In this document: positions 1-64,000 of the stretch, one piece after another
Layout: each line of letters begins with the position of its first letter
How positions within the stretch are numbered: position 1 is the first letter of the stretch
NCBI GenBank assembly: GCA_965228735.1
Contig: OZ245838.1
Location: 2,880,001-2,944,000, forward strand
Source: Planctomycetota bacterium
Lineage (GTDB): Bacteria > Planctomycetota > UBA1135 > UBA2386
Direction of reading: 5' to 3'
Length of the DNA: 64,000 nt
Position numbers and translations under genes: made by a program
Notes under the pieces: model-generated
What the model was told of the DNA's origin: nothing
Seen by the model: only the letters and a program-made list of their open reading frames with translations
The model's database searches: none

Positions 1-1080
1 CACGGGCTGCCCCTGGCCGTCGACGTGCTGGATCGTGATCGACCGGATCCGGTAGCGCGGCCCCTCGACGATCGCGAGCACGATGTCGACCTCGGTCCGA
101 TCCTCACTGAACACGACGTTGGCGAGGTCGACGGTCGCATCGAGGAAGCCGCGGCTGCGGTAGAACAGCCGCAACCGGTCGAGGTCCTCTTCGAGCACCT
201 CGCGGCTGTAGCCGACGCCGCGCGCGAGCCCCCACGCCGGATCGCTCTGGATGTGCGAGTCCCGCAGCAGGTAGCTGCCGGTGCCGGCGAACCCGAACCC
301 CGGCTCGGAAGCGAACGAGTCGTTGCCCAACGCGATGATGTCGCGAACCGTGACCTTGGTCCCTTCGTCGATGCGGAACTCGAGCGCGCGCCCACTGTCC
401 TCACCGCTGTTCTCGCCGCCCTCGATCGGCCGCTGCCGCAGCTCGACGTTCGCGAACGCGAACCCGTCGCGGTGGTAACGCGACAGCAGCACCTTGCGCA
501 TCGCCTCGGCCTCGTTCGACGTGACCTGGCGATCGCCGTCGAGGCCGAGCAGGCTGTTGACCGTGTCGCGCGACAGGCTGTCGAGGCCACGGAACTCGAC
601 CCGCTCGAACACCTCGATCTCGCGTTCGATGATGAACGTGAGGATCACGCCGTCGTCGGCCTCCTCGAGGAACGCGGACACGACGAGCCGACGCTCGTGC
701 CAGAGGTTCTCGCAGTCGGCCGTGACCCGCGCCGGGTCGTAGATCTGTCCGACGCGCGTCTCGAGGCTGCGCGTCAGCGAGTCGGCCGTCTGCGCGTCGA
801 CGAACTGCGCCCCACCTTCCTGCGCTCGCGCGATGCGGATCGCGCGCACGGTGCGCGTCTCACCGGCGGGCTCCTGCGCGCCCGGATCGACCGGCTTGCC
901 GGGGTCACCGACGGGCCGCTCCCGAAGGGTCGGCTGCACGTCCGGCCGCGGATCCTGACCACTGCCTGGTGGGTCGTTCCCCTGGTTGCGCTGCGCGCCC
1001 GGCAGCACGCCCGACTGCGCCGTGAGTGCGCCGGAGCACGCGCCGAGCCACACCCCGAGCACGAGCAGAACCGTCGCCAA
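1..1080 (-). CDS. bamA: Outer membrane protein assembly factor BamA/Omp85 family, N-terminal POTRA region (runs off window edge)
   Basis: Not in the ORF track; translated by hand from the probable TTG at 1080. Signal-like LATVLLVLGVWLGACSGALTAQ is followed by POTRA-like repeats (LETRVGQIYDPARVTADCENLW; YHRDGFAFANV..FRIDEGTKVTVRDI; YSREVLEEDLDRLRLFYRSRGFLDATV..IVEGPRYRIRSI). The frame is open to base 1. Confidence 0.85.
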   Translation of the reverse strand, partial: MATVLLVLGVWLGACSGALTAQSGVLPGAQRNQGNDPPGSGQDPRPDVQPTLRERPVGDPGKPVDPGAQEPAGETRTVRAIRIARAQEGGAQFVDAQTADSLTRSLETRVGQIYDPARVTADCENLWHERRLVVSAFLEEADDGVILTFIIEREIEVFERVEFRGLDSLSRDTVNSLLGLDGDRQVTSNEAEAMRKVLLSRYHRDGFAFANVELRQRPIEGGENSGEDSGRALEFRIDEGTKVTVRDIIALGNDSFASEPGFGFAGTGSYLLRDSHIQSDPAWGLARGVGYSREVLEEDLDRLRLFYRSRGFLDATVDLANVVFSEDRTEVDIVLAIVEGPRYRIRSITIQHVDGQGQPV

Positions 1081-1126
1081 TCCTGCAGGCCGGATGCTGC
1101 TCGATCCGACCTGCCGGCTGGCGCAC

Positions 1127-2473
1127 TCACTGCATCGGTTCTGCCCTGCGCGTGTAGTTCTCAAAACGCATGTATTCGCGGAAGAAGCGCAGCACGACCT
1201 CACCGGTCGGGCCATTGCGCTGCTTGGCGATGATGACTTGTGCGAGCCCGGCGTTCTCTTCCGTGGGTTTGAAGTACTCGTCGCGGTGCAGCAGGATGAT
1301 GACGTCCGCATCCTGCTCGATCGCGCCCGACTCGCGCAGGTCGCTCATCCGGGGGCGGTGATCATCGCGGCTCTCGACGTCGCGATTCAACTGCGACAGC
1401 GCGATTACGGGCATGGAAAGCTCCCGCGCGATGGCCTTGAGCCCGCGCGAGATCGCCGAGATTTCCTGTTGACGGCTCTCGACGCGGGTGCCCGCGGTCA
1501 TCAGCTGCAGATAGTCGACGACGAGCATGTCGATGCCGTGCTTCTGCTTCAGCCGGCGGCACTTGGCGCGCAGCTGCGTGATCGAGATGCCGGGCGTGTC
1601 GTCGACGAAGATCCGGGCCTCGTAGAGCCGCGCCGCCTCCTCCTGCAGCCGGCGATACTGCTGGTCCGTGATGCGCCCCTTGCGCATCGCCTGACCGTCG
1701 ATCTGCGCCCGACAGCACAGCATGTTCTGGATCACCTGCTGCTTGCTCATCTCGAGCGAGAAGAACGCCACGCCCGCGCCGAGGCTCGCGACGCGCTCGG
1801 TGAGGTTGAGCGCGAACGTCGTCTTACCCATCGACGGCCGCGCCGCGATGATGATGAGTTCCCCGGGCTGCAACCCGCCCGTCATGTCGTCGAAGTCGTA
1901 GTACTCGGTGCCGAGCCCCGTGAGCCGGCCATCGCGTTCCCGCAGGCGGTCGATGCGCTCGAACGTGAGCTGCAGCACGTCCGCGATGCTCGACGCCTCG
2001 CCGGCCTGCTCGAGGCGCGCGATCTCGAAGATGCGTCGTTCGGCGTCGTCGAGCAGGTCCTTGGCCTCGGTCTCGTTCGTGTAGGCCTGCTGCTGGATCT
2101 CCATGCACGTCGCGATGAGTTGCCGCTGCACCGACTTCTCGCGCACGATTTCGGCGTGGTAGGTCACGCCGGCCGCGGTCATCACGCTCTCCATCAGGTC
2201 GAGCAGTTGGCCGTGACCACCGGACTCCTCGAGCTTGCCGGTCCGCGACAGCTGCTCTCCGACCGAGATCGGGTCGGTCGCCTGCCGATCGTTGTAGCTC
2301 ACGACGATCGACTCGAAGATCAGCTGATGGCGCCGCAGGAAGAAGTCCTCCGGCTTGAGGAACGTCACGTCCGCCACCGCGTCCGGGTGCAGCAGCAGCG
2401 CCCCGATCACCGATCTCTCGGCATCGAGATTCTGCGGCGCCGAACGCCCCTCGCTGAGCTTGAAGTCCACCAT
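1127..2473 (-). CDS. dnaB: Replicative DNA helicase
   Basis: PQNLDAERSVIGALL, AARPSMGKT (Walker A), FFSLEMS, VVDYLQLM, ALSQLNR, SDLRESGAIEQDAD, IAKQRNGPTG; ATG at 2473. Confidence 0.98.
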   Translation of the reverse strand: MVDFKLSEGRSAPQNLDAERSVIGALLLHPDAVADVTFLKPEDFFLRRHQLIFESIVVSYNDRQATDPISVGEQLSRTGKLEESGGHGQLLDLMESVMTAAGVTYHAEIVREKSVQRQLIATCMEIQQQAYTNETEAKDLLDDAERRIFEIARLEQAGEASSIADVLQLTFERIDRLRERDGRLTGLGTEYYDFDDMTGGLQPGELIIIAARPSMGKTTFALNLTERVASLGAGVAFFSLEMSKQQVIQNMLCCRAQIDGQAMRKGRITDQQYRRLQEEAARLYEARIFVDDTPGISITQLRAKCRRLKQKHGIDMLVVDYLQLMTAGTRVESRQQEISAISRGLKAIARELSMPVIALSQLNRDVESRDDHRPRMSDLRESGAIEQDADVIILLHRDEYFKPTEENAGLAQVIIAKQRNGPTGEVVLRFFREYMRFENYTRRAEPMQ

Positions 2474-2702
2474 ACCGCGTCGTTCCGAGCGTCGCTCAGG
2501 GATACCGATCGCGACGCCAACGGACAAGGGACGGCCCGCTCGAGTCCGGTGCACAACCGGTGGAAAGGCCGCGGGAAACCCGACCGCGCAAGCGGCGAAG
2601 TCCGGCTGCACCCGCGCTCACTCGTGAACGCGGCTGTGAAGAGTTTTCACTCCGAGGTTTTTGCTGCCGGCCGCCCACTTCGCGGCGATCGTTTCGATCC
2701 GA

Positions 2703-4490
2703 TCAGTTCGGATCGATGACCCGCCCCTGCGAGTTGTCGTCCCCGAGTTCGATGACGCCGCGCGACGACAGCTCCGCGAGCACGTCGCACGCCTCGTCGT
2801 AGCCGATCCGCAGCCGCCGCCGCAGGAACGCGGCCGAGGCGCGCCGCGTCTCGAGCACGACCTGCCGCGCCTCGTCGAGCAGTCTCTCGTCGAGGCCATC
2901 GCCGAACAACGACTGCTGGCGACCCCCGTCCTCCTCGTCGAGTTCGCGTTGCCGCTCCCGCCGCGACCGGAAGCGGCGACTCGGCGCGGGTTCGATCTCG
3001 GCCGCGGGCTCCGCCGCATCGGCCGCCTCGGACTCGGGCTGCGGCTCTGGCCCTGGCTCTCGCGCTGGCTCTCGCGCTGGCTCCGGATCCGGGATCGGCT
3101 CCGGGCGCGGGATCGCGAAGACCGGCTCGTCGGCATCTTCGGCCGCCGCTTCACGATCTTCCGAATCGACACCGTCGTCGTCCTGAGAGCCATCGTCGTG
3201 CCCGTAGCCGGCGGCCGGCAGGATTGCTCCAGCCGCGGCCGGCGCCTCGTCGACCCCGCGCGATTCCGGGTTGTCGATCTCCTGGCTGTCCGGCGCGACC
3301 GGCAGCCACTCCTGCGGCTCGGCGCCCTCGGCTGCGTCACTGGTCGTCGCGTCGGCGGACTCAGCGGTCTCGGCCTCGGTCTCGGCCTCGGCCTCGGCCT
3401 CGGCGCCGCGCGCGTCGGAGCGCCGCACCTCTTCGTAACGGCGCTCGAAGTAGGACCGCCGCCGCGCGCGACGCGGCTCCGCCACGACGTCGGGCACCGG
3501 ATCCTCGACGGCCGGCTCGACCTCGGGCACGTCGCTGGCCTCGGAGAACTCGTAGGCCTCGGCATCGGCCAGCTCGGGCTCGGCCTTCGACGCCCCAGCC
3601 GACTCCACCGGCGCCGGTTCACTCGGTGCCGACTGCCGTTCCCCGACGAGCTCCGCGAGCTCATCGCTCGACAGATCGGCCGCGTCCCGGGCCACCGCGC
3701 GCTCGGGCGCAGGAGCCGGTGCGGGGTCATCGTGCAGCGAGATCGTGTCCCGCGCCGCCGCGTCGGACGCGCGCACCTTGCGCCCCGATCCGCCGGCAGC
3801 ACCCGGCCGCAACGGGGCAGCCTCGGTCGCCGGCGCCGGCGAACCCATGGTCGCGGACGCGAGGCCCTTGAGGTGATCGGTGACCTCGGGCTCGACGCCC
3901 TCGTCGGCCGCGGCTTTGGCGGACGCCGGCTTCGCGCCGCCCGCACCGCGATACATGGACCGCGCATACAGCCGTTCGAACGTCTCGCTGAACAGGAAGT
4001 CGGTCGCGAGCAGCAGCGCGCCGAGCGTCGTGACCGACGCGAGCAGCATCGAGGGGTAGTAGCCGAACGCCGCGACGAGCCGCGCCGCGAAGAACGCGCC
4101 GAGCTCGCCGAGGTGCGGGCGCGCGTCGACCTGTTCGCCGACGTTCATGAACACGCCGAGCATGACGAGCACGGCGACGAGCCGGATCACGCGGTTCAGC
4201 GGCCGCTCGACGCGACCCGTGAAGAACCAGATCGACGTCCAGATCAGCAGCAGCAGGAAGAACATCACCGCCGGCGCGAAGCCGAACGTGCGATAGATCG
4301 CGGCGTAGATCGTCTGGAGCCACGACTCGACGGCGATCGTGTGCTGGTAGAAGTGGAAGTAGAACAGCGCCGACAGCGAGAAGACCGCGATGCAGAACGG
4401 AATCAGCAGCGCGCCGCGTTGCAGTCGGCCGGTCTCGTTGGGCTCGGCCTGGTTGGATCCGGCCGGACCGCCGGGCTGATTGTCGGTCAT
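2703..4490 (-). CDS. FtsK-like membrane protein: 4TM domain + acidic linker + FtsK gamma-like winged helix, no ATPase motor
   Basis: N-terminal TM helices resemble FtsK 4TM (FGFAP.., GELGAFFAARLVAAFGYYPSMLL..LLLATDFLFS). The C-terminus DERLLDEARQVVLETRRASAAFLRRRLRIGYDEACDVLAELSSRGVI matches the gamma domain of the adjacent FtsK. No Walker A/B. GGAGGGG RBS before ATG 4490. Confidence 0.8.
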   Translation of the reverse strand: MTDNQPGGPAGSNQAEPNETGRLQRGALLIPFCIAVFSLSALFYFHFYQHTIAVESWLQTIYAAIYRTFGFAPAVMFFLLLLIWTSIWFFTGRVERPLNRVIRLVAVLVMLGVFMNVGEQVDARPHLGELGAFFAARLVAAFGYYPSMLLASVTTLGALLLATDFLFSETFERLYARSMYRGAGGAKPASAKAAADEGVEPEVTDHLKGLASATMGSPAPATEAAPLRPGAAGGSGRKVRASDAAARDTISLHDDPAPAPAPERAVARDAADLSSDELAELVGERQSAPSEPAPVESAGASKAEPELADAEAYEFSEASDVPEVEPAVEDPVPDVVAEPRRARRRSYFERRYEEVRRSDARGAEAEAEAETEAETAESADATTSDAAEGAEPQEWLPVAPDSQEIDNPESRGVDEAPAAAGAILPAAGYGHDDGSQDDDGVDSEDREAAAEDADEPVFAIPRPEPIPDPEPAREPAREPGPEPQPESEAADAAEPAAEIEPAPSRRFRSRRERQRELDEEDGGRQQSLFGDGLDERLLDEARQVVLETRRASAAFLRRRLRIGYDEACDVLAELSSRGVIELGDDNSQGRVIDPN

Positions 4491-4595
4491 GCGCCCCTCC
4501 GCGGGCTGGTGCTGCGATAGGTCCGATACCACCGGACGAGCGGCGAAGCTAACACCGAGTGGCCGACGCGACAAGCAAGGGCCAGATCCCGCGGC

Positions 4596-7500
4596 TCACG
4601 CATCGCGGCTGTCCTCGTCCTCGTCCTCGTCCTCTTCGAGCTCGTCGTCCTCGAGGTCCTCGCCGTCCTCGTCCTCCTCGTCCTCCTCGTACTCCTCGCC
4701 GTCCTCGTCGTCGTCCTCGAGCTCCTCGTCGTCCTCTTCGCCTTCGTCCTCGAGGTCTTCGTCTTCGTCTTCGTCCTCTTCCTCTTCCTCTTCCTCTTCT
4801 TCCTCGTCCTCTTCCTCGTCCTCTTCTTCCTCGCCCTCGTCCGCTTCGTCTTCCTCGGCCTCGTCCGCCGCCGCGTCCTCGTCGTCCGCCGTGATCTCGA
4901 CCGTCTCGGCCGCATCCACCGCCGCCGCGACTGCCGCCTCGATGTCCTCGCCTTCCTCGACGACGATCACGTCCTCGGCGTCGACCTCTTCGTATTCGGC
5001 CTCCTCGCCGCCCTCGAGGTCGGCCATCGCGTCCGCCATGTCGGCCTCGCGCTGCTTCCACTCGTCGAGCGTCATCATGACCTCGCGCGACTTGCTGCCG
5101 ACGAACGGACCGACGAGTCCGTCGGCCTCCATGAGCTCGAGCAGGCGGGTCGCGCGCGTGTAGCCGACCGACAACGCCCGCTGCAACAGCGTCGCGGACC
5201 CGCGTTGCTGCCCGAGGATCACCTCGACCGCGTCGTTGTAGAGTTCGTCCGACTTCGCGGCGCTCGGCCGCGAACTGCTCTGCGTCTGCACGAGGTCGCG
5301 GTTGAACTGCGGCTCCTGACCGTGCTCCTCGAGATGCTGGATGACGGCCGCGAGTTCTTCGTCGGCGACGAACGCGCCCTGTGCGCGCAACAGCGCCCCA
5401 CCGCCCGGCGGCATGTAGAGCATGTCACCGTGCCCGAGCAGCTTCTCCGCGCCATTGGCGTCGAGGATCACGCGCGAGTCGATCCGACGGTTGACGCGGA
5501 ACGCGATCTGACACGGCAGGTTGGCCTTGATGATGCCCGTGATGACCTCGCTGCTCGGCCGCTGCGTCGCGAGGATCACGTGCATGCCGACGGCGCGCGA
5601 CTTCTGCGCGAGGCGCTGGATCGAGTCCTCGACCTCGTTCTGCGCGACGTTCATGAGGTCGGCGAACTCGTCGATCACGATCACGATGTACGGCAGCTGC
5701 ACGCGGTCGGGCTCGAGCGCCTTGCCGATGCGCCGTTCGACCTCCTGCTGTCCGAGCCGGTTGTAGCTGCGGATGTGATTCACCCCCGCGGCCGACAGCA
5801 TCGTGTAGCGGTGCTCCATCTCCTCGACGGCCCACTGCAGCACCGCCGGCGCCTTCTTCATGTTCGTGACGACGTCACAGCACAGGTGCGGCACGCGCTT
5901 GTAGGCCTGCAGCTCGACCATCTTGGGGTCGACGAGGATCAGCTTGACCTGGGCGGGCGACCGCGTCATCAGGACCGACAGCAAGATCGCGTTGATGCAG
6001 ACCGACTTGCCGGAGCCCGTCGTGCCCGCGATCAGCAGGTGCGGCATGCGCGCGAGATCCTCGACGATCGGGTTGCCCGCGACGTCCTTGCCGAGGTAGA
6101 GCGGGATGCCGAGGTCCTCCGATCGCCCGAACTGGTCGAGCAGATCGCGCATCAGCACCTTCTGCCGTTCCTCGTTCGGCACCTCGACGCCGACCGTGTC
6201 CTTGCCGGGGATCGGCGCGACGACGCGCACCGAGATCGCCTTGAGCGCCGCCGCGAGATCCGACTCGAACGTCGTGATCTTGTTGACCCGGATATGGTCC
6301 GCGAGCCGCAGTTCGTACTGCGTCACCGCCGGCCCGACGGACGCGGCGACGACCTCGGCCTCGACCTTGAAGTTCGCGAGCTTCGCGACGATCGCCTCAC
6401 CACCCTGCGTCAGCTGCTCGGACGTCGCGCCGATGTCGCCCTGCACGGGCTCGGAGAACAACTCGAACGGCGGGAACGGGTAGGCCTCGTCGAACGGCAG
6501 ATCGCTCTGCTGGCTCGACTTGCTCGGCGCGCGCTTGCTCGGCCGCTTGCGCACGATGCGGATCTTGACGGGCTTCTTCGCGGGCGCCGTCGGCTCTTCG
6601 ACCTCGTCGCCCGCGAGCTGCGCAGCGACGGCGTTCTGCGCCGGGTCCGAGCCATCGCTCGCAGCCACCGCACCGTTCGTGCTCGGCGCGGCGGCCGTCG
6701 CCGGCGCACCGGCATCCGAGTCGTGCTCCGCGTCGGCGCCCGTCGCCGTATCGACGTGCCCGCCGGAGTCGGCCGCGGCCTTCGATCGCCGCGAACGCGG
6801 CTTGGCCGCCGCGCTCGGCGCCGCATCTGGATCCTGCACGGCCTCGACGGCCGCGGCGGCCGCCGACTCGACGGCCTCGGACTCCGCGGCGGCGGCAGCA
6901 GCGGCCGCGGCTGCCGCAGCTTCGCGCTCGGCCGCGATCTCCTTGCGCCGGCGGCGGCGGCCGGACTTGGGCGGCGCGACGACCGCGGTGACTGCCGGCT
7001 CGGCAACGGCGTCCGGCTCGGCCGCCTCGTCCTCGTCGACGTTCGCGGCCGTTTGCGTGCGCCCCCGCCGAGACCGCACTCCCGACCTGCCGGCCCCGTC
7101 GCCGTCCCGGTCCGCGACGTCCTGCTCGGGCATGCCAACGGCGCCACCCTCGACCGCGAGCGCCGGCCGCGCGCGCTCCCGCCACCAGGCGACGACGCGC
7201 TGCCACAGCTCCTCGCCGCCGGCGAGCGCGCGCATCAGCATCTGCGAGAACAGCCATTCCGTCACGAGCAGCAGCGACACGAGCATGCCGAACCCGACGA
7301 TGAGCAACCGCCCCGAACCACCGAAGGCCGCCTCGAGACTCGGCGACACCGTCGCGCCGAAGATGCCGCCCGCGCTGTACGGCGTGAGCCCGGAGAACCC
7401 AGCGTCGCCGGCGCGACCGGCCAGCAGGATCGCGAACATCATCGCGAACGCGAGCGCGCCGACGGCCTTGATGATCGGCTTCTCGACCCGACGCCCGATG

Positions 7501-7838
7501 AAGAGCAGCACGCCGTGCGTGAGCAGCACGAGCGCCGGCACCCAGCCCGCATAGCCGAGCGGACAGACGAACGCGAACGCCAGGTAGTAGCCGACCGCGC
7601 CGCCGAGATTCTCGAGCCCGGCGCTCGGGATGCCCGCGTCGCCGGCGAGTCGAAACGTCGACAACGCCAGCAGCACGTAGAGCGCGAAGCCGCTGAGCCC
7701 GAGCGCGAGCAGCTCGCGGGAGCGTTGCGACAGGCCGGGCTCCGGCACGTCCTCGAGCGGCACGAACTTCGTGCCGCGGCGCTTCTTCGGCTGGTCTTTG
7801 GCGTCGGTGTCGGTCTTCTTGGCTGTCGCGCGGCTCAT
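4596..7838 (-). CDS. ftsK: DNA translocase FtsK with long Asp/Glu C-terminal tail
   Basis: 4TM N-terminus, PHLLIAGTTGSGKS, LVDPKMVEL, VIDEFADLM, LATQRPS, GAEKLLGHGDML, gamma domain (SATLLQRALSVGYTRATRLLELME). Confidence 0.97.
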   Translation of the reverse strand: MSRATAKKTDTDAKDQPKKRRGTKFVPLEDVPEPGLSQRSRELLALGLSGFALYVLLALSTFRLAGDAGIPSAGLENLGGAVGYYLAFAFVCPLGYAGWVPALVLLTHGVLLFIGRRVEKPIIKAVGALAFAMMFAILLAGRAGDAGFSGLTPYSAGGIFGATVSPSLEAAFGGSGRLLIVGFGMLVSLLLVTEWLFSQMLMRALAGGEELWQRVVAWWRERARPALAVEGGAVGMPEQDVADRDGDGAGRSGVRSRRGRTQTAANVDEDEAAEPDAVAEPAVTAVVAPPKSGRRRRRKEIAAEREAAAAAAAAAAAAESEAVESAAAAAVEAVQDPDAAPSAAAKPRSRRSKAAADSGGHVDTATGADAEHDSDAGAPATAAAPSTNGAVAASDGSDPAQNAVAAQLAGDEVEEPTAPAKKPVKIRIVRKRPSKRAPSKSSQQSDLPFDEAYPFPPFELFSEPVQGDIGATSEQLTQGGEAIVAKLANFKVEAEVVAASVGPAVTQYELRLADHIRVNKITTFESDLAAALKAISVRVVAPIPGKDTVGVEVPNEERQKVLMRDLLDQFGRSEDLGIPLYLGKDVAGNPIVEDLARMPHLLIAGTTGSGKSVCINAILLSVLMTRSPAQVKLILVDPKMVELQAYKRVPHLCCDVVTNMKKAPAVLQWAVEEMEHRYTMLSAAGVNHIRSYNRLGQQEVERRIGKALEPDRVQLPYIVIVIDEFADLMNVAQNEVEDSIQRLAQKSRAVGMHVILATQRPSSEVITGIIKANLPCQIAFRVNRRIDSRVILDANGAEKLLGHGDMLYMPPGGGALLRAQGAFVADEELAAVIQHLEEHGQEPQFNRDLVQTQSSSRPSAAKSDELYNDAVEVILGQQRGSATLLQRALSVGYTRATRLLELMEADGLVGPFVGSKSREVMMTLDEWKQREADMADAMADLEGGEEAEYEEVDAEDVIVVEEGEDIEAAVAAAVDAAETVEITADDEDAAADEAEEDEADEGEEEEDEEEDEEEEEEEEEEDEDEDEDLEDEGEEDDEELEDDDEDGEEYEEDEEDEDGEDLEDDELEEDEDEDEDSRDA

Positions 7839-8503
7839 CCGGCTCTCCCGCTTTCGTGCAGCGCGACCGCGGCGTCGACGATGCGGCGCGCGGTCACGGA
7901 CTTGTCCTGGCGCGGCAGTCGCTCGTCGCGACCGTCCGCAAAGCAGAGCACGACCTCGCTGCCCGTGGCATCGATGGCGTCGTGCAGGTTCACCACGACG
8001 AAGTCGAGGTGCTTGTGGCGCAGCTTCTCCCGGCCGCGGGCGATCGCGGCCTGGAGCCCGGCACGGGTCGATTCGAGCGCGAAGCCGACGACGACACGCG
8101 GCGCGGCCGCCCCGCTTGCCTTGCTCGAACCGAGCCCGGCGACGATGTCAGGATTGCGTACCAGGTCGATCTGGATCCGTTCGGCCGCACGCGGCGGCTT
8201 CCCGGCCTTGCGATCGACGGGTCGGTAGTCCGACACCGCGGCGGCCGCGATCGCGACCTCCGCGTGCTCGAACGCCGCGACCGCCGCCCGCTGCATCTCG
8301 AGCGCCGATACCACGGGCACGACCGTCGCCCCGGCCGGCGGCTCGATGGCCACCGGTCCGAGCACGAGGGTCGGCGCGTGACCGGCCGCGAGCGCCGCGG
8401 CAGCGAGCGCACACCCCATGCGGCCCGAGCTACCATTGCTCAGGTACCGAACGTCATCGAGGTACTCGCGGGTCGGACCCGCGGTGATCACGATGGACGC
8501 CAT
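7835..8503 (-). CDS. coaB: Phosphopantothenate--cysteine ligase (stand-alone CoaB/DFP domain)
   Basis: ITAGPTREYLDDVRYLSNGSSGRMG, AAAVSDYRP, VGFALES, KHLDFVVVN; stop overlaps ftsK ATG (ATGA). Confidence 0.9.
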   Translation of the reverse strand: MASIVITAGPTREYLDDVRYLSNGSSGRMGCALAAAALAAGHAPTLVLGPVAIEPPAGATVVPVVSALEMQRAAVAAFEHAEVAIAAAAVSDYRPVDRKAGKPPRAAERIQIDLVRNPDIVAGLGSSKASGAAAPRVVVGFALESTRAGLQAAIARGREKLRHKHLDFVVVNLHDAIDATGSEVVLCFADGRDERLPRQDKSVTARRIVDAAVALHESGRAG

Positions 8504-8650
8504 GCCCCCGCACAGAGACCAGTATCCGCCACGCGTCCTATCGTAGTAACACGCTCTCGGCAGGGGAGAAAAATCGAATCCTGGGCTCTAGTTGTTGCGA
8601 AACGAAAACGTTGTGCGTTCAGGCTCCGCCTGACTTTGGAAACCACTGCC

Positions 8651-10360
8651 TTGCCCCCCTCTTCGCAACTCGTCGACGTCCCGTCGACCATCGATCGCCA
8701 GCGCGGCATCCGGACCTCACCCGTCGCCTCTTCCGGTTGGGCCTCTTCCGGTTGGGGCGTGACGGCACTGCTGCTGGCCACCGCGCTCCCCACGGCCCTC
8801 AGCGGGTGCTTCTCGCCCGGCTACTACAAGGACTGGGCCGACGACCAGGTCTACGGCATCCTCGCCGACAAGACGGAGGACGTCACCGGCGTCCGCAAGA
8901 CGTTCGACATCGTGCGGCCCGTGGACACGCTGCGGAAGCGCCTGCTCGAGTCCGACGAGCCGGTCAAGCTGACGCTGCTCCAGGCGCTCGACGTCGCGGC
9001 GGAGAACAGCCGTGACTTCCAGCGCCAGAAGGAGCAGCTCTACCTCGCGGCGCTGTCGCTGACGCAGGCCCGCCGGGACTTCCAGTTCGTCTTCGCCGGC
9101 GGCGGCGGAGCGGCCATCGACGGCGTCGACGACGACGTCGCGGACGTGAGCCTCAGCGACGACCTGTCGACCTCGGCCGACACGCCGTCCGGCGGCCGCG
9201 TCGTCGCGGGCTTCGTGCAGACGTTCCTGCGGTCGGTGATCAACGGCGACGGGTTCGACGGCAGCTCGATCCTCAACCTCACGCTGACGCAGCCGCTGAT
9301 GCGGGGCGCGACGCAGCGGATCCGGCAGGAGCCCCTGCGCCAGGCCGAACGGGACGTGGTCTACGCGGTCCGCGCATTCGAGCGCTTCCGCGTGAACTTC
9401 GCCCAGCGGGTCGTCACCGACTACTGGAACCTCGCGGCGCAGATCCGCAACCTCGCGTCGGTCGAGGCCAACCTGCGCAGCCTGACGACGTCGCGCGAGC
9501 GCATCGAGGAGTTGTTCAACGCCGGTCGCTCGACGGTGACCGACTTCGGCCGTGCGCAGCAGAGCGAGTACGGCGCCGATGCCCGCCGCGTCACGGCGAC
9601 CAACCAGCTGCAGGCCTCGCTCGACCGCTTCAAGCTCACGCTCGGTCTGCCGGTCACGGCGGCCGTCGACGTCGACCCGGCCGAGCTCGACACGCTCGTC
9701 GAGCGCGGTGTCACGCCGATCGAACTCGACCAGGACACGGCCATCGGCATCGCGCTCCTGCGGCGCTACGACTACCAGACGGTCGTCGACGAGGTCGCCG
9801 ACGCGGGCCGTCGGATCTACGTCGCCGAGGACGCGCTGCGCTCGTTCCTCGACTTCAACGCGGCCCTCAGCGTGCCGGGCGAGACCGGCAGCAGCCTCAA
9901 CCTCGACTGGTCGCGCGTGAACTGGTCGGCCGGCTTCGACCTCGACCTCGCGCTCGACCGCTTCAGCGAACGCAACGCTTACCGCAGCACGCTCATCAGC
10001 TTCGAGGTGGCCGTGCGCGCTCGCGAACAGTTCGAGGACCAGATCGCGACCGACGTGCGCGCTTCCCTGCGTGACATCGGCACCGCGATCGACAGCTACA
10101 ACATCCAGAAGGTCGCCGTCGATCTCGCGCGCCAGCGCGTCGAAGCCACGACCGACCTCTACGACGCGGGCCGCATCCAGGCGTTCGAGAAGCTCGACGC
10201 CCAGGACGACCTGCTGTCGGCGCAACTCGATCTCACGGCAGCGACGGTCGCCTACGCGGTGGCGCGCCTGCAACTCATGAACGACCTCGAAGGCGTCGCG
10301 CTCGAACCGCGCGGCCTGCGCTTCGATCCCAAGCTGCCGATCCCCGACTCGGCGGAATGA
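8651..10360 (+). CDS. TolC-family outer membrane efflux lipoprotein (start uncertain: TTG 8636/8651 or GTG 8759)
   Basis: Lipobox ALSGC; LTLLQALDVAAENSRDFQ; LTLTQPLMRG; helical OEP repeats; first gene of the efflux operon. Confidence 0.85.
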   Translation: MPPSSQLVDVPSTIDRQRGIRTSPVASSGWASSGWGVTALLLATALPTALSGCFSPGYYKDWADDQVYGILADKTEDVTGVRKTFDIVRPVDTLRKRLLESDEPVKLTLLQALDVAAENSRDFQRQKEQLYLAALSLTQARRDFQFVFAGGGGAAIDGVDDDVADVSLSDDLSTSADTPSGGRVVAGFVQTFLRSVINGDGFDGSSILNLTLTQPLMRGATQRIRQEPLRQAERDVVYAVRAFERFRVNFAQRVVTDYWNLAAQIRNLASVEANLRSLTTSRERIEELFNAGRSTVTDFGRAQQSEYGADARRVTATNQLQASLDRFKLTLGLPVTAAVDVDPAELDTLVERGVTPIELDQDTAIGIALLRRYDYQTVVDEVADAGRRIYVAEDALRSFLDFNAALSVPGETGSSLNLDWSRVNWSAGFDLDLALDRFSERNAYRSTLISFEVAVRAREQFEDQIATDVRASLRDIGTAIDSYNIQKVAVDLARQRVEATTDLYDAGRIQAFEKLDAQDDLLSAQLDLTAATVAYAVARLQLMNDLEGVALEPRGLRFDPKLPIPDSAE

Positions 10361-10388
10361 CCCGAATCACTCCATTGTGCAACTGAAC

Positions 10389-12659
10389 ATGTCCATCCAA
10401 CGATCGCGCATCGCCGGCCTCCTCGCCGGCGCCGCCGCCCTGGCCGCATGCCAAGGCGAAGACACGACCACGGCGAGCGTGGTCAACACCTACACCGTCA
10501 GCCGCGAGGACCTGCCGATCAACATCAAGGAAGGCGGCGAGCTCGTCGCCGTCAACGAGACGGTCGTGCGCTCGCAGCTCGAAGGCAATGCGACGATCCT
10601 GAGCCTGATTCCGGAGGGCACGGCGGTCCAGAAGGGCGACCTGCTCGTCGAGCTCGACGTTTCCGGCGTCGAGAAGGAACTCGCGTCGCAGGAGATCGCG
10701 GTCGAGAAGGCGCGCAACGCCCTCGAGCAGGCCAAGACGCAGCAGGAGATCCTCGAGAAGCAACTCGAGACGACACGCACGACCGCGGAGTCGCAGCAGA
10801 AGATCGCCGCGATGGAGCTGCAGAAGATGCTCGGCGCCGCGTCCGCGGCCGCCACGGAGGGCAAGAATCGCGACATGATCGCGCGCCTCACGGAGCTCGT
10901 CACGCCGCAGCCCGAAACCGAGATCCCGGCCGTCGCCAACGCCGACAACGGTGACGGCAAGTCGACCGCGGAGCGCAAGTCCGGCGAGATCCTCACGGCC
11001 AACCAGACCGGCAGTCAATCCCAGCGGCGCCCGGTCGACGCCGCAGCGCCCGCAGGCACGCTCATCCAGCAGGTCAAGCCCGAGAATTACGCCGGGCTCG
11101 TCGATACCGCGATCGCGCTGCTCGAGGTGCCCGGCGATCCGAGCGACCCGCTCGAGCGCGACATGGGTGAGATGGCGAACAAGATCCTGCAGCAGGCGGA
11201 CCAGATCCGCCTCGCGATGGCGCAGCTCAAGGTCGCCGAGGACACCGTGTTCCACAGCCGCCGGCTCGCGGCCAAGAAGTTCATCACGCGCAATGAACTC
11301 GAGCGCGACGAGCTCGACTACCAAAGCCAGGCGTCCAAGGTCACGATCGCGTGGAACGACCTCGACCTCCTGATCAACTACACGCTGGAGCGCGACCTGA
11401 TCGAGCTGCGCCAGAACCTCGCGAACGCGAAGCTCGAGGTCGAGCGCGTAATCGCGTCGAACGACGCCGAGCGCAAGAACTCGCAGTTCGACGTCACGGC
11501 CAAGCAGAAGGAGTTCGAGGTCGCGCAGGAACGTCTCGACGTTCTGCGTCGCCAGGTCGACAACGCTGTCATCTACTCGCCGGGCCCGGGCCTCGTCGTC
11601 TACTCGCGGGTATCCCGCGGCCGCGGCGACAGCGAGTCGGTCGAGGAGGGCACGACCGTCCGCGAGCGCCAGCCGATCATCATTCTGCCCGACAACTCCG
11701 AGCTGAAGTGTGAGATCAAGGTCCAGGAGGCCATGATCGACAAGGTTCGGATGGGACTGCCCGCGCTCATCAGCGCCGAGGTCCGGCCCAATGACACGAT
11801 CACGGGTCGCGTGACCTACGTCGCGCCCGTCGCGGACTCCGGCAGCCGCTGGAGCGGCAACGACAAGAAGGTCTATGCCACGCACGTGCTGCTGGACAGC
11901 GGCAAGACGGGCGGCGGCCTGAAGGCCGGCATGAAGGCGTCCGCGACGATCACCGTCGACATGATCGAGGACGTACTCACGGTTCCGATCCAAGCCGTTC
12001 GTCGCGACCGCGCGGTGAACTACGTCTGGCGCCATACTGCGAACGGCCCGGAGGCGGTCGTCGTCGAGGTCGGCGCGCACAACGAAGAGAAGGTCGAGAT
12101 CACGAGCGGCGTCAGTGAGGGCGACCGGGTCTACCGCACGCCGCCCGGTGGTCAGGCCGACCCCAAGTTCCCGCAACCCGAAGCGCCCAAGGTCGACCCG
12201 GCCGAGGTCGAGGCCGCCGCCGCGAAGGCGAAAGCCGAAGGCAACGACGGCGGCGATTGGCGACGCGGCGGAACCGACGGCGATGAGGGCAGCTCGCGCC
12301 GCCGCGGCGGTTCCCGGAAGGCCTACACCGAGATGGATGCGGCCGAGGTCGCCGCCGCCCTGGAGCGCCTTCGCGGCATGGCCGACCGCATGCCGGAGAG
12401 CATGCGCGGCAGCATGACCGGCATCATCCAGGCGCTCGAAGCCAACGATCTGCAGAAGGCGCAGGACCTGTCCGACGCCATGCGGGCTCAGTTCCGCAAC
12501 CGCTCCGGCGGCGGCGACGGCGAACGCAGCGGCCGAGGCGGCGAACGCAGCGGCCGAGGCGGCGAACGCAGCGGCCGAGGCGGCGAACGCAGCGGCCGAG
12601 GCGGCGAACGGGGCGAACGCGGCGGCCGCGATGGCGTGAGCCGCCGCCAGGGAGGCTAG
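10389..12659 (+). CDS. Efflux periplasmic adaptor (HlyD/MacA-like) lipoprotein with extended coiled coil and Gly/Arg-rich tail
   Basis: Lipobox ALAAC; lipoyl half LIPEGTAVQKGDLLVELD; IYSPGPGLVVY; LKAGMKA; LTVPIQAV; VEITSGVSEGDRV. Confidence 0.88.
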   Translation: MSIQRSRIAGLLAGAAALAACQGEDTTTASVVNTYTVSREDLPINIKEGGELVAVNETVVRSQLEGNATILSLIPEGTAVQKGDLLVELDVSGVEKELASQEIAVEKARNALEQAKTQQEILEKQLETTRTTAESQQKIAAMELQKMLGAASAAATEGKNRDMIARLTELVTPQPETEIPAVANADNGDGKSTAERKSGEILTANQTGSQSQRRPVDAAAPAGTLIQQVKPENYAGLVDTAIALLEVPGDPSDPLERDMGEMANKILQQADQIRLAMAQLKVAEDTVFHSRRLAAKKFITRNELERDELDYQSQASKVTIAWNDLDLLINYTLERDLIELRQNLANAKLEVERVIASNDAERKNSQFDVTAKQKEFEVAQERLDVLRRQVDNAVIYSPGPGLVVYSRVSRGRGDSESVEEGTTVRERQPIIILPDNSELKCEIKVQEAMIDKVRMGLPALISAEVRPNDTITGRVTYVAPVADSGSRWSGNDKKVYATHVLLDSGKTGGGLKAGMKASATITVDMIEDVLTVPIQAVRRDRAVNYVWRHTANGPEAVVVEVGAHNEEKVEITSGVSEGDRVYRTPPGGQADPKFPQPEAPKVDPAEVEAAAAKAKAEGNDGGDWRRGGTDGDEGSSRRRGGSRKAYTEMDAAEVAAALERLRGMADRMPESMRGSMTGIIQALEANDLQKAQDLSDAMRAQFRNRSGGGDGERSGRGGERSGRGGERSGRGGERSGRGGERGERGGRDGVSRRQGG
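12519..12602 (+). repeat. 4 x 21-bp perfect tandem repeat encoding (GERSGRG)4
   Basis: Unit ggcgaacgcagcggccgaggc at 12519, 12540, 12561 and 12582, in frame within the adaptor tail. Confidence 0.9.
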
Positions 12660-12662
12660 GGC

Positions 12663-13439
12663 GTGCAGGCAGCGCAACAGAGCAGCGAGATCCAGGACAG
12701 CGAGATCATCGCCGAGTTCGTCGACGTCCACCGCCACTACAAGATGGGCGACAACGTCGTGCGCGCCCTCAACGGCGTGTCGATGCAGGTCGCGCGCGGC
12801 GACTACCTGACGATCATGGGCCGCTCGGGGTCCGGCAAGAGCACGATGCTCAACCTGCTCGGCTGCCTCGACCGTCCGTCGGCCGGCGAGTACCGAGTCG
12901 GCGGCCGCGACGTGAGCCGCCTCGACGACGACGCGCTCTCCGACGTGCGCGGCCGCGAGATCGGGTTCATCTTCCAGTCGTTCAACCTGATTCCGCAGCT
13001 CACGGTTCTCGAGAACCTCGAAGTGCCGCTGTTCTACCAGGGCCGCGTCGGCCCCGAGTCGCGGAAGAAGGCGGAGTATCTCGCCGATCGCGTCGGCCTC
13101 GGGCAGCGCCTCGAGCACAAGCCGCTCGAGCTCTCGGGCGGTCAGCAGCAGCGCGTCGCGATCGCGCGTGCGCTGATGAACGACCCGCTGTTCCTCCTGG
13201 CGGACGAGGCGACCGGCAACCTCGACAGCAACACCGAGCGCGAGATCCTCGACCTGTTCGACGACCTGCGCAGCGATGGGGTGACCATCGTCATGGTCAC
13301 CCACAACCCGACCGTCGCCAAACGCGCAGACCGCACCCTCTGGCTCAAGGACGGCGAGGTCGAGAAGCTCGTGGAGAACGACGGCGCCAAGCGGCCCGCA
13401 GCCGGCGTCGGCGCGACCGCCGAGGGAGCCGGCGAGTGA
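12663..13439 (+). CDS. ABC transporter ATP-binding protein (LolD/MacB type)
   Basis: GRSGSGKS, IGFIFQSFNL, LSGGQQQRVAIARAL, LADEATGNLD, VTH. Confidence 0.95.
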   Translation: MQAAQQSSEIQDSEIIAEFVDVHRHYKMGDNVVRALNGVSMQVARGDYLTIMGRSGSGKSTMLNLLGCLDRPSAGEYRVGGRDVSRLDDDALSDVRGREIGFIFQSFNLIPQLTVLENLEVPLFYQGRVGPESRKKAEYLADRVGLGQRLEHKPLELSGGQQQRVAIARALMNDPLFLLADEATGNLDSNTEREILDLFDDLRSDGVTIVMVTHNPTVAKRADRTLWLKDGEVEKLVENDGAKRPAAGVGATAEGAGE

Positions 13440-14707
13440 TCCTCCGCGACAGTTGGCGCATCGTCCGCCTCGGGCTCAAGAGCCTGATGTTGCACAAGCT
13501 GCGCAGCTCGCTCACCACGGCCGGCATCCTCTTCGGTGTGGCGTCGGTGATCGCCATGCTCGCCGTCGGCGAGGGGGCCAAGGTCGAGGCGCTCGAGCGC
13601 TTCAAGGACATGGGCGTCACCAACCTGATCGCCCGCAGCAAGAAGCCCGCCGAGAGTCTGTCGAACAGCCAGAGCTCGGCCTGGATGCCGCTGGCCTACG
13701 GCCTCATGTACGGGGAGGCCGACCTCATCGCGTCCTCGTTGCCCGATGCCACGGTCGTCCGCGTCCGTGAGATCAAGCGGCCGATGATGCGCGGCGAGTT
13801 CTTCCACAGCTCGATCGTCGTGGGCACGGAATCGCGATTCCTCGACGTCACCAACATGACGGTGCGCGAGGGCCGCTGGCTGAGCGACGTCGACAACGCG
13901 CGCCTCGCCAATGTCTGCGTCCTCGGCGCGACGCTCGCGCGCATCCTGTTTCCGCTCGAGAACCCTATGGACCAGACGATCCTCGTGGGCGACGACGATC
14001 GGTATCGGGTGATCGGCGTGCTGGCGGACCAGGGCCGCACCGCGGGTGCCGGCAGCACGCCGTACGACGAGTGTCTGTTCATCCCGATGAAGACGTCGCA
14101 CCGGCGCTTCGGTGTGACTCTGACCAACAGCTCGGGCGGTTCGTTCTCGCGCGAACGCGTCGAACTGCACGAGGTGAAGGTCAAGATGCCGACGTCGGAG
14201 GATGTGGCGGCAGGCGCCCGCATCCTGCGCGATCTCATCGACCGCGAGCACAAGGACCAGAACGACGTCCTGATCACGGTGCCGCTCGAGCTGCTGCAAC
14301 AGGAGGAGGCGAGCAAGAAGATGTTCAACATCGTGCTCGCCGTCATCGCCTCGATCAGCCTGCTCGTCGGCGGCATCGGCATCATGAACGTGATGCTCGC
14401 CACCGTGACGGAGCGGACGCGCGAGATCGGCATCCGCCGGGCGCTGGGCGCCAAGAAGCGGCACATCATCCAGCAGTTCCTCGTCGAATCCGGCGTGCTC
14501 TCCGCGCTCGGCGGCATCGTCGGGGTCGCGCTCGGCGTGGCGCTGCCGTTCCTCATCACGCTGTGGTTCGAGCAGAAGACGATCATCCTGCCGCAGCACG
14601 TCGTGCTCGCGTTCGGGATCTCGGCCGCCGTCGGCGTCGTGTTCGGGATCTATCCCGCCTGGCGCGCCGCGAACATGGACCCGGTCGACGCGCTGCGCCA
14701 CGAGTAG
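13436..14707 (+). CDS. ABC transporter permease (MacB/FtsX type)
   Basis: KLRSSLT..GILFGVASVIAMLAVGEG; SLLVGGIGIMNVMLATVTERTREIGIRRALGA; YPAWRAANMDPVDALRHE. Confidence 0.95.
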   Translation: MILRDSWRIVRLGLKSLMLHKLRSSLTTAGILFGVASVIAMLAVGEGAKVEALERFKDMGVTNLIARSKKPAESLSNSQSSAWMPLAYGLMYGEADLIASSLPDATVVRVREIKRPMMRGEFFHSSIVVGTESRFLDVTNMTVREGRWLSDVDNARLANVCVLGATLARILFPLENPMDQTILVGDDDRYRVIGVLADQGRTAGAGSTPYDECLFIPMKTSHRRFGVTLTNSSGGSFSRERVELHEVKVKMPTSEDVAAGARILRDLIDREHKDQNDVLITVPLELLQQEEASKKMFNIVLAVIASISLLVGGIGIMNVMLATVTERTREIGIRRALGAKKRHIIQQFLVESGVLSALGGIVGVALGVALPFLITLWFEQKTIILPQHVVLAFGISAAVGVVFGIYPAWRAANMDPVDALRHE

Positions 14708-14744
14708 CCGCGGCGCTCCCGCGGCTCGCCCGGAAGCGGGCGCG

Positions 14745-15836
14745 TCAGGCGACGGCCTGCCACTGCGCGAGCGTGGCGAGGCCGACCTCGACGAGCTCGA
14801 TCGGCACCGTGCCGTCCGCCGCGGCGGCCCGCAAGCCGTCCCGCACGGCAGCGCTGCTCGGTGCCGCGCCGGATATCCGTTCGACGATCGCCGCGACCCG
14901 CACGATCGCTGCCGCCAGGCTGTCGTTCGGTCCGAGATCGGCGAGACTCGAGCCATGCGGCCGGCGCCAGGCCCCTGCGACCACGGCGCTGAGCAGCCAG
15001 AACTCGTCGAGCCCGCGCTCGAGCAACCAGCCCGTGCCCGCGGGTCCGGGCCGATCCGGGTCGATCGCGGCCCCGACATCGTGCAGCAGCGCCGCGCCAC
15101 CGAGGTCGGGCAGGCGTTCGTCGGGCCAACCGGCGACGCGCGCGAACGCGACGGCGAGCACGGCCACGTGCAGACTGCGGTAGAGCAGCACGTCGTCGCG
15201 TTGCAGCAGCATCAGCGGCTCCATTCCGCCGGCGAGACCGAGCATGCGATCGACGACGCCGGCGATCGCGACCTTCGCCTGGTGCGGCGGCATCCAGCTC
15301 GACGAGCCGAGCGCGACGATCAGGTGGTGCTGCAGGAAGATCGATCGCAGACGCGAGTCGGGCGCCTCGTCAGCCACGGCGTGACGTTCGAGCGGCACGG
15401 GCCGATCGACGTCCCGCAGCGAGGTCGTGACCCCAGCAGTGCCGAGCAGGTTGCCGAACGGCGCCATCGGGCCATCCTTGCCACCGCGCGACGCCGCGGC
15501 CTGCGCCCCGGCCCAGCACAGCAGCGCCGGCTCGTCGATCGCTTCATCGAACATGACCTCGCCCACGGAGTGCTCGCGAAACAGCGTCGCGATGCCGTTG
15601 GCTGCGGCGAACACGTCGACGCTCATCGGCAGCATGTGCCCGTTCACGTGCAGCACGCCGCCGACTTCCTGCAGCATGAGGAAGCGCTCCGTGCCGAGCG
15701 CGGCGTGCACCGCGGCGAGCGCGTCCGAGAGGGCGCGCCGAGCGTCGGCGCTCGCAGCCCCGGGGTCGAGGCGCACCGACCCGATCAGCGCCCAGAGCGA
15801 AGTGACGCAGTGCCGGTAGACCTCGTCACCGATCAT
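14745..15836 (-). CDS. Degenerate HD-GYP-like (HD domain) protein
   Basis: YRSLHVAVLAVAFARVAGW..GAALLHDVG; lacks HHE and GYP motifs; N-terminal region resembles those preceding HD-GYP domains. Confidence 0.65.
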   Translation of the reverse strand: MIGDEVYRHCVTSLWALIGSVRLDPGAASADARRALSDALAAVHAALGTERFLMLQEVGGVLHVNGHMLPMSVDVFAAANGIATLFREHSVGEVMFDEAIDEPALLCWAGAQAAASRGGKDGPMAPFGNLLGTAGVTTSLRDVDRPVPLERHAVADEAPDSRLRSIFLQHHLIVALGSSSWMPPHQAKVAIAGVVDRMLGLAGGMEPLMLLQRDDVLLYRSLHVAVLAVAFARVAGWPDERLPDLGGAALLHDVGAAIDPDRPGPAGTGWLLERGLDEFWLLSAVVAGAWRRPHGSSLADLGPNDSLAAAIVRVAAIVERISGAAPSSAAVRDGLRAAAADGTVPIELVEVGLATLAQWQAVA

Positions 15837-15844
15837 CGGCGGAC

Positions 15845-16210
15845 TCAGCCGATGTGCTTCTGCACGAGCTCGATCAGTTCGTCGGGCTCGAACGGCTTGC
15901 GGAAGTAGTCCGCAGCGCCGAGGTCGGAGCTCTTCTGATGGCCCTTGTTGTGCTCACGAGCCGTGAAGATGACGACCGGGATCCCGGAGGTCGCGTCTTC
16001 GCGCTTGAGCCGCGACAGCGTCTCCCAGCCGTCGATGCCGGGCATCATGATGTCGAGCAGGACGAGGTCCGGCTTGGCCTCGCGGGCCTTGGCGATGCCG
16101 TCCTCACCGTTCATGGCCGACTCGACACGGAAGCCTGCGGCCTCGAGCACCATCTGGGTCGAGACAATGATCAGCTTCTCGTCTTCGATGATCAGGACTG
16201 TGCGTTCCAT
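15845..16210 (-). CDS. Single-domain response regulator (CheY-like receiver)
   Basis: VLIIEDE, PDLVLLDIMMPGIDG, VIFTA, DYFRKPF. Confidence 0.95.
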   Translation of the reverse strand: MERTVLIIEDEKLIIVSTQMVLEAAGFRVESAMNGEDGIAKAREAKPDLVLLDIMMPGIDGWETLSRLKREDATSGIPVVIFTAREHNKGHQKSSDLGAADYFRKPFEPDELIELVQKHIG

Positions 16211-16223
16211 TGCGTGACTCTCT

Positions 16224-17825
16224 CTAGACCAGCGCGTCGCTCTGCTCGCTACTGCCCTCGGTTACCGGCGTGCTATCGGCGTCCCGGGTCGGCAAGGCGA
16301 AGGAGAAATCGGCACCTTGTCCCAATTGGCTCGAGACCTCGATGCAACTGCCGTGTGCTTCGACGATCCCCTTGGCCACGAACAGGCCGAGACCAGCGCC
16401 GCCGTGGTGGCGGGTGAGCGGGTCCTCGACCTGGAAGAACTTCTCGAAGATCCGCCGCTGGTAACGCGGATCCACGCCGATGCCGTTGTCCCGAACCCGG
16501 AACCGCGGCGCCCCTCCCTCGGATGGAGTGATGGAAACTTCGACAGTCCCACCGTCCGGCGTGAACTTCACGGCGTTCTCGACGAGCGCCTGGCACGCGC
16601 GCCTGAGGTCGGCGCGGTCGACGAACACCTCGCGGTCCTCGACGTTGCTCGCGATCTCGAACTGCAGGTCGATCCGGCGATCGCGTGACGACTGCTCGAA
16701 CGGCGACAGCAGCCCGGCGGCGAACTCCGAGACGGGGCACGCGTCGCGATCCTGGCCGTAGTCGGCGGACTCCAGGCTGCCGAGGTTGATGAGCTTGTCG
16801 ATCTGGTGCTCGAGCCGCAGGGACTGCTCGCGGATCGATTCACAGACCTCGCTCTGCGTCGCCGTGAGCTCGCCGAGCGTCCCCTTCGTCATCATCGTCG
16901 AGAACGTCTTGATGCCCGTGAGCGGCGTGCGCAGCTCGTGCGCGACGATCGACAGATACTGGTTCTTGAGCTGGTCCGTCTTGAACTCGGCCGTCACGTC
17001 CTTGAGGACCGACAGGGCACCCGCGGGCCGGCCGCGGTAGTCCGAGACCTGCGACGTGCTGCACTGGATGTAGACCAGGTCCTGCTCGTTGTGATGGACC
17101 TCGACGGTCTGCGTGACGTCCTTCTTCGATTCCTGCTGCAGCCGGTCGTGGTCGCGGGCGAGGGCTTCGACGAGTTCGCTCTGCCCCCCCATGGCGCGCA
17201 GCGGCTTGCCGATCGCCACGAACGACTTCGTCCCCAGCAGGTTCTCGGCGACCGGGTTGAGGAGCGTGACGTTGCCGCCGCGGTCCACGAACACGATCCC
17301 GTCCATGATGTTGGTGATGATGGTCATCAGTCGTGACAGATCGAGAAAGAAGGTGTCCTGACTCTCCTGGAAACGCTGCGCCTGCTCGGCGCAGCGGTGC
17401 CGCAACTTGGTCGCGAGATACTCGTGCCGCCCGAGTTCGTCGCGCTGACGCCGGGCATCTTGGCCGCGCCGCGCCGCCGCCGTGAGGACCGCCGAGATCG
17501 TCTCTGGGTCGTCGGCGGGCGAGACGAGGCCCGCCGCGCCCAGGCGGAGAGCGAGTCGACAGGCGGGCACCGACGGCGCCTCGTGAGTGCCGAGCACGAG
17601 CGGCGTCGCGTATTCGGCCGCGAGACCGGCGAGTTCGCGACCGTCACCGCAGAGGCGCAGATCGGCGAGCAGGATCGCGGGGTCACCGTCGGCGAGCGCG
17701 AGCCGGGCAGCGCTCAGCCCCGCGACGGTGGTCGATTGCCAGCCGGCGTCGCCGACTCGACCTCCGATCGCGTCGGCCAGTCGGCCGTCGGCGTCGGCGA
17801 GCAGGATCCTCTTGGTGATCGCCAT
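16224..17825 (-). CDS. Cytoplasmic sensor histidine kinase (degenerate receiver-PAS-HisKA-HATPase)
   Basis: VAHELRTPLT, LVENAVKFTP, VRDNGIG, IFEKFFQV, GAGLGL; PAS (IMDGIVFVDRGGNVTLLNPVAENLLG); N-terminal receiver-like RILLAD..ILLADL lacking the conserved Lys. Confidence 0.93.
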   Translation of the reverse strand: MAITKRILLADADGRLADAIGGRVGDAGWQSTTVAGLSAARLALADGDPAILLADLRLCGDGRELAGLAAEYATPLVLGTHEAPSVPACRLALRLGAAGLVSPADDPETISAVLTAAARRGQDARRQRDELGRHEYLATKLRHRCAEQAQRFQESQDTFFLDLSRLMTIITNIMDGIVFVDRGGNVTLLNPVAENLLGTKSFVAIGKPLRAMGGQSELVEALARDHDRLQQESKKDVTQTVEVHHNEQDLVYIQCSTSQVSDYRGRPAGALSVLKDVTAEFKTDQLKNQYLSIVAHELRTPLTGIKTFSTMMTKGTLGELTATQSEVCESIREQSLRLEHQIDKLINLGSLESADYGQDRDACPVSEFAAGLLSPFEQSSRDRRIDLQFEIASNVEDREVFVDRADLRRACQALVENAVKFTPDGGTVEVSITPSEGGAPRFRVRDNGIGVDPRYQRRIFEKFFQVEDPLTRHHGGAGLGLFVAKGIVEAHGSCIEVSSQLGQGADFSFALPTRDADSTPVTEGSSEQSDALV

Positions 17826-17919
17826 GGCACGGAAAGCGGAATCATGGACGCACGATCGCCGTCGGCCGCGAGCCGCAGCCGGGAAGCGTCCGTTCGAGGG
17901 GGCGCTGGCGCGCCAGCGC

Positions 17920-18306
17920 TCAGCCGTTCTTGATCGCCGAGAGCGCGTCGTCTTCCGTGTCGAAGATCGACAGGTGCTTGCTGATGCGCATGATCTCGAA
18001 GATCTTGATGATGAACGGCTTGATGTTGCTCAGGTAGAGCTTCGCGTTCCGGCAGGACGTGACGTTGTTCGCCACGATGATCAGGCCGACACCGCAAGAA
18101 TCGATGATCTTGACGCTGTCGAGGTTCAACACGAAGTGTTCGTAGCCTTCCTCGATCTTGCTGTTGATCGCTTCCTTCAGCGACTCCTTCAGCGAGTCGG
18201 TCACATAGAAGTTCAGGCTACGATCGTTGAAGGAGATGATGACGGTCCGATCGTCCTTCAGCGTGGTGATGGACAGGCCCTGGCTCTTCTTTCCGACGAT
18301 TTCCAT
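17920..18306 (-). CDS. STAS domain anti-sigma-factor antagonist
   Basis: FVLNLDSVKIIDSCGVGLII (phospho-Ser motif), KIFEIMRI..SIFDTEDDAL; GAGGG RBS before ATG 18306. Confidence 0.9.
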   Translation of the reverse strand: MEIVGKKSQGLSITTLKDDRTVIISFNDRSLNFYVTDSLKESLKEAINSKIEEGYEHFVLNLDSVKIIDSCGVGLIIVANNVTSCRNAKLYLSNIKPFIIKIFEIMRISKHLSIFDTEDDALSAIKNG

Positions 18307-18490
18307 TGTTCCCTCGATGATCATGGGGCGCGATCGGTCGCACCTTCGCTCCGCGGTCATCGACCACCCCGCCGCGCGAGTTGAGCAGGGCCGGGGTATT
18401 TGTCCGGATGCCGGCGGCCCGGATCGCGCGCCCCCGCGGCGGAAGCGCCCATCGCACCGCCCTCCGGCGCGGCTGGCCCCGGGGAACGCC

Positions 18491-19300
18491 CTACGGCGCC
18501 GAATCCTCGGCCTCGCCACCGGCCGGACCACCCTCCGGACCATCAGCCGCGGCACGCCGTTCGCCCGGCGGCTGCGCGGGGCCGGGTGGCGCCTCGACCT
18601 CCTCGCCGTGGTAGCGCGCCCGCACGTTGGCCCGACCGATCTCGGCGAGGACGTCCGGACTCTTCTTCAGCCCGAGCTGGTTCGCCTTGTTCGCCACGCT
18701 CGCAACCGTCCGGCCGAGCTGCTGCGCGATCTCGAGGTTGTCGCGGTCGGGATAGAGCGCGCGCAGGGACCGGATCTCGGCCTCGGTCCACCGCGGCATG
18801 CGCGCCCGCCCGGCACCACCCTGCTTCTGGCGTTCGGTCGCCGCGAAGCGCTTGTCCTTGGCGAGGCACAGCTGCCGCGCCATCTCGGCGATGTCGCCCT
18901 GCGCCCGCTGCAGACAGACCTCGAGATGGGCGTCTGACCGCGAGCCGTAGAACTCCTTGAGGCGCTGGCGCTCGGCGGCACGCCACGGCCCGGTGCGCAG
19001 GTCCTGGCGCAGCTCCCTGGCGCGAGCCTCGACCTGGGCGATGGGCCGCCCGAGCATCGCGCTGAGGAGCCGCATCTCGACCGCCCCCCAGGCGTCCCGC
19101 AGCAGCCCGTCGTCAGCCGCGGCCCACGGTCCGCGCCGCGGAGCCACGCGCATGATCTCCATCGCCTTGCGGTAGACGCTCGCCGACGACCGCCGCAGCA
19201 GGGTGGCCGCATCGTCTACGCCACGCCGCGGCAGCAGGTGCCGGAGCCGTTCGAGCTCCTGCACCGACCAGTTGCCGCGTCGCAGCGATCGCCCGCTCAT
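18491..19300 (-). CDS. Protein with four tandem Myb/SANT-like helix-turn-helix repeats, putative DNA-binding regulator
   Basis: Repeats of ~45-48 aa starting GNWSVQELERL, GPWAAADDGLL, GPWRAAERQRL, PRWTEAEIRSL, each with an L-x-R..(V/I)...A..L core; ATG overlaps ptsI stop (ATGA). Confidence 0.75.
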   Translation of the reverse strand: MSGRSLRRGNWSVQELERLRHLLPRRGVDDAATLLRRSSASVYRKAMEIMRVAPRRGPWAAADDGLLRDAWGAVEMRLLSAMLGRPIAQVEARARELRQDLRTGPWRAAERQRLKEFYGSRSDAHLEVCLQRAQGDIAEMARQLCLAKDKRFAATERQKQGGAGRARMPRWTEAEIRSLRALYPDRDNLEIAQQLGRTVASVANKANQLGLKKSPDVLAEIGRANVRARYHGEEVEAPPGPAQPPGERRAAADGPEGGPAGGEAEDSAP

Positions 19301-21063
19301 GCCCCGAGATCCTCCGCTGCCTCGGACAGGAACCGCGCCCACCGCACCTGGATCTCTTCCTCGACGAGCTGCCGCACCGCGCGCGTCGACTGCATCGCCG
19401 CTGCCCGGGCCGCCAGCTCGCGACACTCGGTCTCGCTGAAGCTGCGGAGCATGAGCTTGACGCGCCGCAGGAACACCGGCGCCATGGACAGCTCCCGGAT
19501 CCCGAGTCCGACGAGGATCGGCGTGAACCAGTGATCGCCGGCGATCTCACCGCAGATCGACACCCGCTTGCCGCCCGTCGCCGCGATGTCGGCGATCTGC
19601 TTGAGCGTGCGCAGGATGCCCGGATGGAACGGGTCGTACATCTTCGCGACCCGCTGGTTGTCGCGGTCCACCGCGAGCAGGTACTGCACGAGGTCGTTGG
19701 TCCCGACCGACACGAAGTCGACGAGCGGCAGCACGTCGGGCAGGACCTGCACCATGACGGGCACTTCGACCATCACACCGAGCTCGATGTCGGCGTCGTG
19801 ATCGATGCCGTTCTCCTGCAGGTCCTCGATGAGTTGGTCGAGGACCTCGCGGCAACGCACGACCTCGCTGCGCGCGGTGACCATCGGCAGCAGGATACGC
19901 GCGTGACCGAGCGCGCCGGCGCGCAGGATCGCGCGCATCTGGGTGTAGAGGATGTCCGGCCAATCGAGGCACAGCCGGATCCCGCGCCAGCCGAGGACCG
20001 GGTTGCGCTCCTCGGGCATGCGGAAGTAGCCGAGCGGCTTGTCGCCGCCGACGTCGAGCGTCCGGAACGTCACAGGCTTGCCCCCGGCGCTCTCCATGGC
20101 CTGGCGATACATCGCGACCTGCTCGTCCTCGGTCGGGAACTGCCGGCGCTCCATGAACGCGAACTCGGTCCGGAACAGCCCGACGCCCGCGACCTCGTCG
20201 GTCTCGAGCCCGCTGAGGTCGTGCACGCTCTCGGCGTTGGCCAGCAGGTCGATCTGCGTGCCGTCGAGCGTGACGGACGGCTGCAGCCGGATCTCGGCCA
20301 GGCGCTTCTCGACCGCGCGCTGCTCGTTCTGCAGTCGTTCGTAGTGCTGCAGCTCTTCCTCGCCCGGATCGAGGATGACGATGCCGGCATCGCCGTCGAC
20401 GATGACCTCGGTGCCGGTCGCTGACTCGAGCATGAGGCCCTCGATGCCGACCACGGCCGGGATCCCGAGGGAACGACTGAGGATCGAACCGTGCGAGTAC
20501 TTGCCGCCGTGCGCGGTGATGATGCCCTGCAGGTGGGTGCGGTCGAGGATGCCCGCGTCGCTCGGCAGGAACTCGTCGGCCGCGAAGACGAAGTCTCGGC
20601 CGTCGGCGATGTACTTCCGGCGCTCGCGCGTCATGCACGCGGCCACGAGCTGGCGACCGATGTCACGCAGGTCGGCCGCGCGTTCGCGCATCGCCGGGTT
20701 GTCCATCTTCTCGAAGACCTCCTCGTAGCGCGCGATCACGCGCTGGAAGGCGGCCTCGAGGTTGACGCCGTTCTCGATCTCGGCTTCGACGTCCTGCCGG
20801 AAGGTCGGGTCGTGCACGATCGCGAGCTGCGCATCGAAGATCCCGGCGTCGTGGTTCTCGATCGCGGTCGCGAGTTCTTTGCGGAGCCCGAGGAGCCCCT
20901 CCGTAACGGACGAGATCGCGGCGGTCAGGCGCTGCTTCTCGGCCTCGAACCGCTCGGGACCGACCTTGTACGTCGGGATCTGATCGAGCGTCGAGTGGAA
21001 CTGCACGATCGGCGCGATCGCCACGCCCGGCGCGGCGGCGATTCCTTTGAGCTTCCGGACCAT
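19297..21063 (-). CDS. ptsI: Phosphoenolpyruvate-protein phosphotransferase (PTS enzyme I)
   Basis: GGKYSHGSILSRSLGIP (phospho-His), GVGLFRTEF, RTLDVGGDK, NPVLGWRGIR, MVEVP, SVGTNDLVQY, CGEIAG; no GAF domain. Confidence 0.95.
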   Translation of the reverse strand: MVRKLKGIAAAPGVAIAPIVQFHSTLDQIPTYKVGPERFEAEKQRLTAAISSVTEGLLGLRKELATAIENHDAGIFDAQLAIVHDPTFRQDVEAEIENGVNLEAAFQRVIARYEEVFEKMDNPAMRERAADLRDIGRQLVAACMTRERRKYIADGRDFVFAADEFLPSDAGILDRTHLQGIITAHGGKYSHGSILSRSLGIPAVVGIEGLMLESATGTEVIVDGDAGIVILDPGEEELQHYERLQNEQRAVEKRLAEIRLQPSVTLDGTQIDLLANAESVHDLSGLETDEVAGVGLFRTEFAFMERRQFPTEDEQVAMYRQAMESAGGKPVTFRTLDVGGDKPLGYFRMPEERNPVLGWRGIRLCLDWPDILYTQMRAILRAGALGHARILLPMVTARSEVVRCREVLDQLIEDLQENGIDHDADIELGVMVEVPVMVQVLPDVLPLVDFVSVGTNDLVQYLLAVDRDNQRVAKMYDPFHPGILRTLKQIADIAATGGKRVSICGEIAGDHWFTPILVGLGIRELSMAPVFLRRVKLMLRSFSETECRELAARAAAMQSTRAVRQLVEEEIQVRWARFLSEAAEDLGA

Positions 21064-21165
21064 CCGATGGCATGAGGTTTTCGGGGACCGTGCAGCACTT
21101 TGCAACAGACGGCTTCATCCGCGGAACCACGGATGCCGATTCTGGGCTGTGCACCGGAGGCATCG

Positions 21166-22662
21166 ATGAACAGAGCGGACGGAAACAAGGGGCTGCCGGG
21201 TTTCTTGGATGAACAGGACTCGGCGAATTCCCTGTCGGGGAATGACCCGCAGCGGACGGACGACGCGGCGCCGGACGTCGAGGACGACGAAGACGTCGAA
21301 ACGCTCACGGACGACGACGCATTCGGGGAAGCCGAATGCGATGACGGCGACGTGACGGCGAACGGCGACGACGATTGCGGCGATAGCGACGATGACGAGT
21401 TCTACGACCACGCCGAGGGCGACGACGAGAACGCGACGTTCGGCGAAGGCGACTTCGATTCGGACGAGTTCGACGACGAGGACCACGACGACGATGACGA
21501 CGACGACGACGACGTCGCGCCCGAGCCACGTCGGAGTCGCTCCTCGCGAACCCGCACTCGCCGCAGCCGGCGCACGGCGGCGCCTCAGACCAGTGGCGGC
21601 GGACTCGCGACGGGGTTCGGCATCGTTCTGCTGATCGGCGGCATCGGCCTCGGCTTCGCGGCCGCGGCGCAGCAGAACGTCGCGCAGTTCGGCCTCACGC
21701 CGACGACGCTCATCGTGCTCGGTGGCGTAGCGCTCGGCGTCGGCTCGGTCCGGCGCGGCCTCGGCAAGCTGCACCAGGGCATGTTGGACAGCCAGGAGCA
21801 GAGCGCGAGCGAGCTCGAGGCTCAGGTCAGCGAGGTCGTCGAGCAGCTCGAACAGCGCGCGACCCCGGACCTGCCGCAGGAAGGCCTGACCGGCGACGTG
21901 CAGCACGTCCTCCTCGCCCTGCAGAAGCAGGACGAGAAGACGAACAACCTCACGAAGGCGATCAAGATGTACGGCAAGCCGCTCATGGACATTGCCAACC
22001 ACGGGACGGAGCTCGCGGCCGCGCTCGCCCAGCTCAAGACCGAGGTGGAGACGCACGGCGAGAACGCCAAGAAGGCGTGGACGCACATCGACAAGCAGGT
22101 GCGCGCGTCGGGCGGCGAAGCCGCGCTCGAGAAGCTCGGCAAGTTCGAGGTTGCGATCCAGGCGCTGTCGCAGCGCCTCGAGGAGAGCGCGAAGACGCTG
22201 ATCCGCGTCGAGGAAGCGGCCGGCAAGTCCAACGAGCAGCTGCAGCAGCTCTCGCGCGGCGAATCCGTCGAAGCCGCAGCGAAGTCGCTCGCCGACCAGC
22301 TCGACCAGGCGACGAACAACCTGCAGGGCAGCATGAGCGACCTGCGCGACGGCAACCTCGGCGAGCTCGACACGACCGTGCGCGGTATCCAACGCGACGT
22401 CGCGACGGTCGCGACCGCCGTCTCGCAGATCCAGGCCGCGATCAAGAGCGGCGCGACGGCGCGCCCGGCGCCGACGTCCGCACCGGCGGCCGCGGCCAAC
22501 GGCGGAGCGTCCGCGCCGGCGCCGAGCGCTCCCGCCCCGGCCGCGGTCGGCGGCGGCGGCGGCGACGGCGAGGAGTCCGCCGGCTACTCCACGGGCAAGC
22601 GCCGCAGCGGCGGCAAGAACGTGCTCGGCGCGATCGCCAAGCTCAAGCAGATGAAGGGCTGA
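21166..22662 (+). CDS. Hypothetical membrane protein: acidic N-terminus, 2 TM helices, long coiled coil, Pro/Ala linker, basic C-terminal helix
   Basis: GGAGG RBS before ATG 21166; high GC3 codon pattern; two hydrophobic segments; heptad-rich region; ends KNVLGAIAKLKQMKG. Confidence 0.8.
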   Translation: MNRADGNKGLPGFLDEQDSANSLSGNDPQRTDDAAPDVEDDEDVETLTDDDAFGEAECDDGDVTANGDDDCGDSDDDEFYDHAEGDDENATFGEGDFDSDEFDDEDHDDDDDDDDDVAPEPRRSRSSRTRTRRSRRTAAPQTSGGGLATGFGIVLLIGGIGLGFAAAAQQNVAQFGLTPTTLIVLGGVALGVGSVRRGLGKLHQGMLDSQEQSASELEAQVSEVVEQLEQRATPDLPQEGLTGDVQHVLLALQKQDEKTNNLTKAIKMYGKPLMDIANHGTELAAALAQLKTEVETHGENAKKAWTHIDKQVRASGGEAALEKLGKFEVAIQALSQRLEESAKTLIRVEEAAGKSNEQLQQLSRGESVEAAAKSLADQLDQATNNLQGSMSDLRDGNLGELDTTVRGIQRDVATVATAVSQIQAAIKSGATARPAPTSAPAAAANGGASAPAPSAPAPAAVGGGGGDGEESAGYSTGKRRSGGKNVLGAIAKLKQMKG

Positions 22663-22700
22663 GCCGGCCGGCCGCGGCCGGTTGCGTTACGCTGCCGGCC

Positions 22701-22934
22701 GTGACCGAACGCGACTCCACAGCGGCCCCCACCCCGCCCGACTCGGCCGTTTGCCCCTCGTGCGCGCGCCCCAACGGCTGCGCGATGGCCCGCGACCCCG
22801 CCGCGGACGGCGCCGACTGCTGGTGCAAGTCGGTCACGTTCGCAGAAACGACCCTCGCCCGCATCCCCGATGCCGCGAAGGACCGCGCCTGCATCTGTCA
22901 GCAGTGCGCAACCGGCCGGCAGCAACGCAACTGA
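22701..22934 (+). CDS. Cysteine-rich CWC family protein
   Basis: CPSCARPNGC...CWC...ACICQQC; GTG start 22701. Confidence 0.85.
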   Translation: MTERDSTAAPTPPDSAVCPSCARPNGCAMARDPAADGADCWCKSVTFAETTLARIPDAAKDRACICQQCATGRQQRN

Positions 22935-22935
22935 C

Positions 22936-23047
22936 ACCCGTACGGAACCAGGTTCATGCTGCCGGCCCCGGAGGCGCCACCCGCGCGGCGAACGGCCTGC
23001 CGCCGGCAGCATGAACCTGGTTCCGTACGGGTTGGTTCCGTACGGGT
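22936..23047. repeat. Perfect 31-bp inverted repeat (97-bp REP/MITE-like element) plus extra 15-bp terminal copy
   Basis: acccgtacggaaccaggttcatgctgccggc (22936-22966) and its exact reverse complement (23002-23032); tggttccgtacgggt repeated at 23033-23047; lies between convergent genes. Confidence 0.85.
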
Positions 23048-23051
23048 TACG

Positions 23052-23549
23052 TCACTCGATTTCCACGAGCAGGGCGCCGGCCGTGACGGCGTCGCCCGTC
23101 TTGCACAGCACGCGCACGACCTTGCCGGCGGACTCGGCGCAGAGCGGGTTCTGCATCTTCATGGCCTCGAGCACGACGAGTGCTTGCCCGGGCTCGACCT
23201 CGGCCCCGGCCTCGACCTTGACGTCGACGACGATGCCGGGCATCGCGGCGCGGAGCTCCTGCTTGCCCGAGGTCTTGTTGCCGGCCACGGCCATGGCCGC
23301 GCGCTCGCGCCCGTCCTCGACCTCGACGACGAAGCGTTCGCCGACGACCGCGAGATCGACCTTGCGACCGTCGATGGCCGCGGCGACGTCGTAGCTCCGA
23401 CCGTCGACGAGCAGCGAGAACAGCGAGTCGTCGACCCGGGACAGATCGAGCTCGTAGGTCCGGTCGCCGGAACGCGCGACGAGCCCGTTCGCAGTCTGCT
23501 CGAACTCGAACTCGCGCTCCTCGTCACCGACCTTGGCGTAGTACTTCAT
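23052..23549 (-). CDS. Biotin carboxyl carrier protein of acyl-CoA carboxylase
   Basis: AMPGIVV..VEPGQALVVLEAMKMQN biotinylation motif. Confidence 0.93.
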   Translation of the reverse strand: MKYYAKVGDEEREFEFEQTANGLVARSGDRTYELDLSRVDDSLFSLLVDGRSYDVAAAIDGRKVDLAVVGERFVVEVEDGRERAAMAVAGNKTSGKQELRAAMPGIVVDVKVEAGAEVEPGQALVVLEAMKMQNPLCAESAGKVVRVLCKTGDAVTAGALLVEIE

Positions 23550-25048
23550 CGCATCGACCTCCCGAGCTGCGCGGCGCGGCCCATCATCGCCCAGCGGGAC
23601 GCCGCCGGACCGCCCCCACCGCCGTCCGACGCCGCAGCTCGCGCCGCCGCGCGCTCGCGCTGCAGGTACCGCGTCGCGGCCGCCGCGAGCATCGCGAGTT
23701 CACGGCGGTCCGCGGTCGTCGCGCGGTCCATGCGTGCGAGGATGCCGGTGTCGTAATCGCCCTCGACGAACTCCGCGTTGCGCAGCGTCGCGAGCGCGAC
23801 CGGCATCGACGTCGCGACGCCGACGAGAACGAACTCCTTGAGCGCACGCTGGCAGCGCGCGATCGCCTCCGCCCGATCGGCGCCGTGCACGACGAGCTTG
23901 GCGAGCATGCTGTCGTAGTGCGGCGTGACCTCGAGCCCCGCGTAGATCGCGCTGTCGAGCCGCACACCCGGACCGCCGGGCGCGCCGACGCGCTTCACCG
24001 TGCCGAGCACCGGGAAGTAGGTCACCGGGTCCTCCGCGTTGACGCGGACCTCGATCGAGTGCCCGTGCGGCGTCGCCGGCTGGGTGACCTTCTCGCCCGC
24101 CGCAACGCGGATCTGCTCGCGCACGAGGTCGACCCCGTAGCGCATCTCGGTCACGGGGTGCTCGACCTGCAGCCGCGTGTTCATCTCGAGGAAGTAGAAC
24201 TCGCCCTCGCTGTAGAGGAACTCGACCGTGCCCGCGCCGACGTAGTCGACCGCGCGCGCGAGATCGCAGGCCGACTGCCCCATCCGCTCCCGCAGCTCCG
24301 GCGTGAGGGCCACGCACGGGGACTCCTCGACGAGCTTCTGGTGCCGGCGCTGCACCGAGCACTCGCGCTCGCCGTAGTGCACGACGCCGCCGTGCTGGTC
24401 CGCCATGAGCTGGATCTCGACGTGGCGCGGCCGCGTGACGAACTTCTCGAGGTAGACGCGATCGTCGCCGAACGAGCTCTTCGCCTCGGCGCGCGCGAGC
24501 TCGAACGCCGGGATCAGCCCGGCCTCGTTCTCGACGATGCGGATGCCCTTGCCGCCGCCGCCGGCCGCAGCCTTGAGCATCACGGGGTAGCCGATCTTCC
24601 CGGCCGCGGCCGCGAGCCGGTCGGCCGTCATGTTCTCCTGCAGCCCGGGCACGAGCGGCACGCCCGCCTGCTCGGCGATCTTGCGCGCCTCGACCTTGTC
24701 GCCCATCGACGTGATCGCGGCGGGCGGCGGGCCGAGGAACGCGATCCCGCGCTCCTTGCACGCCTTCGCGAACGCGGCGTTCTCGCTCAGGAACCCGTAG
24801 CCCGGGTGCAGCGCGTCGCACTCGAGCCGCGTGGCCGCGCCGAGCACCTTGTCGAAGTCGAGATAGCTGTCCTTGGCGGATTCGCCGCCGAGCGCCACTG
24901 CGTGATCCGCGCGGCGCACGTGCAGCGCGTTGCGGTCCGGCTCGGAGAAGATCGCGACCGTCTCGATGCCCATTTCCTGGGCCGTTCGAATGACGCGCAG
25001 CGCGATCTCACCGCGGTTGGCCACCAGGAGTCTGCGGAAGTAGGGCAT
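23546..25048 (-). CDS. accC: Biotin carboxylase subunit of acetyl/propionyl-CoA carboxylase
   Basis: LVANRGEIA, HPGYGFLSEN, KAAAGGGGKG, RECSVQRRHQK, FLEMNTRLQVEHPVTE, YDSMLAKL. Confidence 0.93.
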   Translation of the reverse strand: MPYFRRLLVANRGEIALRVIRTAQEMGIETVAIFSEPDRNALHVRRADHAVALGGESAKDSYLDFDKVLGAATRLECDALHPGYGFLSENAAFAKACKERGIAFLGPPPAAITSMGDKVEARKIAEQAGVPLVPGLQENMTADRLAAAAGKIGYPVMLKAAAGGGGKGIRIVENEAGLIPAFELARAEAKSSFGDDRVYLEKFVTRPRHVEIQLMADQHGGVVHYGERECSVQRRHQKLVEESPCVALTPELRERMGQSACDLARAVDYVGAGTVEFLYSEGEFYFLEMNTRLQVEHPVTEMRYGVDLVREQIRVAAGEKVTQPATPHGHSIEVRVNAEDPVTYFPVLGTVKRVGAPGGPGVRLDSAIYAGLEVTPHYDSMLAKLVVHGADRAEAIARCQRALKEFVLVGVATSMPVALATLRNAEFVEGDYDTGILARMDRATTADRRELAMLAAAATRYLQRERAAARAAASDGGGGGPAASRWAMMGRAAQLGRSMR

Positions 25049-25113
25049 CGGGGCCCCGAAACGTAGCGCCCCGCCATGCGAAATCGAGCGCGCTGGCCGG
25101 TAGAACGGAAGGC

Positions 25114-26187
25114 ATGACACGACTGCGCGTTCTCGTCGTCGGCTGCGGCAACATGGGCACGTCCCACGCCCGGGCCTATCACGCCCTGAGCGACGATTTC
25201 GAGATCGTCGGGCTCGTCAGCCGCGGCCCGGAATCACGCGAGCGGCTGAGCCGGGAGCTCGGCGGTCGCGCCACGTTCGCCGACTTCGAAACGGCCTACG
25301 CCGAGACCAGGCCCGACGTCGTCTCGATCAACACCTACCCGGACACCCACGCCGCGATCGCGCGCACGGCGCTGGCGGGCGGCTCGCACCTGTTCGTCGA
25401 GAAGCCGCTCGCCGAGAGCGTCGCGGAGGCGCAGGAGATCGTCGACCTCGCGCGCGAGCACGGGCGCAAGGTCGTCGTCGGCTACATCCTGCGGGTCCAC
25501 CCCGCGTGGCAGAAGTTCATCGAGGTCGCGCAGGGCCTCGGCAAGCCGCTCGTCATGCGGATGAACCTCAACCAGCAGAGCCGCGGCAAGGACTGGGCGA
25601 CGCATCGCGCGCTCATGGACTCGATGTCGCCGATCGTCGACTGCGGCGTGCACTACGTCGACGTGATGTGCCAGATGACGCGCAGCAAGCCGGTGCGGGT
25701 GAGCGCGATCCAGGCGCGGCTGTCCGACGAGCTCAAACCCGGGATGTACAACTACGGCCAGCTGCAGGTCACGTTCGAGGACGGCTCGGTCGGCTGGTAC
25801 GAGGCCGGCTGGGGCCCGATGATGAGCGAGGTCGCGTATTTCGTGAAGGACGTCGTGGGACCGAAGGGCTGCGCGTCGATCGTCGATCGCGACGGCGAAC
25901 GCAAGGACGGCAGCGCCGACGTCGATTCGCATACCGCGACCAACAGCATCCGCGTGCACTGGCAGGATCGCGACAGCAACGACGAGTTCACGAAGCCCGA
26001 CGAGTGGATCGACACGACGGACGAACCCGACCACGACGGGCTGTGCCTGCGCGAGCAGCAGTACCTGCTCGACGCGATCCAGCAGGACGTCGACCTCACC
26101 GACCATCTCGCGGACGCGGTCAACAGCCTGCGCATCGTGCTCGCCGCGGATCAGTCGGCGCGTGAAGGGCGGACGGTGGAGTTGTGA
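25114..26187 (+). CDS. Gfo/Idh/MocA family oxidoreductase
   Basis: VVGCGNMG, HLFVEKPLA, DCGVHYVD. Confidence 0.92.
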   Translation: MTRLRVLVVGCGNMGTSHARAYHALSDDFEIVGLVSRGPESRERLSRELGGRATFADFETAYAETRPDVVSINTYPDTHAAIARTALAGGSHLFVEKPLAESVAEAQEIVDLAREHGRKVVVGYILRVHPAWQKFIEVAQGLGKPLVMRMNLNQQSRGKDWATHRALMDSMSPIVDCGVHYVDVMCQMTRSKPVRVSAIQARLSDELKPGMYNYGQLQVTFEDGSVGWYEAGWGPMMSEVAYFVKDVVGPKGCASIVDRDGERKDGSADVDSHTATNSIRVHWQDRDSNDEFTKPDEWIDTTDEPDHDGLCLREQQYLLDAIQQDVDLTDHLADAVNSLRIVLAADQSAREGRTVEL

Positions 26188-26723
26188 AGCCCACGCTGCT
26201 CCTGGTCTCCGCCACGCTCGTCGCCGCGTGCGCCGCGACCGGCGATCGCGCGATCGAGTCCCCGGCGCTCGCCATCCCGAGCTACCCCGCCGACGATCCG
26301 CGCCCCCAGACCGGCGGATTCGTCCGGGAAGTGCGACTCGCCGAGACGACCGTGGGTGAGACCAGGTTCATCCTCATGGCATTCCGGGTCGGCGACACGC
26401 TCACGCTCGGCGCGATGACGGAGGGGCCGTTCGAGGGCTCCGCCAACTTCCGCCTCGGCAAGCGCGGACTGGAGTTCGACTTCGCCGCCGACCACGGCGA
26501 GATCGCCGTGACGACGACCAACCCGCCGGCCGGCGCCGAACGACCGCGCGGGCAGCAGGCCGGGTTCCGCGACTATCGCTGGATCAACGTCGAGCTCGAG
26601 AGCGACCTCTGGCTCCCGGACGGGGCGGCGCTGCTCGGCCTGCGCTTCCGGGACCGGCTCGGCCAGGTGACGACGCTGCCCGTGGCGGGCGGGGCATTCG
26701 CGGCCCGGCTCGAAGCCCGCTGA
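26184..26723 (+). CDS. Hypothetical lipoprotein
   Basis: MKPTLLLVSATLVAAC lipobox; GTGA overlap with upstream gene. Confidence 0.7.
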   Translation: MKPTLLLVSATLVAACAATGDRAIESPALAIPSYPADDPRPQTGGFVREVRLAETTVGETRFILMAFRVGDTLTLGAMTEGPFEGSANFRLGKRGLEFDFAADHGEIAVTTTNPPAGAERPRGQQAGFRDYRWINVELESDLWLPDGAALLGLRFRDRLGQVTTLPVAGGAFAARLEAR

Positions 26724-26750
26724 CAGGCGCCCCGAGCCTGGGCACCGGCG

Positions 26751-28301
26751 CTACAGCGGGATGTTCCCGTGCTTCTTCGACGGGTTGGTGTCCCGCTTGC
26801 TGCGGCACAGGTCGAGCGCCTGGATCAGCGCCGGGCGCGTGCGGCGCGGTTCGATCACGTCGTCGACGAAGCCGTGGGCCGCGGCCTGGTAAGGGTTGGC
26901 GAAGCGCTCGCGGTACCCCGCGACGAGCTTCTCCTCCTCGGCCTTGGGATCGGACGCCGACTTGATCTGCTGGCGGAACACGATCTTCGCCGCGCCCTCG
27001 GCACCCATGACCGCGATCTCGGCAGTCGGCCACGCGAGGTTGACGTCACCGCGGATGTGCTTGCTGCTCATGACGTCGTAGGCGCCGCCGTAGGCCTTAC
27101 GCGTGATGACCGTGAGCTTCGGCACCGTGGCCTCGCAGTAGGCGTAGAGCAGTTTCGCGCCGTGCGTGATGATGCCGCCCCATTCCTGTTCCTTCCCCGG
27201 CAGGAACCCCGGCACGTCCTCGAACGTGATCAGCGGGATGTTGAACGAGTCGCAGAAGCGGATGAACCGGGCGCCCTTGATGCTCGCCTTGATGTCGAGC
27301 ACGCCGGCCAGGTGGTTGGGCTGGTTGCCGACGATGCCGACGACGCGGCCACCGAGCCGGGCGAAGCCGACGACGATGTTGCGCGCGAAGCGCCCGTGGA
27401 TCTCGAAGAAGTCGCCGTCGTCGACGACGTGCTTGACGACCTGCCGCATGTCGTACGGCTGATCGCTCGACGGCGGAATGATCGAATCGAGCGCCTCCTC
27501 CATGCGGTTGGGATCATCGCTGCTCTCGCGGAACGGCGGGTCGTCCGCGTTGTTCAGCGGCAGGAACGAGAGCAGCTCGCGGATCTGCATCAGACACGCC
27601 GCGTCGTCCGGCGCGGTCAGGTGCGCGACGCCGGAGGTCTCCGCGTGCACCGCGGCCCCGCCGAGTTCCTCGCTCGTCGTCTCCTCGTGCATCACGGTCT
27701 TGACCACGTCGGGCCCCGTGATGTGCATGAAGCTCGTGCCCTCGACCATGCAGACGAAGTCCGTGATCGACGGGCTGTAGACCGCGCCGCCCGCGCACGG
27801 CCCCATGATCGCGCTGATCTGCGGGATCACGCCGCTCGCGAGCGTGTTGCGCAGGAAGATGTCGGCGTAGCCACCGAGCGACACGACGCCCTCCTGGATG
27901 CGCGCGCCGCCCGAGTCGTTGAGCCCGATCACCGGCACGCCCATCTTCATGGCCGCGTCCATGATCTTGAGGATCTTCTGGGCGTGCGTCTCCGACAGGC
28001 TGCCGCCGAAGACGGTGAAGTCCTGCGAGAACAAGAACACCGGCCGACCGTCGATCTTGGCGCTGCCCGTCACGACACCGTCGCCGAGGATCTGGTTCTG
28101 CTCGCTGTCCATGCCGAAGTCGCGGCAGCGGTGCGTCACGAACCGGTCGATCTCGGCGAACGTGCCGGGGTCGACGAGCAGGTCGATGCGTTCGCGCGCC
28201 GTGAGCTTGCCCTTCTCGTGCTGCGCCGCGACGCGCTTCTCGCCGCCGCCTTGCATCGACTTCTCGCGCAGCTCGAGCAACCGCTTCATCGGATCGGTCA
28301 T
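26751..28301 (-). CDS. pccB: Propionyl/acyl-CoA carboxylase carboxyltransferase subunit
   Basis: [62 protein letters not shown]. Confidence 0.95.
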
Positions 28302-28777
28302 CGCCCCGCCTCCCCGTTGCCAGCCGCGCCGGAATGCGGCCCCCCAGAGTGCGGATCCCCGGCATGCGGATCCTCGACGAGCTCGGTCAGCACGCCGTCC
28401 ATGCCCTTGGGGTGCACGAACGCCACCCGGCAATCGTGCGCGCCCTTCTGCGGCCCGTCGTCGATCATCGGCGCGCCGCTCGCCTTCATGCCGTCGATCG
28501 CCTGCTGGCAATCCGCGACCTCGAACGCGAGGTGGTGGATGCCGGTCCCGCGCTTGCTGATGAACCTGCCGACCGGCGTCTCCTCGCCGAGCGGCTCGAG
28601 CAGCTCGATCCGGGTCGAGCCGGCCGCGAGAACCGCGACCTTGACCCCCTGCTCCGGCACCTCGTCCGTCGACACGAGCTCGAGCCCGAGGCCGTCGGTC
28701 CAGTGCGGGAGCGACTCGGCGATCGACCGGACGGCGATGCCGATGTGATGCAGATTGCGCGCGCCAGATGCAGTCAT
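28298..28777 (-). CDS. mce: Methylmalonyl-CoA epimerase
   Basis: [51 protein letters not shown]; coupled to pccB (ATGA). Confidence 0.93.
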
Positions 28778-28918
28778 TCGGCCGGGGATGCTAGAGGGAG
28801 CTCGGGCGAGAGCGAAACAGAAGTCGGCTTCCACGCTCCCGCGGCTCCGGGTTCGGCGGGCCCGTGCGCGGCCCGGTTCGGCGATTGCTTTCCGAACCGC
28901 GCCGAGCATGCTGCTGCC

Positions 28919-29758
28919 GTGCCCGAACTGCCCGAAGTCGAGACCGTGCGCACCGGCGCCGAGCCGCACCTCGTCGGACGGCGCGTGCTCGATCTCGAGT
29001 TCGCGCGCAGCGATCTGCGCTGGCCGATCCCGATCGACGAGCTCCAGGGCCTGCGAGGTCGCACGTGCACCGCGGTCACGCGCCGCAGCAAGTTCATCCT
29101 GCTGCACTTCGACGGCGACGGCCGCCCGATCGCGCTCGTGCACCTCGGCATGACGGGCCGCCTCGCCGTCGACGTCCACCCGCGCCGCCGCGCGCTCCCG
29201 GAATGGTAGAAGCACGAGCACTGGCGCATGCAGCTCCCCGACCGCCTCGTGCGGTACGTCGACCCGCGCCGCTTCGGCGCGCTCGGGCTCACGTCGGCGA
29301 GCGCGGCCGGCGAGCATCCGTGGCTGCACGCGCTCGGCCAGGAACCGCTGGAGCCGGGCTTCGACGGCGCGTTCCTGCACCGCGTTTCGCGCAAGAAGAA
29401 GTGCAGCGTCAAGTCGCTGCTCATGGACGGCCGCATCGTCGTCGGCGTCGGCAACATCTACGCGAGTGAATCGTGCTGGCTCGCGAGCGTGCGCCCGCGA
29501 CGGGCAGCCAGGTCGCTCACAAGATCCCAGTGCGACGCGCTCGCGGAAGCCGTGCAGCAGGTTCTGCGAGCGGCGATCGCGTCGGGCGGCACGTCGTTCC
29601 GCGACTTTGCCGGCGTCGACGAGGCGGCCGGCTACTTCGCGCGCGAACTCAACGTCTACGAACGTGACGGCGAGGCGTGCAAGCGATGCGGTGAGGATGT
29701 GCGGCGCACCGTCGACGTCGGCCGGAGCACGTATTGGTGCGCCGGCTGCCAGCGCTGA
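28919..29758 (+). pseudogene. mutM: Formamidopyrimidine-DNA glycosylase (Fpg) interrupted by one in-frame TAG at 29207-29209
   Basis: GTG-PELPEVET, RRSKF, HLGMTG, then W*KHEH in the same frame, DPRRFG, GVGNIYASE, GGTS, CKRC..STYWCAGCQ zinc finger. Confidence 0.88.
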
Positions 29759-29798
29759 ACGGCGCGCCCGGGCCGCGCAGCCGGCATCCCACCCCGGC

Positions 29799-30893
29799 CT
29801 ACGTGTCGAACGAGATGATCCAGAGCAACCGCACGCGCGTCTCGTCCGGGCGGCTGTCGACCTTGATCAGCCCGAGCAAGGCGTGGAACACGTTGCGCGT
29901 CTCGGTCTCGCGCGTGGAGCTGTCCGACACGTACGTGTTCTTGTTGCTCATGATCAGGCCCCACGGACCGATCGTCCACCGGTCGGCGAAGACGCCGTCC
30001 TGGAGCTTGAAGATCAGCGGCACCCAGACGTTGGTCTCGCCGCTGTAGTCGTGCAGGTCGATCTCGGCCTCGTAGCTTGGACTCCCCGCGCGTGACACCG
30101 TGACGCGCATGGGGTCGCCGTTGCGACCGCGGCTCGCGATCTCGCGTGACAGCTCACTCAGGGGCGGGACGGGCTTGCCGTCGACCTCGTCGATGATGTC
30201 GCCGCCGCGGATACCGGCGATCCACGCGGGCGAACCGACCTCGACACGACCGACGACGACCGCATTGCGCGCCTCGCCGTAGATCTTCTCGCACCAGTCC
30301 TCGGGGATGCCGCGCAGGTGCACACCCGCGTACGGCCGCCGCGACTGCGACGCCTCGAGCGCGACGCTCTCGGTGTTGGTCACGCGCTCCTCGAGCAGCT
30401 TGACGGTCAGCGGCAGGTCGAGGCGTTCGCCGCCACGACCGATGCTCGCGACGACCGGCTCGCCGACGTCGAGTCGGGCTTCGGCGTCGACGACGTGCGA
30501 CAGGTAGGTCGTGTCGCGTTCGCCGATCGAGTAGAGCACGTCGCCCTGGCGGACGCCGGCAGCCTGCGCCGCCGAACCCTCGTAGACGCCATCGACGAAG
30601 AGCCCCGAGTACGGCCGCAGCCCGTGGCGCTCGGCAACGGCCTTGTCGATCTCGCGCAGCTGGAACCCGAGGAACGGACGCTCCCGATCGACCGCCGTCG
30701 AGACCAGGAGCGAAGCGTCACCGCCAGCACCGCTCTGGATGCGGTAGGTCTCGGAGCTGCCGTCCGGCAGCTCACGCTGCGCGAGGACGTAGTCGGGGCT
30801 GCCGACGATCTGCTGCTCGCGGTAGGTCACGCAAGCGGTGAGCGGCAGGAGCAGGAGGCTGAGGACGAGGACGGACGAGCGGTTTCGGATCAT
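29799..30893 (-). CDS. Lipoprotein with two PDZ domains
   Basis: Lipobox LTAC; RPFLGF..VYEGSAAQAAGVRQGDVL; RPYAGV..VEVGSPAWIAGIRGGDIIDEVDG. Confidence 0.85.
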   Translation of the reverse strand: MIRNRSSVLVLSLLLLPLTACVTYREQQIVGSPDYVLAQRELPDGSSETYRIQSGAGGDASLLVSTAVDRERPFLGFQLREIDKAVAERHGLRPYSGLFVDGVYEGSAAQAAGVRQGDVLYSIGERDTTYLSHVVDAEARLDVGEPVVASIGRGGERLDLPLTVKLLEERVTNTESVALEASQSRRPYAGVHLRGIPEDWCEKIYGEARNAVVVGRVEVGSPAWIAGIRGGDIIDEVDGKPVPPLSELSREIASRGRNGDPMRVTVSRAGSPSYEAEIDLHDYSGETNVWVPLIFKLQDGVFADRWTIGPWGLIMSNKNTYVSDSSTRETETRNVFHALLGLIKVDSRPDETRVRLLWIISFDT

Positions 30894-31048
30894 TGCGGTA
30901 GGAACGGCCACGAATGCGATGACAGCGCAGGACGTGCCGTTACGTGGCCGGGACCGGATGATTTCTGCCGGATCCGGGCGTTCTTGCCGAGCCGGGTGAC
31001 GGCCTCGGGGCCGCGCGGCGCCCGCAAACGCCGCGCGCGGCCCGCAGC

Positions 31049-33418
31049 TCACTTCACGAGCGGCACTTCGAGGCGCTGGGTACCCTCGAACGTGTTGCCG
31101 TCGAAGATCCAGTCCTGGAAGTAGAGCGTCATCGGATCGAGGAACTCGGGGAGCGCGATGGTGTAGGTCACCTGCTGGCCGAACTGGAACGGCAACGTCG
31201 CGAGGTAGGCCGGGCCGAAGGCGTCCACGAGCAGGCGGCAGCCGGGCGTGACCGCGGGATGGATGACGGGCGCATCGTGCGGCGCGAACGCGACGACGAC
31301 GAAGTGGCCGGCCGGGGCGTTGTTCGTGACCCGCAGGTAGTTGAACTCGGCGCCGATCTGCTGATTGCCGATCCACGCGATCGTCGCAGGGCTGCAACCG
31401 AAGCCGGACGTCGTGTCCGGGGCCACGGCATCGTAGGTGAGCGTGTGCCCGTAGAGCGGATTCGTCGCCTCGTCCGACCCGTACGCCATGAGCACGTCGT
31501 TGTGATCGTTGTCGAAGACGCACGCCGGCCCGACGAGGTTGTGACCGCTCGGATCGAAGATCTTGACGTACGACTCGGTAGCCTCGCCGTTGTAGCCGAC
31601 GCGCGAGTAGTACGCCGAGCCGAGCCCGGCGTTCACCCAGCGGTAGGTCGCCACCCAGTGCGAGTCGTCGTTCGTGTCGAACGCGAGGCCGCTGACCCGC
31701 CAGGAGCGCAGGTGAGCCGCCTGCAGCAGCACCGGCGGCCGGTCGGCACCCGCATCGGGCAACGTCGCGCCATGCGACCAGTCGAACCGCTCGAGACGAA
31801 CCGAGTAGCCGAGCGGCGACTGCGTCTTGCCCGGCACCTGCGACAGCCAGTTGGCCGCGAACACGACGGCGTAGCGCCCGTTGTTGCCTTCGACGATCGG
31901 CTCGAGCAGGTGGTGGGTCCCGGCCGCGGAGAGGTCGCTGCGCCACGTGCCGAGCGACATCGAGCCGTCGTTGCCGACGCGCCGCGCCACGAGGTCCCAC
32001 CCGTCACCGTTGATCTGGTTGTCGAACTCCTGGAGCGCGCAGACCCAGCTGAATGCGTTGCCGCCCTCGGCGACCTTGTTGACCGACGGCCGCTCGCAGT
32101 CACGCGTGACGATGCCGCGGATCGTGAACGGCGAGCCGAACGTGCCGTCGGGGCCGGACGCGGGCGCGAAGAGCACGCCGCGGACCTGGCTCGTCGGCGT
32201 GTTGTGGAACGGATTGCCGCCGTGGTCGTCGGTCTGGAACACGACGAGCGCTTCGTCGCCGCTGCGGTAGGCCTCGACGCCGCCCACGTCGGGCCGCCAG
32301 TCACTCTGACCGACGATCCGCGGCAGGACCTCGTAGTTGGTCGCGAGCACGGTGTCGCCCGACGCATGCGCGTGGCAACGGACGCCGGCGTACGGCGTCG
32401 TGGCGTTGCGGAACAACCGCTCCATCGCGATCACCCAGTGGTCGACGCCGCCGACGAACGCGCACGACGGCGAGTTGGTGTCCCAGATGTTCGAGATGTC
32501 GGTGTAGACCGTGGTCGACCCCGAGTGGTCGTCATCGGTGAGCCGCGCGTAGAGGTCGCCGTCGAGCGCCGAGACGTGGCGCACGTAGGCGAACATCACG
32601 TTGTGCGCCGTCGCGACATCGTCCCGCGCGATGTCGCACGCGGTGAGGTGCGCGCCCGACGCGATCTGGACGCGCGTCAGCAGCGGATCGACGACGACGG
32701 GCAGCACAGCACTCTCGAGCCAGCTGCCCGGCACCCGCAACGTGATCTCGCCGGCCTCGTAGCCGGTCGTGAGCGGCAGCGTCTGCCCCGCTGCATCGAT
32801 CGCGTAGGCCTTGCCGTACTGCGTGATCGCGTTGCCCTGGTCGTCGGAGAACGTCAGCGCCTGGTGCGCCGGCGGCACGTCGGCAGCGACGAGGTCGGAA
32901 GTGATCGCGCCCGTGATCACGAGATCGCCGACCACCGGCAGCCGCGTCACGACGAACGTCTGCTCGAGCCCTTCGGCGAGCACGTCATAGGCCTCCGTGA
33001 TGCCGCCGAAGCGGTATTCGACCCGATGATCCGTATGGACCCGGCCAGGCTGGCCCGTGGCGAGTTCGACCCCACCGATCCGCGCCGACGTCGTGCGCCA
33101 CGACAGCGGCTGGTTGCGCGGGTAGTCCTTGCCGAGGTACGGCACGAAGGTCATGTCGCCGTGGAACGAAGCCTTGTAGTCCGCACCGGCGGCCCAGAGG
33201 CCATAGTCGAAGCCGCCATCAGCCGCAGCCGTGTGGACGGGCGTGACCGCGGCGGTCAGCGCCGAGCTACTCGCGGCCATCGTGGCCAGCGTGGCGTCCG
33301 CGGCGGGCGCCGGCCCGGCTGCGAGCGCCGTGCCATCGGGGTTCTGGGCGAAGGCCACGGGCAGCAGCAGGCCGCTGCCGAGCACGAGGGCCGGGATCGA
33401 GATGCGGAGGGAGTTCAT
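31049..33418 (-). CDS. Large secreted beta-rich protein with C-terminal GxGC...LYFQ domain
   Basis: Signal peptide (LLLPVAFAQ); ITEAYDVLAEGLEQTF..LPVVVDP N-domain; propeller-like repeats; C-terminal GFGC..GCRLLV..IALP..LYFQ. Confidence 0.8.
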   Translation of the reverse strand: MNSLRISIPALVLGSGLLLPVAFAQNPDGTALAAGPAPAADATLATMAASSSALTAAVTPVHTAAADGGFDYGLWAAGADYKASFHGDMTFVPYLGKDYPRNQPLSWRTTSARIGGVELATGQPGRVHTDHRVEYRFGGITEAYDVLAEGLEQTFVVTRLPVVGDLVITGAITSDLVAADVPPAHQALTFSDDQGNAITQYGKAYAIDAAGQTLPLTTGYEAGEITLRVPGSWLESAVLPVVVDPLLTRVQIASGAHLTACDIARDDVATAHNVMFAYVRHVSALDGDLYARLTDDDHSGSTTVYTDISNIWDTNSPSCAFVGGVDHWVIAMERLFRNATTPYAGVRCHAHASGDTVLATNYEVLPRIVGQSDWRPDVGGVEAYRSGDEALVVFQTDDHGGNPFHNTPTSQVRGVLFAPASGPDGTFGSPFTIRGIVTRDCERPSVNKVAEGGNAFSWVCALQEFDNQINGDGWDLVARRVGNDGSMSLGTWRSDLSAAGTHHLLEPIVEGNNGRYAVVFAANWLSQVPGKTQSPLGYSVRLERFDWSHGATLPDAGADRPPVLLQAAHLRSWRVSGLAFDTNDDSHWVATYRWVNAGLGSAYYSRVGYNGEATESYVKIFDPSGHNLVGPACVFDNDHNDVLMAYGSDEATNPLYGHTLTYDAVAPDTTSGFGCSPATIAWIGNQQIGAEFNYLRVTNNAPAGHFVVVAFAPHDAPVIHPAVTPGCRLLVDAFGPAYLATLPFQFGQQVTYTIALPEFLDPMTLYFQDWIFDGNTFEGTQRLEVPLVK

Positions 33419-33574
33419 GGCTGGATCAAGGTCGGAGTCAGGTCATCTGCAGGGTGTCTCCCCTGACCTCGACACGCCGATCCCGACCGCACCGCCGAGC
33501 ACTGGTTTTTTGGAGCAGTGGTGCCGCGCCGCCGGCTGCTCGTCGGCGACCGCACGCGGCACGCGCAGGCGGGG

Positions 33575-34756
33575 TCAGGCGCGGCGCACGCCGAAGCGAA
33601 TCGCGGCGTAGGAGCCGGCCTGACAGATCGCGGCGAAGACCAGCACGCCGTTGAAGCCGAGCTCGGGACCGAGCTCGCGCGCGACGAGCGCGAAGCCGAC
33701 GACGCCGAACTGCATCGCGGCCGTGCGCAGCCCCATGAGCGTGCTGAGCTGCGATTCGGGCACGAGCCCCGAGATCAGCGCCTGCAGCGGCCCGGTCCGC
33801 GCCGCGGCCGTCAGCGCGAGCACGAGCCCGATCGAGAGCAGCGCGAGATCGCCCGGCCCCCGCGCCAGCAGGACGAAGCAGCCGACGAGGACGATCGAAC
33901 ACCAGAGGACGAACGTGCGCTTGCCGAGCCGATCGCTGACCTTGCCGAACCCGGCGCTGCCGACGACGGACAACGCGCCGAGCGCGATCCACAGGTAGAT
34001 CTGCTGCTCCTTCGGCACCCGCCCGGTCTCGTCGAGCCAGCCGGTCGCGAGTTGGACGACCGTGAGGAACGAGCCGACGTGCAGCAGCGTCGCGAGCAGA
34101 CCGGCCGCGACCTGACCGTTCCCGAGCACCGCGCGGTAGCGCGCGTGCTGCTCGTCGTCCGGGATGTCGGGCACGCTGCGAATCGCGAGCACGATCGCGG
34201 CGACACCGATGAGCGCCTGGGCGACGAAGATCGACTCCCAGTGCCCGAAGCGGGCGAGCGCGACGGTCACCGGCATGCCAACCGGGATCGCGAGGAACAT
34301 GCCCGCGGAGAACCAGCCCATCGTCGCGCCGCGCCGTTCGTAGGGCGTGATGCGCGACGCGAGCGCCGACGCGGACGAGTACGCGAGTCCGGCCGCGACC
34401 CCGGACAGCACGCGCTGCGTGGCGAACCACCAGAACCCGAGATCGAGGACGTGCAGCGCGCTGGCGACGACGAAGACCAGCAGCCCGAGCTGCAGCGCCC
34501 GCCGCCGCCCGAGCCGCCGCGCCGCGGGCCGGACGGCGAGCGCGCCGAGCCCCATTCCGATCGCCGTGCCGGCGACGAGGATCTCGGAGTCGCCGCCGGC
34601 GAGCTGCAGCTCCGTGCGCAGGAACGGCAGCAGCGCGCCGAGCACGTTCGCGTTGAGGTTGAGCACGAACGCGGCCCACACGAGCGCGAGCACGGCGAGG
34701 CGCTCGGTCGAGCGCGGCAACTCGGAAGCGGCGGGCGGAGCGGGGTCGGTGGCCAA
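33575..34756 (-). CDS. MFS transporter
   Basis: About 12 hydrophobic segments; ARRLGRRR and GKVSDRLGKR motifs; ERRGATMG. Confidence 0.9.
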   Translation of the reverse strand: MATDPAPPAASELPRSTERLAVLALVWAAFVLNLNANVLGALLPFLRTELQLAGGDSEILVAGTAIGMGLGALAVRPAARRLGRRRALQLGLLVFVVASALHVLDLGFWWFATQRVLSGVAAGLAYSSASALASRITPYERRGATMGWFSAGMFLAIPVGMPVTVALARFGHWESIFVAQALIGVAAIVLAIRSVPDIPDDEQHARYRAVLGNGQVAAGLLATLLHVGSFLTVVQLATGWLDETGRVPKEQQIYLWIALGALSVVGSAGFGKVSDRLGKRTFVLWCSIVLVGCFVLLARGPGDLALLSIGLVLALTAAARTGPLQALISGLVPESQLSTLMGLRTAAMQFGVVGFALVARELGPELGFNGVLVFAAICQAGSYAAIRFGVRRA

Positions 34757-34876
34757 GCACCGGCATCATGGGAGGTCGGGATCTGTTTTCCACGTTCTGC
34801 AGCTCGACCTCGACGCCCGCCGCCGGAGCGGGATAGATTCCCCTGCCCCCATGCAGACGATGTCGGAGCTCAGCGC

Positions 34877-36214
34877 GTGAAGATCGCGATCCTCGGCGGT
34901 GGAATCTCCGGCACGGCGCTCGCGCGGATGCTGGCGGGCGACGGCCACGACGTGGCCGTGCTCGAGCGCAGCGAACGCGCTGGCGGGCTCTGCCAGAGCA
35001 GCCGGTTCGGCGACTTCACGTTCGACAACGCCGGCGGGCACATCCTGTTCTCGAAGAACCAGAAGGTGCTCGACTGGCAGCTCGAGCGCTGCGGCGGCGA
35101 CGACGGCACGGTCCGCACCGAGCGCAACACGAAGATCCGGTGGCACGACCGCTGGGTGCCGTATCCGTTCGAGAACGGCGTCGGCCACCTCACGAAGGCG
35201 GCGATCGTCGAGTGCATGGCCGGCTACGTCGAGGCGTTCGCCGACCGGCGCGCCGGCGCGGAGTGCCCGCCCAACTTCCACGACTGGGTACTGTGGCGCA
35301 TGGGCGAGGGCTTCGCGAAGCACTTCATGCTGCCCTACAACGAGAAGATCTGGGAGTGCGACCTGCACCGCCTGTCGAGCGGCTGGGTCGCGGGCCGCGT
35401 TCCCGAGGCGCCGATCGAGGACATCCTGAAGTCCGCGATCGGCCTCGACACCGACGGCTACACGCACCAGTCGGTCTTCTGGTTCCCGAAGCACGGCGGC
35501 TTCGAAACGCTCGTCCGCGGCACCATCGCGGGCGGCGGGTTCGCGCTCCACACGGGCGTCGCGGTCGAACGCGTCGAACGCAAGGGCAACGGCTTCGCGG
35601 TGAACGGCGAGGACTACGACCTCGTGGTCAACACCGTGCCGCTGCCGCTCATCGAGGGCGCGATCGCCGACATCCCGGACGAGGTGCGCAGCGACATCCG
35701 CGCGCTCGAACCGATCTCGCTCGTCAACCTGATGATCGGCGTGAAGCTCGACGAGCCGCTGCCGCCGCTGTCGTGGGTCTACCTGCCGTTCCCCGAGCAG
35801 GGTCCGGTCAACCGCGTGACCTACTACAGCAACTACGCGCCGGGGAACGCGCCGGCCGGACACGGCTCGTTCCTCGCCGAGGTCACCCACCGCGGCGACC
35901 TGCAACCGGACCGCAAGTGGGCGCGCGAGGTCACCGCGGCGCTCGGCCGCGCCGGCATCCTCGAACCGGACAACGTCGTGCTGCTCGAGTGGTGCGACAA
36001 CACGTTCGCCTACATCGACCAGGACCTCGAGTTCGCGGATCGGATCGGGCGCGTCCGCGGTTGGTTCGACACGAGCGGCTACATCACGTTCGGGCGGTTC
36101 GGGCGCTACGAGTATCACAACAGCGACCAGTGCATCGCGCGGGCCATGGAGGTCGCCGAGCACGTGCGGGAGATCGCGGCGAGCGGGGCCCCGGCCGCGC
36201 CCGTCTTCGCCTGA
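34877..36214 (+). CDS. FAD-dependent oxidoreductase, UDP-galactopyranose mutase/protoporphyrinogen oxidase-like
   Basis: KIAILGGGISG, E...AGGLC, FDNAGGHILFS, VPYPFEN, PYNEKIW, FWFPKHGG, GRFGRYEYHNSDQ. Confidence 0.85.
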   Translation: MKIAILGGGISGTALARMLAGDGHDVAVLERSERAGGLCQSSRFGDFTFDNAGGHILFSKNQKVLDWQLERCGGDDGTVRTERNTKIRWHDRWVPYPFENGVGHLTKAAIVECMAGYVEAFADRRAGAECPPNFHDWVLWRMGEGFAKHFMLPYNEKIWECDLHRLSSGWVAGRVPEAPIEDILKSAIGLDTDGYTHQSVFWFPKHGGFETLVRGTIAGGGFALHTGVAVERVERKGNGFAVNGEDYDLVVNTVPLPLIEGAIADIPDEVRSDIRALEPISLVNLMIGVKLDEPLPPLSWVYLPFPEQGPVNRVTYYSNYAPGNAPAGHGSFLAEVTHRGDLQPDRKWAREVTAALGRAGILEPDNVVLLEWCDNTFAYIDQDLEFADRIGRVRGWFDTSGYITFGRFGRYEYHNSDQCIARAMEVAEHVREIAASGAPAAPVFA

Positions 36215-36309
36215 GCGACCGCGGCCGCGTGACGCTCGACCGGATCCCGATCCGATTCGTCGAAAATTCGTTTCCACTACGGAACCCCGGAACCCGACGC
36301 CGCCGTCCA

Positions 36310-36570
36310 AGGGGTGTTCCGCGTGGACCATGCCTCTGCGCGGAGCATTCCTGTCTCCAGGATCCCCAGACGAGCATCTTCCGGACGCCGAGACGGCATC
36401 GCGAATCAGAGGGGTCTGTTCCAGGGTGAAAGCCCGAGGTGCAGCTGGCCAGTCAGCGAGTGGCCAGCACGTCTCGCGCTCGTTCCCGGCGGGTTCTGGA
36501 GGCAGGGTCCATTTTACTCTCAGTTCTCATGCAGCAGCGGAGTGCGTTCGTAAGAGCGTGCTCCGCGCTC
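36310..36570 (+). ncRNA. Candidate structured non-coding RNA of unrecognised class
   Basis: 18-bp stem 36310-36327/36335-36352 (5 G.U); 16-bp long-range stem 36350-36365/36491-36506 (3 G.U); GGGU-GAAA-GCCC; GCUGGCCA/UGGCCAGC; GCGGAGUGCGUUC-GUAA-GAGCGUGCUCCGC. Confidence 0.6.
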
Positions 36571-37170
36571 ATTTCTGGCGACTCCGACCGAACCGGAGCC
36601 GCCCGCTGCGGCCCCGGCCGCCCCCATGGGACGGGGCGCACGACCCGACTCGGGCTGCCGCGCGGGCAAATCGCAGCGGAAAAAGCCCGTGATTGGGTGC
36701 GCCATTCGGTCCCCCTGTTCGTTACCAGAGGGCATCGTGCACTATGGTTGTGCATCCGGAAGGCCCGTTGCGGACGAAGTTCGCGCAGGTCGAGCGCCGT
36801 CACCACCACCACCCGCGGCGTTCTCCGGTCGATTCCCTGACACTTTGACCCCGACCCCGACACGAACGGGGCGGGCCGGACCCGGCGGACCCGAGGTTCC
36901 CGAGAACCCTGGGTTCCGGAACACCCTGGTTTCAGGGTTCGGCCCGACGCACTAGACTTTCTTCCTGGCGTTACGCCGCTTCCGCCGCCGGTTCGCCGGC
37001 GACCAGACCACCCCAATGCCCGACGTCGTGCCCCACCACTGCACGTCTCGGCCGAGCGCGCTGGCTCGGCCCGGGGGCGGACTGGCCGGACGCGGGCTGC
37101 CGCAATGCCGATCCACCCGAGCGGCGCCCCCCTCGAGGGCACCGTCTGCACCCTGGGAGGGGGTGCTCTG

Positions 37171-37518
37171 ATGCCGGAACCGACGATCGAACAGGCCCGG
37201 ATCGAACCAATCCCGAGCGGTCGCATCGACCGCAACCAGGTCCGCGCCGACTGGGCGCGGGACGGCTACAGCTGCGAACTCTGGGTCGATCCCCCGGAGC
37301 GTGTGTGGAGTGACTTCGTGCACGACGCCGACCTGCGGCTGTTGCTGCTGCAGGGCTCGATCCAGGTCGCGCTACCGGACCGGACCGTGCAGCTGACGAC
37401 CGGCGACGAACTCGACGTCCCGGCGCACACCCGCTTCACGATCCGTCACCTCAGCGACCAATCGGCCCGCTGGCTGCACGGCTACCGCCAGCCCGCGCGC
37501 ACCACCCGCGCGTCGTGA
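37171..37518 (+). CDS. Cupin-domain protein
   Basis: WVDPPERVWSDFVH..LLQGSI..GDELDVPAHTRF; GGGAGG RBS. Confidence 0.8.
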   Translation: MPEPTIEQARIEPIPSGRIDRNQVRADWARDGYSCELWVDPPERVWSDFVHDADLRLLLLQGSIQVALPDRTVQLTTGDELDVPAHTRFTIRHLSDQSARWLHGYRQPARTTRAS

Positions 37519-37533
37519 ACCTACGGGGGATGT

Positions 37534-38061
37534 TCACTCCCGCAGCGTCCAGACGCCGCGTTGGCCCGGGGTCTCCTCGACGCCGACGCTGAGGGAGCGG
37601 ACCGCGAGGTCGGGCCAGATGGGTCGCATGCGTTCGCGCAGCGTGCGGCCGAACCACGCCGCGAGGTTCTCCGCGCTCGAGTTGCTGATCGGCAGGACGA
37701 TGACCTCGTCGGTCGGGATGCGATACCAGCGCTCGCGGTAACGGATCTCCGTCGTGCCGTCGTCCATGGGTTCGGCGGTCAGGACCGGGTGCTCGCCCGG
37801 CAGCAGCAGGTGCTCGTCGAGCTCGTCGCAGAGCGCCCGCACGAGCGGCTTGATCTCCTTGAAGTTGACCACGAGGCCGTGCTCGTCGAGCTCGGTGTGC
37901 AGCTCGACGAACACCTTGTAGTTGTGCCCATGGAGCCGCTCCGCGGTGCCGTCGGGGAAGATCAGGAAGTGCGCCGCGCTGAACTTGAGGTAGTCCTTCT
38001 CGACGAGGATCGACCAGCTCTCGGTCGGGCGTCCGGACGGGCTGTCGCTGGGGCCTTTCAT
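37534..38061 (-). CDS. queD: 6-carboxytetrahydropterin/6-pyruvoyltetrahydropterin synthase family (QueD-like)
   Basis: FSAAHF, ERLHGHNY, LDEHLLLP, SSAENLA, VEETPGQ. Confidence 0.8.
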   Translation of the reverse strand: MKGPSDSPSGRPTESWSILVEKDYLKFSAAHFLIFPDGTAERLHGHNYKVFVELHTELDEHGLVVNFKEIKPLVRALCDELDEHLLLPGEHPVLTAEPMDDGTTEIRYRERWYRIPTDEVIVLPISNSSAENLAAWFGRTLRERMRPIWPDLAVRSLSVGVEETPGQRGVWTLRE

Positions 38062-38120
38062 GGTTGCGGGTCTTGCAGAGGATAGCGGGGGCCCGGCTGG
38101 AGCCGGTATATGGTGTCGGA

Positions 38121-38459
38121 ATGGACCTCTCGAACGTGCCGTGGCAGCAGACGCGCTACTCCGGGATGGCGATCCACTTCTACCGTTCGGGTCGAAAGGA
38201 CGGGGATCGCAGGTCGCAGCGGGTCGTCGCGTTGATCCGGATGGATCCGGGCTGCGGCTACCCGCGTCACAAGCACCAGGGCACCGAGGAGGTCCTGGTG
38301 CTCCGCGGCGCGTACGCCGACGAGTTCGGCGTCCACCGGGCCGGCGCGTTCGTCACCTACGACGACGGCACCACCCACACGCCCGTCGCCGTAGAGGACT
38401 CCGACGAGCCGTGCGTCCTGCTCACCGTGGCCCACGAGGGCATCCGGCTCGAGCGCTGA
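38121..38459 (+). CDS. ChrR-like cupin domain protein
   Basis: LIRMDPGCGYPRHKHQGTEEVLVLRG..AGAFVTY..GTTHTP. Confidence 0.85.
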   Translation: MDLSNVPWQQTRYSGMAIHFYRSGRKDGDRRSQRVVALIRMDPGCGYPRHKHQGTEEVLVLRGAYADEFGVHRAGAFVTYDDGTTHTPVAVEDSDEPCVLLTVAHEGIRLER

Positions 38460-38488
38460 CGGCGGGGCGGCCCAACGCGGCCCCGCCG
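38460..38488. terminator. GC-rich hairpin between convergent genes (possible terminator)
   Basis: cggcggggc...gccccgccg 9-bp stem; no U-tract. Confidence 0.35.
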
Positions 38489-38506
38489 GACATCGGCGGC
38501 CAGGGC

Positions 38507-40636
<2,130 letters not shown>

Positions 40637-40977
40637 TGGCGGAGGGCCTCGGATGAGGCGCGGAAAAAATGAAGACAGACCGTGAGCAGATCGTGAGCCC
40701 ACGGCCAAGAGCTTGAGTCGGAACCGCCGAAAACACCGGCAGTTTCCGCGACTTCGCTCGCCGGCAGCAGTGCACCGCGGCCGGTTTTGAAGGCGAAATA
40801 GCTTAGCGGCGCGCGCTCGGCGGTCAACAGGGGTCCGGCCCCACCGGTGCGATCCGGGGCCGGAACGCACGGCCCGACCCGGCGATGGCGCCGACCCGTC
40901 CGCCGCGCCGTCCAGTTCCCCGACAGTCGCGCCCGATGACCGCGGGAGATTTCGTCGCTCCAGGAGAACACGCCATC

Positions 40978-42954
40978 ATGACCGCTCCGCTGATTCGGGC
41001 CCGCGCCGGGCTGGCCGCACTCGCCGCCCTGGCCGTGGCGGCCTTCGGCCTCAGCTCGCCCGCCGCCGCCCAGAAGACGCCCGAGGAGGCGCTGCTGGCT
41101 CTTACCGAGGGCAACCGACGCTTCGCGTCCGGGCGCTCGGTACCGCAGCCCGTCGGCGAAGGGGTTCGACGCACCCTGGCCCGCGGCCAGAGCCCGTTCG
41201 CCGTCGTCGTCTGCTGCGCCGACAGCCGCGTGCCGCCGGAGCACGTCTTCAACTGCGGCCTCGGCGAGCTGTTCGTGATCCGCGTCGCAGCCCATACCTG
41301 CGACCGCGCGACGCTGGCCAGCATCGAGTACGCGGTCGAGCACCTCAACGCGCCGCTGTGCGTCGTGCTCGGCCACGAGAAGTGCGGCGCGGTCACGACC
41401 GCGATCCGCCAGCTGCTGCCGCCCGCCGAAGGCTCCGACCACGATGCGGGTCGGGCGCCCGCCAGCCCGGCGATCCGCCAGCTCGTCGAACAGCTCGAGA
41501 CCGCGGTGCGCAAGGCCACGAGTCGCGACCTCGGGGGCAAGGCGCTCCACGACGCCTGCGAGGAAGAGCACGTGCACCACACGGTGCAGCACGTTCTGCG
41601 CACGAGCCCGCTGCTGCGGCGCTACGTCAAGATCGGGCGACTGCAGGTCACGGGCGCGCGCTACCACCTGCAGAGCGGCCTCGTCGAGTGGCTGCCGTCG
41701 CGACCGCTGCCGAACGAGCACGACACGAACTACGATCCGGACCGTCACGCGGTGCCGGTCAGCACGCCGCCACACGTCGCGCTGCGCCTGCTGCAGGCCG
41801 GCCATCGGCGCTTCCTCGGCGACAGCCTGCCGACCGCGGACCTGTCGGCCGAACGGCGCGAGGCGCTCACCCACGGGGAGCAGCCGCTCGCGATCGTGCT
41901 GACGGACGCGGACTCGCGGATCAGCCCGGAGCACGTGTTCGACGCCGGACTCGGCGAACTCGTCGTCGTTCGGCTCGCGGGCTCGGTGGTCTCCGACAAC
42001 GTGCTCGCGACACTCGAGCTCGCGGCGACCCGTACCGGCGCATCGCTGCTGCTCGTGATGGGCAACACGCGCGACGAAGCGATGCAGCAGGCTGCCGCGC
42101 GCCCCGACAGCCAGGAACTGTCGCCACACCAGCGCGCGCTGCTGACCCAGCTCGAACCCGCGATCGAGGTCGCGCGCCGCCACCACGGCCCGAACAAGGA
42201 CCCGCGCGAGCTCGTGCCGCATGCGGTCGCCGGCAACGTGCTGCGCACGGTCGGGAACCTGCGCGCCCGCAGCAAGGTGCTGCGCGACCTCGAACGGCGC
42301 GGTCGCTTCGCGATCCTGCCGACGGTCTACGACGTCGGATCCGGTGACCTGGCGTGGCTCAAGAGCGACGGCACGATCGTCCCCGATCACGAGCCGCACG
42401 CCGCGCCGGGCGGCGAGACCGCCGTGCATGGCGAGCCCGCGGTGGAGGGCGGCCACGGCGACGGCGATGGCCACGGCGACGGCAATGGCGACGGCAATGG
42501 CCACGATCACGGTCACGGCCACGGCCATGACGCGGGGCACGGTCACGGCGACGATCACGGTCACGGCGGTCACGGCGACGATCACGGGCACGGCGACGGC
42601 GACGGCCACGATCCGGCGCCGGTGCTCGATTGGGGCGCCGCGATGCCGACCGCTTCGGACTTCGGCCACGGCGATTCGCACTCGGGGCACGCTGGCCACG
42701 GCAGCCCCGGCGATCACCCGGGCCACGGTGACGGTCACGACGGGTACGGTGGCCACGGCGACGGGCACGGGGACGAGCACGGGCACGGGCACGGCGACGA
42801 TCACGACCCGCACGCGGCGCACGAACCGCATGCCGCGCGCCACGGCGGCCACGGCGAGCGCGGCGAGTACGGCATCTTCCACCCGATCACGTTCGTCGGG
42901 TTCGGCGGCATCCTGTCGCTGCTGCTCGCCGCCGTGATCGCGATGAAGAAGTAG
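40978..42954 (+). CDS. Exported tandem beta-carbonic anhydrase (active + degenerate domain) with His/Gly/Asp-rich stalk and C-terminal TM anchor
   Basis: Signal peptide; domain 1 CADSRV..HEKCGAV; domain 2 DADSRI..NTRD; GH(GD)-rich region; C-terminal hydrophobic helix + MKK. Confidence 0.88.
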   Translation: MTAPLIRARAGLAALAALAVAAFGLSSPAAAQKTPEEALLALTEGNRRFASGRSVPQPVGEGVRRTLARGQSPFAVVVCCADSRVPPEHVFNCGLGELFVIRVAAHTCDRATLASIEYAVEHLNAPLCVVLGHEKCGAVTTAIRQLLPPAEGSDHDAGRAPASPAIRQLVEQLETAVRKATSRDLGGKALHDACEEEHVHHTVQHVLRTSPLLRRYVKIGRLQVTGARYHLQSGLVEWLPSRPLPNEHDTNYDPDRHAVPVSTPPHVALRLLQAGHRRFLGDSLPTADLSAERREALTHGEQPLAIVLTDADSRISPEHVFDAGLGELVVVRLAGSVVSDNVLATLELAATRTGASLLLVMGNTRDEAMQQAAARPDSQELSPHQRALLTQLEPAIEVARRHHGPNKDPRELVPHAVAGNVLRTVGNLRARSKVLRDLERRGRFAILPTVYDVGSGDLAWLKSDGTIVPDHEPHAAPGGETAVHGEPAVEGGHGDGDGHGDGNGDGNGHDHGHGHGHDAGHGHGDDHGHGGHGDDHGHGDGDGHDPAPVLDWGAAMPTASDFGHGDSHSGHAGHGSPGDHPGHGDGHDGYGGHGDGHGDEHGHGHGDDHDPHAAHEPHAARHGGHGERGEYGIFHPITFVGFGGILSLLLAAVIAMKK

Positions 42955-42975
42955 GAGCCGGCGCCGTCCCGGCGG

Positions 42976-44691
42976 TCAGCGCAGCCAGGCCGCGATCGCT
43001 GCCTGGCGGCGCGGGTCGTCGTGCCAGCGGAAGTAGACCTGCTCGAGCGCGCTGAACGTCGCCTGCACGATCGGTTTCTCGGCCTTCGGTCGCGTCGCCA
43101 ACCCGGCGATCAGATCGTCGATCATCGCGTCGAGATCGGTCGCCTGGACGTCCGGCGCGGCGATCAGCGGCGCCATGACTTCGCGGTCCCAGCGCACCAG
43201 GGTGAACGTGAACCCGCCGAGCTCGACCTTCATCCACGGGAACGGGCCGGTCCACGGCGGGTGGTCGAACAGCAGCAGGTGGACGCCCTGCGTCCGCAGC
43301 GCATACTCCGTGATCTCCGGGCTGCTGAACAAGCCGCGTTCGTGCCCGACGATGCCGCGCTCCGGGACCGGCTGCCGCGCGAGCCAGTGATCGGTGAGGC
43401 CCGCGACCGATTCGAGGGCGTAGCGCACCGAGGACTCGTAGACGAGCATCGCCTGGGTGCCCGAGAACGCGACGCGCAGATCGGTCTCGCCGCAGAGCTC
43501 GCCGAGACGACGACCGGCCGCGCGGATCCTGTCCGTGCGCTCGGTCGGGTACTGCGCGCGTTCGTCGGCCACGCCGTCGACGCTCTGCCCCATGACGTAG
43601 AGGTCGGGCCGCTGATGGAAGAGCAGCGTCGCGAGTCCGACGAGCAGCACGGCGACCCAGCCGGAGAGGCCGCGCAAGAAGCGCCGCGCCACGACCTCGA
43701 GTGCCAGGTACAGCAGCGGCGTGACGGGCAGACAGAAGCGCGCGAACATGAAGTCGCCGCCGACCCAGACGACGAACGCCAGATAACCGAGCACGATCGC
43801 GCCGAGGCGCAGCAGCCCGGGTCGACGCCGGGCGAACAGGAACGCGGCGGCCGCGACGAGACCCGGCAGCAGCACCCAGTAGGCCTCGAAGTAGAGCTGC
43901 AGGTAGTAGACGCCCTGCCCGAGGTAGGGCTCGTGCGCCGACTTCGCGTACGCGGTGTTGGGCAGCAGTTCGCCGTAGTAGAGGACGCGCCAGCCGAGGA
44001 ACGGCACGAACAGCAGGAAGCCCGGGACGCCGAACGCGAGCGCCGGCGCGAGCGACCGGCGGCGGATGCTCGCGAGCACGGCGAGCAGCCCCGCGAGCGC
44101 GCCGACGAGCGCGCCGTCCGGGCGGGTGACCGCCGCGAGGCAACACAGCAGACTGGCGACCGCGAACGGGCGATTGCCGTCCGCGCGGGCGAGGACGCCG
44201 ACGATCAGCGTCACGAGCAGCACGAAGCCGAGCGTCTCGAGCCCGCAGCTGCTGAAATCGCGCAGGTGCTGGTGCAGCGCGACGCCGACCGCGGCGAGCG
44301 GCAGGAAACGCGCGCCGGTGTCGCCGTCGTGGGCCCCCGCCTCGCCGCGCTCGCTGCGGCCCGCGAGCCGGTTGCCGGCCCACCACGTCGCGGGCACGAG
44401 CGCGCCGTAGCAGACGATGCCGAGTCCCTGGCCGAACGTCACGGGATCGAGGCCACAGCGCACCGCGAGGGCGCAGAGCCAGACCCAGAGCGGGTTGCTG
44501 TAGCCCTCGACGCGTTCGCCCGCGTTGTAGACGAGGCCGAGGCCGCCCGCGAAGTTCTCCGCGTAGCGGAAGGAGATGAACGCGTCGTCGCAGACCCACG
44601 CCCGGCTCCAGGCCCAGGCCATCGCGAGGACGCTGAGCGCCGCGAGCGTGACGACGCGGACCACTCGCGGACTCCCGGCCCCGCCGGTCAC
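42976..44691 (-). CDS. GT-C fold membrane glycosyltransferase (AftB-like), paralog 2
   Basis: CDDAFISFRYA, ERVEGYSNPLW, GLET, TRPDG, YYGELLPNTAYAK, GGDFMFARF, GLTD, GHE. Confidence 0.8.
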   Translation of the reverse strand: MTGGAGSPRVVRVVTLAALSVLAMAWAWSRAWVCDDAFISFRYAENFAGGLGLVYNAGERVEGYSNPLWVWLCALAVRCGLDPVTFGQGLGIVCYGALVPATWWAGNRLAGRSERGEAGAHDGDTGARFLPLAAVGVALHQHLRDFSSCGLETLGFVLLVTLIVGVLARADGNRPFAVASLLCCLAAVTRPDGALVGALAGLLAVLASIRRRSLAPALAFGVPGFLLFVPFLGWRVLYYGELLPNTAYAKSAHEPYLGQGVYYLQLYFEAYWVLLPGLVAAAAFLFARRRPGLLRLGAIVLGYLAFVVWVGGDFMFARFCLPVTPLLYLALEVVARRFLRGLSGWVAVLLVGLATLLFHQRPDLYVMGQSVDGVADERAQYPTERTDRIRAAGRRLGELCGETDLRVAFSGTQAMLVYESSVRYALESVAGLTDHWLARQPVPERGIVGHERGLFSSPEITEYALRTQGVHLLLFDHPPWTGPFPWMKVELGGFTFTLVRWDREVMAPLIAAPDVQATDLDAMIDDLIAGLATRPKAEKPIVQATFSALEQVYFRWHDDPRRQAAIAAWLR

Positions 44692-46424
44692 CGCAAGAAC
44701 TCCTCGAAGCGGGCCTGCCGCTCGGGGTCGTCGTTCTGATCGAAGTAGTAGCGCTTCAGCGCGGCGTAGTCCTTCCGGACCTGCTTGCGGTCCTTGCCTG
44801 CGAGCCCGGCGAGGTACTCGTCGAGCTTCTCGTCGATCGGCGTGAACACGACGACGTAGTCACGTTCGTGCAGCGCCTGCATCAGCGCGCGGTCGTAGCG
44901 CATGAGACGCGCCGGGATGAGCGTCGGCAGCCCCGGCACCTCGAACCAGACGTCGCGCCAGCCGTCCGTGAGATCCTTGACGCGGTAGTCCCTGTCGAAC
45001 GTGATCTGCACGCCGCGCTCTTCGATGATGTAGTCGAGCACCCGGCGGTAGCCCTTCTCGTGGCCCGGCACGCCGCGGGCCGCGACCTCCTGGTGCGCGA
45101 TCCGCGCGTCGGTGAGCCCCGTGGCGCACTCGATCGCGACCGGCACCTGCGCGCGATACGCGAGGTTGGCCTGGCTGCCGACGATCGCGATGCGCACGTC
45201 GAGCCCGTCGAACACGTCGTGCAGCCGCTCGCCCGTGAGCCGCATCGCCTCGCTCCAGGTCAGGTCATCGAGCCCGGACGGCGCCAGCGTGATCGCGCGG
45301 TTGTCGGAGAAGTGGAACGGGTTCGGGTGCTTGCCGAGCCACGGCGGCTCGACGCGCAGCAGCAGGCCGGCGACGAGTCCGGCGGCGAGCACGACCTGCG
45401 GCCAGCGCGGCAGCCATCGGTTGGCGCCGACGTCGAGCCCGAGCAGCAGCGCGGGCAGCACCGGCACGAGGAAACGGCCGAACATGAAGTCACCGCCCAC
45501 CCAGATCACGAACGCGACGTAGAGCCCGACGAACGCGACGATCGCGAGATGCGGTCGGCGGCCGAGCCACGGCGAGACCGACACCGCGAGGTCCGGCCGC
45601 CTGAGCGCGTAGACGAGCGGCAGCAGGGGCGTCGCGAGCAGCACCCAGTAGCACTTCACGAACTCCCAGACGTAGACCAGCCCCTGCGACGGATACGGGT
45701 CGCTCGCGGACTTGGCGTAGAACGTGTTGGGCACCCAGTAGCCGTAGTAGAGCCGCCGCCACAACAGGTACGGGACGAAGCAGACGAGGAACGGCAGCAC
45801 GTAGGCGAGCAGCAGCCGCGGCGCGCGCCGCTGCCACGCATCGAACAGCACGAAGCAGCCGGTGATCGCGACGAACAGCCCGCCGTCGGGCCGTGTCATC
45901 GCGAGCAGCACGCCGACGAACCCCGCGAGCCTCGCGGCGCGCGCACACCGCAACCGGATCGCGAACGTCAACAACGCGGTCACGAGCAGCGCGAACATCG
46001 CGGTCTCGAGCCCCGCCGGCGCGAGCGACGCCGCGTGGTGCAGCACCGCATAGCCGCACGCTGCGATCGGCACGACCGCGCGGCCCCCGCTCGCCCGCCA
46101 CGCGAGCACCGCGAGCAGCAGCACCGTGCCGGCATGGGCGACCGCCCCCCAGAACGACGCCCAGCTCCCGATCAGCTCGCCGCTGAACCCGACGGTCATG
46201 CCGACCGCGAGCCACATCGTCCACGCGAAGTTGGTGTAGCCCTCGACGGGCGCCTCGTTCGGGTCGCGGTTGAACACCAGTCCGTGCCCGTCGACGAGGT
46301 GCTCCGCGTACCGCATCGAGATGAACGCGTCGTCACACGTCCACCGCAGCGCCCACGCCTGCCCGAACGCGACCGTGACGCAGAGCGCGGTGAGGATCCA
46401 GAAGACGAGACGACTGCGCGGCAT
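44688..46424 (-). CDS. GT-C fold membrane glycosyltransferase (AftB-like), paralog 1
   Basis: CDDAFISMRYA, VEGYTNFAW, GLET, TRPDG, YYGYWVPNTFYAK, GGDFMFGRF, GLTD, GHEK. Confidence 0.8.
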   Translation of the reverse strand: MPRSRLVFWILTALCVTVAFGQAWALRWTCDDAFISMRYAEHLVDGHGLVFNRDPNEAPVEGYTNFAWTMWLAVGMTVGFSGELIGSWASFWGAVAHAGTVLLLAVLAWRASGGRAVVPIAACGYAVLHHAASLAPAGLETAMFALLVTALLTFAIRLRCARAARLAGFVGVLLAMTRPDGGLFVAITGCFVLFDAWQRRAPRLLLAYVLPFLVCFVPYLLWRRLYYGYWVPNTFYAKSASDPYPSQGLVYVWEFVKCYWVLLATPLLPLVYALRRPDLAVSVSPWLGRRPHLAIVAFVGLYVAFVIWVGGDFMFGRFLVPVLPALLLGLDVGANRWLPRWPQVVLAAGLVAGLLLRVEPPWLGKHPNPFHFSDNRAITLAPSGLDDLTWSEAMRLTGERLHDVFDGLDVRIAIVGSQANLAYRAQVPVAIECATGLTDARIAHQEVAARGVPGHEKGYRRVLDYIIEERGVQITFDRDYRVKDLTDGWRDVWFEVPGLPTLIPARLMRYDRALMQALHERDYVVVFTPIDEKLDEYLAGLAGKDRKQVRKDYAALKRYYFDQNDDPERQARFEEFLR

Positions 46425-46467
46425 GCGGGCTCTGCGGAACCTACCCTACCCAGCCTCGAGATGGCAC

Positions 46468-47040
46468 TCAGAGGCGGCCGAGCAGCCCCGCCGACGGCGG
46501 CAACGCGCGCGCCGTGAGCGAACCCGGGTCGATCGACCATTCGCCCGCGATCCGCAGCACGAGCGCCTCGTCGGGCCACCACTTCATCGGATCGTCGGAG
46601 CGGTCGCGCGGATCGTCGACGTAGCAGCCGAGCAGCTGCTCCGTATCCGTGATCTCGCCCTGCCACAGCACGTTGCCGTCGGTCTCCGTCCACGCGAATG
46701 CGCGCACGAGCTCGCCGTCGTGGGCCACCCCCCAGCCGTGGTGCTCGAGTCCGTCATGGGTGTGGAACCACGCGGCGCGACCGAACGTCCGGCTCAGGCG
46801 TTCGAGGAGGGCCGGCACGATGCGGGCGTAATCGCCGTCCCCGTAGAGGTCCGCGCCGACGGCCAGGACTACGCCCGCGACCGGCGGCGTGACGAACACA
46901 CCCTCGCTCGCCGCGGCCTCGAGACCGGCCTGCCAGTTGGCGGGCAGCACCGTGCGCAGACCGAGCTCGGTGGCGACGCGATCGGGATCGTCGGTCGCGA
47001 GCGCGAGCCACGTCGCGCGCCGCCCGAACGAGCGCGGCAC
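46468..47040 (-). CDS. Hypothetical protein; possibly the C-terminal part of a TM-anchored gene starting at 47217 and split by an in-frame TGA
   Basis: PDVPRSFGRRATWLALA..GVFVTPPVAG..HHGW..GELVRAF..PDEALVLRIAGEWSIDP; high GC3. Confidence 0.75.
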   Translation of the reverse strand: MPRSFGRRATWLALATDDPDRVATELGLRTVLPANWQAGLEAAASEGVFVTPPVAGVVLAVGADLYGDGDYARIVPALLERLSRTFGRAAWFHTHDGLEHHGWGVAHDGELVRAFAWTETDGNVLWQGEITDTEQLLGCYVDDPRDRSDDPMKWWPDEALVLRIAGEWSIDPGSLTARALPPSAGLLGRL

Positions 47041-47088
47041 GTCGGGTTCTGCCGCCGGCCGACCGGCCAGCGGACGTCCCGTCGAACT

Positions 47089-47217
47089 TCAGGTCGGCGT
47101 GGCGAGTTCGGCGCGGCGCGCGCGGATCATGCGGTCCATTCCCCGCAGGCCGAACCACAACAGACCGGCGAGCGCCGCGAGCGCGAGGAGGAGGAGGACG
47201 ATCTGCAGGACGATCAC
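47089..47217 (-). CDS. 42-aa single-TM peptide, in frame with the downstream ORF
   Basis: GTG 47217: MIVLQIVLLLLALAALAGLLWFGLRGMDRMIRARRAELATPT*; 47217-47040 = 177 nt, same frame. Confidence 0.55.
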   Translation of the reverse strand: MIVLQIVLLLLALAALAGLLWFGLRGMDRMIRARRAELATPT

Positions 47218-47292
47218 GGGCCGCGCGACGATAGCAAGTCGGCGGCCGCGCGAGCCAGAACAGAGGCCAGCCCGAGGTCAGTCAGCCGAAGG

Positions 47293-49053
47293 TCAGCGCC
47301 CGCTCTTGAAGTGCCGGCTGCCGACCCACTCCTTCCAGGCGTCCTCGAGCTTGGTCCAGTCCTCGTCCGTCATGTCGCGGAACGCGATGTCGACGCCCTT
47401 CTTCGTGTCGCCCTCGAGGATCGCGACCTTGCCGTAGATGTCGAGCGCCTCGCCCCACTGCTTCTCGAACCCGCGCTGCACGTTGCCGCGCCGGAAGAAG
47501 TCGATCATCGAGTACGCCTGCGCGTACCGATAGGCCGGACGGTTGGTGTAGAAGAGCTGCCGCGGCCAGCGCACGAGCTCCTTGAACGGGATGTAGTCGC
47601 CGACCCGGACCATGTTCTTGACGTCCTGGTAGCGCATGTCGGAGCCGACGTACTTCCAGCTCGAGCCGGTCCATTCGTGCGAGCCGAAGTAGTCGCCGTG
47701 GCCCTCGTCGAACCAGCGGTGCAGGCTCGCGTGCTTGGGGCTCGCCGGGTGGTGGAAGTAGAGGTCGGCGAACTGGTGCCAGCCCTCGTGGTAGGTGACG
47801 GTCTCGGTCGCGCCAGGCCCCATCATCGTGTCACCGCCGAGGAAGACGACGAGCTCCTTGCTGCCCGGCGAGTACCAGCCGACGACGCCGCCGCTCGTGC
47901 CGCCGTACTTGCAGAACTGGTCGTACGTCGCGCAGAGACGGAACACCGAGTACGGCACCTCGCCCTCGGCCTTCTCGGCCTTCGCGACCATCTCGGCGTC
48001 GGTCGGTTCGGCCTTCTCCGCGGCGCTCTTCGGGCCGGTGACCGGAACGTTGTCGAGCGCCGGCACCGTGCTGGCATCGGGCCACACGGCCTTGGTGCCC
48101 GACTCGTCCATCGGGAAGCTCTCGATGTAGAGCTTGCGCATCTTCTCGAGGCGGTCGCTGTAGAACTCGGCCTGCTTCTTGGCCTTGTTGCGGTCCTCGC
48201 GGCCCTTCGAGAAGTCCCAGGAGTAGAGCACGATGTAGTTGGGCATCGTGAAGTAGTCCCAGCCCTTCAGGCCCTCGATGTTCTTCTTGGCCTTGGCCAG
48301 CGCCTTCTTCTTGGCCGGCGTGTCCGCGAACTTGTCGCGCTTGCCCGCGTCATCTTCCTTCGCGATGTCCTCGGCATCGAGCTGCTTGCCGCTGCGGATC
48401 ATCTTGCGGATGGTCCCGGTCCACTTCGTCTTCGGCTTGCCGCCGGGTTTCTCGACCGGCATCTCGATCACGAGCGCGACCTCGCGATCGCCGAAGTCGT
48501 AGACCGCGGCCTCGCACCAGCACTCGCCGACCGGCCCCCACTTGTTGTCGATGCGCCAGACGTAGTGCTTGTAGTCGGCCTTGCCGTTGCGCCCGCGCTT
48601 GTCCTTGCCGTCCGTGTAGATCTCCATGACCTCGTCGGAGCTGTCGAGCCACTCCTTGAAGCTCTTGTGCGACTTCTTGCCGAAGCGCGCCATCGCCTCC
48701 GCGAGCTGCTTCTTCACCTCGGGCGGCGTGCCCTCGGGCAGGTCGACGTCGGGGCCGTCACCCTCCTTGCCGCCGGCACCTGCCTTCCTGAACTCGTAGA
48801 CGTCGGCCTGCCACGTCCACTGCGCCCGGATCATGTCGTTGCGGTCCTTCGACATGAGGCGCGCGCGATGATGAATGCCGTTCTCGCCGAGACGCATCGG
48901 CAGCCGTTCGAGCCGCCCCGGCGCGTCGATCTCGAGCCTGGCCTCGCGAATCTGCTCCGTGCGCCACTTCTGCGCCGGCATCGCCGTGGCCAGGGCCCCG
49001 GCCATTCCGGCAAGCAGGAACGTTGCAGTGAGTCGACGGCTCATTGGATGCAT
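47293..49053 (-). CDS. Secreted zincin-like metallopeptidase (DUF1570-like)
   Basis: Signal peptide; GVVGWYSP; TYHEGWHQF; WFDEGHGDYF; YAQAYSMIDF; AGGAG RBS. Confidence 0.8.
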   Translation of the reverse strand: MHPMSRRLTATFLLAGMAGALATAMPAQKWRTEQIREARLEIDAPGRLERLPMRLGENGIHHRARLMSKDRNDMIRAQWTWQADVYEFRKAGAGGKEGDGPDVDLPEGTPPEVKKQLAEAMARFGKKSHKSFKEWLDSSDEVMEIYTDGKDKRGRNGKADYKHYVWRIDNKWGPVGECWCEAAVYDFGDREVALVIEMPVEKPGGKPKTKWTGTIRKMIRSGKQLDAEDIAKEDDAGKRDKFADTPAKKKALAKAKKNIEGLKGWDYFTMPNYIVLYSWDFSKGREDRNKAKKQAEFYSDRLEKMRKLYIESFPMDESGTKAVWPDASTVPALDNVPVTGPKSAAEKAEPTDAEMVAKAEKAEGEVPYSVFRLCATYDQFCKYGGTSGGVVGWYSPGSKELVVFLGGDTMMGPGATETVTYHEGWHQFADLYFHHPASPKHASLHRWFDEGHGDYFGSHEWTGSSWKYVGSDMRYQDVKNMVRVGDYIPFKELVRWPRQLFYTNRPAYRYAQAYSMIDFFRRGNVQRGFEKQWGEALDIYGKVAILEGDTKKGVDIAFRDMTDEDWTKLEDAWKEWVGSRHFKSGR

Positions 49054-49501
49054 CACGGTTCGGTTCTCCTGTTCGGACTCTCGGGTCTTCCGGGTTTCCG
49101 GGTGTCTGAAGCTGCTGATCCTAGGCGAACGGGCCACGCAGTGCGTCCCCCCCACCGGTCGAGGACGCGTTACGGTCCCATCGGGGAAATTGCCCGCACG
49201 GCGGGTCGCACGGGACGTCGGCGGACGGGATCACCTCGCCCAACGCAGGATCCCCAACGCAGGATCCGCCGAACCGTTCCTGGCTCGCCATCGGTTTCTT
49301 GGTGCCCACCGCCGGTCCCATCCTGTCGGTCCCCGCGCCGGATTCGTCGACGCTGGGATTCCTCGACGCTGGGATTCCTCGACGCAGGTCGGATCACGAC
49401 GGGCGCTCGCCACGACTCCCCGATTCGGACCGCGGACATTCTCGTTACCACGAACCGCGCGGGTGGCCCGGCCCCTCGGGCCGGCCACCGATCCGCGACG
49501 T

Positions 49502-49846
49502 TCACGTCGCCGGGGGCACCGGATCCTGACCATCGCTCACCCGGCGCTCCAGTTCGGCGAGCGGCGGGATGCCCCACTTGCTGCGTTCGCTGTCCGTCGT
49601 CCCCGCCTCGACGGGCCACAGCTCGCGCCGGCCGTCCCGCTGCCGCACCTGGGTGCCGAACTTCTGCGGCTCCCCGGCGAGGACGCGCATGCGATCGAAC
49701 GCGGCGGCCGCGAGCGGCGGCACGCGCGGGTCGCTCGAGACGTGGCGGACGAGCCCGCGGTAGGCGTCCTGCACGGCGTCGAGGCGGTCGCGCTCGAGGG
49801 CCGCGCGCATCGCCGCCACCGCGTCCTCGATCTCCTCGCCGGTCAT
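49502..49846 (-). CDS. Small hypothetical protein (DUF6624-like C-terminal motif)
   Basis: AAAFDRMRVLAGEPQKFGTQ...DSERSKWGIPPL. Confidence 0.65.
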   Translation of the reverse strand: MTGEEIEDAVAAMRAALERDRLDAVQDAYRGLVRHVSSDPRVPPLAAAAFDRMRVLAGEPQKFGTQVRQRDGRRELWPVEAGTTDSERSKWGIPPLAELERRVSDGQDPVPPAT

Positions 49847-49859
49847 CGTCGCCGCTCTC

Positions 49860-51410
49860 TCACTGCATGAGTTCCACGATCTGGGTCGCGAGCCGCTGTG
49901 CCAGGTCGTCCCACGCATCGTCGCTCCCGGCCCCGTCGCCGCCCGCCATGTCCACGAACCGCACCGGTCCGGCAGCGCGATCGCCCGCGACGCTCAGCAT
50001 CACGTCCACGTCCGCACGCGACGCCTGGGCGGCGAACAGCACGAGCCCGACATCGTTCTCCGCGCACCACGCCGCGACCTCCGCGAGGGTCGCCTCGAGA
50101 GGCTGTCGCCGCCGCCGTGGCGCGCCGAACGGATCCACGTTCTCGAACTCGGACACGCCGAAGACGAGCACGTCGGGCCGGTAGCCCGTGTAGAACCGGG
50201 AGAACATCGCCCACTGCTGCTCGCTCCAGCCGTCGAACGTCGGCAGGCACGGCACGTCGACGAACGCCGGCGCGCGCAGACCGAGCAACGCGGCGGCGCG
50301 ATTGCCGACGAGCAGTTCGAGGTGGCGTTCCTTCGGCTGTTCGAGCGGCCGGCCGTAGAGCATCTGGCCGCCGAGCAGGAAGACGCGGTGGTCGGCCTCC
50401 TCGGCGGTGTGGATGACGAACGGGCCGTCCACGAGCTGCGCGTGCGCCTGCACGAGCTGCGCGCCGGCGGCCACGCCGAACAGCCGGTCGAGCTGCGCGG
50501 TCGAGCGCTGCACGGGCGGCGCCACGACGATCAGCAGCGCCCCGACCACGGCGAGCAACCGCATGCCGCGAACCAGCAGCAGCGCGATCGCCGCGGTCCC
50601 GGCGAGGTAGGCGAGCAGCGTCGCGGGCGGCGGGTGCCAGAGCGGCGGCCCCGACTGGGAGCCCGCGAGCACCCACGCCGCGAGCGCGAACGCGAGCCCG
50701 ACCGACGGCTGCGCCCCGCGCAGGCGGATGATCACCGCGAGCAGTCCGCCGACGACGATGCCGAGGCCGACCCAGAACCAGCGCGACCACAGCCACGGCG
50801 TCGCGAGCCCGAGGGGCGTGATCGTGAGACTGCGGACGACGGCCGTGCCGCCGCGCGCGACGAGGAGGAACGAGCCGTGGATGTCGTCGGCGAAAAAGCG
50901 CTCCAGCTTCCTGCCGGCGACGTTGGCGTCGAGCGCGCGCCCGCGCCCCTTCACCCAGACGGTCGCGGAATGCCCGGGCGACAGGTCGACGCCGCCGGCG
51001 TCGCGATCCCCGAGCAACGCCTGGTCGCGCGACAGCCACGGCGAACCCGCGCGATCCGCGGACAGTCGCAGCACGCTGAAGCGGCCGTGGAACGGTTCGA
51101 GCTCGGCGCCGATCGTGCGGGGCTCGACGCGCCGCACGACGAGATCGACGATCGCGCCCTCACCGAGTTCGACCTCGAGCTGCAGGTCGAAGTCACCGAA
51201 GGCGAACGGCACGGGCAACCGGCGCGCGTCGTTGATGACGAACGGCTCCTCCTCCCAGCGACCCGTGTAGGGCTGATCGCGCAGCGCGACGCCGCCGGCC
51301 GCGATCGTCGGGTGGATCAGGCCAGCGCAGAACCACCCTGCGACGGCGCCGAACACCAGCATCAGGAGGAGCGAGACGGCGAAGCGATCGTTGGGCTGGC
51401 GTTCGGGCAT
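49860..51410 (-). CDS. Membrane protein with a beta-rich domain and C-terminal SGNH-hydrolase-like domain
   Basis: N-terminal TM, 4 central TMs, RVFLLGG.., YRPDVLVFGVSEFEN, VGLVLF; catalytic Ser not evident. Confidence 0.65.
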   Translation of the reverse strand: MPERQPNDRFAVSLLLMLVFGAVAGWFCAGLIHPTIAAGGVALRDQPYTGRWEEEPFVINDARRLPVPFAFGDFDLQLEVELGEGAIVDLVVRRVEPRTIGAELEPFHGRFSVLRLSADRAGSPWLSRDQALLGDRDAGGVDLSPGHSATVWVKGRGRALDANVAGRKLERFFADDIHGSFLLVARGGTAVVRSLTITPLGLATPWLWSRWFWVGLGIVVGGLLAVIIRLRGAQPSVGLAFALAAWVLAGSQSGPPLWHPPPATLLAYLAGTAAIALLLVRGMRLLAVVGALLIVVAPPVQRSTAQLDRLFGVAAGAQLVQAHAQLVDGPFVIHTAEEADHRVFLLGGQMLYGRPLEQPKERHLELLVGNRAAALLGLRAPAFVDVPCLPTFDGWSEQQWAMFSRFYTGYRPDVLVFGVSEFENVDPFGAPRRRRQPLEATLAEVAAWCAENDVGLVLFAAQASRADVDVMLSVAGDRAAGPVRFVDMAGGDGAGSDDAWDDLAQRLATQIVELMQ

Positions 51411-51450
51411 GCGCTGGCGCGGCGGGCGCCGCGATCCTACAACACGTGAC

Positions 51451-52617
51451 GTGCAGGAAAACGAGTGGATCGTCGACCGCGTCGTGCTGCCCGATCGGGT
51501 CTGGCACGAGGCTCGCATCGCGGCCGTCGACGGCCTCGTCTCCAGCGTGGATCGCCCGGCTGGGGATCGCCCGGTTGGGGATCGACCGGGGGCCGAACGC
51601 CTGCGCGGCACGCTGCTGCCGGGCTTCGTCGACCTGCAGGTCAACGGCGCCGGCGGTCGCGGCGTCGACGAGGCGACGCCCGAGGCGCTCGACGTCGTCG
51701 CGCGCGCGGTGCAGTCGGGCGGCGCGATCGCGTTCCTGCCGACGCTGATCACGGCGGAGTGGTCGAAGCTGCTCGACCAGACCGCGGCCGTCGCGCGTTG
51801 GATCCGCGCGTTCGACGCCGGCACGCGTCCCGACGAGGCGACGCCGCTCGGGCTGCACCTCGAGGGCCCGTTCCTGTCCGCGCCGGGCGCACACCCCGAA
51901 CAGCACTTCCGCGACCCGACCCCGGAACGCGTCGACGAGCTGCTCGCCGCGGCCGACGGGCAGCTGCGACTCGTCACGCTGTCGTCCGCGCGCGCCGGTG
52001 CCGCCGCCGCGATCGAGCGACTCACGGAGAACGGCGTCACGTGCGCCATCGGGCACTGCGACGACCCCACGGGGTTCACCGCCGCGGTCGACGCCGGTGC
52101 CACCGCGGTGACGCACCTGTTCAACGCCATGGGGCGCATCCACCACCGTGACGCAGGCGTCGCGGTCCTCGCCCTCGACGACCCGCGCGTCACGTGCCCG
52201 CTCATCGTCGACGGCGTGCACGTGCAGCCCGCGATGGTCCGGCTCGCTCTGCGGCAGAAGGGGGCTGACCGCATCGTGCTCGTGACGGACGCGGTCAGCG
52301 CTGCGGGCATGCCGAACGGCGACTACACGTTGTCGGGCATCTCGGTCCGGCTCGAGGACGGCATCGTCCGCGACGGCGAGGGGCGGCTCGCGGGCTCGGC
52401 GCTGACGATGGCGCAGGCGGCGCGGAACGTGCTGCGCTTCGCCCCGGAGATCGGCCCGTGGACGCTCGCGCGGCTCGCCAGCACCAACCCGGCCCGGCTC
52501 ATCGGCCAGGACGGTGATGCCGGCTACGGCGCGATCCAGCCGGGCGGCCGCGCCGCGTTCACGTTCCTCGGCGACGACGGGTCGATCCGCGTCGTGCGCG
52601 GTCAGTCCCCAGAGTGA
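51451..52617 (+). CDS. nagA: N-acetylglucosamine-6-phosphate deacetylase
   Basis: PGFVDLQVNG, LPTLIT, HLEGPF, GAH, THLFNAM, DGVHV, LVTDA, LAGS. Confidence 0.93.
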   Translation: MQENEWIVDRVVLPDRVWHEARIAAVDGLVSSVDRPAGDRPVGDRPGAERLRGTLLPGFVDLQVNGAGGRGVDEATPEALDVVARAVQSGGAIAFLPTLITAEWSKLLDQTAAVARWIRAFDAGTRPDEATPLGLHLEGPFLSAPGAHPEQHFRDPTPERVDELLAAADGQLRLVTLSSARAGAAAAIERLTENGVTCAIGHCDDPTGFTAAVDAGATAVTHLFNAMGRIHHRDAGVAVLALDDPRVTCPLIVDGVHVQPAMVRLALRQKGADRIVLVTDAVSAAGMPNGDYTLSGISVRLEDGIVRDGEGRLAGSALTMAQAARNVLRFAPEIGPWTLARLASTNPARLIGQDGDAGYGAIQPGGRAAFTFLGDDGSIRVVRGQSPE

Positions 52618-54494
52618 GGATCGGCTGATTGAGAATCGGGCGGGCGCACCTCGACCTCCGTGCCGCCGGTGACGCCGACCGCGACGGGCACGAGGTAGCA
52701 CCAGTCGCGGGTCTCCTGGTCGCCGGCCTCGCTCACGCGAACGATCGCCCGCACGCGCACGCGCAACACCCCGTCGCCGCGTTCTTCGATCGGCACGAGC
52801 ACGGGCGCGTGCTCGGCTTCGAGCTCGACCGTCGTGACGCGCGGCGTCGCGAGCACGGGATCGCGTTCGTCGACGATCACGACCTCCGCCGGCGCGGTGC
52901 CGTCCAGTTCTTCGCCGGCCTCGACCGGCAGATGGATCCGCAGCAGGACATCGCTGAACTCGAGCGCCGCGATCGCCGCCGCGACGACGACCTTCGCGCG
53001 CTCCGGCACGGTGGCCGCATCGGCCGCGGCCGATCGCACCGGCGCGGGCAACGATCGCCCCGCCGCCGGCAACACCGTTCGCGCGACGAGCGGTTCCCGC
53101 GCGAGGTCGAACGCGAACACCGCGTCGGCGCCCGCGTCCGCGACGTAGAGCTCGCCGTCGTGGAACGTCAGACCGACAGGCTCGATGAGACCATGGCTCG
53201 CATCGAGCACCGGCTCCGGCCGACCGTCGCCGCCGGGCGCGATGCGAACGATGGCGGGGCGGTAGCTCAGCGCCGCGTAGACCGCCTGCTCGCCACCGTC
53301 CTCGGCGGCCGGCCCGAACGCGACCGCGACCGGGCGGTCGAGTCCCTGCGCGATCGTCTCGCAGAAGTTGTGGCCGAGCTCGACGATCCGCACCCCGTCG
53401 TTGCCGGCATCCGCGACGGCGAGCAGGTGATCGTTCCCGGCGATGCCGCGCGGTTCCGAGAACTCGGCCTCCTCCCCGCCGTCGACGAGCCCACGCGAGC
53501 CCGTGCCCACCCACGCCGATGCCGCGCGCGTCTCGGGGTCGAACTGCCAGATCTGGTGCGTCCCGGCCTGCGCGAAATACGCGCCCGTCGAACCGCCCGC
53601 ACCGGTGAGCCCGCTCGGCAGCGCGAGTTCCTGCTCCTCGCCGAAGCCACCGCCGTACGGATCCGAGCCGCACTCGCCGGTGCCGAGCACGATCTCGGCC
53701 GTGCCCGCGCGTTCGACCGACCAGAGTGCGTGCCGCCCCCAATCCGATACGAGCACGTGGTCCTCGGTCGCGACGATCGCGGTCGGCCAGCGCGGCCCGG
53801 CGATCTCCGCCGCGACCTCGCCCTTCACGGTTACCGCGAGCACCGATCCACGCGATCGCGAGCCGACCCACAACGTGTCGCCATCGCTCGCGATCGCCGT
53901 CGGCGCGAGCGCAGCGGCCGGCTCGTCCACCACCCCGGGCCCGCGCGGCGTGCCGAAGAGCACCAGGTCGTGCCGTTCGACGCGCCCCTCGTCACGCGCC
54001 CCGCGATCGTCCGCTTCGCGCAGGAGCTGATCGACGGCGGCGAGCAACCGCCGCGGCTCGAGCAGCCCGTGACCGACGAAGCGGATCGCACCGATCGCGT
54101 CGACGAGCACGACGGCCGGCAGTGCCCGCAGTCCACAGCGGCGCACGAACTCCCGCGACTCGTCGATGGCGATGGTGACCGAAGCGCGCGCGAACCGCAC
54201 GGCGCGGGCGAGCCGCGCCGGGTCGCGTTCGGCCGCGAGCACCGGCGAATGCACCGCGAGCGCCGCGATCGTCGGTCGCTCGGCAGCGAGCTCGGCGAGC
54301 AGTCCGAGCGCGACCTCCGAGACGGCGCAGCCGAGCCGCCACGGCAGCACGATCGCGACCGAATCGCGCAGCGCGGTGTGGACGACGAGCGGCGGCCGAT
54401 CGAGGCACGACAACGTGAGCGAGAGCTCGGACAGCCTGGTCGGCGCTTGCGCGGGCACCCACGCAGTAGACCGACAGCCGGGACTCGGGTCCAC
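52602..54494 (-). CDS. Thioredoxin-like (degenerate) + NHL-repeat protein (NHLRC2-like architecture)
   Basis: AVHSP..AER, PAVVLVD Trx-like domain; LALPSGL, AGTHQIWQFD, FSEPRGIA, VADAGNDGVR, LYVADAG NHL repeats. Confidence 0.75.
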   Translation of the reverse strand: MDPSPGCRSTAWVPAQAPTRLSELSLTLSCLDRPPLVVHTALRDSVAIVLPWRLGCAVSEVALGLLAELAAERPTIAALAVHSPVLAAERDPARLARAVRFARASVTIAIDESREFVRRCGLRALPAVVLVDAIGAIRFVGHGLLEPRRLLAAVDQLLREADDRGARDEGRVERHDLVLFGTPRGPGVVDEPAAALAPTAIASDGDTLWVGSRSRGSVLAVTVKGEVAAEIAGPRWPTAIVATEDHVLVSDWGRHALWSVERAGTAEIVLGTGECGSDPYGGGFGEEQELALPSGLTGAGGSTGAYFAQAGTHQIWQFDPETRAASAWVGTGSRGLVDGGEEAEFSEPRGIAGNDHLLAVADAGNDGVRIVELGHNFCETIAQGLDRPVAVAFGPAAEDGGEQAVYAALSYRPAIVRIAPGGDGRPEPVLDASHGLIEPVGLTFHDGELYVADAGADAVFAFDLAREPLVARTVLPAAGRSLPAPVRSAAADAATVPERAKVVVAAAIAALEFSDVLLRIHLPVEAGEELDGTAPAEVVIVDERDPVLATPRVTTVELEAEHAPVLVPIEERGDGVLRVRVRAIVRVSEAGDQETRDWCYLVPVAVGVTGGTEVEVRPPDSQSADPHSGD

Positions 54495-54507
54495 GGCCGA
54501 GCGCCGT

Positions 54508-54571
54508 GGCGTCAGTTCACCGGGGTGTCAGTTCGGGGCGGCGTCAGCTCGCTGGGGCGTCATTTCGCGGC
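54508..54571. repeat. Four imperfect 16-bp direct repeats at the glpD stop
   Basis: GGYGTCAKYTC core at 54508, 54524, 54540 and 54556. Confidence 0.6.
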
Positions 54572-56176
54572 GGGGGCGCCGCGCCACGAATCGAGCGCGC
54601 CGCGCATCACCTCCGCCTCGGCCTCGACCTCGACGATCTCGTCCGCGCCGCGATCGTGCTGCGCCACGCGGCCGAACAGCGCATGCGCCCGCCGCAGACA
54701 CGAACGTTCGAGACACGGTCCGCGCGGGTCGACGAGGCGCCGCAGCAGCACGTCGGCGAGCTTGACGACGCCGGTCTCCGCCGTCGCGTAGAGCAGTTCG
54801 GCCGCGAGGAACGGGCGGTGCGGGCAGAGCGGCTCGGCGAGCGTGCGGTCGCGCGCGGCGATCTCCCAGACCCGGCTCGCGAGCGCCCCGTGGCGCCACC
54901 ACAGCGGATCGTCGAACTCGCGCGGTCCGTCGCCGCCCGGCAGCGCGACCGTGCGCGTCGGCGATCGGCGCGACTTGCCGAACAGGCTCGCGACCGTGCG
55001 CTCGGCGAACGCGCGGTGCGTCGTGAGCTTGCCGCCGACGACCGTGTGCATGTCGCCGCACGCGATCGATTCGGTCACCGTGAACGCCTCGCGGCTGACG
55101 CCGCCGGCCGGCCCCTCGACCGCGGGCAGCGCGCGCCAGCCCGCATACGCGAACTCGAGATCGTTCGCACGAGGCGCGGGCTCGAGCAGCCAGCCCAGTG
55201 CAGCCTGCAGATAGTCGAGGTCCGCGGCCGGCGGCCCGGTCTCGTCGCCGTCGAGCTCGTCATCGACGTCGGTCGTGCCACAGATCGTGCCGCCCGGATG
55301 CGGAATGACGAACTGGATCCGGCCGTCGGGCAGGAACGCCGTGAGCGCGGTCTCGCCCAGGCGCGCGGGCAGGATCACGTGACTGCCGCGCGTGAGCCGC
55401 ACGAGCGGGTCGCCGTCCAGCCCTGCCGTTCTGCGCACGGCGTCGACGGCCGGACCGGTCGCGTTGATCACGTGCTTGGTCGCGAGGTGGACCTCGTCGC
55501 CCGTGATGCGGTCGAGCAGCCGCACGGAGCCCCGATCGACGCCGAGGAACCCGCAGTGGTTGACGACCCGCGCGCCAGCGGCGGCCGCCGCCATCACGTT
55601 CGCGAGCGTGAGGTCCGTGTCACGCGTCGCCGCGTCGAAGAACTCGAGCGCCGACTTCAGCCCCGTCGTTCGCAGCCCCGGGAACGCGCGCGCCGCATCC
55701 GCGGCGCGCACGAGCCGCGGCCCGGGCAGCGTGCTCCTGCCCGCGAGCTTGCGGTAGAGCTTGGTGCCGAACCACATCAACCACCGCGGCGACGGCGAGG
55801 CTCGGCGCACGGGTTCGCCGAACGGCGCGAACTCGACGGCATCCGCACCCCGTTCGCGGAAGAACGGCATCAGCATCGGCAGCGGCCGGACGAGATGCGG
55901 CACCTGCCGGAGCAGCCGTTCGCGTTCGACGAGCGCCTCGCGCACGAGCGCGAACTGGGCATCACGCAGATACCGCAGACCGCCGTGCACGAGCCGGGAG
56001 CTGCGCGAGCTCGTTCCCGCGGCGAAATCGCGTGCATCGCAGAGCACGACGGACAGCCCGCGCATCGCGGCATCCCGCGCGATCGCCGCGCCCTGGATCC
56101 CGGCCCCGATCACGAGCAGGTCCGCGCTGGTGTCGTGAAGCTCTCGCGGATCGGTACGCACGCCCGTAGTAAGCAT
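54560..56176 (-). CDS. glpD: FAD-dependent glycerol-3-phosphate dehydrogenase
   Basis: VIGAGIQGAAIARDAAMRG, GTSSRSSRLVHGGLRYL, INATGP, GTTD, GGKLTTHR. Confidence 0.9.
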   Translation of the reverse strand: MLTTGVRTDPRELHDTSADLLVIGAGIQGAAIARDAAMRGLSVVLCDARDFAAGTSSRSSRLVHGGLRYLRDAQFALVREALVERERLLRQVPHLVRPLPMLMPFFRERGADAVEFAPFGEPVRRASPSPRWLMWFGTKLYRKLAGRSTLPGPRLVRAADAARAFPGLRTTGLKSALEFFDAATRDTDLTLANVMAAAAAGARVVNHCGFLGVDRGSVRLLDRITGDEVHLATKHVINATGPAVDAVRRTAGLDGDPLVRLTRGSHVILPARLGETALTAFLPDGRIQFVIPHPGGTICGTTDVDDELDGDETGPPAADLDYLQAALGWLLEPAPRANDLEFAYAGWRALPAVEGPAGGVSREAFTVTESIACGDMHTVVGGKLTTHRAFAERTVASLFGKSRRSPTRTVALPGGDGPREFDDPLWWRHGALASRVWEIAARDRTLAEPLCPHRPFLAAELLYATAETGVVKLADVLLRRLVDPRGPCLERSCLRRAHALFGRVAQHDRGADEIVEVEAEAEVMRGALDSWRGAPAAK

Positions 56177-56337
56177 AGGTTCCTTCCCCCCCTCGGGTCA
56201 CTACCGGACAGCGGTCGGTCGTCGGCTTCGGCGAGACACTCCGGGGCGCGGGTTTGGAAGCGCTCGCGCCTCGGGGGGAGGAACGACGTGGCAGCCTGGG
56301 GTGAGCGGGCGGCCGGCCGCTGTTTCTGACCGGTCGC

Positions 56338-57282
56338 CTACTCGGGCTTGCGGGCGATCAGGTGCAAGTCCTCGCCGCCGCGGCAGAAGCGGCAGAGCCG
56401 GTGCGGCCACAAGCCGTTGCAGACGAAGTAGGCCCAGCGGGTGCGGTTGAGGAAGTCGATGTACGGCTGGGGTTCGAGCCGGCCGCCGGGCGGAACGCCG
56501 CAACGCCGAGCGAGCCAGCGCGACAGACCGAAGCGGGCGCAGAGATCGTGCAGCAACCGGGGGTCGTGCCAGTAGCTCCAGGTCTCGACCCGGGCGACGT
56601 GAAAGCCCGCGTCCTGCACGAGCCGCCGCAGGTGCTTCGTCGAGAAGTGCGAGACGTGCTCGTCCGTGATGCCGTAGCCGAAGTGCTTGCCGAACAGCTT
56701 CGCCTTCCACGAGCCGTGGTTGGGCAACGACTGGTACATCACGCCGCCCGGCGCGAGCACGTCGAACACCTGGCGCACGACCCGGTCCGGCTCGGGCACG
56801 TGCTCGAGCGTGTGGTGCATGAGCACGGCGTCCATCGACGCCGGCTCGAACCCCGCGCGCTCGAGCGGCTCGTCGCGGACGTCGAGGCCGTGCCGATCGC
56901 GCGCGACGGCAACGGCCGCGGCCGACAGCTCGATCCCGAACGGCTCCCAGCCGCGCTCGCGCGCGACGACGAGCGACGTGCCGATCGAACAACCGACGTC
57001 GAGCAGCTTGCCCCGCGCCCGACCCGGCGTCCCGTGCGACTCGATCGCGGCCAGGATCGTCGCGAACCGTTCGAGGTTGGCCTCGTGATCCTGCTCGGCG
57101 GCCGCGGCGCTGAGCGTGTCGGCGGCGTAGAACCGGTCGAGGTCACCGTCGCCCGGTCCCGCGTCCGCCATCCGCGAGAAGCCGCACGCGCGGCAGCGCT
57201 CGAACCGATGCCCGACCGCTTCGAACGTCGCGCGAAACGTCGTCCCGCGGCACACCGGGCATGGTTCAGCGTTCGAAGTCAA
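56338..57282 (-). CDS. Class I SAM-dependent methyltransferase with N-terminal zinc ribbon
   Basis: CPVC..RCRACG; LLDVGCSIG; HTLEHVPEP; LAPGGV; PN..EHVSHFS. Confidence 0.9.
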   Translation of the reverse strand: MTSNAEPCPVCRGTTFRATFEAVGHRFERCRACGFSRMADAGPGDGDLDRFYAADTLSAAAAEQDHEANLERFATILAAIESHGTPGRARGKLLDVGCSIGTSLVVARERGWEPFGIELSAAAVAVARDRHGLDVRDEPLERAGFEPASMDAVLMHHTLEHVPEPDRVVRQVFDVLAPGGVMYQSLPNHGSWKAKLFGKHFGYGITDEHVSHFSTKHLRRLVQDAGFHVARVETWSYWHDPRLLHDLCARFGLSRWLARRCGVPPGGRLEPQPYIDFLNRTRWAYFVCNGLWPHRLCRFCRGGEDLHLIARKPE

Positions 57283-57511
57283 GGCTCGTCAGGACGGTAG
57301 CGCGAACCTCCGGCGACGGGACTGCTCTTGTCATGGAAATCGGCGGCATCCGAGGCGCCGCGACGTGCTACCGCTGCCTCCAAGGTCTTGCCGCCGATCA
57401 CGTTTTGCGAATCGACGAGCGCAACGTGAACGGTTTTTCGCGAAACGGGCTGCGGGCCGGGACCACGAACGGCGCGTTGCGGTTGCCAGTTCGGCAAACG
57501 AGCAACCCACC

Positions 57512-59227
57512 ATGCCCATCACGCAACCCCTCTCGTTCCGTTTCGCGATCTCGAGTCTCCTCGGTCTCGCGGTCCCCCTCTCCGCCCAACAGACTCTGCA
57601 CCGGCTCGAAGGGCTCACGGCCGGCGATCGGATCGGCCATTCGGTCTGCGGGTTCGACAACGCCAACGGCCAGCACGTCGTGCTCGCCGGCAGCCCGACC
57701 GGAGTCTACTTCGGAACGCCGGGCGGCCTGGTCCAGGCAACGGCGATCACCACGACGACCAAGAGCACGCTGTTCTGGCCGCTCAATGGCCTGAGCGGCG
57801 ACGACTACGGCGAGGTACTTGCCCTCGGTGAGCCCGGCACGTTCCTCGTGAGCAAGCCAGGCTATGACGGCGGTGGCGGAATGGGCAGCGGTGCCGTCGA
57901 ACTCTGTGATCGCGCGTCCGGTGCGACGATCGCAGTGCTCGACGGCACGATCGCGGGAGCGGCCTTCGGGCGCGATGCCTGCTTCCTTGGAGACGTGAAC
58001 AACGACGGGATCTCGGACTACGCCCTTGGATCCGACGATCAACCCATACACTACTGCACCTACTCATCACGCCCGCGAGGCGCAGCGATGGTCGTCTCTC
58101 ACACAGCCGGAACGGTGTCGATTCTGGGCAACATCTTCGGCAACTGCGGCTGCTCGTGGGGCTACGCATGGTCCCACATCATCGGTGACGCCATCGCGGC
58201 GCCCGGCGACCTCACCGGCGACGGTGTGGACGACATCCTGCTCGGCTCGCAAGATTGCGACGCCGTCTACGTGGCAACGTGGGACGCGACAGCCAACGCG
58301 TTCACGTGGCATGGCACGGCGATACCCGGTCCCAACTTGTTCGGCGCCGAGATCTGCGTCCTCGGCGACCTGAACGGCGACGGCGTCAACGACTTCGCCG
58401 TCGGCGCGCCCGGAGCCGGAGAGGTCCAGATCATCGACGGTAGCGCCCGCACCGTCCTGCGGTCCTGGACCGGCGCGGGCTCCAACACCGAGTTCGGCAC
58501 GGTGATGAGCCGCCTCGACGACCACGACGGCGACGGTCTTCCCGAACTCGTCGTCGGCGCGCCCGGCGTCGATGGCGGCCGCGGCGAGGTCTACGTCCTG
58601 TCCACGGGCACGGGGCAACTGCTTGCCGTGCTGCGCGGCAACGATCCGACGGGACGCTTCGGCGCCAGCGTCGCGACGATGCCGGACGTCACGGGCGACT
58701 CGCTCGACGAGGTCCTCGTGGGCGCTCCCGACGCGGATCCCCAGGGCCGCACCGATGCCGGCGAAGTCACCGTCCACACGTTCGACACTTACATGCCCGG
58801 CCTGCGGGTCGAGTTCGGCGCCGGGTGTACGCCGCCCCCGTTCGCCGGACCTGCGCCGCTACTGAGCACATCGCTGGGCCAACCCCGTCGCGGCGAGCTC
58901 TGGCGATTCGGCGTCCGCCGGGGCACGCCCGGCCGACTCGCGATCTTCGCGCTGGACATGGCTGCGCTGCCGATCCCGACGCCGTTCTGCACGTTCTCGC
59001 CGGTGTTCCCGTGCAACTGCCAACTGTTCGTGAATCCAACCCTGACCGGCAACATGCCGATCACGTCGCCGACCACGGATCAATCGGCGGGCGCGGGCAT
59101 CGGCGAATACGAGATGGCGATTCCGAGCAGCACGACCCTGCAAGGCCTGCCGGTCTATTGGCAGTGCTACATGCTGACGGGAATCCCGGGTCCGCTGACA
59201 CGCGGGATGGAAGTGTTCATCCAGTGA
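57512..59227 (+). CDS. Secreted FG-GAP (integrin alpha-like) repeat protein with C-terminal GxGC...YWQ domain
   Basis: Signal peptide; GDVNNDGISD, GDLTGDGVDD, GDLNGDGVNDFAVGAP, DHDGDGLPELVVGAP, DVTGDSLDEVLVGAP. Confidence 0.9.
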   Translation: MPITQPLSFRFAISSLLGLAVPLSAQQTLHRLEGLTAGDRIGHSVCGFDNANGQHVVLAGSPTGVYFGTPGGLVQATAITTTTKSTLFWPLNGLSGDDYGEVLALGEPGTFLVSKPGYDGGGGMGSGAVELCDRASGATIAVLDGTIAGAAFGRDACFLGDVNNDGISDYALGSDDQPIHYCTYSSRPRGAAMVVSHTAGTVSILGNIFGNCGCSWGYAWSHIIGDAIAAPGDLTGDGVDDILLGSQDCDAVYVATWDATANAFTWHGTAIPGPNLFGAEICVLGDLNGDGVNDFAVGAPGAGEVQIIDGSARTVLRSWTGAGSNTEFGTVMSRLDDHDGDGLPELVVGAPGVDGGRGEVYVLSTGTGQLLAVLRGNDPTGRFGASVATMPDVTGDSLDEVLVGAPDADPQGRTDAGEVTVHTFDTYMPGLRVEFGAGCTPPPFAGPAPLLSTSLGQPRRGELWRFGVRRGTPGRLAIFALDMAALPIPTPFCTFSPVFPCNCQLFVNPTLTGNMPITSPTTDQSAGAGIGEYEMAIPSSTTLQGLPVYWQCYMLTGIPGPLTRGMEVFIQ

Positions 59228-59239
59228 CGCCCGACAGCG

Positions 59240-61996
59240 TCACTTCGCTTCGACCGTGACGCGATAGACCCGCATCGTCGTCTCACTCGCCTCCGCGAGC
59301 CGCAGTTCGAAGACGTGCGGCCCGGGGGCGAGCCACGGCGACAGCACGATCTCGATCGACGTCGGGCCGCGGGCCGGGGTCGCCATGGTCTGGACGACTT
59401 CGCCGTCGAGCAGGAACTCGAGTGCGACGCGACCGGTGCGCGGCAGCCGCGTGCGGCTGCCCTTCTGCAACTCGACCCGCACGCCGACCTGCTGGGCTGG
59501 CGGGCCGGGAGCTTCGAAGGCCATGACGATGGCGGAGCGGCCAGCGACCGGCAGGCGGCAGTACCCGCTCCTCAAGCCACCCGGCTCCGCGTCGATCGTC
59601 GCATCCGTGAGCCAGGCGTCGACGTTGCCAACCCCACTCAACTGCGCCGGCTGTGGCAAGAAGTCCGCGACCACGCGAACCGAGTCGTCGACCGGGGCGG
59701 CTCTCACCCATCGGGGAGCCGAGAACCGAACGGGCCGGACCAGCGCCGCGAGACCCGAATCCCGGTCGGGTCGGTCTTCCGCATGATCGCCCGCGACTCG
59801 CGCGGCAGCCCGTTCCACTCCTTCGTAATACATCCGCAGAGCGGACTCGCCGCTAAAACGGTGCTCGGCCGCCGCGTCCTCGACGAGCGCGCGGCCGCGC
59901 GCAATCGCTTCCGACCCCGGCAACAACCCGAGCCGGCGACCGAATGCCCGGCAACCCCAACTGAGCGCGATCGTGCGCTCGAGCGAGGGCGGAGCAACCA
60001 GCGCAACCGTGTTGAATGCAGGTCCGGCAGCGAGCAGTTCGTCGCGCACGGATGCCCCACCGATGGCTGCGCGCAGTTCCAGCGGCATCTCCGCCGGCGC
60101 CGGCCACTCTGCGGGCAGGGCTTCGCCGCACCGGCGCAACGCCAGGACCCAATCGACCGCGAGCTGCGTGACGGCGTGCCCGACCACTTCCGTAGCGCTC
60201 GCGCCGAAGTCGTCGCCCAGGAGATCGAGGAGCGAGGGTCGGGAGTCGACCAACCACGGACGAGCCGCGGCCCCAGCCCGTCGCACCACCGCTGCCGCCG
60301 CTTCGATCATGACCCGCGCGCACTCCAAGCGCTCCTCGTCCCCGCGATGGTCCATGAGGTCGTCGCGGACCATGCCGAGCAGGCGCACGAACGCACCGTC
60401 CGCCGCTGCACCGCCGATCGCAGCGGCCGCGTACGCGCGGAGGATCGGCCGCTGCTCGCCGGCGAGGACCGACCAACACGCGGCAACGATGGCCGCGTAG
60501 GCCGCGGTTTCGCGGCTGTCCTCCGGCGGCCGCTCATAGAGCAATCGCGCCGCCATCGCGGTTGCAGCCAGGCCACGGTCCCCGCCGGCCGCGATCTCGA
60601 AGGCGAGGAACCGAACCAGCTCGGGTGCCGCCGCCGGACCGTCTCGTCCGATCCAGGCGGCGGCTCGCCGAAGTGCCGCATCGAATCGAGCCGGCTCACC
60701 GAACGGGACGTCGCGCACGATCGCGCGCCACTCCAAGTCGCTCGCCACGGGCTCGGGCAGGTGTTGCCGCCACCACCAGCTCGACCGGGCAGCGGCAATC
60801 GTCGCAAGGTCGCCGACGTCGAATGCCCGCTGCAGCCGGCAGGACTCGAGCCACGTGACAACGCCAATCACCGCAGCCAGCAAACCGAGGATCGCCAGCG
60901 CGACCAGCGTCCGACGCCTTCCCCTCGAGCCGGCTCGACGGTCCAGCGCCCGGGGGTCGATTCGAGAGCCGGCCGCGACGGGCAGCCCCGCGAGCCAACG
61001 CTCGAGATCGGCCGCGAACGCGGCACCATCCCGGTATCGGTGGTCGAGGTCGACGGCCGTCGCACACCGCAGCACCGCCGCGAGCTCGGATGGCACGTCG
61101 GCGATGACGCCACGCTCGGTGTCGCCAGCGCGCGCGCGCCCCAGTAGCAGATCATGCAGCGTCAGTCCGAGCGCGAAGACGTCGGCGCGGGGATCGACGC
61201 TACGACCCTCGCGCTGCTCCGGCGCCGCGTAGGCCAGCGTCGCCGCCGCCGTGTGGGTAGTCGATGTCTCGAATCTGCGTGCGAGACCGAAATCCACGAG
61301 CACTGCCGAGTCGCGCCACGGTGGTGCGATGCTGCCGCCCTCGAGCAGAATGTTGGCCGGCTTGATGTCACGGTGCACGAGACCGACGGCGTGCATCGCG
61401 CCGGCGCCGAGGGCCACCTCGATGATCCGGCGCACGAGATCCGCTCGTTCCGGTCCGGTCGGGGCTCGACCACGAGCAGAGAGGTGCTCCAACACACCCT
61501 GGAGCGTCGGCCCGTCGACGAATTGCATCGCGCACCATGACAGGTTTCGCGCCGTGTCCACGCCCGCCGCGTAGACCGGAACGAGATGCGGGTGGGCAAC
61601 CCGGGCGGCGAACTCGGCCTCACGTTGCGGGCGCGCACCGTCGGATCGCTGCGACGTCACGACCACGGGCACGACCTTGAGCGCCACCTCGCGACCGCCG
61701 ACCGACAGTTGCCGAGCACGAAAAACAACACCGCGACCGCCGTGCGCGTGATATCCAGTCAGTTCGAAGTCATCGACCCGCTCGCCCGGCCCGAGGCCCA
61801 GGTGCGTCGGAGTGGCGATGGGCCCGTCTTCGAGAAAGCCGTCGAGACGCGCGTGCCGCTCGAACATCTCCAGCACGCGCGCGCGCGTCTCGGGATCCGG
61901 ACATTGCTCTCGCAGGAAATCCGCTCGTTCACCCGGCGGCAGTGGGAACGCGGCGGCGAACAGATCGTGGAGCGATCCAGGGCGACGAGAGCTCAT
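59240..61996 (-). CDS. Hanks-type Ser/Thr protein kinase with TM helix and large C-terminal domain (start 61996 or 62005)
   Basis: GGRGVVF, VALKV, HPHLV, HRDIKPANILL, DFGLA, YAAPEQ, DVFALG; N-terminal ERADFLREQCPD..R helix typical of ECF-associated STKs. Confidence 0.92.
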   Translation of the reverse strand: MSSRRPGSLHDLFAAAFPLPPGERADFLREQCPDPETRARVLEMFERHARLDGFLEDGPIATPTHLGLGPGERVDDFELTGYHAHGGRGVVFRARQLSVGGREVALKVVPVVVTSQRSDGARPQREAEFAARVAHPHLVPVYAAGVDTARNLSWCAMQFVDGPTLQGVLEHLSARGRAPTGPERADLVRRIIEVALGAGAMHAVGLVHRDIKPANILLEGGSIAPPWRDSAVLVDFGLARRFETSTTHTAAATLAYAAPEQREGRSVDPRADVFALGLTLHDLLLGRARAGDTERGVIADVPSELAAVLRCATAVDLDHRYRDGAAFAADLERWLAGLPVAAGSRIDPRALDRRAGSRGRRRTLVALAILGLLAAVIGVVTWLESCRLQRAFDVGDLATIAAARSSWWWRQHLPEPVASDLEWRAIVRDVPFGEPARFDAALRRAAAWIGRDGPAAAPELVRFLAFEIAAGGDRGLAATAMAARLLYERPPEDSRETAAYAAIVAACWSVLAGEQRPILRAYAAAAIGGAAADGAFVRLLGMVRDDLMDHRGDEERLECARVMIEAAAAVVRRAGAAARPWLVDSRPSLLDLLGDDFGASATEVVGHAVTQLAVDWVLALRRCGEALPAEWPAPAEMPLELRAAIGGASVRDELLAAGPAFNTVALVAPPSLERTIALSWGCRAFGRRLGLLPGSEAIARGRALVEDAAAEHRFSGESALRMYYEGVERAAARVAGDHAEDRPDRDSGLAALVRPVRFSAPRWVRAAPVDDSVRVVADFLPQPAQLSGVGNVDAWLTDATIDAEPGGLRSGYCRLPVAGRSAIVMAFEAPGPPAQQVGVRVELQKGSRTRLPRTGRVALEFLLDGEVVQTMATPARGPTSIEIVLSPWLAPGPHVFELRLAEASETTMRVYRVTVEAK

Positions 61997-62115
61997 CGTG
62001 AGCATCGCCCCCTTCCGGCCCCACTCCCGGTCTCGTAATGTGATCGGCGCGCGGCGTCAGGCCAGCCAGGGTCGGGCCAGCCAGCCTCAGACCAGCAGAC
62101 CGAGGAGTTCCTGAG

Positions 62116-62685
62116 TTGACGATTGCGACGGGACCGAACCACGAGGTAACCAGCCTCCTGACGATGGTAGAGCGCGGTGACCGCGACGCCATCGAACTGC
62201 TCTACCCCCTCGTCCTCGACACGCTCCACGCCCGCGCAGTCGAGTTGCTCGCCGGGCGCCGGGACGGAGGTCAATGGCAACCAACCGCAGTCGTCTCCGA
62301 GGCCTACTGGCGACTCATCGGGCAACGGGCCACGACGTGGCAGAACCGCCAGCACTTTCACCAGATCGCAGCCATCGCCATGCGACGAATCGTCTCTGAC
62401 TGGGCGCGGCACGAGCTCCGGCAGAAGCGGGGTGGCGGTCGGCGCGTCAGCTTGCCCGCCGGCCTGGCAGCCAATGGGTTGTCGGTCGATCAGGTCGTCT
62501 GCCTCGACGAACTCCTCGAATTGCTCGGCGAGGAGCACGCCCGCAGTGCAAAGGTCGTCGAACTGCGCTGTTTCGGCGGAATGCTGATGCCCGACGTGGC
62601 GGAGGCGCTGGCCGTCAGCCAGCGCACGGTCGAAATCGACTGGCAGTTCGCACGAACGTGGCTGCATAAGCGAATCGTGGGCTGA
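62116..62685 (+). CDS. ECF sigma factor, STK-associated (Rhodopirellula/Verrucomicrobium type)
   Basis: VTSLL..GDRDA..LYPLV, QPTAVVSEAYWRL, WQNRQHF..AMRRI, KRGGG, VVELRCFGG, TVEIDWQFARTWL. Confidence 0.92.
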   Translation: MTIATGPNHEVTSLLTMVERGDRDAIELLYPLVLDTLHARAVELLAGRRDGGQWQPTAVVSEAYWRLIGQRATTWQNRQHFHQIAAIAMRRIVSDWARHELRQKRGGGRRVSLPAGLAANGLSVDQVVCLDELLELLGEEHARSAKVVELRCFGGMLMPDVAEALAVSQRTVEIDWQFARTWLHKRIVG

Positions 62686-62837
62686 TCACCTCGCACTCGA
62701 TGCGGGAGTCTGGCACCCGCCACTCTCCACGCGACGGATCCAGGCTAGAACCGCAGTGATTCTCGCGAGTCGAGTCTCGCGAGCCCGTGTTTCACGATTC
62801 ACAGGTGATGCCAGCCCGACCGCTGCCCACCACCCGC

Positions 62838-64000
62838 CTACAGGTTCTGGTAGTTCGGGCCGCCGCCGCCCTCGGGCGTGACCCAGTTGATCACCTGGTA
62901 GGGATCCATGATGTCGCACGTCTTGCAGTGCACGCAGTTGCTCGCGTTGATCTTGAGGTCGATGCCGTGCTTGCTGCCCGACTTCTCCTCCATCTCGTAG
63001 ACCGCGGCCGGGCAGAAGTGCTGGCACGGGTTGCCGAACTCCTCGACGCACCGCGTCGAGCACAGGTCCGGCTGCGTCACGACGAGGTGACACGGCTGAT
63101 CCTCCTCGTGCATCGTGCCCGAGCTGTAGACCGACGTGAGCTTGTCGAACGTGAGGTTGCCGTCCTCGGCGAGCTTGCTCGGCTCGGGCTTGCCCGAGTC
63201 GCCGAAGTACTCGGACACCTTCTGCATGTAGGTGTGGCCCGCGTTGCTCTTCAGCTCGTCGGACCAGAACGTGCCCTTGCCAGAGAACAGCTGGGCGAAG
63301 CCCGCGTTCACGAGACCCGCGAGGCGCCCCTTGTGGAACCCCTGGTGGAAGTTGCGGCACGCCCACAGCTCGTCGTGGATCCAGTCCTGGTCCATCGCGT
63401 CGCGGTACGACTTCGTCGCGCTCTCGGAGAAGTCGCCGCTCTTCAGGCACGACACCGCGGTCTCCGCCGCGAGCATGCCGCTGCGCATCGCGAGGTGGAT
63501 GCCCTTGAGCCGCATGCTGTTCATCAGGCCCGTGCTGTCGCCGACGATCACGAAGCCGTCGCCGTAGTTCTTCGGCATCGAGTAGAGCCCGCCCTCGGGC
63601 AGCGACTTCGCGCCGTAGTGCAGCATCTTGCCGCCCTCGAGGAACGCGCGGATCTTCGGGTTGAGCTTCATCCGCTGCAGCTGGCGGTGCGCGTCCATCG
63701 ACGGGTCGGGGCAGTCGAGCCCGACGACCAGACCGATCGACACCATGTTCTTGTCGCCGCCGTCGGTCTCGCCCATGCCGTAGACCCAACCGCCGCCGAA
63801 CGTCTTGCCGTCGAGGGGGTAGCCCATCGTGTGGACGACGAGACCCGGCGCGCACTGCCCCTTGGGCACCTCCCACACCTCCTTGACGCCGATGCCGTAG
63901 ACCTGCGGGTTCTTGCCCTCGAGCTGCAGGTCCGCGATCAGCTGCTTCGTCATCGAGCCGCGGCTGCCCTCGGCGAGCACGACGAGCTTGCTCGCGAGGA
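62838..64000 (-). CDS. Electron transfer flavoprotein-ubiquinone oxidoreductase (5' end outside window)
   Basis: LAEGSRG, YGIGVKEVW, HTMGYPL, KGIHLAMRSG, HEEDQPCHL, CPAAVYE, NCVHCKTCDI, WVTPEGGGGP. Confidence 0.95.
   Translation of the reverse strand, partial: LASKLVVLAEGSRGSMTKQLIADLQLEGKNPQVYGIGVKEVWEVPKGQCAPGLVVHTMGYPLDGKTFGGGWVYGMGETDGGDKNMVSIGLVVGLDCPDPSMDAHRQLQRMKLNPKIRAFLEGGKMLHYGAKSLPEGGLYSMPKNYGDGFVIVGDSTGLMNSMRLKGIHLAMRSGMLAAETAVSCLKSGDFSESATKSYRDAMDQDWIHDELWACRNFHQGFHKGRLAGLVNAGFAQLFSGKGTFWSDELKSNAGHTYMQKVSEYFGDSGKPEPSKLAEDGNLTFDKLTSVYSSGTMHEEDQPCHLVVTQPDLCSTRCVEEFGNPCQHFCPAAVYEMEEKSGSKHGIDLKINASNCVHCKTCDIMDPYQVINWVTPEGGGGPNYQNL

Follow-up and report, generated by a model that had tools for sequence, protein, structure and literature searches.

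A conserved motorless FtsK paralog encoded beside ftsK in Planctomycetota

Directly behind a full-length ftsK, the 64,000-nucleotide stretch of planctomycete DNA analyzed here (the window) encodes a second FtsK-type protein, termed X, in which an FtsK-type membrane domain and a C-terminal gamma winged helix are joined by a long linker and the motor is missing. X arose once from ftsK by duplication, is an old copy, and is under purifying selection. Its function can be read from sequence only tentatively, with a little short of an even chance of being right, as that of a passive membrane tether that would catch clamp-loaded DNA for FtsK through a predicted DnaN-binding motif. A literature search returned no description of a motorless FtsK paralog such as X.

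Architecture and genomic context of gene X

Gene X is an intact ORF of 595 aa (Table 1). The original prediction had described an FtsK-type membrane N-terminus, a terminal gamma winged helix, and an acidic linker in place of the motor, and each part of this architecture was borne out. In the Pfam scan, FtsK_gamma (PF09397) matched aa 535-585 at 40.3 bits (cut-off 30.6); FtsK_4TM (PF13491) matched only weakly, at 16.6 bits (E 0.0066) and below its cut-off of 23.1, and neither the alpha domain (PF17854) nor the SpoIIIE motor (PF01580) was matched. The membrane domain was 28% identical to the N-terminus of the neighboring FtsK over 156 aa (E 1e-8), displayed four hydrophobic peaks in hydropathy analysis, and was modeled by AF2 as a confident helical bundle (pLDDT 81-97), for which Foldseek gave no solved-structure match. 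The best 10 Foldseek matches for X were without exception gamma domains of FtsK, with TM-scores of 0.69-0.86 relative to the target although E was only 0.006-0.04, and its gamma domain matched PDB entries 2ve8, 2ve9, and 2j5p in both sequence and fold. Linker length ranged from 160 to 783 aa among 67 homologs. The ribosome-binding site of its own, intact frame, and high GC3 (0.88) that had been claimed for X were likewise present, while promoter and terminator scans gave results at chance level.

With the FtsK/SpoIIIE translocase (PF13491, PF17854, PF01580, and PF09397) X shares the four-helix membrane domain, the long disordered linker, and the C-terminal gamma domain. Unlike that translocase, X has no alpha domain, RecA-type motor, or Walker A, is carried in addition to a neighboring, intact ftsK, and has lost the KOPS-reading residues in most of its lineages.

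Table 1. Features of the X locus, in window coordinates
Feature	Position	Strand	Description and evidence
Gene X	2703..4490	(-)	Motorless FtsK paralog; ORF, Pfam, alignment to FtsK, AF2
X membrane domain	3945..4424	(-)	aa 23-182; homologous to FtsK N-terminal 4TM domain
X linker	2922..3944	(-)	Acidic, Ala/Glu/Pro/Asp, mostly predicted disordered; composition, AF2
RQQSLF of X	2904..2921	(-)	aa 524-529; sliding-clamp-type short motif in low-confidence coil
X FtsK gamma winged helix	2706..2897	(-)	Acidic recognition helix (IGYDEACDVLAELS); helix-2 arginines kept
Ribosome-binding site of X	4496..4500	(-)	GGAGG, 5 nt ahead of ATG
ftsK, full length	4596..7838	(-)	4TM, linker, alpha, motor, gamma, 152-aa acidic tail; Pfam
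QSDLPF of FtsK	6492..6509	(-)	aa 444-449; six-residue clamp-type motif directly before alpha domain
coaB	7835..8503	(-)	CoaBC C-terminal half
dnaB	1127..2473	(-)	Replicative helicase; after X only in source genome's family
bamA-like gene	1..1134	(-)	5' part; runs off window

As predicted, the ftsK lying 105 nt upstream of X is complete by Pfam. To place the locus among relatives, 76 copies of X from 21 Planctomycetota families were compared, 22 from the source genome's own family and 54 from outside it. X adjoined ftsK directly, behind it, in 66 of the 76 loci, and coaB was commonly found upstream of ftsK whether X was present or not. The co-orientation with dnaB and bamA noted at the outset holds here, all on the same strand. 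The dnaB-bamA neighborhood recurs in 21 of the 22 loci of the family but in none of the 54 outside, which rules out dnaB/bamA coupling as a general feature of X; outside the family the gene after X was usually rimO. On a contig from another study, X likewise lies between the 3' end of ftsK and dnaB, and the sequence shows no differences except a skipped repeat at 4655-4891.

Distribution, origin, and selection

The motorless architecture is not confined to this assembly. None of the 76 copies contains a Walker A pattern, and among 30 aligned X proteins all matched FtsK_gamma, 11 matched FtsK_4TM, and none matched PF17854 or PF01580. In a FastTree phylogeny of membrane plus gamma sequences from 67 X and 108 FtsK, X formed one clade apart from FtsK (support 0.984), with sub-groups that broadly parallel the FtsK tree. 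Three of the 67 X were misplaced in a gamma-only tree, and support for the X clade was low (0.11) in a membrane-only tree. All 17 pairs compared had dN/dS below 1 for the gamma domain, and the value for the membrane domain was likewise below 1 in every one of the 14 pairs that permitted an estimate. Atlas searches for similar motorless proteins gave three gamma-bearing clusters at 0.91-0.97 with Planctomycetota as the commonest phylum, the remaining entries being below 0.9, and no cultured species name appears among the X homologs listed.

These results bear on an alternative reading of X, as a product of misassembly or a duplicate of recent date that is degenerating. A Pfam 4TM match below cut-off and a frame split in three of the 76 loci could be cited in its favor, but the single clade spanning 21 families, the dN/dS values, and the same gene order on an independent contig refute this reading, which retains virtually no probability; the earlier statement that X does not look like a decayed fragment stands. 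In Bacillus, where SftA is found beside SpoIIIE, two FtsK-family proteins divide the work in one cell; in such SftA-type second proteins the motor is retained and the membrane anchor may be missing, the reverse of X.

The FtsZ-less setting that had been assumed was also found, with no FtsZ or tubulin match in the source genome. In such cells X might serve mainly as a division scaffold through its membrane domain, with the gamma domain and motif recruiting another protein, a role that we judge improbable. The N-terminus has been described as the part of E. coli FtsK that is essential (PMC12283558) and as sufficient for septal targeting (PMC11975371), passages of PMC10632474 describe ftsK as essential in P. 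limnophila, and selection on the X membrane domain is purifying. Yet it is the gamma domain, not the membrane domain, that is under tighter constraint in 13 of 14 pairs, X has only two to three hydrophobic peaks in two families, and it is missing from one family of the source genome's order and from 40 further Planctomycetota ftsK loci.

The altered gamma domain

The KOPS residues of E. coli FtsK are R1300, E1303, and E1306, all three of which are mutated in FtsK[blind] (PMC2680272). Their equivalents are R, E, and E in the neighboring FtsK and D, A, and S in X, where the charge of the recognition helix is reversed to acidic. Neither this reversal nor the RQQSLF motif figured in the original prediction. 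Since all three KOPS-blind positions are changed, the source-genome X is unlikely to be a KOPS reader. KOPS-reading residues have been lost in X throughout the source genome's family: the R1297 equivalent is kept in 112 of 112 FtsK, 20 of 76 X, and 0 of 22 X of that family, and the R1300 equivalent in 110 of 112, 21 of 76, and 0 of 22, respectively. Both recognition-helix basic residues persist in 14 of the 76 X, and these may still read DNA. We predict that the FtsK gamma domain prefers GGTGGGGG and that the X gamma domain does not share this preference. An E. coli-type KOPS (GGGCAGGG) was rejected for the source genome, where its strand bias was just 62% with no switch at the dif-like site.

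Another conceivable role, decidedly improbable in our view, is that of an Xer or KOPS adaptor working independently of the motor, with the X gamma domain either activating XerD at dif or binding DNA motifs in a given orientation. In its favor, 66 of 76 X retain R1289, the arginine central to XerD activation (PMC5052618), and R1292 is conserved in 21 of 22 X of the source genome's family, whose FtsK have S, A, or G instead. The source genome encodes XerC- and XerD-like proteins and contains a dif-like site and a polarised octamer, and the 14 X with both basic residues would also fit such an adaptor. At the XerD contacts Q1288, R1289, R1292, I1293, G1294, and N1296, X has R, R, R, I, G, and D, four of six being identical. 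However, an acidic residue, D or E, replaces N1296, the residue that bonds E119 of XerD, in 15 of the 22 family X while E119 is kept in the source-genome XerD, so that repulsion between X gamma and XerD is predicted. G1294 is kept in just 27 of 76 X, XerD E183/E184 are D/T, and the KOPS-blind changes described above also count against this role. The claim of a two-component FtsK system is retained in part: X is a selected, conserved motorless partner gene, best fitted by a passive tether, but the residues D, A, and S speak against a KOPS adaptor. Of the other roles first proposed, X may yet act as an Xer adaptor or a dominant-negative modulator.

Engineered FtsK[blind] and gamma-Xer fusions showed translocation, XerD activation, and KOPS reading to be functions that can be uncoupled from one another (PMC2680272, PMC5052618). 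X is altered at the same three positions as FtsK[blind] and keeps R1289. Unlike these laboratory constructs, in which the motor is kept or gamma is fused to a recombinase, X occurs in nature as a membrane-bound protein with no motor.

A candidate clamp-binding motif in X and FtsK

QxxLF lies within 30 aa of the gamma domain in 21 of 22 X of the source genome's family (0.02 expected), and 63 of 66 further homologs that match FtsK_gamma likewise have it there. In another family it was found in 43 of 120 homologs (2.9 expected) at a distance varying from 40 to 420 aa, as expected of a free linear motif. The canonical clamp motif is given in passages of the clamp review PMC11139829 as Q at position 1, an aliphatic residue at 2, L/M at 4, and F/L at 5 or 6, with position 2 called tolerant. 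QQSLF of X, in coil with pLDDT below 50, fits Q1, L4, and F5, and QSDLPF of FtsK has its F at 6, both within disordered segments; these residues are shared with the beta-clamp clients Pol III alpha, Pol IV, Hda, and MutL treated in that review. Position 2 of X is Gln, which departs from the canonical aliphatic residue and is likewise non-aliphatic in the DinB (RQRGLF), ImuB (QQGELF), MutS (RQNELF), and DnaE (GQKMLF) of the source genome, the four of six clamp-client-type proteins checked that carry QxxLF, whose background frequency is 8 per 100,000 residues; DnaE2 and MutL have no clear motif. The ten DnaN pocket residues listed in passages of PMC11139829 are invariant in 24 relatives, and pocket His175 is Arg in the source genome, whose dnaN lies at about 4,570,363-4,571,463. 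Whereas the clients in those passages are replication and repair proteins rather than membrane division proteins, X is a predicted client, and a passage search of the review found no mention of FtsK.

A motif of this type also precedes the motor in 18 of 20 FtsKs of the source genome's family, and 61 of 107 metagenome FtsKs have QxxL(x)F 8-20 aa ahead of the alpha domain, in alignment with KQAPLF of the P. aeruginosa FtsK chain. Because this place before the motor is fixed in many FtsKs, the motif might instead bind the FtsK motor or some division protein. X might then be a regulatory FtsK subunit, in which membrane domains co-assemble and motif and gamma dock on the motor or a partner, thereby diluting, spacing, or braking the pump. 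The adjacency of X to ftsK and the broadly matching trees agree with such a subunit, the pre-alpha motif may be an FtsK-internal docking motif, and the 120 homologs of the other family strongly conserve an acidic recognition helix, as expected of a protein-binding face. We nevertheless consider it unlikely. Most Planctomycetota FtsKs outside the source genome's family have no motif (present in 1 of 47 and 2 of 42) and share the motor, so the motif is no required motor part; it also resembles the clamp clients of the source genome, and the membrane domains of X and FtsK share only 28% identity.

Outside the source genome's family the motif is missing in 38 of 54 X; hence clamp binding cannot be the sole reason for keeping X. 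There is only a hint that motif presence is linked to loss of recognition-helix residues, the motif occurring in 35 of 62 X with such loss and 2 of 14 without, counts in which kin are not independent, and in 14 of 40 versus 2 of 14 outside the family.

As a passive tether, X would be anchored next to FtsK in the inner membrane, its FtsK-type membrane domain would bring it to the division site, and a linker of several hundred residues would supply reach. RQQSLF, by its predicted binding, would grip the sliding clamp, DnaN, that stays behind on DNA after its replication, and the altered gamma domain could provide a sequence-blind contact to DNA or protein. Terminus DNA just replicated would thereby be held near the FtsK motor, and KOPS reading and XerD activation would stay with the motor protein. 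On a broader reading, which is possible although we lean against it, QxxL(x)F, where the FtsK linker ends, would be an unrecognized clamp site through which many bacteria, P. aeruginosa among them, couple pump to clamp, and one large FtsZ-less Planctomycetota branch would have split it off into a motorless membrane tether linking replication termination to division.

Passages of PMC12288469 and PMC10632474 present Planctomycetota division without FtsZ as poorly understood and ftsK as the canonical division gene that is kept. A motorless second FtsK across 21 families is a concrete candidate division component whose parts are separately mutable. The six-residue motif makes the clamp reading cheaply checkable with DnaN, and its occurrence in more than half of the sampled FtsKs and in P. 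aeruginosa makes the question approachable in a laboratory model as well. If true, this reading would tie the machinery of division directly to the replication clamp.

Architecture and context of the motorless paralog

The original prediction described a gene (here X) that pairs an FtsK-type membrane N-terminus with a gamma winged helix but is missing the motor, and this architecture was borne out at several levels. Pfam profiles run on the protein put FtsK_gamma above the cut-off (40.3 bits) and FtsK_4TM, at 16.6 bits (E 0.0066), short of its own, with no match to the motor domain; lacking the motor, X does not count as an FtsK proper. Identity to the neighbouring FtsK was 28% over 156 aa in the membrane domain and 33% over 46 aa in gamma. 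In the AF2 model, built from a 30-sequence alignment, the helical membrane domain (aa 23-182) and the winged helix were both confident and the linker was mostly disordered; the ten best Foldseek matches of the model were all FtsK gamma domains, with weak E-values. The ribosome-binding site (GGAGG) and high GC3 (0.88) of X were confirmed, as was its co-orientation with dnaB and a bamA-like gene; coaB lies on the same strand. On a contig from a second study, the end of ftsK, X, and dnaB lined up with the window and were identical to it except for a skipped repeat. There is next to no chance that X is an artefact.

Features of the window, of the main contig of its genome (G000:C1), and of one fetched locus (L142)
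Feature	Sequence	Position	Strand	Remark
X, motorless FtsK paralog	window	2703-4490	-	intact, 595 aa
ftsK, full-length	window	4596-7838	-	X starts 105 nt behind
FtsK C-terminal tail	window	4599-5054		152 aa, 66% Asp/Glu
QSDLPF of FtsK	window	6492-6509		aligns with KQAPLF of P. aeruginosa chain 2iut
coaB	window	7835-8503	-	without fused coaC half
Four co-oriented ORFs	window	~8700-14707	+	outer-membrane factor, periplasmic adaptor, ABC ATPase, permease; MacAB-TolC-like (from translations only)
dif-like site	G000:C1	1261976-1262015		at 1,261,988; canonical-looking; ~10 kb from GC-skew maximum
dnaN	G000:C1	~4,570,500		at GC-skew minimum
XerD-like protein	L142	1459-2364		D/T at E183/E184; Y187, W188 retained

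Acidic tails longer than 40 aa occurred in many FtsKs of the window's family, which holds 22 of the 76 X loci analysed, and also in those of some families lacking X. coaB was located upstream of ftsK at 47/67 loci with X and 19/45 without.

Distribution, origin, and selection

Of 40 relatives, 35 had two gamma matches, three had one, and two had none; in one of the three, a contig end truncates X, and the other two belong to f9, a family discussed below. Across 300 phylum-wide genomes, at least two gamma matches were found in 14/17 from the same order and 69/283 from outside it, apparently as same-contig pairs in 46 of those 69, and the second gene was motorless at all 40 of these loci fetched. 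The search of related genomes yielded 76 copies of X from 21 families for analysis, a set picked by the second gamma match and hence not a random sample. X was directly behind ftsK at 66/76 loci, had a membrane-domain match in the same frame as gamma in 68/76, and carried a Walker A pattern in 0/76, with linkers of 160-783 aa. No X followed ftsK at any of 40 control loci, taken from genomes with one gamma match or just a weak second, the sequence ending within 2.6 kb past ftsK in three. In families f30 (L065-L068, L071) and f93 (L081, L083), X showed two to three hydrophobic peaks, indicating a shortened membrane domain. The membrane and C-terminal parts were frame-shifted or stop-split in X of L025, L069, and L090 and in ftsK of L045, through assembly errors or real breaks. 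A 2-kb contig labelled Acidimicrobiales (L164), holding the end of an ftsK and the start of an X, both of the window-family type, is probably misbinned.

In a combined membrane and gamma tree, 67 X formed a single clade separate from 108 FtsKs (support 0.984), and several family groupings were common to both halves. The split recurred, weakly supported, when only the membrane domain was used; three X were misplaced in the gamma-only tree. Outside the window's family, rimO came after X at 35/54 loci, and it came after ftsK at 12/40 control loci. The X clade, together with rimO lying behind either X or ftsK, indicates that X arose by a single tandem duplication, placed between ftsK and rimO. The ftsK-X-dnaB synteny anticipated at the outset held within the window's family (21/22 loci) but not beyond it (0/54). 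Purifying selection was likewise upheld: by a simple counting method, and at high GC3, dN/dS was 0.03-0.43 for gamma in 17/17 pairs. For the membrane domain it was 0.12-0.73 in the 14 pairs that allowed an estimate (one more was saturated and two had no data), and gamma was the lower in 13/14.

Family f9, of the same order as the window (2.5-3.4 Mb genomes; L056, L057, and others), lacks X; in L057, rimO lies directly behind ftsK, which suggests a clean loss. The FtsK of 'Planctomycetes bacterium UBA1135' was nearest to that of f9 (77% over 124 aa). The OM190/Saltatorellus group, to which GTDB UBA1135 is assigned, has three isolates, all without FtsZ (10.1101/817700, in excerpt); the window likely belongs to this group. 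This group and two predatory classes are set against Planctomycetia, Phycisphaerae, and Brocadiia (10.64898/2026.10.26.761892, in excerpt). Most X-lacking FtsKs clustered in a motor tree, on a short, unsupported branch. No FtsZ/tubulin match was found in the window's genome, which is 93% complete.

Gamma-domain residues and the Xer/dif system

Gamma residues were assigned E. coli numbers by ungapped alignment. A KOPS-blind E. coli FtsK mutant is altered at R1300, E1303, and E1306 (PMC2680272, in part); the equivalents are R, E, and E in the window's FtsK and D, A, and S in X, which speaks against the KOPS adaptor first envisaged. R1297 and R1300 were retained in 112/112 and 110/112 FtsKs versus 20/76 and 21/76 X, both together in 14/76 X, and neither in any of the 22 X of the window's family, where they are often acidic instead. 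The X of the window is thus unlikely to read KOPS.

Helix 2 of gamma was conserved in X (Q1288 in 62/76, R1289 in 66/76). Contacts of gamma with XerD involve Q1288, R1289, R1292, I1293, G1294, and N1296, with R1289 bound by XerD Glu183/Glu184 in E. coli (sections of PMC5052618). The window's X matches four of these six; its D1296 would face E119, conserved in the XerD of the genome, where D/T replace E183/E184. This opposition and the D/T substitutions count against X as a Xer/KOPS adaptor, which we consider the least probable of the functional alternatives.

The genome encodes XerC-like and XerD-like proteins. Octamer GGTGGGGG lies on the leading strand in 227 versus 12 cases (95%) across the main contig, whatever the gene sense, and switches orientation across the dif-like site (last plus copy at 1,255,806, first minus copy at 1,264,950). 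It is a candidate KOPS of this lineage, or may be a Chi-like element. Given the Xer genes, the dif-like site, and an octamer polarised and flipping there, FtsK seems to be served by a normal system.

Clamp-type motifs and a possible role for X

A sliding-clamp-type motif, QxxLF (RQQSLF in the window's X), occurred within 30 aa of gamma in 21/22 X of the window's family (0.02 expected from shuffling), 2/2 in f7, and 4/4 in f19. Among 69 database homologs, it was near gamma in 63 of the 66 with a gamma match; in homologs from another family it lay 40-420 aa from gamma in 43/120 (2.9 expected). The background was 191 in 2.35 million residues. The published definition of the clamp motif is Q-aliphatic-x-[L/M]-(x)-[F/L]; variation at position 2 is tolerated (PMC11139829, in part). 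Position 2 of the X motif is Gln, not aliphatic. The genome encodes six proteins of clamp-client type, ImuB and MutS being clamp clients themselves. In DinB, ImuB, MutS, and DnaE the motif is QxxLF and position 2 is non-aliphatic; DnaE2 and MutL have no clear clamp motif. Ten pocket residues of the clamp (DnaN) were invariant in 24 relatives; pocket His175 is Arg in the window's genome.

In 18/20 FtsKs of the window's family, QxxLPF precedes the alpha domain by 14-15 aa; other Planctomycetota FtsKs have such a pre-alpha motif in 1/47 and 2/42 cases. When one of the 64 parts of a metagenome collection was scanned by pattern, 118 FtsK loci were obtained (L254-L371), of which 11 were set aside as duplicates or for too short an upstream stretch, leaving 107. 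With a scan pattern that favours some lineages, 61/107 had QxxL(x)F among the 40 residues preceding alpha, against 1.0 expected, as [RK]QxxLF 8-20 aa ahead of it, often within S-x-R-x-x-[KR]-E-[KR]-Q-x-P-L-F. This has the look of a motif for clamp binding or docking that has gone unreported, and FtsK-clamp contact may be widespread. The word 'clamp' was not found in the accessible text of the P. aeruginosa FtsK cryo-EM paper (PMC7321959). Our search, which covered open-access main texts, found no account of a motorless FtsK paralog or an FtsK clamp motif; ftsK is mentioned without a motorless copy in the available portions of PMC12283558, PMC12288469, PMC11975371, and PMC10632474. The pre-alpha motif may serve another partner, such as the FtsK motor, and X could then be a modulator docking on that motor, a distinctly weaker candidate than the tether proposed below.

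Outside the window's family, QxxLF was present anywhere in the linker in 16/54 X (1.4 expected). It was missing in 38/54, so the membrane and gamma domains must serve some function independent of it. That X is a division scaffold with some other partner protein is improbable, slightly less so than the Xer adaptor.

We tentatively favour, with somewhat less than even confidence, X as a membrane-targeted tether holding clamp-loaded DNA near the FtsK motor. X would be targeted in the same way as FtsK, and its linker would reach out from the membrane. Clamps are reported to pile up behind forks in B. subtilis (PMC13220808, in excerpt), and by its predicted clamp binding X would hold just-replicated, clamp-loaded DNA close to the motor, while KOPS reading and XerD activation would stay with FtsK.

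Follow-up and report, generated by a model that had tools for sequence, protein, structure and literature searches.

Identification of a stand-alone RNA gene in an intergenic gap

The gap between an FAD-dependent oxidoreductase gene and a cupin gene in the 64 000 nt stretch of planctomycete DNA analysed here (the window) raises the question of whether it specifies an RNA in its own right and, if so, what such an RNA might do. A sequence-only reading had seen a structured orphan RNA candidate at this place; our analysis predicts a stand-alone ncRNA gene of ∼265 nt on the + strand at ∼36313–36576, the parts of which are listed in Table 1. In relatives, a rough median of 278 nt separates the − 10 box and the U run. 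The source genome (7.19 Mb, one contig, 93 % complete) carries a single copy, and a conserved ORF is absent from the RNA, as the distance from the AUG of P1 to the core changes by numbers of nucleotides that are not divisible by three. With regard to expression, 12 of 24 runs are listed on record as RNA and four were examined as assembled contigs. Two RNA-library runs yielded one contig each (100 % identical, spanning 36327–36506 and 36329–36503), and two further RNA-library runs yielded contigs of relatives that piled on the RNA core; as these contigs come without strand, level or a DNA-run control, they speak to presence in RNA libraries only.

In most relatives the oxidoreductase gene lies upstream of the RNA on the same strand, and in some it lies downstream and convergent. 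The genes downstream of the RNA differ between relatives, as does their strand, and one genome carries the RNA apart from the oxidoreductase gene altogether. Cis action on the neighbouring genes, as a leader or as a 3′ element, would explain why the RNA nearly always adjoins the same oxidoreductase gene; however, the changing side and orientation of that gene, the varying downstream gene, the copy located elsewhere, and the RNA's own predicted promoter and terminator make this the least probable of the explanations considered. The leader that had been kept as a fallback in the sequence-only reading does not fit an RNA that ends at a terminator of its own and is followed by differing genes, and a riboswitch or leader was rejected on finding that the RNA does not keep to one place upstream of related genes. 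What remains of the gap (window 36600–37100) holds GC-rich hairpins without a coding-like ORF, which are not conserved in the relatives examined. On the minus strand at 31049–33418 the window also contains a gene for a 789 aa protein that matches nothing in Pfam and apparently carries a signal peptide.

Table 1. Predicted parts of the RNA gene and its neighbours (positions within the window)
Feature	Position	Strand	Remarks
FAD-dependent oxidoreductase gene	34862..36214	+	Pfam Amino_oxidase; synteny marker outside the RNA
Predicted ECF-type promoter	36281..36310	+	GGAAC (− 35), 18 nt variable spacer, CGTC-NN-A (− 10)
Predicted transcript	36313..36576	+	Ends inferred from promoter and terminator, not mapped
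P1 hairpin	36316..36346	+	Two-sided changes in 9/9 core pairs
P1 loop CCAUGCC, displaying CAUGC	36328–36334	+	5′ CAUGC in 60/82 members; mean unpaired probability 0.91
5′ pyrimidine linker	36345..36350	+	GYUCUYU in relatives (66/79 members)
P2/P3 long-range stem	36349..36507	+	36349–36365/36491–36507 and 36371–36375/36478–36482
P4	36389–36394 with 36471–36476	+	Pair probability 0.77 in source copy
P5	36396–36400 with 36438–36442	+	Pair probability 0.72 in source copy
AGA-GGGG-UCU hairpin, tip of P6 (36403–36421)	36408..36417	+	Predicted seed; 81/82 members, a count that leans high because the census was selected on promoter plus core or P7 and P9
P7 hairpin	36424..36435	+	Stem kept; loop exchangeable (GAAA, GCAA, longer, UUCG)
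P8 hairpin	36444..36468	+	Loop usually with GCGA; two-sided changes in 9/9 pairs
3′ CU-rich linker	36511..36536	+	Second CAUGC at 36528–36532; 3′ CAUGC in 58/82 members
Predicted intrinsic terminator	36537..36576	+	13-pair hairpin, weak U run
Cupin gene	37105..37518	+	∼530 nt past terminator; downstream partner not constant among relatives

A predicted fold supported by covariation

The + strand folds at − 150 kcal/mol with z = − 5.25 (0/200 shuffles), compared with z = − 2.65 (2/200) for the minus strand. Covariation and a search of Rfam had been named in the sequence-only reading as ways of checking the candidate, and both support a new ncRNA class. In a plain MAFFT alignment of 58 sequences, two-sided changes were found in 49 of 64 pairs and 87 % of alignment cells pair, a result reached by none of 500 shuffles and to be compared with 37–47 % for slid controls. 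From the 5′ end, the fold runs through a hairpin, a pyrimidine linker and a long stem to two nested three-way junctions with P6, P7 and P8; 3′ of the long stem come a CU-rich linker and then the terminator. Two-sided changes occur in 16/16 and 3/5 pairs of P2 and P3, respectively, and compensatory changes in few sequences support P4 and P5, which close the two junctions (36389..36476). Stems vary in length among members, and a hairpin plus U run forms the predicted terminator in most relatives.

Several of these helices had already been drawn from the sequence alone. The 5′ hairpin of 18 pairs, five of them G.U, is present where it was placed, although its outer third is peculiar to the source copy and 36350–36352 had been used both for it and for the adjoining long-range helix, which itself exists in the sequence with its 16 pairs and three G.U. 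Among the inner helices the GAAA-capped hairpin holds, but GCCG-AGA-CGGC and CGAGGUG/CGUCUCG have pair probabilities of ∼0.2 and ∼0.06 in the source copy and are outcompeted by P4 and P5, the alignment-supported alternatives. The last hairpin is found with its GUAA cap and corresponds to the predicted terminator, but the GUAA loop is not conserved. More generally, the GNRA loops that had been taken as a key sign are exchangeable, relatives having UUCG or longer loops in their place. P7 was rejected as a T-loop or tRNA-elbow binder, its loop being replaced by UUCG in several members. The most conserved element of all, the hairpin at 36408–36417, had been overlooked.

Outside the paired core, CAUGC recurs in 75 of 82 members at the 5′ end, the 3′ end or both, mostly unpaired, and the count for its 3′ copy compares with 3–19 for six control 5-mers. 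An extra GCGA-capped hairpin in the 3′ linker, P9, occurs in 30/82 members and is missing from the source copy. The source copy is also among the 13/79 members without a GYUCUYU match, its 5′ linker being degenerate. In relatives this linker resembles the first 7 nt of the boxA consensus as given in the accessible part of 10.1101/091223; the boxA tail is absent after it in the main clade, and the boxA-like linker is lost in the source copy. Additional seeds or binding sites for proteins may lie in the CAUGC loops, the CU linkers and the GCGA loops. Intergenic hairpins with a CAUGC loop also exist elsewhere in the source genome (G000:C1, minus strand, near 1837649, 627097 and 4723088), some with U tails; as a class they are not enriched there (13, against 5–18 for control 5-mers).

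A fold of this kind could also belong to a compact structural or catalytic RNA resembling raiA, in which the GCGA loops would dock on the invariant stem and the linker would form a pseudoknot with the core. GYRA loops are known to dock on such stem pairs, the variable positions of the linker would face G in the proposed pseudoknot, and the RNA is single copy, near-universal in its family and built on nested three-way junctions. We nevertheless consider this improbable: only 10 nt are near-invariant, stem lengths vary, loops are swapped for UUCG, one member is coreless, a mutual-information scan gave no pseudoknot covariation and the source copy is without the linker. The ribozyme that had been listed as another fallback does not fit an RNA of which only 10 nt are near-invariant, these being missing in one member.

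The RNA is absent from Rfam 15

No Rfam 15 family matched at gathering score anywhere in the window; scanning 36150–37200 returned two miRNA chance matches only (E 0.86 and 8.2), and 13 relatives' loci likewise gave only chance matches. By these comparisons the RNA, conserved and covarying, is a new family, absent from Rfam 15, which was one of the possibilities raised in the sequence-only reading; motif lists in the supplements of RNA-discovery studies, and families newer than Rfam 15, could contain it. The earlier failure to match it to tRNA, tmRNA, RNase P or SRP RNA was borne out, none of these being present in the window and each being found elsewhere in the genome. There was also no match in the source genome to raiA (RF03072) at E up to 10. 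A bacterial Y RNA was rejected, with no Ro60/TROVE gene (PF05731) found in the 93 % complete genome and no tRNA-like call at the RNA. In the same genome CsrA (PF02599) and Hfq (PF17209) were not found. Pairing to rRNA was rejected too: the only matches were of 7 nt, in 23S and the 23S–5S spacer, at chance level.

A further fallback of the sequence-only reading was a 6S-like RNA. With its size, rod-like middle and alternative-sigma promoter, the RNA might be a second 6S-like or Ms1-like species that binds RNA polymerase. It has, however, no match to 6S (RF00013) and its fold is branched, without a central bubble, whilst a 6S-like rod sits elsewhere in the genome (28 bits against a 46-bit cut-off, E 0.0023); as such, this identity is highly improbable. 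That rod (L023:1490–1710, minus; G000:C1:1961557–1961747) has a central bubble and z = − 4.8, and is likely a divergent 6S RNA.

Annotated sRNAs are few outside model phyla, according to the available text of PMC9029176, and the sole planctomycete motif in the table of PMC2864571, a source seen in part, is a predicted cis-regulator. Within the Planctomycetota literature covered, which leaves most subscription journals outside its scope, we found no base-pairing RNA described together with its sigma factor and targets; nothing relevant on a planctomycete structured RNA or ECF sRNA appeared there either, supplements being outside this scope.

The RNA is near-universal in one planctomycete family

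The RNA was present in 41 of the 42 sampled genomes of one uncultured Planctomycetota family. BLAST matched 20 of 36 same-family genomes (two falsely) and none of 24 others. A covariance model gave matches in 37/42 family genomes and in 2/108 others, of which one is a tRNA and the other a contig that is probably a contaminant; four of the five family genomes that it missed hold a divergent copy adjoining the oxidoreductase gene, bringing the count to 41, and in the fifth the oxidoreductase gene lies at a contig end. A model of the core found nothing in 131 other-family genomes of the class or in 148 of the phylum, and since it also missed one known divergent member, the other-family result is to be read as not found rather than absent. 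No copy was seen at 17 oxidoreductase loci of other families. In a pattern scan of a named genome collection, 59 stretches were obtained, 52 with titles naming a planctomycete taxon, one with a title naming the CL500-15 lineage and one a chance match; all eight metagenome matches were members with the same neighbours. False matches were removed before counting (L019, L021, L022, L056, which lies within a gene, and G140, a tRNA).

A number of individual records deserve mention. Two copies in G083 are on contigs shorter than 1 kb that carry a family-type oxidoreductase, and probably represent contamination. A full copy with planctomycete-type neighbours occurs in a record whose title names a gammaproteobacterial genome (L039), probably a mis-binned contig. 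Phage copies were considered and rejected, the one case being a chance match of the pattern in a dense tRNA array on a phage contig (L207:1360–1850), next to an ORF that was judged sirtuin-like by eye.

The promoter places the RNA in a probable ECF regulon

The predicted promoter just upstream, likened to an ECF-type promoter in the sequence-only reading (GGAAC-N18-CGTC, 36281–36307), is conserved at 75 of 78 loci that were selected through the RNA core alone; 73 have this form and two a GAAAC-N17 form. The three loci without it are a chimeric contig, counted twice, and a chance match. In that contig (L013/L052), coding-like sequence replaces the 5′ third of the RNA over the first 150 bases, probably an assembly chimera.

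Across 41 family genomes, a stricter promoter pattern had 77 matches, compared with 25 for a reversed control. When 67 promoter-pattern loci were examined, six were found, besides the RNA copies, to lie directly before related ECF sigma genes in six relatives. Several other matches stand ahead of genes for peptidases or signal-peptide proteins (assigned by eye and with Pfam), and some are chance matches within coding sequence. In the source genome the RNA ranks first with a weight matrix, though one built from the RNA's own relatives. For the closest ECF gene of the source genome, the N17 form of the promoter stands just before the GTG start, and the gene is followed by a candidate anti-sigma factor with an HxxxCxxC motif, a hydrophobic segment and no library match. 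At this locus (L238; G000:C1:4461300–4463800, minus), where the ECF gene occupies the region 4462809–4463336, the start is apparently leaderless, and an unnamed signal-peptide protein is encoded as well. Promoters of the AAC/CGT type and autoregulation are typical of ECF sigma factors, and an sRNA arm exists for RpoE, according to the accessible part of PMC8103513. From the promoter motif before the ECF gene in six relatives, it is likely that the RNA belongs to an autoregulated ECF regulon.

A G-rich hairpin loop as a candidate seed

The loop of the hairpin at the tip of P6 has a predicted unpaired probability of 0.76, and opening it would cost 3.7–5.1 kcal/mol. All members found by the model or by synteny keep the seed 10-mer, which provides independent support for its conservation. 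One promoter-found member (L231; G375:C54, after 2809, minus) is without the seed hairpin whilst retaining promoter, linker, P7, P9 and the CAUGC loops at both ends; the FHA gene of the same genome is also without a seed-complement site.

Counting both strands, the seed 10-mer occurs four times in the source genome; outside the RNA there are thus three places, and at two of them a complement immediately precedes the ATG of a gene for a kelch-repeat protein that apparently has a signal peptide. Three likely housekeeping candidates were drawn from start-region lists and their orthologues compared: an FHA gene, a gene for a PMT-family membrane glycosyltransferase-like protein and a POT transporter gene. 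The FHA gene, found in 37/40 family genomes, heads a PilM/type IV pilin operon, which in the source genome (L359; G000:C1:1403000–1414788, minus) comprises FHA, PilM-like, TPR and type IV pilin/T2SS-like genes, with the FHA start at 1414788. Of the 8-mers in the 45 nt upstream of the FHA gene, the two with the highest conservation (11/29 and 6/29) each complement the seed exactly. The first of these occurs in 12/37 family genomes (11/36 without the source), three deep-branching ones included, as opposed to 1/22 of other families; Fisher's test gave p 0.008 (10/28 vs 1/22), with genomes that are not independent, and only one of 500 shuffled seeds matched as often. The site ends 6–12 nt before the AUG, and 2/29 FHA start regions have a Shine–Dalgarno match. 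A second motif before this gene, CGCACCGG, occurs in 5/29, in genomes without the seed complement. For the PMT-like gene, whose start in the source genome lies at G000:C1:6788881 (plus), a 7-mer seed complement was found in 7/18 other family genomes, with five of the seven sites within 4 nt of a start codon and one of 500 shuffles matching as often; the single non-family orthologue is without the complement. The POT transporter was dropped as a third target, its site not being conserved. Complementary sites for the seed are partly conserved in two of the three candidates. For three control genes, of which 68, 47 and 19 upstream regions were compared, no 8-mer complementary to the seed was found. 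Predicted net binding of the 13 nt seed region, with both partners opened, is about − 10 to − 14 kcal/mol for five source-genome sites.

Other counts argue against reading these sites as targets. The 10-mer complement stands before an ATG in 13/63 family genomes and in 23/137 others, no family-specific excess, and such a perfect site was rejected as a family-wide signature; none of the six other family loci examined was a real gene start. For the 7-mer against a permuted control, the odds ratio was 1.25 (p 0.015 pooled, p 0.15 without one genome), and only 11 of 36 genomes exceeded the control for a 7-mer before ATG. The exact FHA site is missing in 25/37 family genomes, most of which have the RNA; C-rich spacers are common before start codons in the source genome; and the control genes, too, share 8-mers among close relatives (12/68 and 9/47). 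An apparent bias of predicted targets towards signal-peptide or secreted proteins vanished with 745 reliable starts and was rejected as a start-calling artefact. The 7-mer complement in 5/50 promoter-downstream regions (4/300 shuffles) is only a hint, being one of 12 patterns tried.

These observations need to be weighed against a different role, that of an ECF-induced protein decoy or scaffold, whose CAUGC, GCGA, CU-rich and GGGG motifs would bind one or more RNA-binding proteins in the manner of CsrB/RsmZ, the complementary mRNA sites then being incidental or another factor's. The movable, mostly unpaired placement of CAUGC would suit a protein site, as would its identity with a common start-codon context of the source genome, and the seedless member retains CAUGC, P7 and P9. 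Moreover, a conserved mRNA complement for CAUGC was not found (1/30 at the PilM-like start). Yet each motif occurs only once or twice, none of CsrA, Hfq and Ro60 was found, and a decoy leaves without reason that the top FHA 8-mers are exact seed complements; we therefore regard it as possible, but rather unlikely. Alternatively, the G-rich loop might capture C-rich sRNAs rather than mRNAs, as an RNA sponge; RosA of Bacillus is a sponge that captures small RNAs, and the G-run loop and multi-motif layout would fit. The conserved complements, however, sit at protein-gene starts, and the other perfect complements in the source genome include no C-rich partner RNA, which makes a sponge very improbable.

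A proposed envelope-stress circuit

Taken together, our best reading is that the RNA is an Hfq-independent base-pairing regulator, like MicA and RybB in role, unrelated to them in sequence and far more structured. We predict that, transcribed by the ECF factor, it likely represses the translation of envelope mRNAs by pairing through its GGGG loop, and assign this mechanism a probability of roughly 0.55. A signal would free the ECF factor from its anti-sigma factor, whereupon it would transcribe its own gene, genes for secreted proteins and the RNA. The exposed GGGG loop would then nucleate on CCCC and the 3-pair stem unzip, yielding 8–13 pairs within ∼16 nt before the start codon, the stiff stems keeping the seed exposed without Hfq. 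Such pairing would block 30S loading; the 30S footprint covers the region around the start codon where the sites fall, and it is from their position within it that blocked initiation is deduced. With 30S loading blocked, new envelope and pilus assembly would slow.

A bolder and quite unlikely extension is a chaperone-free, multi-domain RNA whose purine-rich loop pairs, on envelope mRNAs, where the missing Shine–Dalgarno sequence would lie, whilst its loop-displayed CAUGC, which resembles a start codon, and its CU-rich arms would contact the ribosome or some initiation protein, so that it would hand over ribosomes to chosen mRNAs in trans, or withhold them, under ECF stress.

Returning to the base-pairing regulator, the analysis brings together a family-wide RNA, a candidate sigma factor, a candidate anti-sigma factor, a candidate seed and two conserved candidate targets, so that an entire stress circuit becomes open to testing in a phylum whose envelope is unusual. 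If the reading is correct, a large folded RNA with a G-loop seed acts on start regions that have no Shine–Dalgarno match.

Comparison with known regulatory RNAs

In its size, single copy, multi-junction fold and proposed trans action the RNA is akin to the raiA motif RNA (RF03072; ∼200–250 nt), which is also often close to its upstream gene, as described in the accessible parts of PMC12968392 and PMC5737381. The raiA motif RNA has an end-closing P1, two pseudoknots and a conserved linker (PMC12968392, in the part available), whereas the 5′ and 3′ ends of our RNA do not close one P1, and the conserved linker and pseudoknot covariation of raiA are absent. With the decoys CsrB and RsmZ it shares short, loop-displayed motifs in movable positions; it differs in having no GGA repeats and only one or two copies per motif.

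Closer in the proposed mode of action are 6C RNA, RsaE and RoxS, loop-seed sRNAs of Hfq-independent bacteria, in which a homopolymer-run seed in a hairpin loop likewise nucleates pairing at start regions. The polarity would be reversed here, with a G-run loop acting on C-rich sites of start regions in which a Shine–Dalgarno match is mostly missing, and there is no Rfam match.

Closest in the proposed circuit are MicA, RybB and MicL of E. coli. These are short RNAs, whilst ours has ∼265 nt, ten helices and no Rfam match; its seed lies in an internal hairpin loop, Hfq was not found, and its predicted targets are pilus and glycosylation genes, where theirs are porins. In common with them it has an ECF-type promoter with a GGAAC − 35 element, and its proposed role is likewise that of the repressing arm of an envelope regulon (PMC8103513, in the part available). 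If this likeness of role is real, the sigma-plus-sRNA envelope logic of E. coli would have arisen again without Hfq.
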